64,000 nt of DNA from assembly GCA_965202585.1 (NCBI GenBank), contig OZ241826.1:27280001-27344000 (forward strand), written 5' to 3'. Below are positions 1 to 64,000 of the stretch, piece by piece (position 1 is the first letter of the stretch; every line of letters starts with the position of its first letter). The notes under the pieces are model-generated. The model searched no databases. It was not told the origin of the DNA and worked only from the letters and a program-made list of their open reading frames with translations. The DNA comes from Thalia democratica. Lineage: Eukaryota. Made by a program: the position numbers and the translations under genes.

Positions 1-188
1 TATTACTTGTAACTTATAAATTGTCAATACTCGTGGTAATTGATTAGACTTCAATTTTGTGAGTTCTATTTTAATTTTTTTTTGCAAGGTTATATAGTGA
101 CTTATTGTCTTAAATTAATTTAATTCTATTTTGGCTCAGTGGAATTAAATTTTCTCGTTTATATTCTGACTCTTTTGAGATAATTTAT

Positions 189-1142
189 ACGAGCATAAAG
201 TTATTGTTATAGGAAAATTTATTAATTTTTCAAAAAACATAAAACTTTAATGTCAATTATTTTCCTTATCTTAAAAGCTATCTAAAAATTTTTTTTTTAT
301 TTTAGAGAACGCAACTTTGCCTTTAATTAAAAAAAAAAATTATTTAATTTGGGGTTGGAATTATTTCATGGGGTCCCTCCAAAAATAAAGGTTTTTTTTC
401 GTTTTTTTTTAATCAAATGGTATTAGAACCAAAAATAAATATTTTTTTTTAATTTTTTTTTTTAATTTCCCTTAGTTTGCATGTTATAAAAACTCGTAAA
501 TAGTTATTTTATAAATAATGTTAATATCTTTTACTATTTGGCCCAAAATCAAAATGTAGTATATTACACTATCATTTGCCTTGGCCATTTCCTAGATAAA
601 AAATTGATAAAAGGAAAAAAAAAGTAAGTTAATAAGAATGTGAATTACATTAAATAAAAATAAAATAATTTAATTAAATTTGTTGTATATTCACATTCTT
701 ATTAATTTTTTTTTTCCTTTTATCAACTTTTTATCTAGGAAATGGCCAAGGCAAATGATAGTGTAATATACTACATTTTGATTTTGGGCCAAATCGTAAA
801 AGATATTAACATTATTTATAAAATAACTATTTACGAGTTTTTATAACATGCAAACTAAGGGAAATCAAAAAAAAAATTAAAAAAAAAATATTTATTTTTG
901 GTTCTAATACCATTTGATGAAAAAAAACGAAAAAAAAACCTTTATTTTTGGAGGGACCCCATGAAATTATTCCAACCCCAAACTAAATTTTTTTTTTTTT
1001 TTAAATTAAAGGCAAAGGTGCGTTCTCTAAAATAAAAAAAAAATTTTAGATAGCTTTTAAGATAAGGAAAATAATTGACATTAAAGTTTTATGTTTTTTG
1101 AAAAATTAATAAATTTTCCTATAACAATAACTTTATGCTCGT
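189..1142. mobile_element. 954-bp palindromic (foldback) non-autonomous Mutator-like element
   Basis: Termini ACGAGCATAAAG...CTTTATGCTCGT; the two halves are near-perfect inverted repeats meeting at ~650-690; exact 9-bp TSD ATAATTTAT at 180-188 and 1143-1151; arms match the TIRs of the element at 1163-6712. Confidence 0.9.
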
Positions 1143-1943
1143 ATAATTTATGACAGTTCTAGACGAGCATAAAGTTAATTTTATAGGCAAATTTATTAAT
1201 TTTTCAAAAAAACATAAAACTTTAATGTCAATTATTTTCCTTATCTTAAAAGCTATCTAAAAAATTTTTTTTTTATCTTAGAGAACGTACCTTTGTCTTT
1301 AATTTAAAAAAAAAATTTGGTTTTGGGTTTGAATTATTTCATGGGATCCCTCCAAAAATAAAGTGTTTTTTTTTATATATCTTTTTAATTAAATGGTAAT
1401 ATAACCAAAAATAAATATTATTTTTAGATATATTTTTTTTTCCTTAGTTTGCATGTTATTTAACCTCGTAAGTTTTTATTTTATAAATAATATTAATATC
1501 TTTTACGATTTGGCCTCAATCAACGACCGGATTTGCTAAAACTTTAAAACATAATATCAAAGAAATAAAAATAAAAAAAATAATTAAATTATTCTATATT
1601 AATTAAATTTGTTGTAATTCACATTCTTATTATTTTTTTTTTTCCTTTTATCAGTTTTTTATCTAGGAAATGGCCAAGGCAAATGATTGTGTAATATACA
1701 TCATTTTGCTTGTTTCCCTCATATTTTACTTTAAACGTTTAGGGAATTCCCCTTATTCTGTTTATTAGATAAGTTTAGTTAGACAATTTAGTAACTGTCA
1801 AGTATTAAGTAATATTGAGTCTATTAAACATATTATTATTAAACTTATATAAAACATAAAATTGATAATCAAAGACAGTTACTATACAAAATACGTTTGT
1901 CTGTTTACATTATAATATTCTATATTTATTTTTAAACAGGCCA

Positions 1944-4043
1944 ATGCCAAAATCAAGAAAATCCAGACTAACTGTTTCAATAGAAAGTTTTTGTGAAGCT
2001 CTAATTGAAACAAACTATTATCAAAAAATAGATACCACTCCTAAGATCGAATTGTTAAGGTTAGTGGCTTTGAAAGTTTATAAAGCCAGTGACTCTGTGG
2101 CCAAAACTAAAAATAGAGTAAATGTTTTATCAAAAAGATGTGAATTATTTTTATTAAACAACCAAAAGGAAATTGATACTTATTTTTCAACACACTTTAA
2201 TGGCAGTGATTCAAATTTTCCAACAAAGTTTTCTTTAAATTTTGAATTCTCAGATATTTTGAATAATAATAATACATTCATTCAACCAAAATTTAAGAAA
2301 CAATGTATTTCAAAAATTTACTACAATTAACTCTTCATGTATACTTACTTGCAAGTATAGAAATATAAAAGTTAATAAACCTTTTGTAGTTTTAAAATTC
2401 TCTTGTAACTTTCCAAATTGTCCAGCAACTTACCATTTTACATTAAACAATGATTTTATAAATAATGAGTGTGATTTAAATTTCACAATAAAACAAAATG
2501 GTCCTATACTTCACCAAAAAGGGGTCGATAAGGCAAGATTTATAAATAAAGATAAGAGAAAAGAGATAGGTAATAAACTAATTGAAGGAAATATAAGTCC
2601 AGAGGCTCTTTATTATGATTTATTGTCAGGTATTGAAATTTCTGATGACATGCTAGACAAGGAGGATGACATTAAAAAGCTGGTGCCATCTAAGAGTGTA
2701 TTACGTCAAATCAAATATGAAACATTAAAAAACAACAAATTGGATCAAGATCCTTTTATTGAATTAATTAAGTTTAAAAAATTACAAGAAAATGAAAAAA
2801 ATTACTTTATTAAAAAAATTCATTATTCACCTCTTAGGGTTTTTCTCTTCCATGATAGTATGTACAAAGTCATTAAAAAGGAAATAGAAATTAAAAATTT
2901 TCTTGACATACACCTAGATTGCACCGGCTCATTATTTCAGAAATATACAGAAAAAAGGGCATTTTATTATTCCATTGCTTTGCCTAGTATCAAAAACAAT
3001 TCCTCCTTGTCATCATGTCCTCAAATTTCAATATATGACGGCATCCTTGCAGACCACACAACCTGTTCCATAAAAAATTGGCTCAAACATTTCATTAAAT
3101 TAATAGAAAAAAAAACAGACAAAACACACCCAGTAAAAAAAGTTACTGTAGACTTCAGCTGGGCTTTCTTACATGCCTCAGTTGAAGCCTTCAACAAAAC
3201 AGATTTAAAGACCTATTTACAAAGGTCATTTGAGGTAGCAACAAAATCTAAGCTGATGTCCGATTTTTCTTTTTTTACTTTGGTAATATATGTGCTGCAC
3301 ACTTAATTAAAAGTGTAAGCACAAACCTTGGTAAAATTTCAAAGTCTAAAAAAATTAAAAATAAACTTATGTATTGTTTTGCCCGGCTTCTTAATTGTGA
3401 TAAGTTGGAGAACGCACGTGAATTTTTTTTCCATTTAGTAATAGTTTTTTTGTCGGAATACGAAACTGAACTTTTTGCAAACAGTTTAAATTTTTTAAAT
3501 ATTCAAGTTCAAAATCCTGATTTTAATTTAAATTTTTCAAATGATAACCAAGGTAAAGAATTTACAGAATTTTATACAAATTTTCAATCTGGCTTAATAA
3601 ATGGGTCACCTTATAATTTTTTTTTAAATCAAGTGTTCTGTGAGGCAGAGACGGCAATTGGTTTGTCACCAAAAAATACAAAGAGGAACTGCTTATATTG
3701 CCCTGAATTATTTACATCCTCCTTTTTAAAAAAATATTTGGCCATTTATCCATTGTGGTCTGGTGTCCACTTGGTCGAAATGGACAAAACAAGGGACACC
3801 TATTCATCAGTGGAAAATTGGTTCAGACAAATAAAAAAAAAAATTCAATACAAAAGACTTAGAATTACTGAATTTATAGAGAAATTATACCATCAGATTG
3901 GCGCCAGATGTAAAGAAAGACTAGTATGTTTAAATAAAGTTATAACAATCAAAACAATTAAACATACTAGAAAATTAGATGACATTAGCTCCAATGTTGT
4001 TCAAGAACGTTGGAGCAAAAAAAGGTGCCTGGAACCAACTTAA
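1944..4043 (+). pseudogene. MULE DDE transposase split by two compensating frameshifts
   Basis: Frame shifts at ~2263-2327 and back at ~3270-3300. Stitched protein shows a C-x4-C...H zinc-finger-like segment (FSCNFPNCPATYHF...ILH), D in HLDCTGS, D in TVDFSWA, MULE CxxH motif (ICAAHLIK, read across the second shift) and E in SSVENWF. Confidence 0.85.
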
Positions 4044-4862
4044 AAAAAAAAATCAGTTTACTTTTCAACCCCTAAAGTGAAGTGTGGGTCAGATAATTTT
4101 TATCCTCTCATAAAGAAAACACCTTTAACATTCTCCAGCATACACAATGACAACAACTATTTTAAAAATTCAGAAAACATGCGACACTTTTATAAATTAG
4201 ATACTATTTACACACAAACAATGAAAAGAAAAGATAAAGAAATAATAAATAAATTTAAAAATTGTTCAATAACTGGCAAAAGTATAAAAACACTGCAAGG
4301 TTCTCAGTGGCTTGATGATCAAGTAATTAATGCTTATTTTCAATTAGTTTGTGATAGCAGTTTATTAAAATTATTTTTTGTAGATTTTTTAAACTATCAA
4401 ACTTTTAAAAGTTACCAAAAATTAAATTTGCCTTATAGCCTAAAAAAAAGTAAAGTCTTTTATGAAGGATTAAATTTAGTTATTTTGGCCATAAATTTTG
4501 CTAAAAATAAAAATGATGGCCATTGGGGCTTTGCAGTTGTTAATATAAGAGAAAAAATCATAAGTTTTTATGATTCAATTAGAAATTATGGTAGGGATTA
4601 TTATAATGGTCATTGTGTTTGTGAAGATGTTAAGAAGTTTATAAGGACCACTAACTTCATATCAAATATACCATCATGTGAATGGCAGCTAGATTATCCA
4701 GAGACACCTCAGCAAACAGATGGTAGTAGCTGTGGTGTTTTTGCTTGTCAGCTTGCAAAACAAATTTCAAGGAACCACCAATTATATATAGAAACTAAAG
4801 ATATTTCTTTTCTAAGAAAAGAAATGACCTGCGAACTTACCTTAGGTGTTTTATTTATGTGA
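4044..4862 (+). CDS. Ulp1/SENP-family (C48) cysteine protease domain, in frame with the transposase behind one TAA (4041-4043)
   Basis: WLDDQVINAYF, HWGFAVVN (His), FYDSI (Asp), PQQTDGSSCGVF (oxyanion Gln and catalytic Cys). No ATG of its own near the start; same frame as ORFs 1944 and 3369. Confidence 0.85.
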   Translation, partial: KKKSVYFSTPKVKCGSDNFYPLIKKTPLTFSSIHNDNNYFKNSENMRHFYKLDTIYTQTMKRKDKEIINKFKNCSITGKSIKTLQGSQWLDDQVINAYFQLVCDSSLLKLFFVDFLNYQTFKSYQKLNLPYSLKKSKVFYEGLNLVILAINFAKNKNDGHWGFAVVNIREKIISFYDSIRNYGRDYYNGHCVCEDVKKFIRTTNFISNIPSCEWQLDYPETPQQTDGSSCGVFACQLAKQISRNHQLYIETKDISFLRKEMTCELTLGVLFM

Positions 4863-5078
4863 GGATAAATTTAACTGTTTTGTTGTGTGAATATTTTAAT
4901 TTTGATAACTTATTAATTTTTTTTGTAGTGTTTTTCAGATGAATTCAAGAACTCAACAAAGTTTGTCAACAGTGGTTCAAGAGTCAACAGTGGTTCCAGA
5001 GTTCAAAGTTCCAAATTTTTATTCATAAATATATTAATAGTATTTGTAAATGGTGGGTTATTGTTTATTAATTAACAT

Positions 5079-5647
5079 TAGAAATTTCTTTGAGTGTTCA
5101 ATGTTAAATTGCTTAAAAGAAAAAAATAAAAATATATATAAAAATAAAAACCAAACAAAAATTTTTAGTTCTTTTTTACATCTTATTATTTAGAAATTTC
5201 TTTAAGTGTTCAATGTTGAATTGTTTAAAAAAAAAATAAAAAAATATATAAAAATAAAAACCAAATAAAAATTTTTAGTTCTTTTTTACATCTTATTGTT
5301 TAGATATTTCTTTAAGTGTTCAATGTTGAATTGTTTAAAAAAAAAAAAAAAAAAATATATAAAAATAAAAACCAAACAAAAATTTTTAGTTCTTTTTTAC
5401 ATCTTATTGTTTAGAAATTTCTTTAAGTGTTCAATGTTGAATTGTTTAAAAAAAAAAAAAAATATATATATAAATAAAAACCAAACAAAAATTTTTAGTT
5501 CTTTTTTACATCTTATTGTTTAGAAATTTCTTTAAGTGTTCAATGTTGAATTGTTTAAAAAAAAATTAAAAAAATATATAAAAATAAAAACCAAATAAAA
5601 ATTTTTAGTTGTTTTTCACATCTTATTGTTTATAAGTTTCTTTAAGT
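5079..5647. repeat. Tandem array of ~5 copies of a ~110-bp unit inside the MULE 3' region
   Basis: Unit TAGAAATTTCTTTAAGTGTTCAATG...CATCTTATTGTT starts at 5079, 5191, 5301, 5412, 5521. Confidence 0.92.
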
Positions 5648-6949
5648 AATTTCTTTGTAGCATGCTAATTTATTGTAATGCTTAGCATGCAAATTTATTG
5701 TAATAAATTTCTTTGTAGCATGCTTATGTTTGAACAGTTTAATTGGTAATATAAGACCATTAGACTGTTAGACAAAAGTAAGCTAACAAAAATTTCACGC
5801 AAATGTCAAATGTTAAATTACCATCAACCTATATGAAGATATCTAAGTTGACTTAAAATATAAAGATACTTTTAAGGCAATTGTACAACAAATTGTCTTA
5901 ACTAATATCTTTATTAATATTATGACAACAAAATATTACTGAATGATAATTAAATTCATTCATTTATCAATTAAATAAAATAAAATTGAAAATTAAAATA
6001 AAAAAGAGTCATAAACTATAAATGTTCAATGCAATATAAATATGAATATCAAATTAAAGTAACATTTTAGCTTTAAATTCATCCATAACAGTATTACCAT
6101 CCATTATCTAATAAACAGAATAAGGGGAATTCCCTAAGCTAGTAAAATAAAATATGAGGGAAACAAGCAAAATGATGTATATTACACAATCATTTGCCTT
6201 GGCCATTTCCTAGATAAAAAATTGATAAAAGGAAAAAAAAAGTTAATAAGAATGTGAATTACAACAAATTTAATTAATATAAAATAATTAAATTATTTTT
6301 TTTATGTTTATTTCTTTGATATTATGTTTTAAAGTTTAAGCAAATCCGGTCTTTGATTGAGGCCAAATCGTAAAAGATATTAATATTATTTATAAAATAA
6401 ACACTTACGAGGCTAAATAACATGCAAACTAAGGGAAAAAAAATAAATAAATAAAAATAATATTTATTTTTGGTTATATTACCATTTAATTAAAAAGATA
6501 TATAAAAAAAACACTTTATTTTTGGAGGGATCCCATGAAATAATTCAAACCCCAAACCAATTTTTTTTTTAATTAAAGACAAAGGTACGTTCTCTAAGAT
6601 AAAAAAAAAATTTTTTAGATAGCTTTTAAGATAAGGAATATAATTGACATGAAAGTTTTATGTTTTTTTGAAAAATTAATAAATTTGCCTATAAAATTAA
6701 CTTTATGCTCGTCAATTCTAGTTTGATTTTGTCGACTAAAAATTTATCAGTTTTATTTTGACTTTAAGGGTTTAAAACTTGAAACCAACTTTAGGTGACT
6801 TAATAGAACTAAAACTCAATTCACACTCTTTTAACTATTTTTTTTTCCTATGGTACTTTGTTTAATAAAACCTTCTATTGAACGTTGATTCCACAACCGT
6901 CTATTGTCTCTGGTTTGGATTAAACTTTAAAGGCTTTAGAAAACAGCAG

Positions 6950-7790
6950 AAGGTAAATGTAATTATTGCTTTTTAAACAAAAGATGTAAAATTTACTGTA
7001 AAGTTTATCTTAATCAGGTTTTCCCGAACTTTTTGTCAAAATGCCCCCTTTTTAGAAATTAAAAAAAAATATGCCTACTTCTATCAAGGTTTCTTAGAAA
7101 GCTACCATTAAAATTGCCTAAGAAAATTTATTTTAATCATTATCTATATATCTGGTGTAGATTTCTAATCATAGCCTTCAAGTCTTAAAATTCTTTTCCA
7201 TAATATCTAGTAAAAGTTTCAAAACTACCTTTAAAGTCGCCTTAGACCTTTTTTCCTCTTCATAATCAAATCCAAGTTTTCTAGTGTAAGTTTAAATTTT
7301 TAGCCTTGGAGCCCCTTTAATGCTCATAAAAATATTTAAAATAAATGATTATTTGACATGATCTTTTAAAAGAGATTTTTGTCTAAATGAAATATTAACA
7401 CCACATATGTAAAACTCCAGTATATAAGGATATTTGTTGACTGAATTTCATACTTACTTAAAACACTAAGGTAATTTTTATTAGATCAGGGTCATGGGAG
7501 CTTTAATTTCATTAAGCTTAATAGAACAGACTTTACTAACTTTGAATAAAATCGTTGTCATAGTTTTTATTAGAAACATCGCAAGAATTGAAGTGGGTAC
7601 TTAATTATACAATAAATCTCCATTTACCATATTACTACTAAGTTAAGTATTGCAGGTTTGCCAAAAAGTTTGTCTTTCAGCAAAAAAGTCAGCATGATTG
7701 ACCTAAAACTAGCCTGAGTTTTTAATAAAATTAACAGTGTAGTACACAGAGCCAAGATCTATAATATAGGCAATTCTTATTTGAGACCTA
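6950..7790. repeat. Diverged host repeat block; direct copy ~61270-62130, inverted copies ~12400-13000 and ~31350-31600
   Basis: Shared anchors CAGGTTTTCCCGAA..TTTTGTCAAAATGCCCCC, AAAGTCGCCT, GGAGCCCCTTTA, GTATTGCAGGTT.GCCA.AAAGTTTG. Confidence 0.75.
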
Positions 7791-8379
7791 AGGTATTATA
7801 TGAATAAAAAAAGGACTTAGTATTTTAAGGATTCATAATTCTTAACAAAAAATTTATTATAAAAAGTAACATAAAATTAAACACAAAAGACTGCTCTTTA
7901 AAAAAAAAATTGTATAGCTTTTTAGGTTAGAAAAATAATTGGATCTAAAGTTTGGAATTTTTTTTAAATTCTAGATAAACGTTACCAAGCTAAATTCACA
8001 CTCGTAATAATTGAACTATGTAAACACAACAAAAATACTAGGTAGTTTTATTTTCATAAAGTTCATTAAAATTATCAGGTAAAACCTATTCAAAAAATTA
8101 TTTGGTAACAAAGATTTTACGTTTAGAAATTTTTTTAGAGCTTATAGGAAAGCATTAGAACTCTAAAGGAACTTCTTAATGTTTGATTTAACCTAGAGAC
8201 TAAATTAAAAACTGTTTTTTGATCAAAGGTTTACTTAGTAGGTTAAACAAAATGCATGTAAACTACGAAAGTAATAAAAATACTATTCTAACAACAGATA
8301 GTTTAAAATTATTATTTGGAACTTTTAAAGTTCTGATTTGAATATAGATTTAACTGTTTAACATATTCTATGAGCTTAT

Positions 8380-9500
8380 CTATTAGTATTGTGAAGTAAT
8401 CAATGATTAATTGTTCCTACGATTTTTAGTTTTATTTATTCCTTATTTTATTACAGCTTAAATACTAGAAAAAGTTTTCTTAAACAAGCTCTCAACTGTT
8501 TTGATTAAAAAATTCAAAGTTTTTATTTTGTTATGTGAGCAAACTTAATTTTATTTTCTAAACTAGAAATACCATTTATATAAACTTTATTGATTGTTAT
8601 TGAAAAAAAAACTCTTAGAGCTCTGTATTTTAAATCTAAAATCAAAAATAAAATTAGATAAAATATGAAATGAATTTTTGTTTTTTATGCAGATCCGTTA
8701 AATTTGAACTTTTTTAATAATTTAGATTATTGTGAAACGTACTTAAAGAAACTTTAAATAATGTGAAATCAAAGTATTTAAAAAACTATTAAAACATTAA
8801 ATTTTCTTTTAATAATACTTCTTATATTTGAAACATAAAAGTTCAAAAATAAATCTTTATGCAGTTTTTAGTCAATAACATAGGTACAATTCTCAGTTGC
8901 TAGGTCTTATCAACCACAATAAAAATAAAAAATGTAACTAAAGAGAGTTGTTTAATGCTTGATTATGCAAATCCAAGTATATTTATTTTATTTACGAAAA
9001 CTGCATATAAAATCTTAAAAATACGAAATGCAAGTAAACGCAGCAGGTTCATTACAGACAAACATATGGAGATGATACTTTTAATTTTTTATGTGTATAA
9101 AATTTGGAAAAAAATGACCAAAAGCTTATTATATCCTGCCTTTCTTGGTTGTTAAACATAGAATAAATATTTAAACCTATTGTTAGGGCCATACAAGAAA
9201 GGGTTTATAATATTTTTGTTACAATAGTAAACACTGGCCTTTTATATAGACCTTTTGTGAGTATAAAATAGTTTTTATAAGAAATAAAAATTTTGTCTAA
9301 CATTTTAGGAATAACTATTTATATAAGTCTTTATTAAAAACTTTGTTTAGATTTAAAAAAGTTAATAAAATTCATTTTTATTTTTAAGACATTTAACTTC
9401 AAAGTTTTGAAATTTTTTTTTTGGTACAACAATTATAAAACAATTAATTTGAGTTATCTTGAATTATAAAATCATATAAACAAACATTGTTTATTTTTAT
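8380..9500. repeat. Diverged block; direct copy ~13200-14500, partial inverted copies ~30840-31310, ~46990-47440, ~11400-11660
   Basis: Anchor GCAGGTTCATTACAGACAAACATATGGA at ~9044 and ~14173; reverse complement at ~31100 and ~47205; degenerate form at ~11620. Confidence 0.75.
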
Positions 9501-9599
9501 GAATAAAAAATGGTATGAGACTCTAACACATACTAATTTTTATAAAAATAGTTTAAGTTTTGCATATATGTTATTAAATGGACAAGTAAAAAAAAATAA

Positions 9600-11400
9600 C
9601 ATGGAATTAAATATTTTTTGCACATAAAACAATTAAATATTTATTGTTATAGAAGAAACTAACATAAAAGTACCTGGGTACATTTCTAAGAATTCTGATA
9701 AACTCATGCAGTTTTTGCTTAATGATGAAACTCAGAGATACTCAGGGCGTCATGAGCAGTGAAGGAGCCACCAGGGGGGCCATGAGGTCATAATTTGAAA
9801 CTTAAATAAGTTATTCCTGAGTTGCTTATGAAGAGCAAAAAAAAAGGTCTTGGGTGTTTACTATGGTAGTTTTTGAGTGATCTTGGTACAAGGATGCCAT
9901 AGCTTTTTTAATTCCCATAAAGGGAGCCAATTAAAAACAGTTTGGGAAACCCTGGTCTAAAAAAATTTTGCATCTGGTGTTGTGTCTACACAAAGAACCC
10001 CTGTAACATTTCATTAGTACTTTTTTCAATATATTTAAATTAGATTGACATAAAATAATAAGAAAATAATTTAAATAAATACAATTAGACTGAAATAGAA
10101 TGACAACATTAATCAGAAAAGCGGTTAGTTCTAATCAGTTTTAAAACAATAAACTACAAAACATACAATTTATACTTCTTCTGTTACCTAAATTATTTCA
10201 AAATATTTTGAAAAAAATATTAAACAAAATAGATGTTAATTTTATGATGTCAAAAAGTATCTTCAAGAATTTCTGATTTTCTATATTTTTTAAAGTAAAT
10301 ATTTTTCGTTCATTTTTGACATAACAGGGTGGCTACTTTTTTATTAAAAAAACTCTATTAAGCCAATTTTGGTTTTTTAATTGTTTTAAGTATTTTTTTA
10401 CAACTGACAAAATCAACAAAAACTAGATGTTTTACAAATTGTTAGTAAAATAAAAGGAATTAAAATTAAATAATTTAAATCACTTTCAAAGTCTAGCAAA
10501 ATTTTCCTAGGATTATCAAAAATCTTAAAGCACTTTCTATTTTTTTAAAACAAAATGGCCTGGATCATCCTGAGGTTTTATAAGTAAAAGTATTTTGGTT
10601 CTTTCTTAATATAACAGCGTTGCCGTCAACACTTCAAGTCAAACTGTATTTTTTCCAACTTTGATTTTTATTTTTAATGCTTAAAATACTCTATTAGTTC
10701 GAAAAAAATCTATAAAAGCTAGGTTCTTTAACAAAAACAGTTATAAAACAACAAAGCATTTAAATTAAATCAGGTAAATCTCATTTAAAATCTGAGAGAA
10801 ACTGCTTGAGATTGTAAAAAATATTAAAAACATCCCCAGGTTGTTATAAAATGAATTGGCCTGGGTCGTCCTGAGATTTACATAAGACTTAAAATATTCT
10901 CAGAATTCTTTAACATAATTGGTTATAAGATAACTTAGTATTGAAATCGATTAATTTAAACCTTATTAAAAATCTATCAAAAATTCCCTCGGTTTATAAG
11001 AATTCTAAAAATGTACCCAGGTACTTTTTTATTAGTTTTTCTCTTACTTAATTTAATTATTTAATATACCAAAATTATTTCAAATCCATGTTATATTTTT
11101 ACTTGTCCATTTAACAACAGGTCTGCAAAACTTGAACTGTTTTTATAAAAAATTGTATGTGTTAGAGCCTTATATTTTATTTTATCCAGTGAAAAAAATA
11201 CAATGCGGGCTTATATGATTTTGTATAATTCAAGGTAACTCAAATTAATAGTGGTATATACCGCAAGAAAAATTTCCAGAATTTAAAGTCTTAGAAATTG
11301 AACTGAAACTTTACTTGTCCGTTTAACAACAGATAAGCAAAATTTAAACTTTTTTTATATAAATTGTATGTGCTAGAGATTTGTTTTTCTCTTAAAAATA
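9600..11400. repeat. Diverged block; direct copy ~44960-46600, partial copy ~29090-29560
   Basis: Anchor CTCAGGGCGTCATGAGCAGT..AGGAGCCACCAGGGGGGCCATGAGGTCAT at 9741 and ~45082; GGCCTGG.TCATCCTGAG modules in all three copies. Confidence 0.8.
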
Positions 11401-13714
11401 TATTGTAAGCATACAAAAGGTATTTTATTAAAAGCTTACAAAACTAAAGGCTAATGTTTACTATTGTAACAAAAATTTTATAAACCCCTTGCTGTTTTTT
11501 TCTAACTATATTCACATAATATTTATATGTTAAATTACCAAAAAAATCAGGATAAAATAGTTTTTAGTGCATGTTTTTTATTCTAAATACATAAGCAATT
11601 AAAAGTATCAATTTAGAATGTTTGTCAGTAATGAACCTGTAGTACGTAAAGCTAAGATATAATAATAATGTAACTCTTATTTAAATCCTTTGGTATCATA
11701 TTTAAAATAAAAGATATAAAATCTAAAAAAATAATGATTCTTAAAAAAATCAAATCATAAAAGCTAGTAAAAGATTTTGAAAATTCCAACTAAACTATTT
11801 TTTTTCAAAAACAAAAACAATTTCAAAACAAAACTAAATTAGCCTTATTTATCACTAAAGTTAAACAGTAATTTTTAATCTATAAAACACACACAATAAA
11901 CTTTCATCCAACACATTAAATAAAAAAATATTCCTTCAATGTTTTTTTTTATATTATCAAAGGAATAAATATTTAGTACATTAAGTTAGACATTAGTTTT
12001 GAAAATATTAGACTAGAAATTTCTTCAACAATACTACTTCGAACTTAGGAACACTTAAAATTTTTCACTTAACGCTTTGCCTCCGAGTACTTAGCTTAAA
12101 CTAAATAAACCATCTAACTAAACACACCACAATTACTAAGTATTTATTTGTTTTTTTTATACAGTTTATTAAACTCAGGCTGACTTAGCTTTGTTTTAAA
12201 ATAGCTTTTATATTTAAATAAAAATTGGTTTAAATTATATTTTTTTAAATTCTTATGATAGCTTTTATAATTTAAATATTTTTAAGAATTATTATTCTAT
12301 AAGATATGGAATCTTTTTTTTTAATCAATATGATATCAAAGGATTCAAATAAGAGCTACATTTACTATAAATCTTGGCTCTATTTACTGCAGTGTTAATT
12401 ATATTTAAAACTCAGGCTATTTTTGGGTTGACCAGCTGAATTTTTGCTTAAAAGAAAACTTTTTGGCAAACCTGCATAACTTGAAATTTTTGTATCATGA
12501 TAAATGAAGCTTTATTGTATAATTATAACTTCATTTATTAAGATGTTTTATAACGAAAACTATGACAACCTTATTATTCAAATTAATTAAAGTCCGTTCT
12601 ACCAAGCTTAATAAAATTAAAGCAATTTCTGACCCTGTTCTAAAAAAATTGCCTTAGTTTTTTAAGTAAGTATGAAATTCAGTCAGCAATTACCCTTGGA
12701 GTTTTACATCTGTGCTGTTAGTATTTTCTATAAATGAAAATAAAATTTAGAACATTAAGTTAAATGGTCATTTATTTAAATTATTTTAAAGAGCAGTAAA
12801 GGGGCTTCAAGGCCATAATTTATAACTTCTCTAGATAATTTGTATTTGATTATGAAGAAGAAAAAAAAGTCTTAGGCGACTTAAAAAGTAGTTTTGTAAC
12901 TTATACTAGGTGTTATGGAAAAAAAAATTTGGACTCGAAGGTCAAGATTTGAAATCTACGCTAGATACTATCAATGATGATGAAAAATAAGGTCTTAGGC
13001 ATTTCATTAACCCCAAGTTTAGGTAAATTACCTAAAGTTGGTGAAAAGTTTTAAGCTCTTAAAGTCAAAGTAGAACTGATAAATTTTTAGTCTAAAAAAA
13101 CAAACTTGAACTATCATAATTTAAGTTAAAAGAGTCAGAATTGAACTGACAAATTTTAATTCCACAAAGTTTTAATAGACAATACTTTATACTACTATAA
13201 TATTAAGTATTGTGATGTCGTAAATGACTAGTTGCTCCTACGGTTTTTGGTTCTATGCGTTCTTTGTTTTTATTTAGCTTTTATACTCTAAAAGGTTTTT
13301 TTTGATAAGGTCTAAAATAATTAAGTAAAAAAAAATAATTTTTTTCAATAAGCGAGCAAACTTAACTTTGTTTTTTTAAATCAGTAATACCCTAGTAAAA
13401 ACTTTATTCACCTTTAATTAAAAATAGACCTTTCTAAAAACAAAAAAAAAATTAGATGAAAACTTGAAATGAAGATTTTAATGTAGAACCATTTTAAAAT
13501 AAGCTTAATAATATTTTAAGTTTTTGCGACAAATACTTGCAAAAAACTTCAATTAATGTGAGCAATAAAAATATTAAAAGACTATAAAACTATATTGTTT
13601 TAATAACACTTCTTTTACTTAAACCATAAAAATACACTAATAAATTTTTCCATCATGGTTTTAGTCAACAATAAAGTTCAATTTTCAATCAGATCTCTAG
13701 AACAATCTCTAGAA

Positions 13715-14024
13715 CAGCGATTCTAAAACTGGGTAAAATATACCCCTTGGAGTAATTTCCCTTCTTTGAGTGTAAATTTTCTCTTTTTCATGTTATGAAA
13801 ATTACTGTTTATAAAATGTAATTTTAGCGTATTAGTAAGTTTTTAACTGGAAGTGTTTTAAAGTTAAATAAAAATTTTAGTTTGTATGATTTATGAAATT
13901 AAATAAGCTTATAGTTCAAATTTTTTTTCACATCATCATTAAAAATTATTTTGTAGTTTTGGGGTAAATTTTGTAATAACTTTCAAAAAAGCGGTTAAAA
14001 TTGAAAAAAGTTAAAGAACCGTTG
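13715..14024. mobile_element. 310-bp hAT (Charlie/Buster-like) MITE
   Basis: Ends CAGCGATTCT...AGAACCGTTG; exact 8-bp TSD CTCTAGAA (13707-13714, 14025-14032), matching the NTCTAGAN target preference of this group; absent from paralogous blocks. Confidence 0.8.
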
Positions 14025-15580
14025 CTCTAGAACTTATCAACCGTAATCAAATAATAAATGTAACTGGCGAGAGTCATTCAATATTATGCTTGATTACACA
14101 AATCCAAGTACATTCATTTTATTCAGCAAAATGTATATTCAATCTTTGAAGTATTAAATGCAAGTAAACTCAGCAGGTTCATTACAGACAAACATATGGA
14201 AATAATATTTTGAAATTTATTTGAAAATATTTAAAGAATTTGACCTAAAACCTTTTATTTCCTGCTTTTCTTAGTTATTAAACTTATAAGTAATATATAA
14301 ATATAGTTAAGGCCATACATGAAGGGGATTATAATATTTTTGTTACAATAGTAAACAATCGCCTTTAATTCAGACCTTTTGAGAGCATAAAATAGTTTTT
14401 TAAACAAATGGAATATTTTCTAACATTTTAGAATAATTATTCAAATAAAATTTCATAAAAACTTTCTTTAGATACTTTTGAAATAACAAAAATTATTTTT
14501 TTAGTTTGATAACTAAAACAATTAATCTAAAATTTATAGAAATATTTTTTGCAATGTATACAATTAACAAATTTAAGTTACCTTGAATTATATAAAATTA
14601 AGTGAAATCGCATTGTAAAATTATTCACTGGAGTTTGTATAATTCTAAGTAACTTAAATTTGTTTTTACATACATTGCAAAAAAGTTTCTATAAATTTTA
14701 GGTCAGTTGTTTAAGAAACCGAACTGAAATTGTTTTTCAGTATTGTTTTAAGTTATAACAAAAAATTTAATGAAAATTTATTTAAACCATTGTTTACAAA
14801 ATGTTAGAAAAAATATCCATTTCTTAAAAAAAAACTATTTAAGCTTACAAAAGGTCTATATAAAAGGCTAATGGTGTAAAATAAGGCAAAGTGCTCTAAA
14901 ACAAACAACTCTTTATAAAAATTGTACGAATTTTGCAGATCTGTTATAATATAAAGAGTTTAATACATCTTTTTTGTTACTAATGTTTTGAAAATTTTTG
15001 AACAATGTGATTTGTTTCTCAAAAAACATCTATTTTTGTTTTTTTTTAAAGTACAGGCCAATACTCAAAGTACTTAAAAATCTTTAAAAAAAGTTTAATT
15101 TTGCACAGCTGTTGTTTAAAATATAGTCTAATATACATTTCATTTTTATAGTCCTTACTAATTTAAAAAAATATTTTACAATCGTCTGAACTTACAAACG
15201 TTAAAAATTCATTATTTGTATAATTAAGTATACATTTGTTCTTATAGCTCTCACTAATTGTTTTAAAATTTTATGATCAACTAAGCTAAACCTTAAAAAC
15301 AAACTTTATATGTCCAGTAAAAAAAGGATTGTGTCTTGTAAACCAAACTTTATAGAAAATTTAAAAATTAAAAGTTTTTAAGAGCCATCAGATAATGCAG
15401 AATAATAACATTTTTTATTTAGTTTAAAGCGATAGCTTGGTGGCTATTCTACCTGGTTTCTAAAAAATTATTCAAAAAACATGGAGTTAGAATCATCTTT
15501 GTATATAAAAAAATTAAATTAAGTTATAAAGAAACTAACAAAAAAGCATTTCATTTCCAGTAATTCAAAAGGTTAGGTAG

Positions 15581-16459
15581 TATCTTTCGCACGTTGCTTG
15601 TGGTTGGTCTGATGGACCAGGTTGGCTACGGCGCGAAGAGTGTGGGTCAACACCCCTTTTGTTAATTCCTCTGTCTATGTTACGTTGGCTACAGCGAGTT
15701 TCGGGGTTGTTGACTTTGTCTAAAGTATGATGTATGTTCTCTTTAGAGAACATACTATCCTTTTTGGTGGGCTTGGATCTATTACTCATTGTGCTATACC
15801 AAGAGTTAGGTGTGGCCCACTAGTTTATTTTAAAATTAATTAAATTTGGTCTGTAAATTTCAGAGATTATTAAGAGCACCAACAGCAGCTTGCTACTTAA
15901 TTAATTATCCACAACAAAGCTTATTTATTCAATTTTATGTAACCAAATTACAGATAATTTCAATATAATTAACTATTAACACCAAAGTTTATTTATTTAA
16001 ATTTATGTAAAATCAAAAGTACAGATAATTTCAATATAATTAACTATTAACACCAAAGTTTATTTATTTAACTTTATGCAAAACCAAAAGTACAATTAAC
16101 TTCAATTTAATTTTATCAACAGCAGAGTTTATTTATTCAAATTTATGCAAACCAAAAGTACAATTAACTTCAATTTAATTTTATCAACAGTAGAGTTTAT
16201 TTATTCAAATTTATGCAAACCACAGTAAAATTAACTTCAATTTAACTTTATTAGAAATATCAATTTAAGAGACAGAACTAAAAAATAAGAGATTAATAAC
16301 AATACTCACAATTTAGCACATAGAAAGTTCAGCTTGAGCTGCCACAAATCTAATAATCTTAATCTAAGGCGGCAATTTAGAAAGTTAACAAATTAATAAA
16401 AAAACCCTAATTAGAGAAAACTCTTTTGCTGAATTTAATTTATAGCCAGAGGCGTTACA
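15581..16459 (-). repeat. 3' LTR (879 bp)
   Basis: Direct repeat of 20566-21444 with about nine substitutions seen by eye; begins TGTAACG on the minus strand directly after the PPT. Confidence 0.93.
15930..16260. repeat. Array of ~66-70-bp tandem units in the LTR (probable U3); also at ~20915-21245
   Basis: Repeating ...AAAGTTTATTTATT.AAATTTATG.AAA.CAAAAGTACA... units. Confidence 0.8.
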
Positions 16460-16471
16460 TTTTCCCCTCTT
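16460..16471 (-). other. Polypurine tract
   Basis: Minus strand AAGAGGGGAAAA directly abutting the 3' LTR TG. Confidence 0.85.
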
Positions 16472-17039
16472 ATTAAATATTTTTAGAATTTTAACTTAGG
16501 TTTTTTAGATAAACATTAGTTTTAAGGTGTTAAACGTTTGTTAAACTGAAAAAAACTTTAAATATAGTCAAGGTGAAAACCATTATACACTAGAGCACTC
16601 AACTTAGAGATGTATAAGCATGCAACATAAGTTTATAACTTTCTTTTTGTTATTTACATGTAATAATCAGAAATAATATTTTAAGAGATACTTATGATCA
16701 TCAACTTTATGTGCTTAAAGGTACTTGCATATAACAACATTTTTGAGCTAATTCAAAATCTGGATTTAAACACTCTACTAGCTATTTTTAAAGTAAAATT
16801 AAAACTATAAGTATTTAAATGTAGTAAATGCTTAAGACACTTTTTAAGTGTGGTAAAAATGCTTTTTTTAACAAAATAAAAAAGAAATTCTAAAGAAATT
16901 GTAAAGAAAAGACTTTTTTTTAAATATAAATTTACAAATTCCTAATTACAATCATGAGTCAAAAGTTTGTTTAAAATGTTTACCGTTCATGATGATGGTT
17001 CCTTACTCTTACACTGGAGGTTGAGGCTCGGCCTCTTCT

Positions 17040-17285
17040 TACTCGCCTTTTCCTCCTCTTCTCTGGTTGCTCCAGCTGCGGCCGCTCTTCTTGTAGTGGT
17101 TCTCCCGGAACTCTGGCGGGAAGTTTGGCTCCACTGACGTTCTTCTCCGCGAATTAATCGCTGGCGACCTGGCGTTGTTCACCATCGTCATCAAAGCCAA
17201 CGGATTCGAGGGTCTGCTTGACATCATCAGCCGACGGGTTGGCATTGCTCCCATGGCATCCGAAGGTGTGCTGCCATGTATGCAT
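17040..17285 (-). pseudogene. RPLP2: Decayed intronless copy of 60S acidic ribosomal protein P2 inside the LTR element
   Basis: Allowing three 1-nt deletions, it reads M(R)YMAAHL(L)DAMG(G)NANPSADDVKQTLESVGFDDDGEQ..., then KNV..GAKL.ARVPG and AAAAGATREEEEK. This follows the eukaryotic P2 pattern MRYVAAYLLAALGGN.SPSA.DIKKILDSVG...GKLASVP...AAEEKK. The C-terminal DDDMGFGLFD is absent. Confidence 0.75.
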
Positions 17286-17775
17286 TTCCAGACGAATCGA
17301 CATCGTCACTACAATTCTGCTGTACGTAGTGGCAGCTTGTTCTTATTAGAATGGTTCATTCTGAGGTCTCTGGGGTGTGGCAGTTCGACTTACCCCACCA
17401 AACTAGATGAGTGAAAGTTATTGAGCTATGATTTTTACAATTTGTTTGGCAAGCTTTCCAAGTGCTAAACAGGAGACAACCAAAACTCAATGCAATATAG
17501 AAAATTTTAGATTTTTATATAAAATATCACACAGTACCTATTTTAGCTAAGATAATTACAAAAAAAAAAAAACATGTCTATAAGATACCAATTTTTAATG
17601 GTTGTACAAATAAATATAAAATCAAAAATCCAATTAATTTTAAAATTAAAAAAATTCTTAAAGTTAAGTCATTTAACAGTAATATAAAAAATGCAAGCAG
17701 CTTCTAGGTGTTGTACAAAATAATCAGTGAAAATCAACTGTTGCTTATTTGAATAAGCCCTTAAGTAGTATTCAT

Positions 17776-19047
17776 CTAAAAAGTACCAAATATCTTTCTA
17801 TGCTTGTACAAAAAAACACCAGGTCTCCTGGCTTTTACCATGGCAGGCTTGTAATTATCCAATATTATCTCGAGCTCGTAGCTGTGTTTTGGCTTTGCGT
17901 GGTAGGTTGGCTTCCTGGTAATTTCAGGGAAGTCCATTAATAGTCTTTTGCATTTTTCTTCTAACGGAGTCGTATTCTTACCACCCAGATTAATGTGGTT
18001 GATTGAAGCGACTATAGGGGTGGGCAACTCAGCAGGTGCGAACAGTCTAGCTGATTCGTTTGACCCCATCTTGCATAGTTGAGAGGTAGATGGCAGGATA
18101 GCTAGTTCGTTCTTTCTTAACAGGTCCATGCCAATAATGCCAAAGTGGCGTGATTCTTGAATAACCCAGAACGAGTGGTTGATGGGTTCTAAATTCCCCA
18201 ATTGAAGTTCGACATCCGCGCTACCAATAGGGTGGGTTGTTTTGTTACCAAACCCTTGGATGGTTCTACTTTGTTTAGGAAAATATTTGTCTATACCGTT
18301 AGTCAATTCCTTCGGCAGGATTGAAATTTCTGATCCGCTGTCAACCAAAAAAATGACATTTGTGTTTGAATCCGCTACAAATATTAGGCCCTGAGGGAGG
18401 TTCTTCGGTTTGGGTGCAGGGAATTTATCTAGTTGAAATGTCCATTTTTTTACACTTTTATCTTTGTTGTGATTGGTAGTGTCGAGAGATTTTTGTTGTG
18501 ATTCTGGCTGCGGTTGCGCTGACCGTTGGGACTGCCCGTTGTGGTGCTGGCTAAGGTAGCTCGGATCGTTGGCGCTCGTCGTGGAGGTGCTGGCTTCAGT
18601 GGCGCTGACCGTTGACGCTGGCCCTGGTGATGCTGGCTGTGTTTGCGCAGACCGTTGGGACTGCCCATTGTGGAGCTGGCTAAGGTGGCTCAGATCGTTG
18701 GCGCTGGTCGTGGAGGTGCTGGCTTTGGCGGCGCTGACCGTTGACGCTGGCCCTGGTGATGCTGGCTGCGGTTGTTCAGAACTTTGGTTCTCATCAGGTG
18801 TTTCTGCTGCACTACGTGAGGCTGTTTGCTTTATATGAAAAATCATCTTTGGTTTGTTTGAAGGTGTGGACACTTCATTTCCTGGATGACTTATAGTGCA
18901 GTTTGAGGCATTTCTGGTTGGTCTCGGTTGAGATGGGGGTTGCTGTCGAGGGGCGGTTTTATTTACCAATTGGACAGCTTTTGTGTGAGATAGTGTAGCC
19001 CCAATCACTCTCCCTCTCACTGCAGAGAGTTTGAAATCTCGTTTTTT
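17776..19047 (-). pseudogene. Truncated pol: long S/T/P/Q-rich linker, aspartic protease, break just before RT
   Basis: -1 frame relative to gag; protease motifs FLVDSGSEISILP and GIIGMDLL; the frame passes into unrelated AT-rich sequence at ~17820 after KPAMVKARR; no YxDD, RNaseH or integrase motifs follow. Confidence 0.85.
18512..18770 (-). repeat. 129-bp (43-aa) tandem duplication in the pol linker
   Basis: QPASPGPASTVSA..ASTSTTSAND.S.LSQ.HNGQSQRSAQ occurs twice; GCCCTGGTGATGCTGGCTG at ~18621 and ~18750. Confidence 0.9.
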
Positions 19048-20774
19048 GAATGAGGCTGAGATATGGTTTGATGGCGCATACTACATCTCCTGTCAAAACA
19101 GGTACGGGTATTTACACCAAATCTCTGATGGTTTCTGCATATAATTTCATTTTTGTTAATGGCTGCCCATTGCTGTTGTGCTTGGGCTGGTCTGTTTTGA
19201 TTTGAGCGCGGGGCATTGCTATAGTTTATATTTCTAGCTCGTCCCTTTGCCTCTTGCTCATCTGTGTCGAGCATTACTTTCCAAGCCATTTGAAAGTCTT
19301 TGTCTTTCAGATGAAGCTTCTCCCGTAAACGATTTTTCAAACGAGGAGGTGCTAAGTGTATTGTGAGAAATTTTGTTAATACACCTTCATTTCTGAACTC
19401 AGCTAACCAATGATTAATCTCATCACCTAGTTCCCTACTTGACATGGAGTGCCTGTCAGTTCTTGCCAGTAGCACGTTGCTTACTCGCGCTTGCCCACTC
19501 ATTAGGAACTCTTTCAACGTGTCGTAGTTCCTATCTTCTGGTTTATATCTGTGATAGTAGCTCTCTCTCTCTTTCCAGGTCACTAATGTTTCAAGCAGCC
19601 TGTAAAGATCTTAATCCGATCGAATGTCATAATCGTTGGCGATCTTCTCAAAGTGTTTTAGCTTTATTTTTAACTGCTCTGTATCGCGCTTTAAGTATCC
19701 GATTTGACTGACAAGATCGCCCTTTTTCTGCATTAGTTTATACAGCTGGCTTGTTGTTGTGCGGGGCGTACTGCCACCTATGTCTACTGTGACGTCATAC
19801 CTACTATCTTCTGGCTGGGGTTGGCAGTTGTAAGACGGACTGCGAAAACATGGTTGGAAGTTTTCTTTCACACCTGACCCTCCTTGCTCTACTGAAGGTC
19901 CTCTATAGTTCGGAGGAGAGCGACTGGTCACCTGGCTCCTTGGTAGGTCTTGAGCCTTTGAGGTGTGTGAAACCTGGTGGGGAACCTGGATTTGAGGATC
20001 CATGTATGTATTCTGTCTACCCTGAGTTGAGATGTCGTGATTTGTCCTTGTGGATGGATTTGGACTTCTCAATTCATGTAATTCTTCTTGTAATTTTCGA
20101 AATTCCTCTTGAAGTTTAGCCTGTCGAATTTGTTCCTTCAAATCTTTGATCCCCTGTATTATCTCCTCGGCACTCAGTTCTTGAGGTGGCACTTGAATAG
20201 GGGGTCTCCTGTTGTTTTGGAGGGAATAGTCCATGTTTAAGTGGTTAGGTTGGAGTTGTTGTTGGAATGGCAAAGGTGAAGTTCTTGCTGGAGGAATGGA
20301 GCTGTTGCTAGGTGGTCCTGTCACCCTTGGTGGAGGCCCATAGTTGCTAGGTGTAGAATTTTGTTGGGGTGGGTAGCTTTGTCTTGGCAGACCACTTGGA
20401 TTAGGCTGGTCTCTAAGTTGTTGATAACTGCCCATTGCTGCCTGGGGCTCTTCCTCCTTTTGGTTATTTCCTGACTGATCCCCCCCTACGTTCATGTCAA
20501 TCTCGGCACTGATTTCTATACCCTGTGTATCAATTAAAGCGTGTTCACTCACGTCGTGGTCACCATATCTTTCGCACGCTGCTTGTGGTTGGTCTGATGG
20601 ACCAGGTTGGCTACGGCGCGAAGAGTGTGGGTCAACACCCCTTTTGTTAATTCCTCTGTCTATGTTACGTTGGCTACAGCGAGTTTCAGGGTTGTTGACT
20701 TTGTCTAAAGTATGATGTATGTTCTCTTTAGAGAACATACTATACTTTTTGGTGGGCTTGGGTCTATTACTCAT
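19017..20774 (-). pseudogene. gag (~585 codons) interrupted by a single in-frame TAA at 19611-19613
   Basis: ORFs 19611-20774 and 19017-19583 share a frame; C-terminal CRNHQRFGVNTRTCFDRRC = C-x2-H-x9-C-x4-C (CHCC type); slippery A_AAA_AAC at 19041-19047. Confidence 0.8.
20548..20565 (-). other. Primer-binding site complementary to tRNA-Trp 3' end
   Basis: Minus strand TGGTGACCACGACGTGAG immediately after the 5' LTR; plus strand TCACGTCGTGGTCACCA resembles the metazoan tRNA-Trp 3' end (…TCACGTCGGGGTCACCA). Confidence 0.85.
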
Positions 20775-21444
20775 TGTGCTATACCAAGAGTTAGGTGTGG
20801 CCCACTAGTTTATTTTAAAATTAATTAAATTTGGTTTGTAAATTTCAGAGATTATTAAGAGCACCAACAGCAGCTTGCTACTTAATTAATTATCCACAAC
20901 AAAGCTTATTTATTCAATTTTATGTAACCAAATTACAGATAATTTCAATATAATTAACTATTAACACCAAAGTTTATTTATTTAAATTTATGTAAAATCA
21001 AAAGTACAGATAATTTCAATATAATTAACTATTAACACCAAAGTTTATTTATTTAAATTTATGCAAAACCAAAAGTACAATTAACTTCAATTTAATTTTA
21101 TCAACAGCAGAGTTTATTTATTCAAATTTATGCAAACCAAAAGTACAATTAACTTCAATTTAATTTTATCAACAGCAGAGTTTATTTATTCAAATTTATG
21201 CAAACCACAGTAAAATTAACTTCAATTTAACTTTATTAGAAATATCAATTTAAGAGACAGAACTAAAAAATAAGAGATTAATAACAATACTCACAATTTA
21301 GCACATAGAAAGTTCAGCTTGAGCTGCCACAAATCTAATAATCTAAATCTAAGGCGGCAATTTAGAAAGTTAACAAATTAATAAAAAACCCCTAATTAGA
21401 GAAAACTCTTTTGCTGAATTTAATTTATAGCCAGAGGCGTTACA
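20566..21444 (-). repeat. 5' LTR (879 bp)
   Basis: Direct repeat of 15581-16459; bounded by the TSD and the PBS; candidate AATAAA at 20814-20809 (minus). Confidence 0.93.
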
Positions 21445-21639
21445 GTAGCATTTTACTTAAAATATACATAAAATATATATTTTTTTTTAAAGTTAAAAGA
21501 AAAAAAGAAATTCCTGAAGATAGTTTTTGACATTAAAAATTGAATAGATAAATCTTTATACTATTTACATCATAATATTTCGAGATAAATTTAGGTAAGG
21601 TAACAGAAAGAAAATAAATTGCATGTTTTTTAAGTTTAT

Positions 21640-22010
21640 TCAGGTTGACCCTTGTTTTTTGCAAAATTTTTAAGTTTTCCAAGTTTCTTTAAAATTTTTA
21701 AAAATACACCTTTTTGGGTCTATTTTTAGTTTAAAGATAGTTTCAATGTAAGAAATTGTGTCGAATAGTATAAAAACATTAAAAAGACACTGCAAAGCTA
21801 CTATAAATGTGTTTTTTTGTCAAAAAATTTCTAATGATGACCACAACTTTTAATCTATATGAAATATTTTTTGAGTCAAATCGAAATTATACTACTGAAC
21901 ATGGTAAAACTGTAATAACTCAAGGTTTTTTAGTGTTTTTTGTTCAAACTTCTAGATTTTCCAGGTTTTTTTTCAAAACTTCTAAAATTCCAGGTTTCCA
22001 GTTAAAGAAG
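21640..22010. repeat. Copy of the ~370-bp module inverted at 23261-23635; also at ~33602-33980, ~58910-59270 and partially ~49690-49890
   Basis: Anchors TTTTGGGTCTATTTTTAGTTTAAAG and TTTTTTGAGTCAAAT recur in these copies. Confidence 0.7.
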
Positions 22011-23260
22011 CCATCCAGTTTATTATACAAAAATTAAATCAAGTCCGCTTATTTTTTGCTTATTACTGTCAGTTTATTTCAATGTAACTAAGCTTAAATT
22101 TATTATTTTATTTTGTCTTTATTTTATTTCGATCAAATTTTAAGAAATTGAAATAAAAATTCCATGTTGCATGGGTTCTTTGTAAGCACAAAACAACTTT
22201 AGATACCAGATTTTAAAAACTAATGTTTGTAAATACATTTTAATCATTCTACAGCTTATTGTCATGTCTAAAGTAAGTAAAATCTCTTCTGAATTTGTTT
22301 AAACCCTAAAAGTTGTTTTTTTTATTTCTAAAAGTGTTGTTCATCAACAAAATTGGCTGTTAAGGAAAAAAAAATATTTAAACCAAATTAACTTAATATA
22401 ATTCAGAATCTAGTTTGAAATTTGTCCTAAGATTTCATAGAAACTTAAATTAACCTGATTATAAAAAGCTATATTGATTCAGACTTTGGAAATAAAAGAT
22501 GTCATAAGTTTTAATTTTTTTAATTTAAAAGCTATGTACACAGTTATGTATATTTTTTTTCATTTTTAGTTAGTTGTAAAAACTTTTTTTACAGTAAATT
22601 TAGTGTTAACCTTCACTGTAGGCCTTGTGTTTATAGAGGAAGGGTAGTTTTTTTTCCACAAAAAGGCAGAGGAGAAGTAGAGTGAAGATTCTCTTGCAAA
22701 AATAGAAGAGAAAGTGGAACATTATAAAATATTGCAATTGATAACTGATTAAATTAATAATTGTTTTTAAGTTAAAGCTTTTGTTCATCCAAGCGTTTAA
22801 GAGAAAGCTTGAAAGGTCACGTGTTTTACTGATGCAAGTTTGCATTAGCATACAATAGCCATCAATAGCTATATATTAATACTTAATTGTTGTAGAGGAG
22901 AACATTATAGACACCCTTACTGCTGCTTCAACTTTGTTTAAGTAGAAATTTGTTTTTTTTGTTATTAAAAGTAATCTTTATTTATATTGTTGTTTTTTAT
23001 TTACAGTAAAAATTTTCAAATAAAATTATTCATTTTAAAGCATATAAAACATAGATTTAATTAAAATTATTTTTTTTTATTCTAGCTAAAATTGTATTCT
23101 AAAGTTGTTGATTTTTATTTATTTGTTAGTGTTTGTATCTGTTCTTTGTATATATATGTTTACTCATGACATGCCTAGTTTTATATACAGTAGCACTAAG
23201 TATTTTTTATTTTAGTTTTTAGTTTCCTAAATGTTTTTATCTATTTATTGTGGTATGGGT

Positions 23261-24690
23261 CAGGGTTGCCATTTTACCTGGAAACCTGGTAAATCCTTAG
23301 GCAAATAAAACCAGAAATTTGAAATATTTTGAGAAAAATCTGTATTTTTGAACAATAATCACTGGACAAATCTGTAATTTTAACAATTTTAACATTAATG
23401 AATAGTAAAATTTAAATTTGATTCAAAAATCAAATAGATAAAAAGTTTTTGTCATCATCAAGAATTATTTTTATAAATAATACATTTAAAGTAGCTTTAT
23501 AGTATATTTTTAGTGTTTTTATATTATTTAACACAGTTTCTTACCTTAAACTTAACTTTAAACTAAAAATAGACCCAAAAATGTGTACTTTACAAACTTA
23601 GACAAAATTTGGAAAAATTGGAAAAAAATTTTTGACAGGGTTGCTACAAGGTCAGGAAATTAGGAAAAGTCAGGAAAATTGGGGTTTTTGGAAAAAAGTG
23701 AGGAAATGTTAGGAAAATTGATAAAAATGAAACAATAGTCAGATTTTTAGATTTACAAAATTCCTTCATTTTAAAAATCCTTCAAATGGTAAAAGAGTTA
23801 ATTAAAATGCCTTTGAAGTCAGAAAAAAATTGCAAAATTCTGCTGGTAATTATCAAAATTATTCAGATTTCATTGTGTTTATATGGTATAAACTAATAAA
23901 GTATCCTTTATATAGTTGCAAAAATTTTCTTTAAACATATTGAACTAGCAGATTTTGTAACCTTTTTAATTTTGATGATCTGTAGCAAGGACACTTCCAA
24001 AGTGAAACTGTGATATTTACACATAAGATAATTTAGCATAATATTAGAATCAAAGTGTTTTTTCTTCTAGTAAATAATTGAGCTCTTTATAAATAAGCAG
24101 TTAGTTTAGTATATTATGTAACAACTCAATGTGTATACTTTACCTCTTTATAATTTTTTGTAAGTTGTTTAAATTTTTAAATTAAGTTATAAGAGAGATA
24201 TATGCCATTATTCAGATTACTTATCTGTAATTTTTGTAGAATAACTTAAGTTTAAATACAAATAAGAGTAGATTTATTTGTTACAGATTTTATGCTAAAT
24301 GGTAGGAGGAAATATTTTATACAAAGATAAATAGTTTATTTTTTTATGTATTTTATAACTGTTACTTAAGTTTATATGTTAAAGATGATAAAAAAAATGT
24401 TTCTATTTTCAGACAAGCTGTATTTGTAAGGTAATAATAACAATATTTTGCTGATAGGTCAGTTTATTGCAAACACATTACTCATACACAAATGGTTCAA
24501 GTGATCTAATGGAAGTTTGATCATTGAATTCAGCAAAAAAGAAAACTTTTGTTGTAACCTGTATTAAAAATAGATTAAAAACTTCACATAGTTTCAAGTG
24601 CTTGACTATGTATTTTAGAATAAGGTTAAATTAAGAGTTTGAGTTAGAAAAGTCAGGAAATTTTTCTCGGCTTGATCTGTGGCAACCCTG
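23261..24690. mobile_element. Old composite element bounded by CAGGGTTGC(C) termini (hAT-like); relatives at ~33602-34450 and ~57845-59270 (inverted)
   Basis: CAGGGTTGCC at 23261, internal CAGGGTTGCT at 23636, GGCAACCCTG ending 24690; same arrangement on the opposite strand at 57845-59270. No clean TSD found. Confidence 0.55.
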
Positions 24691-27600
24691 TTTTGTAAAA
24701 AAAGAGGAAACCCTGTATGGACGTAAAACACACTATAACCATACATATCCTTGTAGGTTACTGGATCATAAATCATGTTTGCTAATCGTCTGTCTACTTT
24801 TGTTTAAGGAATTAATAATATTTGTCATTTAACAACAAAAAACATTCATTCAAATCTGATTTTTTTGATTAATGTAACAGTAATTAAGTCTCATTGCAGC
24901 ATTAGCTCCTAATGTTTTTACTATAAGTCTTAAGTCCCTAATAACATAGCTGGTAAACCGTCGATATTAATTTTTCAACGAGCTAAATACTTTTTTATTT
25001 AACTTTTGAGCTTAACGTTTAAAGCCTGAATATCACTGCCTTATTACTTTGTGATATGTCGTGTATAAAAAATCCGCTATATTTTTCATAAGTTTAATCT
25101 AAATAGCAATTTTATAAGTAACTTTACTGTGCTAATTTAACAACATCATTTTGTCTTATTTTTTTGTCTTATAAGCCCTATTTGTAAGATACTTTTTAAA
25201 GTTCGTTTAATTTGAGTTTTTCTAGTTTTTAAGCTAGTTTTTTTGATTTAAGAGTTTTTTAAGAATAATGACTCTTTTGAATATTTAGTCTTTTTATCAT
25301 TAGTACTTTATTTTAGGACTTTAGTAAAAGTTACATGTATTACAGCTCTTGGCTCTATGTACTACACTCTAACTACAGTGTTTATCTTATTAAAAACTCA
25401 AGCTAGTTTTGGGTTAATAAGGATGACTTTATTGCTTAAAAGAAAATTTTTTGGCAAAACTGTATTATGTAACTTTGTTGTATTACAATAAATGAAGCTT
25501 TATTATATAACTAAATATCTAAAATGATTATAAAAACTATGACAGCCTTCATTTCAAAGAATATAAAGAACGTTCCTACGAGCTTTATAAAAGTGAACCC
25601 ACCCTTGACCCTGATCTAATAAAAATTGCCTAAGTGTTTAAAGTAAGGACGAATCTCAGTCAACAAATTCTCTTGAAACATATTTCTGTTTGGTTGTTTG
25701 ATGAAAATATAAACTGTTAGTCTTAACTATCACAATCAGCAATTTACGATAGTTGCTGAACAATAGCAAACTAAAGATTAAAGTTTTAAGGTTTAAAAAT
25801 TATTTTAGAAAAGTATTCTAAAACTTAAGTTTAGCTATATAAGTTTTCTTTTAATTCATAAAAAGTAATAATTGAACTTTAAAGAAAACAATAACAATAA
25901 TATTGTTAAAAAACTTAATTAAATGTTTTAAAAATACTTGCTTTTTATTAACAGAAAACCATTTGTGAAATTTTAATAAAATATTAAAACTAACAGTATT
26001 ACTTTCTGTTAAACAGACTTGTGGTTGCCAAAGTCTCAATTAAATAACAAATTAAGAGTAATACACCGGTATTTAATTTAAAATTATCAAACGAAAGCTT
26101 TAGAAACAGATTTTTTCCTATCTAGGTTCAACAACAACTGTGGTCACAAATCGCTCGCCGACCAAGGTAGTAAATTATTGACCGGGCTACCATTATGTTT
26201 AAAAAATCAAAGTTATTTAGGAGGGTTCAAGGATGAACTTAGAAATTATTAATTAAGTAGTGATTATTTGAGTCATAAGTCATAATTGATTCTTGTTTAT
26301 TTACTTTTGTTTAAGGGTTAATAAGATTTGTCATTTAATATACTAAAATTTTGGTTCACAATCTGATTTGTTTGGTTACAATAACAGTGGTTAAGTCTAA
26401 GTTGAATCATTTTCTATTTGGCCAAAGTATTCATTATTTTCTAAGATAACTTTTGCAAATAACTTCAGAATATTTTTAACCTATTTTTTTAGTATGTCTA
26501 TGCAAAAAATTAATTAATAGAGGTACTGAGTTATAGATGGGTAACAGTCTTTCAAACTGATCACGTGACCTTTCGAGCTTTCTCTTAAACGCTTGGATGA
26601 ATAAAAATTTTAACTTAAAGTTTTCCATTAAATTTAAACACTTGAGTTAAAGTTCTTGTTCATCCAAGCGTTTGAAAGAAAGCTAGCGCAATATATAAAT
26701 ACTCATTTGCTGCAGTTAACATGTAATTACAGAATAAACATTTATATTTCTTATTTTTTTTATTTTTTAGTTTTTTGTTTAAGGATGTTTTCTTTTCATA
26801 AGTACGATTTATAACTTTAAGTTCAAACAGTTGTTTCTCACTTTCTAAGTAAAACTATCTAAAAGTATAGATTTTTTTTATTTTATTTTTCCTTGAAGGT
26901 TTTAATAATATGGAAATAGTTTCTAAAATATAAGATTTTTTATATTGTACATGGTTCTTATATTTGCTAGTTTTTGCAACTTTTCTTTTATACTATATGT
27001 TCATTCATTATCATGTCTGGTTTCATATAGATGGACTTAAATATTTTTTAGTATTAGTGTTAGTGGGGAAAATATATTTTTTTTTTATTATGGTTTTCTA
27101 GTATAGGTTTAAAGTATACTTTACCCATAGAACTGTCTTAAGTAACCTACACAACATTTCGGTTAAATTCGGCGTCCTCCAGAAAAGAATCACCAGTCTT
27201 TTAGGTAATAGTTACACCAAGACAGTATTTTACCAAAACATGTTTTACTTGTATATTACTTTTAGTTTTAAGGCAGCATTTATCACACTTTTATATGACA
27301 TATTTAATTGTTTGCAATTTTAGTTTTATAGTGCATTTTATTTAATAATAAACGAAGACAAATCTTACAATAAAACTTGCATTTTTTTAAAGAAGCAATA
27401 CTCACATCTACTTTTTGCCCTTTTAAAAAGCCTTTGAGATAAAACCATAACCAAAAAGAACTAAAACTAACAGGCAATAGAGGGTCATACTAAAAAAAAG
27501 TATCATAGTGGTATCAAATAATAAGTCACAGAAAGTTAATTACTAACTTTAAATCAACAAAGTCAAAATAAAACTGATAAATATAAGTTCAAATAATTAA

Positions 27601-30047
27601 AAGGATATTGACAATGTATAAGTACAAATAAGTTACAAAAAGTTGTGACCAATTATTATAAATGTGAGTCATATTATTATTATGTAAGGCTTTTAAACCT
27701 TTAAATTTATCAGTAACTAAGACAGCTAAGTCCAGTAACATGCTGAACATTTTATGAGTTTGTATTACAGGATATAGGCATAACACTTAAATAGTTGTTT
27801 TTGTGTTTTTTTAATTGTTTATCTGTTTTTCAAATGCTGCAATCTTTGTAGTAGGTAAAATTCAAACACATATTTAATATTATTTTTAAAGTTAAAGTGA
27901 AAAGTTAAAATTCAGGTAAAACCGAACGTAAAATTTCTTAGTTCTTTTATTTTCCGATATAAATTAAATGTTAAAAAAAAAAATTTTTGAGACCAAGCTA
28001 CATTTTGTATGTGCTATGTTTTAATTTGTTTATGAAGGAAGGATAGAGTTTAACTTCCAAAAAACGGCCGAGGAAGAATAGAGTGAAGATTTTTGTAACT
28101 TTGAAAGTGTAACAAAATATTAAACTTAGTTTGGTAACTGTCAAATTTAATGGAAAATTTTTAGTTAAAGTTCTTGTTTATCTTAGCGTTTAAGAGAAGG
28201 CTCGCTAGATTGCATGTTTTACTGATTCAAGATTATATTTTCATACTACAACCATATATAAATATTCATCAGTTGTAGAGGAGATCATTCTAGCCACGGC
28301 TTGCAACAGTATACATGTAGTTACAGAATAGAAATTCAAGTTGTTCAATTATTTTTTTAAAGCTTTTTGCTTAAAATTGTTTTGTTCACATAAGTATTTT
28401 TTATCATTTTAATTTTAAGCAGTTAATCATTTTCCCTATTTAAACATTCTCAAAGTATAGTTTTTTTAAATTTAAATTGTGTTAAAAGGTTTTAGAAACA
28501 TGCAAGTAGTTTCTGAATCATGATTTTTTTATATTGTACATGATTGTTAATGTTTTTGAGTCTCTGCATTTTTTCTTTAATAAAAAATAGTCCTTGGTTG
28601 TCCAACCTTTAATGAATAATAAAAAATAACTTTGAGTATTACTCCATATAAGTATTAATCAGATTATAGTTATTATTTATTATACTTTATACTTAAGTAC
28701 ACTATAACCTTTCAACTGTCTTTAATAATCCTCAAATTATGTCAGGTTACAGATGTACTTTCTAACAGAGTTAATTTGATAATGAGCTTGGATTTTCTGT
28801 TTCTAGTATACGTATAATAAATTCATTAATTTTTCTGAGAAGACCTTAACTTATTTTATTATGTCTTCAAATATCGTTTGTTTCTATTAAGTTACACTTT
28901 TAGGCTTATAAAACTATTCAAAAAAATGTAGTATATATTTAAAACAGAATGATTTTTTCTTAATAAGTACGGATTAATACATGCTATAGTACTTGATTTT
29001 GTATTTTGATTTATAAAAGTTAAGTTAATTTTATGGCTTATTTTACTTCTTTAAAATATTATGCAAACTATACTATATTTGCTTTGTTTAAAATAACAAA
29101 GCATTGAAACTAAATGTTTTAAATCTCTTTGAAAATCTAGCAAAAGTTGTTTGGTTTTGCCTGCCTGAAATCTTTATATATTTCCAGTTTCTTTCAAAGT
29201 AAACTGGCCTGGTTATCCTGAAATTTTTATAGATTTTATAAGTAAAAGCACTTTGGTTTTTCTTTAATTTAGTAGGATGGCTAACCACTGTTTTAGTCAA
29301 AAACACTGTATTGGGTCAACTTTGCTTTTTTGAAAATCATTAAGGTTTTGTACTTATAATTTGATAAAACCAAAAGAAACTAGGTTTTTAAACAAAATAG
29401 GTTTTAAAATAACAAAAAGTTGAATCTAAACTGTTTTATTCTTATTAAAATTCTAGCAAAAATTGTCTGAAATTCTAAAATATCTTATGTTGTGGCTCAT
29501 GTGGCCTGGGTCATCCTGAGATTTTCAAAGGACTTAAAATTTTCTCAGTATTTTAAAGTGATTGGCAAACCTGGTATAAATTAAATAAAATGCTACCAAA
29601 TCTTTTGCATTACTGGAAATGAAATTCTTTTTGTTAGTTTTTTTATAACTTAATTTAATTGTTAAATGATTTTAACTCCATGCCTTTTGAATAATTTTTT
29701 AGAAACCAGGTAGAATAGCCACCAAGCTATCGCTTTAAAGTAAAAAAAATTGTTACCATTCTGCATTATCTGATGGCTCTTAAAAACTTTTAATTTTTTT
29801 ATTTTCTATAAAGTTTGTTTTACATGACACAATCCTTTTTCACTCGACAAATGTAGTTTGTTTTTAAGGTTTAGCTTAGTTGATCATAAAATTTTATATC
29901 AGTTACTAAGCTTTATAAAAACAAATGTATACTTGATAATACAAATAACAAAGTTTGAACTGGTTTATAAAGAATTGTTGGTGCTTGAATACTTTGGGTA
30001 ATGCCTTAAACTTTCAAAAAAGATCTGTAGATGCTTTTTATACGAAC

Positions 30048-30192
30048 TAGTGATGTACCGGACTCACTATCCTAGTCCGGATCCGGCCGGAAGTTGCCAT
30101 TTTTCTCCGATATTTGGATCCGGCCGGATCTTGATATGAAAAAAAATTCCGGATCCGGCCGGGTTCTAATTTGAAAAAAAGTCCGGATCCGG
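30048..30192 (+). mobile_element. Orphan hAT (Ac-like) terminus with CCGGATCCGG subterminal repeats
   Basis: Starts TAGTGATG; four GGATCCGG-containing motifs; GC-rich island absent from the paralogous block at ~15060-15330. No matching other end seen. Confidence 0.55.
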
Positions 30193-33100
30193 GTGTGCAA
30201 AAGGGTGTGCAAAATTTGTTTAATGTTTTTAAGTACTTTGAGTAATGGTCTGTACTTTAAAAAAGCAAAATTAGATGTTTTTTTTAAGGAACTTTTTGTT
30301 TTAAAATTTTCGATACATTAGTTTCAAAAGGAGATGTATAAAATTGTTCATATTATAACAGATCTGCGAAATTCGAACAGTTTTTATAAAGAGTTGTATG
30401 TTTATAAGCAATTTACCTTATTTTATACCATTAGCCTGTTATTTAGACCTTTTGTAAACTTAAAATACTTTTTTTAAAGAAATATAAATTTTATAAAACT
30501 TTTTGTAAACAATGATTTAAATAAATTTTTAGTAAATTTTTGTTATAATTTAAAAAAATACTGAAACACATTTTCAGTTTGATTTCTCAGATATTTAACC
30601 ACAAATCCAGAATTGTTCCTTGCAATGTATCCACCTATTAGTTTAAGTTACCTAAAATTATACAAAATTCAGTGTATAATAAGACAATGTGGTTTTACTT
30701 TATTTTGTATGTTTCAAGGTAACTTAAATTAGTTGTTGTATACATTGCAAGAAACATTTCTGGATTTGTGGTTGTCTGAGCATCAAACTGAAAATAAATT
30801 TTATTTAATTAAAAAAATCTTAAGATTTTTTTTTTTCAAATTATTAGAATAGTTATACCTCAAACGTTAGAAAATATTCCATTTTATTTTAGAATATTAT
30901 TTTATGCTCAAAAAAGGTCTAAATTAAAGGCCAATGTTTGCTATAGTAACAAAAGTATTACAGTCCCCTTCGAGTATGGCCTCAACTATATTCAAATAAT
31001 ACTTATAAGTTTAATAACCAAGAAAAGCAGGATAAAAGAGATTTTTAGTCAATCTTTAAAAGTTTTAAACACCTAAGCAATTAAAAATATCATTTCCATA
31101 TGTTTGTCTGTAATGAACCTGCTGCGTTTACCTTTTCATATTTTGAAGATTTAATATGCAGTTTTCGTAATTAAAATGTATATACTTAAGTTTGTGTAAT
31201 CAAGCGCAATAAATCTCTCTAGTTACATTTGTTATTTTGATTGTGGTTTATAAGACATAGCAACTGAGAATTATACCTATATTATTGACTTAAAACTGCA
31301 CAAAAAACTTATTAATGAAGTTTTATTGTTCAAGTAAAAGAAAATTATTAACGAAACATGATTTGAAATCTACGCTAGATACTTTAGATGACGATGAGAA
31401 AAAAGTCTTGGAAATTTTTATTAGCAACTTTTTAAGAAACCTTGATAGAAGAGCCATATATTTTTTTAATTTTTTCAAAGGAGCACTTTTGACGAAATGT
31501 TCGGGAAACCCTGATTTAGATATTTTTTACTGTAATTATTACATCTTTTAGTGAAGAAGCAATAATTACATTTACCTTCTGCTGTTTTCTAAAGCCTTTA
31601 AAGTTTAACTATAACCAAAAGTAATAGAGAGTTATGAAGCCAACATGTATCGAAGGTTAATTTGAACAAAGTACCTTAGGGAGAAAAAATGAGTTTAAAA
31701 AGTGTTAACAGAGTTTTAGTCCTAATAAGTAACCTTTAGTTGGTGAAAAGTTTTAAGCTCTTAAAGTCGAAATAAAGCTGATAAATTTTATTCTACAAAA
31801 TTAAACTAGAACTGTCGTAACTTAAATCAAAAGAGTCAGAATTGAAATGTTAACTTTTAATTTCACTACGTCTAAATATTACTAACAAAGTTTAAGTCCA
31901 AAGAGCTAAAAAAGAACTGACAAATTTAAAGTCAACAGAAACAAAAAAGAACTTAAACAATTTTATACCATAAGTCACTGTAGAACATGTAAAAAAATAA
32001 TAAAATAGAATAAACAAAATGGTAGTCTAATCAATTAACACAAGTATTGAAAATGTATAAGTTACAAGTAATCACAAAAAATGGTGACCATTTTTAAGTC
32101 AAAGTTAGTCATATTAAATTTATGAAAGGTACTTAAATCTTAATAGCATAATAAAAACGATAAAAGTTATTAGTTGATAAGACAGCAATAACAAGTAACA
32201 CCCTAAGATATTCAGGAATTTCTGTCAAGGAAGTTAGCATGAAATTTAAATGTTATTGTTTTGTGTTTTTTATACTTATCTGTTTCAAATGCTGCAATGT
32301 TTATAGTAGGTTGTAACACACATTTAATACTATTTTTGAAATTAAAATAAAAAGTTTATGTAAAAAGATAAGTTTTTCTGGTTAAACACAATTAGTTTTT
32401 TTTTTTTATCAACAAAAAAAAAAATTAGAAATAAATTATAGCTAAATTTTTGAATTTTGTATATAATAAAAATTTTTTTGAATAACATTAGTCAATTTGA
32501 TTAAGTCAGATTATAAGCAATCTTAATATTCCAAAATAAACCAGAACTGTGGAAGCAGAAAGAAATTGACTGTAAGCCTTCCTTATTTTTTCAAAAGTGT
32601 CTTTGGTTAATTTGTTCACATACAAATTTCTTTGTTTGGTTTGGTAACAAAAAATGTTTGTTTTTTGTGTTAATAACTAATTGACATTTTTCATTGACTT
32701 TGTTGATTGGTTATTTACAGAAATCTTATTAATTAAGCAGCTTTCTAAAGTTGTTATTACTACTTTAAAAACTAATGTTCTATTTCAAATTTCTGCAGTA
32801 AGTTTCTGAAGAATTGCGGTGAAAATACATTAAAACTTTTGTGGAAAAACATTGACTGTTCTTTATGAAGGTATACAGTATAGTAAACTTATGTTTTTAA
32901 TGTTAAAAAAAAACATTAGTATTAGATTTTACCCCAAGTTATATTTTCATATGTGTTACTTTTTTTCCTTCTTTATAAAGGAAGGGTAGTGTTTATTTTC
33001 CAACAAAAAGGAAGAGGAGAAATAGAGTGATGATTCTCTTCGAAAAAAATGAAGAGGAAGTTGAACTGGAAATAAAATTTCATTTGATAACTGTTTAAAT

Positions 33101-36040
33101 TTAAAAATAGGTTTTTAAGCTGGAGCTCTTGTTCTTCCAAGCGTTTAAGTGAATGCTTGCAAGATCACGTGTTTTACTGATGCAAGTTTGCATTTGCATA
33201 CAATAGCCATATATTAATATTGTTTTATTGTAGAGAAATCATTCTAGACACCCTAACTGCTGCTAAAACTTTGTTCAGTAAAAGTTTGTGTTTTTTTATT
33301 CAGAGTAATTTTTTTTTCTAAACAATATTGATTTCTATATACAGTAAACGATTTATAATTTAATTATACATTTTAAAGTATCCTTATAAATTTGATATAA
33401 ATAAAATTTTTATACTCCAGTGAAAGTTAATTTCTAAAGTTTTTAATTTTCATAAATTTTTAAGTGTTTGTATCTGTTTTTGTGAAAGATATGTTTATTT
33501 ATGACATGCAAAGTTTTATATATAGTAGCACTAATTAACTTTAGTATAGCTTTAAGTTTCATAAATTTAATATTCTATATATTGTAGTTAATAGCGTGGG
33601 TCTGGGTTGCCATTTTGCCTGTAAAACTGGTAAAACCCGGAATTTTACAATTTAGGCAAAAAAAATCTGGAATTTGAGAAATTTTGAAAAATCCTTGAAT
33701 TTTAACATTAATTACTGAAAAAGCCTTGAATTTTAACAATTTTGATGTTACTAAGTAATAAATTTCGATTTGTCTCTGAAAATATAACAAATAGATAAAA
33801 AGGTTTTGTCATCATCAAGATTTTTTAAATATATTAAATGTAGCTTTAAAGTTTATTTTCAATGTATTTTTTTTATTTAACACAGTTTCTTACCTTAAAC
33901 TTAACTTTAAAAAAAAAAAACCCAAAATGTGTACTTTTAGAATCTTCGAAAAGTTTGGAAAACCAGGAAAAATTGCGACAGGGTTGCTACAACGTCAGGA
34001 AATAAAAGAAAGTCAGGGAAAAATAGGGGGTTTTGAAGAAAATTCTGGAAAAGTCCGGAGTATTGAAAAAATTTTTTAAAAGTCTGATTTTGTCAGTTTA
34101 AATTTACAAAATTCCAAATTTTTTAAAGCCTTCAAGTGGTAATAAAATAGTTAAAAATCCTTTAAAGTGAGATTTAAGTTTCAAATTTTTCCTAGAAATT
34201 GACAAATTTTTTTAGTTCTCATTACACTCATCAGGTATAAATTAATAAAATATCCTTTATCTAATTATCATTATATTATAATTAATATTGTTATTAAATA
34301 TCCTAAAATTGTTATTTTTACCTGTATTAAAAAAACATTAAAAGCTTCATATTATTTCAAGTGTTAGATTATGTATTTTAGAATAAGTTTGAATTAAGAG
34401 TATCATTTAGAAAAGTCATGAAATGTCAGGAAGAAATTGAGGTTTTGAAAAAAAGTCAAGAAATGTCAAAAAAATTGACAAAAATAAAAGAAAGTCAGAA
34501 TTTATTATTATAAATTTACAAAATTTTTTACTTTACAAATCCTTCAAATAGTAATACAACAATAAATAGTAATAGTGAATTAACTATACAAATAAACTGT
34601 GAGCTGAGATTACTGTTTAAGTAAACTTATAATAAATAATATAGTTTTAAAGTAAACATAAAAGTATGTACTTTTTTTACATAACTTCAAATATTTTCTG
34701 CTTCTTTAAATAATTTTTTAGACTTAAATGTAATTTTAAGCTAAGGATTTTTTTACTCGATAAATGCGTAGTGTCTAGTGTTACATTATGTTATTTTTGT
34801 TTTATAACTTACAACAAATAAATTAAGTTTACTGAACAAATAATTTTTTGTGCATCATATCTTTGAACCAAACATTTTGAGCGTTTTTATTTGTATTTCA
34901 AAAAATTTTGTATGATTGTATTAACTTTTTTAATTTTTTTATGTTATATAATACTATATAAATTTTTTTTATGTTATTTAAAAATATATAATAGTTAGAT
35001 ATAAACTTGACTAAGTATTTCAATCAAAATATTATGTGAAAAATAAAAATTAAAAAATTTAACACTATATACTAATAATACTTAAAATCCTTCAGCTCAC
35101 AACAATTTTACTTTTAACTCATTAAAAAACATTGTGAGCTGTTTTCCTAATGTTTTCATGTTTGCTACAAATATTGTTTTTCTCGTTTTATGAATTAAAT
35201 CTAACTTGCATTTTAAATTGTAATTTTCAAATATTTTCCACTGAATTTTTTTTTAAGGTATAGGATTAAACTGAATTTTAATTTTTATGTTGTTAGAAAA
35301 GGTTTTCGGAACATCGTGAATAATATTTTTAAAGTAAACAGAAAACTATACTAACTTTCTTTTCATTCATTTTATTAGTTGTTTTATTTTTTTGATTTCA
35401 AAGTTCTAGTTTATACAATAATAGGTTTTATTTACTCGTAAGAAATTTTAAAAGCATGTGGTCGGATAACAAAATTTACAAGTTTTTTTAGTTTTATTAT
35501 CACTCTTACTACTAACCCTTACCCTTGATTGGTAACGTTGTTTTTTTTATAAACAAATAATTATTTTTTTTTTAATTAGTTTCATTTCTACTTCCGTGCA
35601 AAAATTACTTTTCGTACAGAAGTGTCTTAGTGCAAAATTGTCCCATCGTGCATATTTGACCCGTTTCCCCTTAGATCAAACACTTAATGTAATTTTTTAT
35701 CATTTTAAAAACATTATATAAATATAAAAGCAATAAGTAAGTTTAGTATTAAAAGCATTGTCTGTACATTAACTAATTACTTGGTTAGAAAAAATGAACT
35801 ATTTACATGAGTTAGATAGATTTACATTTAAGTGTAAAAAGCAGTCAAAGAATATTTATACACAGTTCTTCTAGAACCCAAACTATTTATAGTGGTTTTA
35901 GAAGTTTAAAATTATTTTATACCTATCTGAGATAAGTATTTATATATATATTTATTTTTGTTATTACTGTGTATTCGTTTATATAACATTACTTACATAT
36001 AACAAGAAAAAATTAGAAAGTTTTTTAAAATTAGAATTTA

Positions 36041-36046
36041 TTACAG
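36041..36046 (+). promoter_or_regulatory. Candidate 3' splice acceptor 19 nt upstream of the ART ATG (also at 56295-56300, minus)
   Basis: TTACAG|ATTATTTAGTAAAAACATC-ATG vs TTATAG|ATTATTTAGTAAATATATC-ATG; conservation between paralogs is strongest from this AG onward. Confidence 0.45.
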
Positions 36047-36065
36047 ATTATTTAGTAAAAACATC

Positions 36066-37781
36066 ATGTACTCAAACGAAGAATGTTTAGATAAGACAAT
36101 CTCGCAGTTTCCTGGTCCTCAGAACTATTTGCGCCGTCTGTGCGAAAAAGAAAAGCAAATGACAAATTTTAAAATCGAAGAAATGGTTAAATATTTTAAA
36201 ACGGAAAAAGAAGAATTGGTGGAAGCAGCTGTCGATTTGTTTGAATGCGGATCTTCGGCTTTAAAAAAAGCTCTTTCAAAGGATTCCAAGCACGAGCTTC
36301 AACTGTTAGAAAGCGACGATCCGGATTACGATCTGTTGAAAGCATCTCTCGGTTTGAGTCAATTGAAAAAGTACTCAAATGAAAACGTCGCTCTTAGGAT
36401 TTACAGGGTCAAATCAAATGTTGAACGTTGCGGATGTCCGAGCTTGCTGCTTCTGCATGGCACCAAAGGGAACAACGTCGAGGGAATCTTGAGAGAAGGA
36501 CTGAGGCCTTCGTCGTCCGGCAAACATGGCCCCGGCATTTATTTGACAAACAGCTTTAAAATTGCTCACAATTACGGTCAAAACTACGTGGAAGACGATG
36601 GGATCGTAAAAGATTTGACGTACTTGTTTGTTAGCAAAGTGAAAGAGACGCTTGAAAGTTCAAGTTGTCTTTGTGGAGAGTGTAAAGAAGATCAGTATAT
36701 TACTCACAAATCGTTATTCGGTAAGAAGACAACTTCAACTAAGTTTATAAACTCGTCGTTTCTCAATCTTGACTCCAGTTTGAGTTACGAGCCCGTTTTA
36801 AAAGTTTTTGATGGAAATTTGCATTCCAACAAACAAGTTCAATTGGAAGACTTTCAAGCCCGAGAGTTTGACAACGACGGAAGCAGAATTCTTTCGGGCA
36901 CTTTTCAAGTAAGTGAAGTCGATAAAAAAATATTTGTGGCTCACCACGATCTAGTAACTCTCGAATACTTTATAGAAATCGAAGTAAAACAAAGTGTACG
37001 CAAGCTTGCGAAACATATTTTGTACGACGAACTCTGCCAGTTCAAGTTTTCAATAGACCCGCAAATTTCAGATCTGCCAAAAGACACGTTGATCGAAAAC
37101 AGTCATGTCAGTTCTGAAGACTGCTCCATGAACACTTTTGTTGCTGAGCTCGAAAAAGAAATAAGCGCCAATAAGCAGGCAGAAGTTGAATATGCAAAGC
37201 ATCAGTTTGAACGCAAAGTGAACTCTTTCATGCAGCAACTGTTGTTTGAAACGAGCAGCATATCGGAAACCAACGGTTGCGCCAAGTACAAAGCGGAGCT
37301 GCTTCAATTTTTAGATCCAGATTACCAGTTTGTGCTCGGGTCGATTACCGGAATGAGCCCGAACGCGGCAATCCAGAAAATTTTCAGGATCAACCCAGTC
37401 GACGAAAGCAAAAAGATGCACGGAGGCTTGCTCTACCTGCGGGGAGTCAAATCCCACGACGTGCCAAAAGTTCTGGCAAGAGGCTACCAGGCAAGCGACG
37501 AGGATGTGTTCGAACAATGCGAATGTGGACCCAGCTGCTATTCTAGCTACGCATCCGACGTCTTGAAATGTGAACTTTTACTTGGGTTAAGCCACTGCGT
37601 CACGAACGGACAGGTCGAAAAGCTGTCGTTTGTCTTAGTGGTTAGGGATGGAAAACGCGCAGACAATGTAGCTTTTCTCAACTCTGACACTAGAGGGTGC
37701 TGTTTTAAAACCGGGTTGCAAATAATACATCAGCCGATTGGCCTTATTCCGGCTTATTTAGTTGTTTTTAGCGTTCAATAG
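36066..37781 (+). CDS. 571-aa protein with two tandem PARP-like (ARTD) domains; domain 1 has an H-Y-I type triad, domain 2 is degenerate
   Basis: Domain 1: LLLLHGTK...GILREGL...GPGIYLT..FKIAHNYG...KKIFVAHHDLVTLEYFI. Domain 2 repeats the pattern: LLYLRGVK...VLARGY...SYASD...LSFVLV...LIPAYLVVF. Uninterrupted, clearly more GC-rich than flanks. Confidence 0.85.
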   Translation: MYSNEECLDKTISQFPGPQNYLRRLCEKEKQMTNFKIEEMVKYFKTEKEELVEAAVDLFECGSSALKKALSKDSKHELQLLESDDPDYDLLKASLGLSQLKKYSNENVALRIYRVKSNVERCGCPSLLLLHGTKGNNVEGILREGLRPSSSGKHGPGIYLTNSFKIAHNYGQNYVEDDGIVKDLTYLFVSKVKETLESSSCLCGECKEDQYITHKSLFGKKTTSTKFINSSFLNLDSSLSYEPVLKVFDGNLHSNKQVQLEDFQAREFDNDGSRILSGTFQVSEVDKKIFVAHHDLVTLEYFIEIEVKQSVRKLAKHILYDELCQFKFSIDPQISDLPKDTLIENSHVSSEDCSMNTFVAELEKEISANKQAEVEYAKHQFERKVNSFMQQLLFETSSISETNGCAKYKAELLQFLDPDYQFVLGSITGMSPNAAIQKIFRINPVDESKKMHGGLLYLRGVKSHDVPKVLARGYQASDEDVFEQCECGPSCYSSYASDVLKCELLLGLSHCVTNGQVEKLSFVLVVRDGKRADNVAFLNSDTRGCCFKTGLQIIHQPIGLIPAYLVVFSVQ

Positions 37782-38572
37782 ACTTTCTATAAATTATCTT
37801 AACACAATTAAAACGACAGCAATTTTCGTTTAAACATTTAAAAGTAACTGTTGTTTTAAGTATTTAGAAAGTTCTATACGTTATTTTTATACAGTTTTAT
37901 TTTTTAATAAACAGTAATTTAAAATAGTAACTAACATGATATTTTCTTAAATTCTCAGGTTTGTTTGAAAAATATGAAAGTACATTTACTTCCTAACTAA
38001 AAAATTTTCGATAGTTTTTACAGGTTTATCATTTAACCAATCAGCTAACTTGATTGATTATAGCTATGGTAGATTTGTAACAAAAAAACTTTACTGTTGT
38101 CTTTCTATTTTAGACACGATTAACTAAAACATTGGCTAAAGACTTGAGAGCCTAAGCCTGGACTTGTTTATGCCATAAGACAAGCTGAAGTTTTTCAATA
38201 AGGAAATTATAACTGACAAGTTGGCCATGTCTCATAATTTTTATTAAATAACACCCGTGATAAATTTTAACCTCGCTTTGAGGTTGTATTACTTTCGAAA
38301 TAGTAAAACACCTCTTTTAGTTTAACTTTGTTAGTAAATGTTTATACATATTTGCGATGTGTTAAAACTGTTAATTAAATAAAATTTTGTAATATTTTTT
38401 AACAGTTAAAAACAAACAATATCTAGTTCTTCCTTTTTCAACAATATTATTGTTTATTGAACGACAAAAAACGCTTATAAAGTTTGGTCCGATGATCTGA
38501 TGCATAAAAATCCTTTCAATTATCGAGTTATACACCAAAACTTCATGTCCAGGACAGACTATTAAACGTTTT

Positions 38573-39560
38573 CAGGGTCATTTCAAGCGAAATTGCGTTG
38601 CACGTAAGACTAATATTGTCAACATTTAAAAAATACTAAGTCATTTTGCATATTTGACTTCTTACTAAAGACTAAAGCTAATGTATTTTTTATGCTTCTA
38701 CATGGTACTTAAACACTGCTAGTTTTTTATTACTTATATTGCTTTTTTTGCATTTATAACTTTGCATTATTGTCAATATATTTCCAAAAAAAAACTACGA
38801 AGTGTTATTCTTCCACGATCATAATATTTTCAAACATGGTTAAAATTACTGCAGAAAAAATTAATTATTGTATGTTTTTTCATTAGGACACGGTTAAATA
38901 CAATTACTAAATTATAACGTAAACTAAGTAGCAAAATGTATAACAAAACTGTTATGTCTAATTAAAAAATCAAATAAAAGATATATCAGGCTAGGTTTTG
39001 ATTTAAATTGTATAACATTTTTATTAAGAATTAAAAAATGTTTATGATACTTATAAATAGTAAAAAAAATACAAACATTTTCCCCTTTCAAAAACTAATG
39101 TTTTTAGGGTCATTTCAAGCGAAATTGCGTAGCACGTAAGACTAGTATTGTCAGCTTTTTAAAAGTACCTATATCATTTAGCATTTATGCCATTTAATTA
39201 AAGACTAAAGCTAATTTATTTTTTATTTTTGTGCATGGTATCTACACAGTGCTAATCTGTTATTAATTTAAGTGCATGTTTTTTCTGGCAGTAATAGCTG
39301 TTTTGGTATTTGTTTTTATAACACAAATAAATATTTAAAGTTTTATTCGTCCACGGTCATATTTTTTTTTACTTTTGTTAAAATTACTGTAGAAAATGTT
39401 GACTATAATTTGTTTATATTTGGAAAGGTTTAAATACAATTGATAAATTACAACGCAAATTAAGTAAGAGAATGTTAAAAAACTGTGATATTTAGCGTAA
39501 TAATGTATGCATATAATAATTGCAAGTTTAACAAAATAAAAAAATTAACAAATTTAATTT
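38573..39560. repeat. ~532-bp diverged tandem duplication downstream of the ART gene
   Basis: AGGGTCATTTCAAGCGAAATTGCGT.GCACGTAAGACTA.TATTGTCA at 38574 and 39106; only one copy in arm B (~53700-53790). Confidence 0.8.
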
Positions 39561-40705
39561 GTCTGAAAACTTCAGGTTTCAAGCTTGAAAATATAAACTT
39601 TTTTAAATATAAAGTCTCTAAATTAAAACAAACGCGTCATTTCATATTATTTTTTAATTAGTTACGTTGTATTTTTTAAACCCATGCGAGTTTTTAATTA
39701 AGGGTTGAAAAATAGCTGAAACATTATTTAAGTTGTTCTAAGTAATCTCTCAACTACTAAAATATTTTAGACTAAACATACTAAAGTTAAAAATGTTGCA
39801 CAAAAGAGGAAAGTAAACAAAAGTGCTTTAAAGCAATAAAGCAATTTCTGGTTGTATTGTACAATGGTAAACGTTTCTAGGTGGTGTATGGGTTATAATG
39901 ACTTGATTTATGTTGTTGAACGTTGAAAAATAAAAACTCGCTAATCAACACATATGCAAAACAAAATCGTTTTTTTTCTTCATTTTTTTTATAAAATTGG
40001 TTCTGCTTAGTAATACAATTTTTAACATGGATACAATAATTTTCATAGAAGAGACGTTTTTAGTTACATACAAGTTTGAATTGGTTGGTATTATAACAAT
40101 TAACAAGTTAAGATCGCAAACTGACATTACATCGTTACTTTGGGTTTAAAAATGTTTTATCATTAAATTTTGTCGCTTCAACACTTTCTTAGTTGTTTTT
40201 TATATAAATAGTTATTGAGTAATAAGTTGACCTGAGCTAATTAAAACAAAAGCCTTGTTTCTTTATAATGCCAAGAAATTTATATAATATTCATAAGCTT
40301 TTAAACTTATTTTGAAAGACATTACTTAAATGGTACAATGAAAAGACTCAAACTGTACTTTAGTGATCTATTTAATTTAATTAAGTAAATATTATCATTA
40401 TACTTAAACGACAAATTTTATTTTATCATTATAAATTTCGAAATGATATCTAAACTAAAGTAAATGTGCTAAGTGTTAATTTTAAAGGACAAGTAGAAAA
40501 AACAATTGCAGAAGTTTATAAAAATCAATTATCTAAAGTTGTTTTACTTAATATTTTTATAAAGATTTAAAACAATATACAGATAATATATTGTTTTTAA
40601 ACAAATATTTTGACCTTAAGGATTTTAATTTGTAGAAGTAATTTTTATTTTTTTAAACAAATTACTAGTATTAAAAAAAAGATAATTTTAACTTGATTTT
40701 ATTTA

Positions 40706-40825
40706 ATTCCATACTCTAAAGTAGTCACCAAACAATGCCAGCGTAGGCCTCGCTTGCTAGGTAAAGTCCCAAAGATGAATGATGAGCGCATTACTCGCTC
40801 AGTAGTTTTTCTGTACAACGAGGTG
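40706..40825 (+). pseudogene. RTE-like LINE reverse transcriptase C-terminal remnant
   Basis: Reads IPYSKVVTKQCQRRPRLLGKVPKMNDERITRSVVFLYNEV, resembling the RRLRWLGHV.RM.D.RIPK..LY.EL motif. Confidence 0.5.
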
Positions 40826-42439
40826 GTAGCAAACATATATAAAATAAACCAAAACTACGTCACAATGACGTTAACGGGCGTAAACTAGTGCTCGTTTTAT
40901 TGTATAATGATAAAGAGTTAAGTGCATTGTAAAAGGTGATAATTATTATTGAACAAAAATGACAAAGAATTTTAAACTAAGTTTTTCTTTTATCTATAAT
41001 GTATTTAATAGAAAAACTTTACGAGTTTGTTCGAGTTAACAGAAAATAAAACTCGTAATGTATATTTTGCTAAAAAAATATGAAAACACTTAAAATAGCA
41101 GTGTTGTTCATTAAAGCTTAACATTAAACTTTGTCTTTAAATCAGCGCAACACTTTAATCAGTTTACCTTAAAACTGTTTTTATAATATTTACATAATTT
41201 GCTTAGCTGTTGCTTTTAACTCTATTAGATGCAACTGACTTACTAGAAAGCCTTCTGCTACAGAATGTTTTATTCATACGATAATTCTGATTAGAGCTTC
41301 TAAATAGTTTCAACTTGTGAATCATTAAAAACATTAAATAATACCAATAAACTTTATAATTTTTTTAAATAGTTTCATACGTTGTCACTCTTTGAAATTA
41401 TTATTTCAGCCAGACACATTAAACTTATGAAGAAAATGACAAAAATTATAGAAAAATTTTCATCAAGCATTTCAAGTGAAAAATTCTAATAAACCAGGGA
41501 CGACGTGTGGGAGAGAACATTGAAGCAGTAATAATGAAAAAATCAGTATTAAGTGTATCAGTTTTATCCTTAAAGCTTTTAGTTTCCCTGCTAAAGTTGT
41601 TTCTCTTAAGTATAAATATTTAGTGGTCGAAAACCATGGGATACAGAAACTATTCCTTTTTTTTTGAAATAACTTTATACTACCATTAAGCAGATTATCA
41701 ATTACAAAGATATAAAGAAATCTAAGGTTCTTTTATACATAAATCTACAATTGATATGAGTTGGTAATAAAAAAAAAATTACAAGCAATTTTGTTCGTTT
41801 CAGATAGTTAAAATAAATTGATTAATTTAAAAGTTTTAAAGATTTTTTTCAAAAATTTATAGTACCTCTAAAATTATAAACATGTAGACCAAATTTATAT
41901 CACAAAATAACCATATACAACAAAGCAAACACAGCAAGTTGAACAACAAAAAAAAAAAGAAATTTCAAAAACGATAATAACTTTTTAGAAAAATAAATTA
42001 AACATCAAAAGGATGATTTGAAATGGGGGCATAGGGGTGCGAGCTCGTTTCTTAAAATTAACTATTTTTCTTTCGTTATATTTGGTAATTGCTGTTCTCA
42101 AAAACTGTAATGACGCCTATTTCTGATTTTTTGAGGATCGCATTGTGCATAGTAGTCCGTGAGATATTGCTGCAGTAAAGATTATTTTTCATTATATATG
42201 CAAAGTTTTTTGGGTAAATAAGTTACACTTGAAAATACGTTTTTACTCGTTTTATATCGTCTTTAGAACCACCTCATTGTGCTTATCAGTTGTGTTTTTA
42301 TAGAAAATCTTATTGTAGCTTTAAACATTATTATCATTAAAAGGGCGTTGCGTGTTATTTTTGCAGCTGTAGTTTATCTTGGTTTACTTTACTAGCGACT
42401 TCCAACCATTGAATGAATTCAAACGTATTACACAGCCCA

Positions 42440-42600
42440 GAAACAACATATTCAGAGACCAAAAAAACTTCCAACCCCTATACTGCAATTCTGTCAAAAC
42501 CAAAGTCGGTAAAGAATTCTTCTAGCTTGTTAATAAATATTTATCAAAAGGCTTTAAGCTACATTAGACATTCCGCATAAAAAATATCAAAATAATTATA
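42440..42600 (+). pseudogene. Penelope-like retroelement fragment 1
   Basis: FQPLYCNSVKTKVGKEFF*LVNKYLSKGFKLH*TF resembles the PLE motif WFNPPYS..VKTNVGK.FL.L..KHF...KLHKIF. Confidence 0.65.
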
Positions 42601-43260
42601 GAAATATCTCGGACGGCTCTTGGCTATAAATGATATTTAATAAAAAAGCTATCAAAGTCTTTTAAAGGTCTCATGCTAATGTTAAAAGAACTATCCGAAC
42701 GCAAAAATAAAGCTAGGGTAACCCTTGTTCAGCTGCTAAACTCTGCAGCTGCAAAGATTTTTGGCTTGAAAGTTAGAAGACAAAGTAAAAAATGTTATTC
42801 AATTAATAACTAAGGTGATGTTTTCAAAGAACTTTTACCTGGTAGATTTTAACAATCTTTAAAACTCACAAAAAAATTAAAACATTAAACAGAAAAATTT
42901 ACATAGGTGTTGAACATTTTTACATTTTTTTATTATTGAACCACAATTTACTTCAGTAGTAATGTTTATACCAGTTAAATAACTACTAATGAAAAAATCC
43001 TATATTACCTATAAAGCTACTTAAAGTAAAACTATAAAAAATTGTTTAAATATAACAAAATATTACCGATTATTAAACAAGTATTACAATAAAATTTGAT
43101 GATAGCTGCAAAAATAAAAAAATAAAAAAACATCTAAATCATTTTTATTGATATTTGTTTAAAATGTGGAACTATATACAGAATTTCATGTACAAGTATT
43201 GATAACATTAGTATATATAGTATAGGTAGAAAAATATAAAGAATAAAAAAGCAAGTACTA

Positions 43261-43660
43261 TACTACAACCCCCGAATTAGCTCAACATTAAAAACCAAAT
43301 TAGGAAAGAATTTCTAAAGTTAGTAGAATAAAACTTCTTTTAAAACGGACCTCTCATTAAAATCCTTAACAGAAACACAATCAAAATAAGTTACTCATGT
43401 ATGCCCAACGTAGAATCCGAAACTAACAAATCAAATTTTAAAGTTTTAGAGGAAAGTAAAACCAAGGAGCAAAATGAAAGAATTTAGATTGCATAATAAA
43501 AACTTCATGCCCAGTGGAAGGCAAATGCCTTTCCATAAGTGTTATGTACAAAGCTACGGTCAAAAATTTTAAATAAGATACAATAAGCATGTGCAAAGCT
43601 TAAAAAATAAAAATCTGAGAGAATTGACGAAACTGAGCTCTTTCATTTAGGCCGCCAAGT
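43261..43660 (+). pseudogene. Penelope-like retroelement fragment 2 (RT thumb, linker, GIY-YIG start)
   Basis: YYNPRISSTLKTKLGK/EFLKLVE*NF..NGPLIKILNRNTIKISYSCMPNV, then CPVEGKCLSISVMYKATV; stops and frameshifts present. Confidence 0.75.
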
Positions 43661-46600
43661 CCATCAAAGAGATGATCAAGAAAAACATCAAATGAAAAAT
43701 AATGCTAAAAATTAATTAACGCAAACCGAGTAAAATTTTCTCTCTTTGCAATGTAGAAAGACTGGAAACAGCATTTGCTGAAATAAAATAATCCCTTAAC
43801 TCCAGAACTGAGTAGAGGGATTTTCAGAGTACTCGCTTATCAGAGTACTCTTTTAAAAAAGTCAAAATCAAATTGGTTTGTTTTAAATACTAAGACTGTA
43901 GTCTACATTTTGTAAAATTAAATTCACATTCAAAAAGATAAGATATATGTTTTTGTATAAGTTTTATTAATTCATTTTAGTAGTTTTAATATTGCAGCTA
44001 AAAAATAACTAATCAACTTTTTAAACAACAAAGTAGCATCTTTTTGTGTTGTTACTACTTCATAACTAGATCATGATTCGGCAGTCTTTTTTAAGTGAAG
44101 GGCCAATATTTTCTCAGACAAGTTGACATGGGCTGTACTGTGGAGAAAACTTCGGCGGGGTGCAGTGAATTCATATAGTTGTAGTAATGACAACAATATG
44201 AATTATAATATGAAGTAGACAAAAATGCGACAATAATTGATAATTAACAAATAAAAAACTTATTTATAATTTTATACTACAAATGGAACTAATTGCTTTA
44301 AAAAAGTATTTTTGTAATGAAAAGTACATAGTGGGTCTTTAAAAATTTTTTTGTATATATATATATATATATATAAATATCGATTAGCGAGTTTTTATCT
44401 TACGTCATTCAATAGTTTCACTGAAGCTGTTAAAAATCATACGCCAACTAAAAACTTATTTTAATTCACAACACAATAAAAAACTACAAAAATTCTTTAT
44501 CTGTATGAAATACTACATTAATACTGGCTTCATTTGTTTACTTTCGTCTATTGATTATTGTTTTAACTTTTAAAGTCAAAAAATTTTACTAAAATTCTAA
44601 AAATAGTCTAAGACTTATTGAACCCTGATGTAAAATGTAGCAAACAGAATCAATCACAAAAAACTTAACTTTGCAAAATCAGAGTTTTGAATAATGAAAA
44701 GTCAGTTAGAAGGTAAGTTAAAAACAACTTATAAGTTTCAACTATTTGTCAATATTTGATCAACAATTTGGATTATCTTGAAAATTCCTAAAAGAATTTA
44801 TTAAACTATTTTCGTTGTTTCTTAAAATAATTTAAGCTAAATAACAGTTTAAATTTACCACTAAACGTATTAAAACTATAATTAAAGATTTAATTTATAA
44901 AGTAGTAAGGTTGAAGTATAACTTAAATTTCTATATCAGCCTTATCTTAAACATAATAATTGTTTATATAAAATATAAAATATTTATTGTTGTATAAGAA
45001 ACTATAAAAAAAGTACCTTGGTACATTTCTAAGAATTCTTTTAAAATCAGGTAATTTTAGTTAAATGATGATACTCAGATACTCAGGGCGTCATGAGCAG
45101 TAGAGGAGCCACCAGGGGGGCCATGAGGTCATAGTGTGAAGATTAAATAAGGTAATCTGAAGTTGCCTTTAAAGAGCAAATAAAAAGGTCTTGGATGTTT
45201 ACTATGGTATTTTTTGAGTGATCATGGTACAAAGTTGCAATAGCTTTTTTAATTTCTATAAAGGGGGCCATTTGAAAAAAAAGTTTGGTAAACCTTTGTG
45301 TCTACACAAGGAACCCATGTAAAATATCATTAGTGTTTTTTTTCAATATAAATAAAACACGTTGACACAAAATAAAACTAAATAAAGTTAATAACTTAAA
45401 GTTCAACTAGATTGAAATATAATGACAATAGTAAGGAGAAAAGCGGTGAGTTCTTATCAGTTTTTATATCATAAACTACAAAACATACAATTTATATTTC
45501 TTCTGTTAATTATTTCAAAATCTTTTATTTGTAAAGTAAATATTTCTTTGTCATTTTTTAAGATAACAGGTAGGCCAGTTTTTAATTCAAAAAAAGCTGT
45601 ATTAGGCCAACTTTGCTTTTTTTTATCGTAATAAGTATTGTTTTACATTTGACAAAATAAACAAAAATTAGATTTTTAACAAAATTAGTAATAAAATAAC
45701 AGGAATTTAAATTAAATCATTGAAATCTCTTTCAAAGTCTAGCAAAATTTCCCTAGGACTATCAAAAATCTCAAAGCATTTCCTGTTTTCTTAAAATTAA
45801 ACTGGCCTGGAACATTTTGAGATTTTCGTAGGTTCTATAAGTAAAAAGATTTTGTTTCTTATTTAATAAAACAGGGTTGCCAGCCACTCTTCAAGTCAAA
45901 CTGTATTTTTCCAATTTTTTTTTATTATTAATGCTTAAAAATATTTTTTTTAGTTTAAAAAAAATCATTAAAAGCTAGGTTCTTTGACAAAATTAGTTGT
46001 AAAACAACAAAGCATTGAAATTAAATTATTTAAATTTTATTCAAAATCTAAGAAAAACTGCTTGAGATTATAAAAATCTTAAAAAAATCCCCAGGTTATT
46101 TCAAACTAAATTAGCCTGGTTTATCCTGAGATTAAATACATAAGATTTGAAATAGTCTGAGTATTCTTCAACATATTGATTAAAAAATAACAATGTATTT
46201 AAATTGAATCATTAAATCCTATTCAAAATTTAACAAAAATTCCCTGAGATTATCAGAATTCCGAAAACGTACCCGGGTTCTTTTTTTTAGTTTTTTCTAC
46301 TACTTAATTTAATTATTTTATATACAAAAATGATTAAAGTTCCATGTTTTTTTCAGAAGTTTTCAGATTTCACCGAGCATTCTTACTTTTCCATTTAACA
46401 ACAGATCTGCAAAATTTAAACTGTTTTTAGAAAATGTTGTATGTGCTAGAGCCTTATACCTTATTTATCAAGTCTACAAAATACAGTATGGGCTCATTTG
46501 ATTTTGTATAATTCAAAGAAATTCAAATTATAGTTGTATATACCGCTTGGAACATTTCTAAAATTTCAAGCTAGTTGTTTTAGAAAAAAAAATAATAATA

Positions 46601-46889
46601 ATTAAAGTAATTAAAAAAATATCTAAACAAAGTTTTCAATGAAATTATATATTTTGTAGTTATGAATTTTGTTTTATGAGCCATGATTTTAGACAAACTT
46701 CTTTACTGTGTGTACTAAGTAATATATAAATTTGAATTTTTTCGAACTGAACTTTCAATTTAGATCATTTGTATATCATAATGTGTTTAACTTTGTGTTT
46801 TCATTTAAATTATGTTTGTATATATATATAATTTATCTTAAAGTTTTGAATATAAGTTTATTTTCTTTTTCTTTTTTTGTGTGTCCTGT

Positions 46890-46958
46890 TTAAGTGGCTC
46901 AGGTTTTGATGCCTGAGTCCAACATTGCACAATAAACAATATAATAATAATAATAATA
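46890..46958 (+). mobile_element. Probable LINE/SINE 3' tail (hairpin, AATAAA, (TAA)n)
   Basis: Stem GGCTCAGG/CCTGAGTC (46896-46919), AATAAA 46931-46936, TAA repeats to ~46957; lies in a segment absent from the paralogous block ~11260-11400. Confidence 0.45.
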
Positions 46959-47442
46959 TTGAATAGTTATTACTAAAATAATAGAGATTTTTTATTCTTT
47001 TAAAAAATATATTTCAAGCTTACAAAAGGTCTATATTAAGAGCTAATGTTTACTATTGTAACAAAAATATTATTACCACATGCTGTTTTTCCTTAACTAT
47101 TTTCACATATTATATATATGTTAAATAATTAAAAAAAGGAGGATAAATAGGTTTGAGTACAATTTTTTCTTTCTAAACACATAAGCAGATAAAAATATCA
47201 TTTCCATTTGTTTGTCTGTAATGAACCTGCTGCGTTTACCTGCATTTCATATTTTGAAGATTTAATATGCAGTTTTCGTGAACAAAATGAGTTTACTTGG
47301 ATTTGTGTAATCAAGCACAATATTGAAGTAATCTTTCTAGTTACATTTTTTTCTTTGATTGTAGTTGAAAAGACTTTAAAACTGAGATTTATACCTATAT
47401 TGTTAACTTATAACTGCATAGAAATTTATTGTTGAATTTTTG

Positions 47443-47815
47443 ACGAGCATGAACTTAGCTTGAGAGCGTTTTTTAGGAATTTTATTAAAATGCCCAAACT
47501 TAAGATCCAATTACTTTCCTTAGCTTAATGACTAATTGAATTTTTGTTTCTAGAGAACGGTCCTTTGTCTTTAGTTAAATAAAATGTAATAATTTTGGAG
47601 AAAAGGTTGTATAAAAAAAAAAAAGTTTAAATGGACCCCACTTAAAAGGTCAAACCCAAATTCAATGGATTTTTTAAAGTTAAAGACAAAGGACTGTTCT
47701 CTAGAATAAAAAACAGTTTTTAATTATTTATTAAGACTAGGAAAATAGTTGGGTCTTAAGTTTGACATTTTTCTAAAACTCCTAAAAAACGCTCTCAAGC
47801 TAAGTTTACGCTCGT
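47443..47815. mobile_element. 373-bp Mutator-like MITE, diverged relative of the ACGAGC-ended family
   Basis: Ends ACGAGCAT...ACGCTCGT; ~150-bp imperfect TIRs; 9-bp TSD GAATTTTTG/GAATTTTTA. Confidence 0.8.
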
Positions 47816-47950
47816 GAATTTTTATGTTTTAAATTTTGAAACATAAAATTTTGTTAACAGATAATTTTTTTTCTAGTTTTTAAATAATATTTTAAATAAA
47901 ATATATAAAACAATATTAATAATTACTAAGTATTTGTGGTGTGTTTATAT

Positions 47951-50900
47951 CAGGGGTCGGCAGGCAGTTGATGGTCGCGGGCCAAATTACAAGTTTCAAA
48001 AGTCTTCGCGGGCCGCAGTTTTAGTTTTAGTGACATTTGAATAATCTTTTGGTGTTAGTTTTAGTCACACTAGAGAAAAGTTTTACTTTTATTCACCCTA
48101 TTATTTTAAATGACTTTTAGCTATACATAGAATGCCTATTTAAGTTAATATTTATTAGATTATAATTTACAATGACTAATATACTTAACTGTTAATAAAC
48201 TATGTACTTCCATAAGCACTTAAAAAGTTAAACTTAATACTTTTGTAATTTTACTTACAACCTAACTCTCTATAAAAACCTCACTTGAAAGACAATTTAT
48301 GGGTTAGTTTTATACATTTGTTATATCATCAACACTTTTTTCATATTTTTAAGAATATTTACTTCAAAAAAAATTTTGCGAGTTAATAATTTACACTTAA
48401 TAAAAAATTTAGTAATTAGTTAACATACTAGAATTAAAACCTGTTTGTACTTTAAAAAGCTAAAATAAATGATTTAACATAATTAACTCTCAAGTACTTA
48501 AATAAAATATCTTATTAGTGATTATACTTTTACATGGTTGCCTGTTAAAAAGCAAAAATGTCTGAGTTGTATCAAACCAGCTTGAGTTTATTAAAATTTG
48601 AAAAAGCTAATAAATAGTTGTTAATCAAGCTTAAATACCTATTTAAAATATCATCATTATCAGAAAGTACACAAATTGTAAGAAAACAAGAAAAAAATAC
48701 AATTAGTAAACTACACTACAGTCATAAAAACTATTTTTAGAATTGGAAGATCTTTTTAAAGTGTTTGAAATAAAAGCTTCACAGACACCTGAGTTTTCAA
48801 GCTTTTAAAATAGCCTGTTTGTGTAGCAAGCAACCCAGTTAATACAAAGTTCACTACATAAAGAAACAACGAAGGTTATTACCAATAAAAAAATTACGTG
48901 CGAAAAAATATAAGTCAGCTGGAATGGACCATAAAGTTTCTTAAACAAATTTAAAAAAAATATAAAATTTTATTGAGTCATTAGCGAAATAGAAAAACTT
49001 ATTTTTTATTAAGCATGATAGCAATTCTTTATCTGCAATAAGAATATTGCATTTCAAAATAGTAATTGTAAAATATAAGACGAGCAACAAGAATAAAAAA
49101 ACGCTAGTTAGGAGTTCTTGCGAGAAACGATAAAACAAAACAAATCACCAAAGTCATTTCCAACAAAGCACACCATTATATTCAGTAAATATCTTCAGTA
49201 ACCACAGAATGATCAGAAAAAAATGTAAAGGCAAGTAATAAAGTAGCAAAGTTTATTACTTAAAGTGAGTTACCGTTTATAATTGAAAACTTTTATAAGG
49301 AATTTATGTTGGCGGTAATGAAAAACTTTTGTTTATTTCTTCAATGACAACATGAAATCGTGTTTAGGAAATGCATTAAAGTTATAAAGACGCATAAATC
49401 AAATTAGGATTTTAATCATTCTGTTAACATGAGAGCACTGATAAAAAAACTTTTGCTCATCTGAGAATTTTTTATTAGAGATGTTTTTAATAACTTTGAC
49501 ATTTTAGTAGAACTTCATGGTTTAGTTCCAACGCGAAGCACAACAATCGGTAAAACTTTTCAAGTAAAGGTGCAATGCACCAATACAAAGTTTTTGGAAC
49601 TACAACTCCTTCTTTTATTTTAAGTGTAAAGTTCAATTAAAATTTAAGAAAAAATTTAAAAAATTTATCAATTTAAAAAAAAACTGTTAGAAAAGAATTT
49701 TAATAAAAAAACATTTATTTAGTAATTTTTTTTGAGTCAAATCGAAATTTCATTAATTTTCATGTAAAAATTGTTTGAAGTTCCAGGTTTTTTCAAAAAT
49801 TCTCAAATTCAAGTTTTTTTTTAGAATTTATAACCTTAGATTTACAAAATAAAAACTTTTCCGGGATTCAAGTTTTTTGGCAACACTGATTGTTCATACA
49901 TAAATGTACACAATAGTATAAATGATATTTTGAATTATATCAGCTGCAAGACTTAAAATTTAACATATAATATAAATCAAACTAACACTGTGGATTGAGC
50001 AAAACATACATAATATGTTTAATTTGCCACTCGTTCAAGCAAATAAGTCAGCCTGAGTCAACAAAAACATTCCTGATATTTTTGTATACAAAAAGCAATT
50101 CTAGCTAAAAACTTAAAAAATGGCTTAGTTGGCCTGAGATTTGAAGTCTTCAAATAGTGATAGTCTGAGTGTGTGGCAATGTTTAGTTGTTTATTTGCTT
50201 GAATTTGAACTATTTTGATTAACGTGTACAAACTTAATTAATTTACCATCCCTATATCTGGTTTAAATTAAATAGGTAGCTTCAAAAAACAGCAGTTGTG
50301 TGTATTAATATGCAAGGCATTAAAATTAATTTAGCTTGACAAAAACAATTTTTAAAAATGAAAATGTATACCTAACTAAAACCATATTAATTTATGAAAT
50401 ATATATTGTTTCAAATGTGTCTGTACAAACTTAGATACTACATGTAGAAACAAAAATGTTAGAAAATTATGCATAAACTAAACTGAAACTACCTAAAGTA
50501 TTAAATAAAAAGTGGTTGAACATATGAGCATTTTTTATAAGTTGGTGTGCACAGAAAACTTCTAAAAAATTAAAATATGTCAAAACAAAAATCAAATAAA
50601 ACTTATTTCTTATTTCTATGTTATTTTTAATGTTTTCACGCTAAAATATAACATTTAAAAATAAAAAAGTTATAAAAGAAACTTAGGCATAAAAAATATT
50701 GAAAAAGAATATCTAAGCTATAAAGAAATGACACTTTAGTTAATTACTGTGCTTTACTTTCGTACAAAATATAAAACATTTGCATTTAGTTTATTTAATA
50801 AATAGGTATTATGTAACTAACTATTTAAATCCAAGCACTCTTTACACTCTTTTTTCAGATAATTACGTATTGTTATAAAAAAGGAGTTATTATGAAACTG

Positions 50901-51208
50901 AGAAACATATTCTGTTAGAAAGCTAATTTGTCTTTTTCACATTTTTAGAACAAAGCAGTAATATCTTGTAACTATTTTAGAATGTTATACAGAGACTTAA
51001 AACCAAACTAATCAAATTAAGTCGAATTACCGATAAAAATTTGACTAAAAATATAATTTTGCTCAGCGGGCCACATTTACATGCTCGCGGGCCACAAAAT
51101 TTTCTTCCGCGGGCCGCATTCCATTCAAAAAAATAACGTGCTCGCGGGCCGCAGATTTACCCTTCGCGGGCCGCAATTGGCCCGCGGGCCGCAGTTTGCC
51201 GACCCCTG
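47951..51208 (+). mobile_element. 3.26-kb defective hAT (Buster/SPIN-like) transposon
   Basis: 12-bp TIR CAGGGGTCGGCA; exact 8-bp TSD GTTTATAT (47943-47950, 51209-51216); GCGGGCC subterminal repeats (2 left, 6 right); empty paralogous site 62344-62351. Confidence 0.9.
48920..49600 (+). pseudogene. Possible highly decayed hAT transposase N-terminal remnant
   Basis: Short translatable patches LFFIKHDSN/FICNKNIA (zinc-finger-like) and FYKEFMLAVMKNFC; many stops and shifts. Confidence 0.3.
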
Positions 51209-54200
51209 GTTTATATGGTTAATTTATTTTAAACTAAGTACTCGGAGGCAAAGCGTTATCTGAAAATTTTTAAGTGTTCCTAAGTTTTGAAGTTGGTTGT
51301 AGAAATTTCTAGTCTAAAATTTATTATACTAATGTCTAACTTATATAATAAGTATTTTTCCCTTTGATATATAAAAACATTGATGGAATATTTTTTTTTA
51401 TTTAATGCGTTTGTTATAAGTTAAATGTGTGTATTTTATAGTTTAAAAAAATAGTTTTTTTTTTATGAAAATTCAAGCTAATTTATTTTTAAAATTGCAT
51501 TTTGGTTTTGATAAAAGAATATTTAATCAATTTTTTTCCAAAATTCAAGTACTAGTTTTTAAGATTTGATTTTTTTTAATCATAATTCTTTTAGATTTCA
51601 TATTTTTTTATTAAATATGATACCAAATAATTTAAATAAGAGTTAAATTTATAAAAGATCTTGGATTTACTACAGTAATAATTTTGTTTAAAACTCAGGA
51701 TAGTTTTTGGTTGACCAGATTGATTTTTGCTTTTAGGAAAACTTTTTTGCAAACCTGCAATACTTAATTTTTTATATTATGATAAATGAAAGTTTTTTAT
51801 ATAATTTGATACTTACTTTATTTCTTGAGATATTTTTCATAAAAGCTATAACAACTTAATTAAAGTAAAGCTACTCCTGACCTTTAACTTAAAAAGATAG
51901 CCTTAGTCTTTTAAGTAAATACAAAATTCAGACAACAAATTTTCTTTCTATACTAGAATTTTACATATAAGCTCTTAATAATTCATTTTAGACAAAAAGC
52001 ATCTTTTAAAAGATCATGTTGAATGGTCATGTACTTAAGATACTTTTCTTAAAAAACACAGATTCAGGAGTTGGCTTTACACAAACAAATACTACTCCTT
52101 TTTTTATATAAGGCAACTTATAACTTAATAATTGTTAATTAACGTTTCCTTAATTTTTTTTTATGTTTAAAATTTAAACTCTTTCATTTAGATATAATTT
52201 TGTTTTTAAATCCAAAACTCAGTTAGTAAGTAAACATACCCTTACTGTAATAAGTTTATATTAAATTTATAAGGTTCTTGTTGGTTTTGAGAAACATATT
52301 TAATTTGGTGGTTGGACGTAAATATAAACTGTTAGTTTTAACTAACAAAATCAACAAATGACGATAGATAAATCAACGGCAAAATTAAAAGTAGACATTT
52401 AAGACATAAAATTCAGTATATAAAAGTATTCGAAACTTAATTTAATTACAATAAGTACTATTTTTTCATAAAAAATCTAAAGTAAACTAAGATAATAAAA
52501 CTACTAATAGTATTATTTTCTATTAAACAGAGAAGTGGTTCCCAATGTCTCAAATAGCTAACAAATTAATTAATATTAAATTCCTTAAGTCTCAAATTGA
52601 TAAGAAATTAATAAATAATAAAACAATTATAATGCGATTCGAACTATATTTTTCATACAAGATCTTTAGAAACGGACTTTTCTACCTAGGTTCAACAACA
52701 AATGAAGTTACAAATTGCTAGCCTACAAGGTAGTAAATTATAGACTGAGGTACCGCTATGTTAAAAAATTGAAATATTCAAACTAATATACAATTCAAAC
52801 TAATAATAACTTGTGTGAAAACAAAAACTGCGTGTCGATTCTGTTAAGTTTAGTTTTAAAATTATGTTATCTATAAATTGAAATTTGAGTTACTAATACT
52901 AAGCAGAACCAATCCCATAAAAAAAAGATGAAAAAAATGTATATTTAATTAAGTATTTTTGACTAGCGAGTTTATCTTTTTTATGTTTAACGATATCAAT
53001 AAAGTCATTATAACCGATACACCACCTAGAAACGTTTATTATTTTATAATTAGAAAAATAGCTTTAACGAAATTCTTTATTAATATGAAGCATTAAAATG
53101 CTTTATAACATATTTTTTTACTTTCCTCCGTTGTGTAAACATTTTTTACGTTTAGTCAGAAAAGTTTTAGTAATTCAGAGATTAGTTAGAAAAACTGATA
53201 TAGTTATTCAGCTATAACAAATTCGCAGAGCTTTCAAAACTACAACGTAAATAAATTAAAAATAATATGAAGTAACACAATGATTTCCATTTAAAAACTT
53301 TAAAAAACTTTAATATTTTGAAGTTTGATACCCGAAGTACTCAGAAAAATTAAATTTGATTTTAGTTTAATTGAACTTATTATATGCATACATTATTACG
53401 TTAAATGTTACAATTTTGTTACATTTTCTTACTTAATTAGAGGTGTAATTTATCTAGTGTATTTAAACGTGTTCTTATAAAAACAAATCCTTATCAACTT
53501 TTAGTAATTTTAACCATTGTTAATCTTTAAGACCGTGTACAAATAAAATTTTGAATATTTATTTGTGTTTAAAAAATATTTACAAAAACAGCAGTAATTA
53601 CCAAAATAAACATACACTATAAGTAATAACAATTTAGCACTTTTTAGGTACCATGTACAAGCATAAAAAATAAATTAGCTTTAGTCATTATTAACATAAC
53701 ATAAATGCTAGTTGACATAGGTTCTTTTCAAAAGCTGACAATATTAGTATTACGTGCAACGCAATTTTGCTTGAAATTACCCTGAAAAACGTTTGTTGTT
53801 AAAAAGGGAAGATTTTTGTGTCTTTTACTATTTAGGGTATTACAAATATTATAAATTCTGTATTAAAAAGTTTATACAGTTTAAATCGAAAACTAGCCTG
53901 ATTTATCTTATAATTGGATTAGTTTCCTTTACAAAACTAATCGTATGCATATTGACACTTCTAAGACAACTCATATATATATACACGAGCTATTACTAAC
54001 AAAATTAAATTAAAAGAGGCGTTTTAGTATTTCGATAGAAATACAACCTCCAAGCAATGTTAAAACTCATCACGGGTGTTATTTAATAAGACTAATGAGA
54101 CTTGGCGAACTTGTCAGATAAAAACTTTTTATTAAAATATTTGAGCTTGTATCACCGCACACGAAAGTCCAGGCGTAGGATGTGTAGACTTTCGCTACTG

Positions 54201-54545
54201 TTTTTGTTGATCGCCTCAACTATAGAAAGACAGCAGTGCGAATTTTTTTCGCCCAAATCTACTGAGAGCTAAAATTAGTCAAGTAAGCCGATTGGTGTAA
54301 TGATAAACCTATAATAAGTTTCAAAAACTTGTTTATTGAGAAGTAAAATAACGATTTTATCTTTTTGAAACAAACCTGTGATTTTAATTAGATATCATGC
54401 TAGTTACCATTCTAAATATTTATTTGTTTAAAAAACTGTATAAAAAAGTGTATGGGATTTTCCGTAATAGTAAAAAATAGTAACTTTTATGTGTTTAAAT
54501 GAAAGTGCTATTGTTTAAAATATAAAAAGATAATTTATTTGAAGT

Positions 54546-56275
54546 CTATTGAACGCTGAAAACAACTAAATAAGCCGGAATGAGGCCGATTGGACGTTTC
54601 ATGATTTGCATTCTGGTTCTAAAACAGCACCCTCTGGTGTCGGAGTTGGGAAAAGTTTCCCCATCCACGCCTTTGCCGTCGCTCACCACGAAGACAAACG
54701 ACAGCTTTTCGACTTGTCCTTTCGTGACGCAGTGGCTTGTTCCTTTCGAAAGTTGCCAGTCCAAGCTGGTGGACGCGTAGCAGGAGCAGCGACCAGTTCT
54801 ACACTCGCACTGATCCAAAAAATCTTCGTGTTTCGCCGGGTATCCTCTCACCAGAACATTCACCACCTTGTCTGCCTTGACTCCTTGCAGGTAAAGCAAT
54901 CCTCCGCGTATCTGTTCATATACGTCGACTGGGTTGATCCTGAAAATTTGCAGGATTGCCGCTTTCGGGCTCATTTCGGTCATATACCCGTGCACAAACT
55001 GGTGATCTTGATCTGAAGTTTGCAGCAGCTCCGCTTTGTACTTGGCGTAATCGTTAGTTTCCGAGATGCTGCTCGTTTCAAACGACAATTACCGCATGAA
55101 AGAGTTCACTTTGCGTTCAAACTGATGCTTTGTATATTCTACTTTTGCCCGCTGATTGGCGCGTATTTCTTTTTCAAACTCGGCAACAAAGGTGTTCATA
55201 GAGCAGTCTTCGGAATTGACAGGACTGTTTTCGGTCAACGTGTCTTTTGGCGAATCTGAAATTGGCAGGTATTTCGAAAAATTGGTCAGGCATAGTTCGC
55301 TGTACAAAATGTGTTTCGCAAGCTCGCGTGCGCTTTGTTTTATTTCGATTTCTATCAGGTACGCTAGAGTTACTAGGTCATGGTGAGCCACGGCTATTTT
55401 TTTTCGTCACTTACAACTTGAAACGTGCCCGAAAGAATTTTGTTTCCGTCGCTGTCGAACTTGCTAGCTGAAGAATCTTGGAATTCAACTTGTTTGTCGG
55501 AATATAATTTTCCATCGTAAACTTTTAAAACGGGCTCGTAACTAAAACTGGAGTCATGACTTTGATACGACGATTTTATAAACGCAGTTGAAGTTGTCTT
55601 CTTACCGAATAAGTTTTCACGATTTCTAACAGACTGGTCATCTTTACACTCTCCACAAAGACAACCTGAACTTGTCAGCTTATCTTTCACTTTGCTAACA
55701 AACAAGTACGTCAAGTCTTTTGCGTTCCCATCGTCTTCCGCGTAGTTTTGACCGTAAAGTTGAGCAACTTCAAAGCTGTTTGTCAAATAAATGCCGGGAC
55801 CCAGTCTACCGGAAGACGAAGGTCTCAGTCCTTCTTTCAAGATTCCCTCGACGTTGCTCCTTTTGGTGCCGTGCAGAAGCAGCAAGCTCGGACATCTGCA
55901 TCGTTCCACATTTGATTTGATCCTGTGAATCCTGATAGCGACGTTTTTGTTCGAGTACTTTTTCAATTTGTTCATTTCACCGCTCAAACCGAGCGATCCT
56001 CTCAACAAAACGTTATCCGGATCGTCGTTTTCCAACAACTGAATTTCGTGCTTGGAATCATTGGAAAGAGAACTTCTTAAAGCCGAATTGTTGCATTTAA
56101 ATAACTCCACAACTTCTTCAACCAATTCTTCTTTTTCCGCTTCGAATAGTTTGCCTATTTTTGCGATTTCAGTTTTCGTCTTTTGCTTTTCTTCTTTGCA
56201 AAGATGGCGCAAATAGTTCTGAGGACCAGGAAACAGTGAGATTGTCTGATTTAAATAATCTTTGTTTGAGTACAT
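54546..56275 (-). pseudogene. Paralog of the tandem-ART gene with one frameshift and one nonsense codon
   Basis: ORFs 55394-56275, 55089-55391 and 54546-55088 align end to end with the 571-aa protein; one A is missing in an A8 run at 55397-55404; TAA at 55089-55091 replaces the paralog's CAA (Gln); same terminal ...SVQ-TAG. Confidence 0.88.
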
Positions 56276-59200
56276 GATATATTTACTAAATAATCTATAA
56301 AAATTCTAAATTTAAAAAATAAATCATTTCTTTTTCTTAAATTGAATGATTAAAACTATTTAAATTCAGTCAAAGTATTTTAAAATAAAGTATATTGGTT
56401 TATCGCAGATTTTTTAACCAAGTAAGTAGTTATTGTTCAGACAATGCTATCCATGCATATTTTTTGTATATTTTTGTTATTGAACAATAAAAAAAGGCTC
56501 AAAAGGTTTGATCTAAGGAACTAATGTAATTAAAAGCCTTCCGGTTATCGAGTCGTACACCATATGCTTTTAAAATTATTTCTGAGCAACAAATGTTAAA
56601 TATTTTTAATTTAAACTTTTAAACCTTTATAAATAAAACAATAAATATAATGAATATTAAAAAAAGAAAGGAAAGTTAAGTTAGTTTTAAGTTTACTTAA
56701 AATATTTTCATTCACGATGTACTCAAAAACTTATCTAACAACAAAAAACTTCAATACAGTTTAAGCTTAAACCTCAAAAAAAAATTAGAAGAGTATATTT
56801 AGAACATTACAATTTAAATATTAATCTAAAATAAATTGATAAAACGAAATAAACAGTATTTATAGCAAACACGGAAATAATTAGAAAAGTGGTCACACTA
56901 ACTTTATTGTAATACTCTTAAAGAATTTTAGTTGGAGTATTATCAGTATTTTAGCTAGAAATTACCTTTCTTTTTTGATTTGATAATTAGATTAAAACAC
57001 TTAAAATAGTTTATATTTGTCTCGTCCTGGACAAGACGTTCAAATGTATCCGTGGAGTGCGATTCCATAACCGAAAGGTTTTTTGTGCACCAGGTCCTAA
57101 GACCAAAAATCGTAAGGGGTTTTACTTATTGTTTAATAAACGATATTTATTTGAATAAAAAAAAATATACCTTTTTAAAAAAGTTAAACCAACCATATAT
57201 ATAATGTTTATTGTACGACAAATGTTAGGTCCTAAGACCTTGTGCACAAAATAATTTCTTGGTTCATAAACTTAATTTAGTCTTTATAGATTAAAAAATA
57301 AAAATAAATACTGTAGCATCAGACACTACGCATTTAAGGAAAAAATAAAAATCCTCCGGTTAAAAATAATTTTTAAGCCTAAAAATGTACTTAAAAGAAG
57401 CAGAAACTATTTGAAGACATATAAAGTAAAAGTATAAACTTTTATGTTTTTTAAGAAAATAGATTAACTTATTATAAATTTTCGTTAACAATACTTTCAG
57501 CTTACAATCTATTTGTTAAATTAACTCACTGTTAGAAGGTACATCTGTAACTTAGTAACCTCTAACACAAAGTTTTTACATGAGAATACTAAAAAAATAA
57601 ATAAATAGAAGGTTCTTAATATTCTGAAGTTATTTCAAAGTAGTATTTCTAACCAATTATGTTAAGAATAACCAAATAGAAAATGCTGCAGCTAAGACTT
57701 AACTACTGCTATTTTAACAAAATAAATAAAATTTTATTTGACAAGTATTAATAACTTCTTAAACAATAGTAAATCGACGAGTAGCAATAATCACTTATGA
57801 TCCAGTAGCCTACAAGGAGTTGTATGTATGGTTTTAGTGTGTTATAGGGTTGCCACAGATCAAGCTGAGAAAAATTTCCTGACTTTTCTAAATCAAATTT
57901 TAATTTAAACTTATTCGAAAATACATAATCTTTATGTCTTATTTTCATAATCTAACACTTTAAACTATATGAAGCTTTTAATCTTATTTTGATACTTGTA
58001 AAAACAACAGTTTTTTTTGACCAATTCAATCATCAAAATTCCATTACACGACTTGAACCATCTGTGTATGATCGATGTGTTCGAATAAACAGCCCTATCA
58101 CCAATATACTTGTGTTATTATCTTAAAAACACAGCATGTCTGAAAAAAGACACAATCTTTTAAGCTTTTTATAACATATATAATTAAGTAACAGTAAAAA
58201 AAAAATTCAAATTTTATATCTGTTGGATAAATATTTCCTTTTATCAGTTAGCATTTAGTTTTTAAGAAAAAAAATCTACTTTTTTTATATTAAAAACTTA
58301 AGTTATTCTTAAAAAAATACAAATATGTAAACTGAATTTTGGCGTATACCTCTCTTATAACTTATTTTACAAATTTAAACAACTTAAAAAAATATAAAGA
58401 GCTAAAGTATACACATTAAGTTATTACATAAAATACTAAATTAACTGCTTAATTATAAATAACTCAATTGTTTAATTGAAGAAAAAACGATTTGATTCTA
58501 ATATAATGCTATATTTACTTTTGTGTATATATCACAGTTTTACTTCAGAATTTTTCTTTGCTACAGATCATCAATATCAAAAAGCTTAAAAGAACTGCTT
58601 GTTCAGTTTGTTTAAAAGAAATTTCTGCAATTTTATAAAGGATATTTTATTTATTTCTACCAAATGAAGACAATGAAAACTAAATAATTTTCTTAAGTTC
58701 TAAAAAATTTTGCAAGTTTTTTCTGTATTTGAAGGATTCAAATTATTATTTAACCATATGAAGGCTTTGTAAAATAAAGAATTTTGTAAATTTAACCTGA
58801 CAAAATCTGACTTTTTTTACTATTTTTGTTAATTTTCCTGTCTATTTTTTAAGACCCCCTATTTTTTGGGGGTCTTTTTTGTTTTTCCTAATTTCTTGAC
58901 CTTAAAGCAACCCTGTCAAAAGCTTTTCAAGGTTTTCAAAATTTACTCCAAGTTTGTAATAGTACAAATTTTGGGTCTATTATTAGTTTAAAGTTAAGTT
59001 TAAGGTAAGAAACTGTTTTAAATAATATAAAAATATTGATAATATAATGTAGAGCTAATTTAAATGTATTTCTAAACACAAAAAAAATCTTGATGATGAT
59101 AGAAATCTTTTTATCTTTTTGATAAATTTTTTGAGTCAAATTGAAACTTTGCTACTTTGTTATGATAAAATTGTAAAAATTCCACATATTTTCAGTGATT

Positions 59201-59760
59201 ATTGTTCAAAATTCCAGGTTTATTTCAAAATTTCTCAAATTCAAGGTTTCCAGGTAAAACGGCAACCCTGACTTACACCGTAACTAAAGTATATAGATAA
59301 CATCATTTACATAACTAAAACCTACAAAAAAATACCTAGGGCTACTCTAAATAAAATTAGGCATGTCATGAATGAACATATCTTTACAGTGAACAGAAAC
59401 AAACACTTACAAACAAGTATAAAAATTAACAACTTTAGAAAATAACTTTAAATGGAATAGAAGATATAACTTAAATCAAATCTATAACGATTATATCTAA
59501 AAGTGTATATATTAAATTGAAAACTATTTAATGTATAAAAAAAACAATAATATTTAATAAACAATTACTTTGATTAACTAAAGACAAATTTTTATTTCAA
59601 CAAAGTTTTGCAGCAGTAAGGGTGTCTATAATGATTTTCTTTATAACAAATTAATATTAAAATTATTGTATGACTATTGTATGCTAATGCAAACTTGCAT
59701 CAGTAAAACACGTGACCTTGCAAGCTTTCTCTTAAACGCTTGGATGAACAAGAGCTTTAA

Positions 59761-60445
59761 GGCCATAGGGGGGGTATACCATGTTTTTTACAAATTGATC
59801 TTATTTTATAGAGTTTTTTCTAAGCTTCAAGATGCTTTTTATTGTTTAAAAAAATTCAAATTATTTTTGAGATATGACCAGTCAAAGTTGAGCCGCATTA
59901 TAGGTTCCCTATGGGAAGGGAAAACTAAAACAGCAAAAAAAGACTATTTCATTTAAAATCTATCTACTCCTACATTTTTCAAGCAATCTTCTTCAATATT
60001 TAACAGTCTAATCTTTATATTATAACAAAAAACGTTATTTCGGAATTAAAAAAAAGTTTTGTAAAAATATTTAAAAAAAAAAAAAAAATATTTTTTTATT
60101 TTTTTTGATTAATTTTTTTTTTTTTAAATTAATAAAATTCTAAAGTAACATTTTTTCCTTTTATTATAAGGAACATATCCTGAAAGTTTGAAGAAGATTG
60201 CTTGAAAAATGAAGGAAAAGATAGATTTTTAGTGAATTTTTAAATTTCCGAGAAAATTGACCCCGAAACATTTGCGGTCTATACGTTTATATTAGAAAAT
60301 ACTTAGAAAAAATTAAATATCTAAAAAGTTAAATGATATTTTTGAATTCTATAAAAACTGGCTTATAGGTTGTACTTCAAGCTTTCATATAAAAGCCAAA
60401 TTTAGTTTTAGTAAAAAAAAATGTTGGACCCACCCCCCTATAGCC
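59761..60445. mobile_element. 685-bp Kolobok-like non-autonomous element
   Basis: TIR GGC(C/T)ATAGGGGGG; TTAA on both sides (59757-59760, 60446-60449); GG...CC ends differ from piggyBac CC...GG; internal inverted repeat ~59955-59998/60188-60229; empty site 63551-63554. Confidence 0.8.
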
Positions 60446-62329
60446 TTAACCTGAAAACTAATCTGTAAATTTACACTGTTATCAAATGCAGTTTTATTTC
60501 CTCTTCCACTTCCTCTTCTAATTTTGAAAGAGAATCTTCACCCCACTTCATCTCTGCCTTTTTGTTGGAAAATATACATTACTCTTCATAAAAAAAAAGA
60601 AAAAAAAAATTACATAATAAAATATAACTTGGTCTCAATACTAATACTAATGTTGTTCAAAAATTTTTTACGTATACTAAATTTAAAAAATCAACTAATC
60701 TTAAATTCTGAAAAGTTTTTTATTTATAATATTAATAATTTTTTTTTGTTTTAACCAGAAACACTAATCTTTTCACTTAAACTTTTCATTTTAGTTTCAA
60801 AAATAATATCAAATATGTGTTACAACCTACTATAAAGATTGCACCATTTGAAACGGATAAGTTTAGAAAATACAAAGAAACACTTAAATGTCGTGCTAAT
60901 CCCTTTAGTAGTGACTTACTAAAAATTTCTATAATCTCAAGGTGTTACTGGTCTTTGCTGTCTTAATAATTAATAAGTATTGTTGTTTTTACTATGATAT
61001 TTAGATTTTAGTACTTTACTTAATCTAATATGACTCACTTTGACTTAAAGTTGGTCACCATTTTTTTGATATTACTTGTAACTTATATATTGTCAATACT
61101 CATGTTAATTGATTAGACTTCAACTTTGTGATTTCTATTTTAACTTTTTTATTTTGCAAGTTCTATAGTGACTTATGGTATAAAAGTATTTCAGTTCTTT
61201 TTTGATTCTGTTGACTTAAAATTCATCAGTTCTTTTTTGACTCTCCCTCTATTGTTTCTAGTTAAGGTCAAATTTTAAAAGGTTTTGAAAAACAGCAAAA
61301 GGAAAATGTAAGTGTTGCATCTTAAAAAAAAGATGTAAAATTTACTGCAAAATTTATCTAAATCAGGTTTTCCCGAATTTTTTGTCAAAATGCCCCCTGT
61401 TTTAGAAATTAAAAAACATGTGGCAATTTCTATCAATGTTTTTTTAAATACTAGCATCAAAAATGCCTTTTTTTGGTCATCATCTAAATTATCTAGGGTA
61501 GATTTCAATCCAAAGCCTTCGAGTCCAAAACTTTTTTTTTATAATATCTAGTATAAGTTTCGAAACTACCTTTAAAGTCGCCTAAGATTTTTTTTTACTT
61601 CTTCATAATTTAAATCCAAATTATCTAGTGTAAGTTTCAATTATTGCCTTGGAGCCCCTTTACTGCTTCTTAAAATATTTAAAATAAATGACCATTTAAC
61701 TTGATGTTCTAAAATTCATTTTTGTCTCTAAAGAAATATAATAGCAAAGATGTAAAATTCCAGTATATAAGGGTATTTGTTGACTGAATTTCATACTTAG
61801 ATAAAACACTAAGCATTTTTTTTAGATCAGAGTCAGAAATTGCTTTAATTTTATTAATCTTGCTTGAACGGACTTTATTTACTTTGGATAATAAGGTTGT
61901 CATAGTTTTTATTAAAAACATGTCAATAAATGAAGTAAGTATTTAATTATACAATTATAAACTTCTTTATCAAAATACAACAGATTTAAGTATTGCAGGT
62001 TGGCCACAAAGTTTGACTTTGAGAAAAAAAAATCAGCCTGGTCAACCCAAAAGTAGCCTGAGTTTTAAATATAATTCACACTGCAGTACATAGATCCAAG
62101 ATCTAAAATTAATGTAAATCTTATTTAAATCCATTGCTATCATAACAAATTAAATAAAAGACTAATATCTAAAAGAATAATAGTTCTTAAAATATTTAAA
62201 TCATAAAAGCCTGCATGAGAATTTTGGAAAAATTTAAACTAAATCAATTTTTTTCAATTACAAAAGCTATTCTAAAACAAATATAAGTTAAATAGAGTTT
62301 AATAAACTTTATAAAAAAAATAATTACTT

Positions 62330-63420
62330 AGTATTTGAGGTGTGTTTAGATGGTTCATTTATTTTAAACTAAGTACTCGGAGGCAAAAAGTTAAGAAAAT
62401 TTTTAAGTCTTCTAAGTTCGAAGTTGGTTGTACAAAGTTCTAGTCTTAAATTTATTAAACTAGTGTCTACCTTAATGTACTAAATATTTTTTCCTTTCAT
62501 TATATAAAAACATTGAAGGAATTTTTTTTTTATGTGTTGAATATAAGTTAAATGTGTGTATTTTATAGTTTAAAAATTACTTTTTAACTTTAGTGAAAAC
62601 TAAGGCTAATTTAGTTATGTTTTGAAATTGTTATTGTTTTTAATAAAAAATAGTTTAATTTGAATTTTTCAAAATCTAATGCTAGCTTTTATGACTTGAT
62701 TTTTTTTAAATTATAATTCTTTTAGATTTTATATTTTTTTTTATTAAACATGATACTAAAGGATTTAATAAAGAGTTAATTTACTTAAGATCTTAAGTCT
62801 CTGTACTTTAGTGTTGATTTTGTTTAAAACTCAGGCTAGTTTTTGGTTGACTAGTCTGATTTTTTTGCTTAAAGAAAAACTTTTTGGAAAACCTTCAATA
62901 CTTAACTCTGTTGGCATATGATAAATGAAGGTTTTTTATATAATTAGAAATTTACTTCATTTCTTGAGATATTTTAACAATAACAATATATAACAAATGA
63001 CAATCGATAGATCAACAGAAAAATAAAAAGTAGAGATATAAGGTTTAAAAATCAGTATGTAAAAATATTTGAAACTTATTTGGCTTCAAAAAATACTTTT
63101 TTTTTATTAAAAAATCTTAAATAAACTTAGAAAATAAAAATACTAAATGTATTATTCCTAAAGTATTAAATAGATAACAAATACTTTATAAATAAATTGC
63201 CAAAGTTTAAAAAGATAACAAAAGTATAAATAATAAACTCCTAAAGTCTCAAATTTATAATAAATTAATTAATAAAAAATAACTATAGTGAAATTCGAAC
63301 TATATTTATCATACAAGGTCTTCAAAAACATTCTTTTTCTACCTAGGTTCAACAATAAATGAAATTACAAATTGCTAGCCTACAAGTTAGTGAATTATAG
63401 ACTGAGATGCTGTTATGTTA
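62330..63420. repeat. Diverged block; direct copies ~51210-52760 and ~25300-26200 (part), inverted ~11690-12140 (part)
   Basis: Anchors ACTAAGTACTCGGAGGCAAA (51234, 62369, reverse complement ~12075) and CTAGGTTCAACAA.AA (26122, 52686, 63344). Confidence 0.75.
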
Positions 63421-64000
63421 AAAATATTTAAAACTTTTATGAAAGTTACAGGTTGAACTTCAAAATTATTTATTAAATTGTTATTATTAATGTGTAACAC
63501 GATATCCAATTGCATTTGATAACTGTTTAAATTTAATGAAAAATTTTAAGTTAAAGCTCTTGTTCATCCAAGCATTTAAGAGAAAGCTGACAAGGTCACG
63601 CGTTTTACTTATGCAAGTTTGGATTTGAATACTGCAGCCAAATAAAGATACTCATTAGTTGTCGAAGATATATTTTTTTCATCTTGCTGCTGCTAATACG
63701 TTGTTCAAATAAACATTTTTTTTGTTGTTTAATGCAAAGTTCTTTTGTAAACGATGCTATTTCTTATAAGCAGTTTTTAAGTTAAAATTCAAAGTAAATA
63801 TTTTTCAATTTAATTTATACAATTAAATATAAACTATGAAATACGGTTTTATTTTTTTGTATATTTCCTAGTGTTTGCTATTGTTCTTTTCATTATTTTC
63901 TATGATAAATGATTCAAATTAGTTTCAGAATATTTCAACCTTTTTTTTTTAGTATGCCTATGCAAAAATTTTGTAATAGAATTACTGAGTTATATAGATG

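Follow-up and report, generated by a model that had tools for sequence, protein, structure and literature searches.

A tandem PARP-type ADP-ribosyltransferase protein with a degenerate second domain, encoded in a gene array of Thalia democratica

PARP-type ADP-ribosyltransferases (ARTs) are central to antiviral defense and stress signaling, and knowledge about them stems almost wholly from about 17 vertebrate paralogues. A gene found in a 64,000-nucleotide stretch of the Thalia democratica genome (contig OZ241826.1, hereafter the window) raises the question of which function is served by a protein that consists of two ART domains in tandem, the second one with a degenerate NAD site. A natural fusion of an enzyme and a pseudo-enzyme in one chain would make the role of an inactive PARP domain directly testable. 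It is argued below that the gene probably encodes a two-module protein of a family with a suggested part in host-parasite conflict, in which an NAD+-binding, mono-ADP-ribosylating domain 1 is joined to a non-catalytic domain 2.

Two copies of one module

The coding frame is complete and uninterrupted (Table 1), lies in an island of 39% GC within a window of about 25% GC, and starts with MYSN, as is common to paralogues and distant relatives. The genome, 800 Mb in size, is AT-rich. The first-pass annotation of this DNA had proposed a tandem double ART in one polypeptide, and this proposal is borne out, as both halves model as PARP ART folds and are homologous to each other. Its reading that targeting domains are absent agrees with a family search in which the 571-aa protein did not match WWE, macro, ankyrin, WGR, or zinc-finger families at E-values up to 10. 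The product is predicted to be soluble; inspection by eye shows no signal peptide, and the family search revealed no targeting domain. It comprises two copies of one module, in each of which a long lead helix precedes a PARP-type ART domain.

Table 1. Features of the double-ART gene and its surroundings (positions refer to the window)
Feature	Position	Strand	Basis
Segmental duplication, ~8-kb block around the gene	31900..40015	.	recurs inverted and colinear at ~52.9-61.2 kb, 72-80% identity
TTACAG behind a T-rich tract, 20 nt ahead of the ATG; candidate acceptor (3' splice site or trans-splicing)	36041..36046	+	paralogue conservation
Complete coding frame	36066..37781	+	single open frame, 571 aa + stop
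Lead helix 1, residues 19-57, one long helix ahead of domain 1	36120..36236	+	AF2 model, pLDDT about 90-95
Domain 1, residues 62-308, PARP-type ART fold	36249..36989	+	structural alignment, Foldseek, profile matches
His131-Gly132-Thr133, equivalent of PARP1 H862-G863-S864	36456..36464	+	HMM alignment to PARP3 and PARP1
GPGIY (155-159) up to Tyr170, corresponding to PARP1 Y896 and Y907	36528..36575	+	alignment to PARP1
Low-confidence insert with CLCGEC, residues 197-243, near-neutral evolution	36654..36794	+	pLDDT 26-30; dN/dS 0.96
Lys288-Ile289, start of the strand that bears the catalytic Glu in PARP1	36927..36932	+	model and alignment end-points
Second lead helix, residues 355-393, duplicated counterpart of the first	37128..37244	+	AF2 model and profile comparison
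Domain 2, residues 401-571, pseudo-ART; PARP fold with degenerate NAD site	37266..37778	+	model, exhaustive structure search, Foldseek, residue counts, dN/dS
AATAAA, 125 nt past the stop codon, candidate polyadenylation signal	37906..37911	+	read from sequence
Second, broken copy	54549..56275	-	68-69% protein identity

Domain 1 aligns with the ART domains of PARP1, PARP2, and PARP3 over ~180 residues (VIA-align, Z 16-17, rmsd about 3 A), is recovered by Foldseek at an E-value of 3e-8, and matches PARP3, PARP1, PARP15, and PARP4 chains in profile searches. The Pfam PARP profile (PF00644) covers residues 126-193 with 28.2 bits at a cut-off of 26.7 and recognizes all but two of the 42 family members (best E 2e-13). 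By profile threshold, fold, and presence of the triad His and Tyr, domain 1 belongs to the PARP catalytic superfamily (PF00644, H-Y-E clade). For the C-terminal half, the annotation had asked for a structural comparison of residues ~390-571 with PARP catalytic domains, and the ART fold on which its reading depended was found. Folded alone, domain 2 reaches a pLDDT of 88.3 and a pTM of 0.83. In an exhaustive structure search against 48,161 chains, the best 18 matches consist entirely of PARPs and pseudo-PARPs (Z 11.7 to 6.5; the next match scores 5.6), again led by PARP1, PARP2, and PARP3 (Z 11.5-11.7), and the Foldseek E-value is 3e-7. In contrast to PARP1, PARP2, and PARP3, the window protein has no WGR, zinc-finger, or BRCT parts, carries a single lead helix in place of the helical regulatory domain, and has in domain 1 a long disordered insert inside the fold and no catalytic Glu.

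Domain 2 has diverged from the N-terminal half, of which it is a duplicate. The similarity of the two halves is far greater than expected by chance, with an E-value of 3e-4 in BLASTP, and a comparison of their profiles (hhalign) gives a probability of 99.4% and an E-value of 1.4e-21 over 164 columns. In a phylogenetic tree, the second domains (23/23 sampled) form one clade on a long stem (SH-aLRT 99), which indicates that the internal duplication is old; both copies would go back to this single event. A complex prediction for domain 1 with domain 2, computed without family alignments, scored 0.00, which speaks neither for nor against a contact.

The NAD site of domain 1 and its degeneration in domain 2

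Domain 1 retains the residues expected to bind NAD+, namely His131/Gly132, Tyr159, and Tyr170, which correspond to the NAD-site His, Gly, and two Tyr of PARP1, PARP2, and PARP3. The annotation had named the His of HGT and the Tyr of GIY, and both assignments hold throughout the family: His131 is found in 40/42 members, Gly132 in 41, Thr133 in 39, Tyr159 in all 42, and Tyr170 in 37, and the same positions vary freely in domain 2. Across 21 intact paralogues, dN/dS amounts to 0.42 overall, to 0.39-0.46 in domain 2, and to 0.26 in the domain-1 core, the most constrained part of the protein. Together, the conservation of the four NAD-site residues and the low dN/dS of the core are the pattern of an NAD site still in use, and domain 1 is apparently able to bind NAD+.

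In poly-ADP-ribose-forming PARPs (H-Y-E), the strand that precedes the last hairpin carries the catalytic Glu. In a register that stems from alignment end-points, the third triad residue of domain 1 differs: the window copy has no Glu or Asp at residues 287-289. The annotation had read an Ile at this position, i.e. an H-Y-I pattern; the lack of an acidic residue stands, but the Ile is probably off by one. At their C-terminal ends, the structural alignments pair model residue 308 with PARP1 residue 1008, and the model forms a hairpin of residues 288-292 and 297-307. Counted back without gaps from this end-point, Lys288 takes the position of PARP1 Glu988 and Ile289 adjoins it, so that Lys288 is the more likely occupant; as the register at 286-289 derives from end-points and not from a residue-level superposition, a shift by one residue would bring Ile289 to the Glu position. 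Sequence comparison does not reach this strand: the PF00644 match ends at residue 193, and a profile built on residues 262-312 retrieved no PDB sequence even at an E-value of 10. In the family, position 288 is occupied by Lys in 17 and Arg in 11 members (28/42 basic), and position 289 by Ile in 25 and Val in 5 (30/42). No human PARP is known to have a basic side chain at the position of Glu988. Moreover, Ala167 (40/42) takes the place of PARP1 Ser904; in PARP1, this Ser binds the amide of nicotinamide. The resulting active site is unusual, with His and Tyr kept, a likely basic residue for Glu, and Ala for the nicotinamide-binding Ser.

Non-acidic third residues are well known from the mono-ADP-ribosylating PARPs (PARP7, 10, 11, 12, 14, 15, and 16), whose triads are H-Y-I, H-Y-L, or H-Y-Y. 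Domain 1 resembles them in keeping His and Tyr next to a non-acidic third residue, and PARP10, PARP15, and PARP16 are among the structural and sequence matches; in contrast to these enzymes, the third residue of the window family is most likely Lys or Arg (28/42) rather than hydrophobic, and macro, WWE, zinc-finger, and transmembrane parts are absent. If active, domain 1 should act like the Glu-less PARPs and transfer single ADP-ribose units without forming polymers.

Ala167, together with a basic side chain in place of the Glu, also implies that domain 1 could bind NAD+ without transfer. The whole protein might then be a pseudo-enzyme, with a domain 1 that binds NAD+, ADP-ribose, or nothing and serves as a sensor, reader, or scaffold in the manner of PARP13/ZAP, PARP9, TASOR, or plant RCD1/SRO. 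Besides the absent Glu with Lys288 likely in its place and the Ala at the Ser904 position, the weak PARP sequence matches, with Pfam only 1.5 bits over its cut-off, are in line with this reading. It is nevertheless unlikely, since among the 42 diverse members H131, G132, Y159, and Y170 are each retained 37-42 times, and dN/dS in the core of domain 1 is 0.26. Less probable still is that domain 1 ADP-ribosylates nucleic acids or small molecules instead of proteins, or that, in a shifted register, it relies on an acidic residue. In favor of these variants are the residues E284 and D286 just upstream in the window copy, E287 in 11/42 relatives, and the basic residue in 28/42. Some PARPs reportedly modify DNA or RNA ends (PMC5861426); against a nucleic-acid substrate speaks that no recognizable nucleic-acid-binding domain was found. 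Mono-ADP-ribosylation by domain 1 is the preferred reading.

Domain 2 has lost this site. Arg459 stands at the His position, a Cys-containing loop (485-491) replaces the GxGxY loop, and Leu506 occupies the position of the second Tyr. The annotation had described a change of His to Arg or Gln, which is correct for the Arg of the window copy, but His is still present in 14/42 relatives (followed by Arg in 9 and Asn in 6, with others), a distribution that indicates gradual degeneration. The triad Tyr is present in only 15/42, so that domain 2 does not have the His/Tyr pair of the PARP superfamily. Domain 2 has conserved motifs of its own, D541-x-R-G and P562-x-Y-L, and purifying selection persists. 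With fold kept, NAD triad lost, and constraint maintained, it has the features of a pseudo-PARP. Maintenance of the fold under selection despite the loss of His, of the Gly-rich loop with its Tyr, and of the second Tyr points to a non-catalytic partner, which would most likely serve recognition of a target or ligand or the regulation of domain 1.

The annotation also pointed out a small Cys cluster in each domain. Both exist, CLCGEC at residues 200-205 and a cluster in the domain-2 loop, but neither defines the family: the Cys residues of CLCGEC occur in close relatives only, and the four-Cys pattern of the domain-2 loop in about half of the family, the window copy having three. They were therefore rejected as family-defining zinc sites.

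Relation to known tandem and inactive ARTs

The closest precedent is Gig2 (GCRV-induced gene 2) of fishes and amphibians. Gig2 proteins are built of stand-alone PARP-like units without targeting domains, with one, two, or four units per polypeptide; their genes show lineage-specific tandem expansion and are induced by viruses and interferon (PMC3617106). Tandem PARP-like units in one chain, the lack of targeting domains, and tandem gene expansion are shared with the window family, and Gig2e of Astyanax (P0134) is the sole named match in a search of representative sequences (E 2e-20). The similarity to P0134 is confined to a 49-residue core from His to Tyr with 31% identity (hhalign), and the C-terminal part conserved specifically in Gig2 units was not recovered, as the hhalign alignment ends after these 49 columns. 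Unlike the window protein, Gig2 units are short, near-identical to one another, and endowed with a C-terminal motif of their own; those of P0134 retain acidic residues near the Glu position, and Gig2 has neither a lead helix nor a degenerate second unit.

With the pseudo-PARPs (the C-terminal domain of PARP13/ZAP, PARP9, TASOR DUF3715, plant RCD1/SRO), domain 2 shares a maintained fold with a non-functional NAD site, and its structural matches include PARP13 (Z 10.1), RCD1 (8.0), TASOR (7.6), and SRO1 (7.0). No sequence relation to PARP13, PARP9, TASOR, or RCD1/SRO was found beyond the fold, and in contrast to these proteins the pseudo-domain of the window protein is joined within one chain to its own, apparently competent duplicate. 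A comparable pairing exists in the binary actin-ADP-ribosylating toxins (VIP2, iota Ia, C2I, CDTa), secreted bacterial proteins of the R-S-E clade in which an internal duplication has yielded an active ART and an inactive, N-terminal ART-fold adaptor. Both systems have tandem ART folds from duplication, one of them inactive, yet the inactive copy of the window protein is the C-terminal one. Both of its domains match PARP-type chains rather than the R-S-E type of VIP2 and iota, domain 1 has His and Tyr, and binary toxins are absent among the listed structural matches, the sole toxin there being a PE-like toxin (Z 4.3).

The view that the architecture is not among the standard animal PARPs agrees with literature searches on tandem or duplicated PARP domains and on planarian PARP expansions, which gave no account of such an architecture; the tandem units of Gig2 are a precedent. 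Atlas feature and shape searches yielded generic PARP clusters only. Several uncharacterized entries of AlphaFold DB align over query residues 39-571, but at a TM of 0.19-0.20 and an rmsd >20 A; further two-PARP-domain proteins may exist.

A family in arrays and its proposed role

The annotation's suggestion of a lineage-specific, duplicating family is substantiated by the genome. At least 150 ART-core matches were scored out of 892 first-look candidates, and at least 77 matches are of the full-length type, mostly free of stop codons. At least 72 family copies, the gene at 36066-37781 among them, lie in a 1.2-Mb array (C1, 27.20-28.42 Mb), where about half of the copies have open frames of 560 aa or more; other subfamilies are likewise found in local clusters, and clusters of the family lie on C1, C2, C4, C6, C8, C9, and C10. 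These numbers are lower bounds taken from lists of search matches. To our knowledge, the expansion is among the largest of PARP domains. The relatives are unnamed proteins, those traced to their source being from Tara Oceans marine metagenomes, and Astyanax Gig2e is the only named one among 20 relative clusters looked up. In the second, broken copy in the window, the frame shifts within an A-run near 55397-55403, at the counterpart of residue 287/288, and a stop codon at 55089-55091 stands at the counterpart of Gln391. The ~8-kb block that contains the gene and recurs in the window is a segmental duplication and not a bounded mobile element; terminal repeats and an adjacent transposase were not found.

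The arrays gain and lose copies, and the family appears to grow by tandem and segmental duplication and to shed broken copies. Such expansion along with broken copies suggests a role in host-parasite conflict, directed against viruses or mobile elements. A parsimony count across the 21 paralogues, a small sample, detected no significant surplus of non-synonymous changes at any position, and the signature of an arms race is thus absent in this sample. More speculatively, the double-ART genes could be innate-immunity effectors of invertebrates with several hundred members, analogous to fish Gig2 and to the fast-evolving mammalian PARP9/14/15, in which domain 2 would have turned into a module for recognition or a decoy and would direct or gate domain 1, the mono-ADP-ribosylating one, against viruses or mobile elements; we regard this extended scenario as possible but rather doubtful. 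Should the family serve defense, domain-minimal ART immunity of the Gig2 kind would reach beyond vertebrates.

Two further explanations attribute the copy number to processes other than host function, and both are very improbable. The gene could be cargo of a mobile element or an endogenized virus and owe its spread to transposition, as might be supposed from its intronless coding region, the very large family, the repeat-rich region, and the LTR and Ulp1-protease elements in the same window; the concentration of at least 72 copies in one array, the local clustering of other subfamilies, a duplicated block in which flank and gene are colinear and which lacks terminal repeats and an adjacent transposase, mostly open frames, and a dN/dS of 0.42 argue against it. 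Nor is the array likely to consist of silent, decaying duplicates without present function, despite many broken copies, including the second one in the window, and despite four sequencing runs that contain the stretch, none of which is RNA (they are DNA, because intergenic sequence is covered as deeply as the gene): about half of the array copies are open over at least 560 aa, both domains have a dN/dS well under 1 and the disordered insert one of about 1, and the upstream TTACAG is conserved.

Downstream of the gene, the exact AATAAA is not conserved in L001. Upstream, the start codon context is conserved among paralogues, and TTACAG is kept in 10 of 11 aligned upstream regions of paralogues or relatives (64-76% protein identity), the window's own copy aside. 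If it is an acceptor, the coding part would form one exon, yet the mRNA may carry a spliced leader or an intron in its 5' UTR.

Domain 1 and the third position of its triad

The 571-residue protein has the architecture of a lead helix plus PARP-type ART domain present twice, with a conserved pseudo-ART as second unit, and it belongs to an undescribed and very large family. The first-pass annotation had read the gene as a tandem of ART and pseudo-ART, and this proved real and essentially right, with both ART folds found and the halves homologous. New here are a model of domain 2 folded by itself, a tree that gives the second domains a single origin, estimates of constraint, copy numbers as lower bounds, and a probable correction of the third triad position. 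Pfam PARP matches residues 126-193 at 28.2 bits (threshold 26.7) and hits 40 of the 42 members of the family, at E 2e-13 in the best case. A Pfam search up to E 10 returned no other domain family, in line with the earlier remark that no WWE, macro, ankyrin, WGR, or zinc-finger domain is recognisable. An AlphaFold2 model of the full protein was built from the 42-sequence alignment (mean pLDDT 77.5, pTM 0.71; low-confidence stretches at 197-240, 331-349, and 482-493). Residues 62-308 of this model align with the ART domains of PARP3, PARP2, and PARP1 (Z 16-17, rmsd ~3 Å, ~180 residues), and Foldseek matches domain 1 at E 3e-8. By sequence, the family profile matches PARP3, PARP1, PARP15, and PARP4 chains (E 1.7e-7 and weaker), with alignments spanning the KYKLELL..DxDY strand, HGT, and GxGxY.

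Domain 1 retains the NAD-binding His and Tyr, as had been noted: His131 is kept in 40/42 members, Gly132 in 41/42, Tyr159 in 42/42, and Tyr170 in 37/42. Their spacing makes them the equivalents of PARP1 H862, G863, Y896, and Y907, and Ala167, common to 40/42 members, occupies the place of Ser904. The annotation had further placed an Ile at the catalytic Glu position. The structural alignments end at model residue 308 = PARP1 1008 and 309 = 1009, and therefore Tyr301 corresponds to Tyr1001. The last hairpin of the model (288-292/297-307, with a turn of four residues) agrees with the PARP1 hairpin, NEYIVY-DIAQ-VNLKYLL. Together, end-points and hairpin give a gapless register with Lys288 at Glu988 and Ile289 at Tyr989. 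Thus, in the model, it is probably Lys288 rather than Ile289 that stands at the Glu position. Position 288 is Lys in 17 and Arg in 11 of the 42 members, position 289 Ile in 25 and Val in five. A profile of residues 262-312, used for the register of the catalytic strand by sequence, matched no PDB sequence. A slight chance is left to a shifted register that places an acidic residue at the Glu position, given E284 and D286 shortly before this site and E287 in 11/42 relatives. Residues 287-289 of the window copy contain no acidic residue in either register. Domain 1 is best regarded as a putative mono-ADP-ribosyltransferase.

Domain 2 and its origin by duplication

An ART fold in the C-terminal half was a point on which the earlier reading, by its own terms, could have failed. 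Residues 345-571, folded alone from a 48-row alignment, gave a confident model (pLDDT 88.3, pTM 0.83), which was compared exhaustively, without Foldseek, with 48,161 representative chains. Places 1-18 are all PARP-type: PARP2 (Z 11.7), PARP1 (11.6), PARP3 (11.5), PARP4 (11.1), PARP10 (10.7), PARP15 (10.4), PARP16 and PARP13 (both 10.1), full catalytic domains of tankyrases (9.0-9.3), RCD1 (8.0), the TASOR pseudo-PARP (7.6), SRO1 (7.0), and, last of the 18, a shorter tankyrase 2 entry (6.5). The next row has Z 5.6, followed by helix-only matches at ~4.5. Foldseek concurs (PARP4, E 3e-7). In the model, the C-terminal half therefore does take an ART fold. Judged by its residues, the NAD site is degenerate, with key positions lost. 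The His position is Arg459 here and H14, R9, N6, Y3, T3, Q2, K2, and D1 among the 42 members. In place of the GxGxY loop stands a variable one, which in about half of the family carries a four-Cys pattern (C-x1-3-C ... C-x-C; three Cys in the window copy). Tyr occupies the first-Tyr position in 15/42; the second-Tyr position is Lys in 21/42 and Leu506 in the window copy. Other motifs are well kept (Gly460 in 39, Asp541 in 40, Arg543 in 31, Gly544 in 36, Pro562 in 40, and Tyr564 in 41 of 42). A putative recognition or regulatory role is the best inference for this domain.

The two halves match each other by BLASTP (E 3e-4) and by profile-profile comparison (probability 99.4%, E 1.4e-21), the latter over 164 columns that run from the lead helix through the DxDY and HGT strands to the strands after them. 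A tree was built from 23 domains of each kind, together with nine single-domain relatives and two Gig2 units. In it the second domains are all united in one long-stemmed clade (SH-aLRT 99), indicating one duplication that predates family diversification, after which domain 2 changed faster. The single-domain proteins branch within the first domains. These nine metagenomic proteins (P0139, P0140, P0143, P0145, P0146, P0148, P0149, P0152, and P0153; 217-252 aa) have no long lead helix, form one clade there, and may resemble the module as it was before duplication. Pairwise dN/dS among 21 intact paralogues is 0.42 for the whole protein, 0.26 for the domain-1 core (62-196), 0.39-0.46 for domain 2, 0.56 for the Cys loop, and 0.96 for the disordered insert (197-243); domain 2 is therefore maintained and not decaying. 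A per-site parsimony count over these paralogues found a significant non-synonymous excess at no site.

Relatives outside the genome

A word-indexed search yielded eight proteins, all two-domain and unnamed, and an exhaustive profile search 616 representatives at E <=1e-3 (97 at E <=1e-30). With the exception of one Astyanax Gig2e cluster, the 20 clusters examined are unnamed records of ENA, JGI, or Logan. All relatives whose named source could be followed lie on marine metagenome contigs of Tara Oceans; there, too, an uninterrupted frame encodes the protein, and the surrounding DNA is AT-rich and poor in genes. A further contig belongs to a JGI sample record. The Gig2 proteins of non-amniote vertebrates, which are induced by virus and interferon, contain one, two, or four PARP-like units (PMC3617106). 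Their likeness to the present family goes no further than 49 columns of the His-to-Tyr core; Gig2 is a distant cousin and an analogue of this family, not part of it. The family function is, on best inference, putatively conflict-related. Five uncharacterised AlphaFold DB entries (A0A6P8ZTG9, A0A834I2D6, A0A7S1CMD4, A0A7D9J928, and A0A812JAX6) align over both model domains at low TM (0.18-0.22) and may be other proteins of named eukaryotes with two PARP-type domains.

Gene ends, copies, and neighboring elements

The frame lies in an island of 39% GC within a window of otherwise ~25% GC. Its N-terminus is well defined because paralogues, and relatives at only 35% identity, begin with the same MYSN. 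Upstream, TTACAG is a candidate splice or trans-splice acceptor, kept in 10 of the 11 further upstream regions in the alignment (those of paralogues and of one 64%-identical relative from another sample), and perhaps serves family-wide in trans-splicing or as acceptor of a 5' UTR intron. The coding part would then be a single exon, in an mRNA possibly not intron-free. A TTACTTAC-like element and TTACAG with its T-rich tract precede the ATG of many paralogues (loci L011-L030 and L001).

Features of the window and clusters of distant family members on other stretches of the assembly
Feature	Position	Strand	Remark
Coding frame	36066..37781	+	571 codons, no interruption
TTACAG behind T-rich tract	36041-36046	+	20 bases upstream of ATG
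AATAAA	125 nt past stop codon	+	
Second copy	54549-56275	-	frameshift in A-run near 55400; stop at 55089-55091
LTR-type retroelement	17776-20774	-	three consecutive ORFs (387, 188, 414 aa)
Three adjacent ORFs	2623-4862	+	227, 224, 261 aa
Clusters, contig C1	91.8-94.8 Mb; 101.2-101.4 Mb		
Clusters, contig C2	14.9-19.2 Mb; 57.0 Mb		
Cluster, contig C4	53.8-55.1 Mb		
Cluster, contig C6	34.26-35.08 Mb		
Cluster, contig C8	60.2-60.6 Mb		
Cluster, contig C9	43.78-44.20 Mb		
Cluster, contig C10	28.50-28.55 Mb		

The 8-kb blocks around the two window copies are colinear, inverted, and 72-80% identical; the arrangement is one of segmental duplication and not of transposition. Within the genome (801.8 Mb, 1,833 contigs; window at C1:27,280,001-27,344,000), at least 77 places match the full protein, most of them full-length and stop-free. 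For the 95-residue ART core, at least 150 places were scored among 892 first-look candidates; at least 72 (own count) lie in C1 27.20-28.42 Mb, ~1 per 17 kb, about half with an open frame of >=560 aa. More distant subfamilies (49-65% core identity, with 550-680 aa open frames) cluster separately on C1, C2, C4, C6, C8, C9, and C10, and the superfamily is dispersed over many local arrays. Five other copies, 0.3-1 Mb distant, are 97-99% identical to the window copy. Six copies with 97-100% protein identity lie on C1 at 27316066, 27639676, 27830369, 28086381, 28253631, and 28305345, neighbors being 50-320 kb apart; this indicates that large blocks were duplicated very recently within the array or else that haplotypes were collapsed or duplicated in the assembly.

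The 414-aa ORF of the retroelement encodes a retroviral-type aspartyl protease (PF13650, E 7.7e-7), and its three ORFs are flanked by no ORF of >=150 aa for a reverse transcriptase or integrase. Among the three adjacent ORFs, those of 227 and 224 aa have no Pfam match, and the last contains a Ulp1-type C48 cysteine protease domain (PF02902, E 1.3e-13), which occurs in several kinds of DNA transposon.
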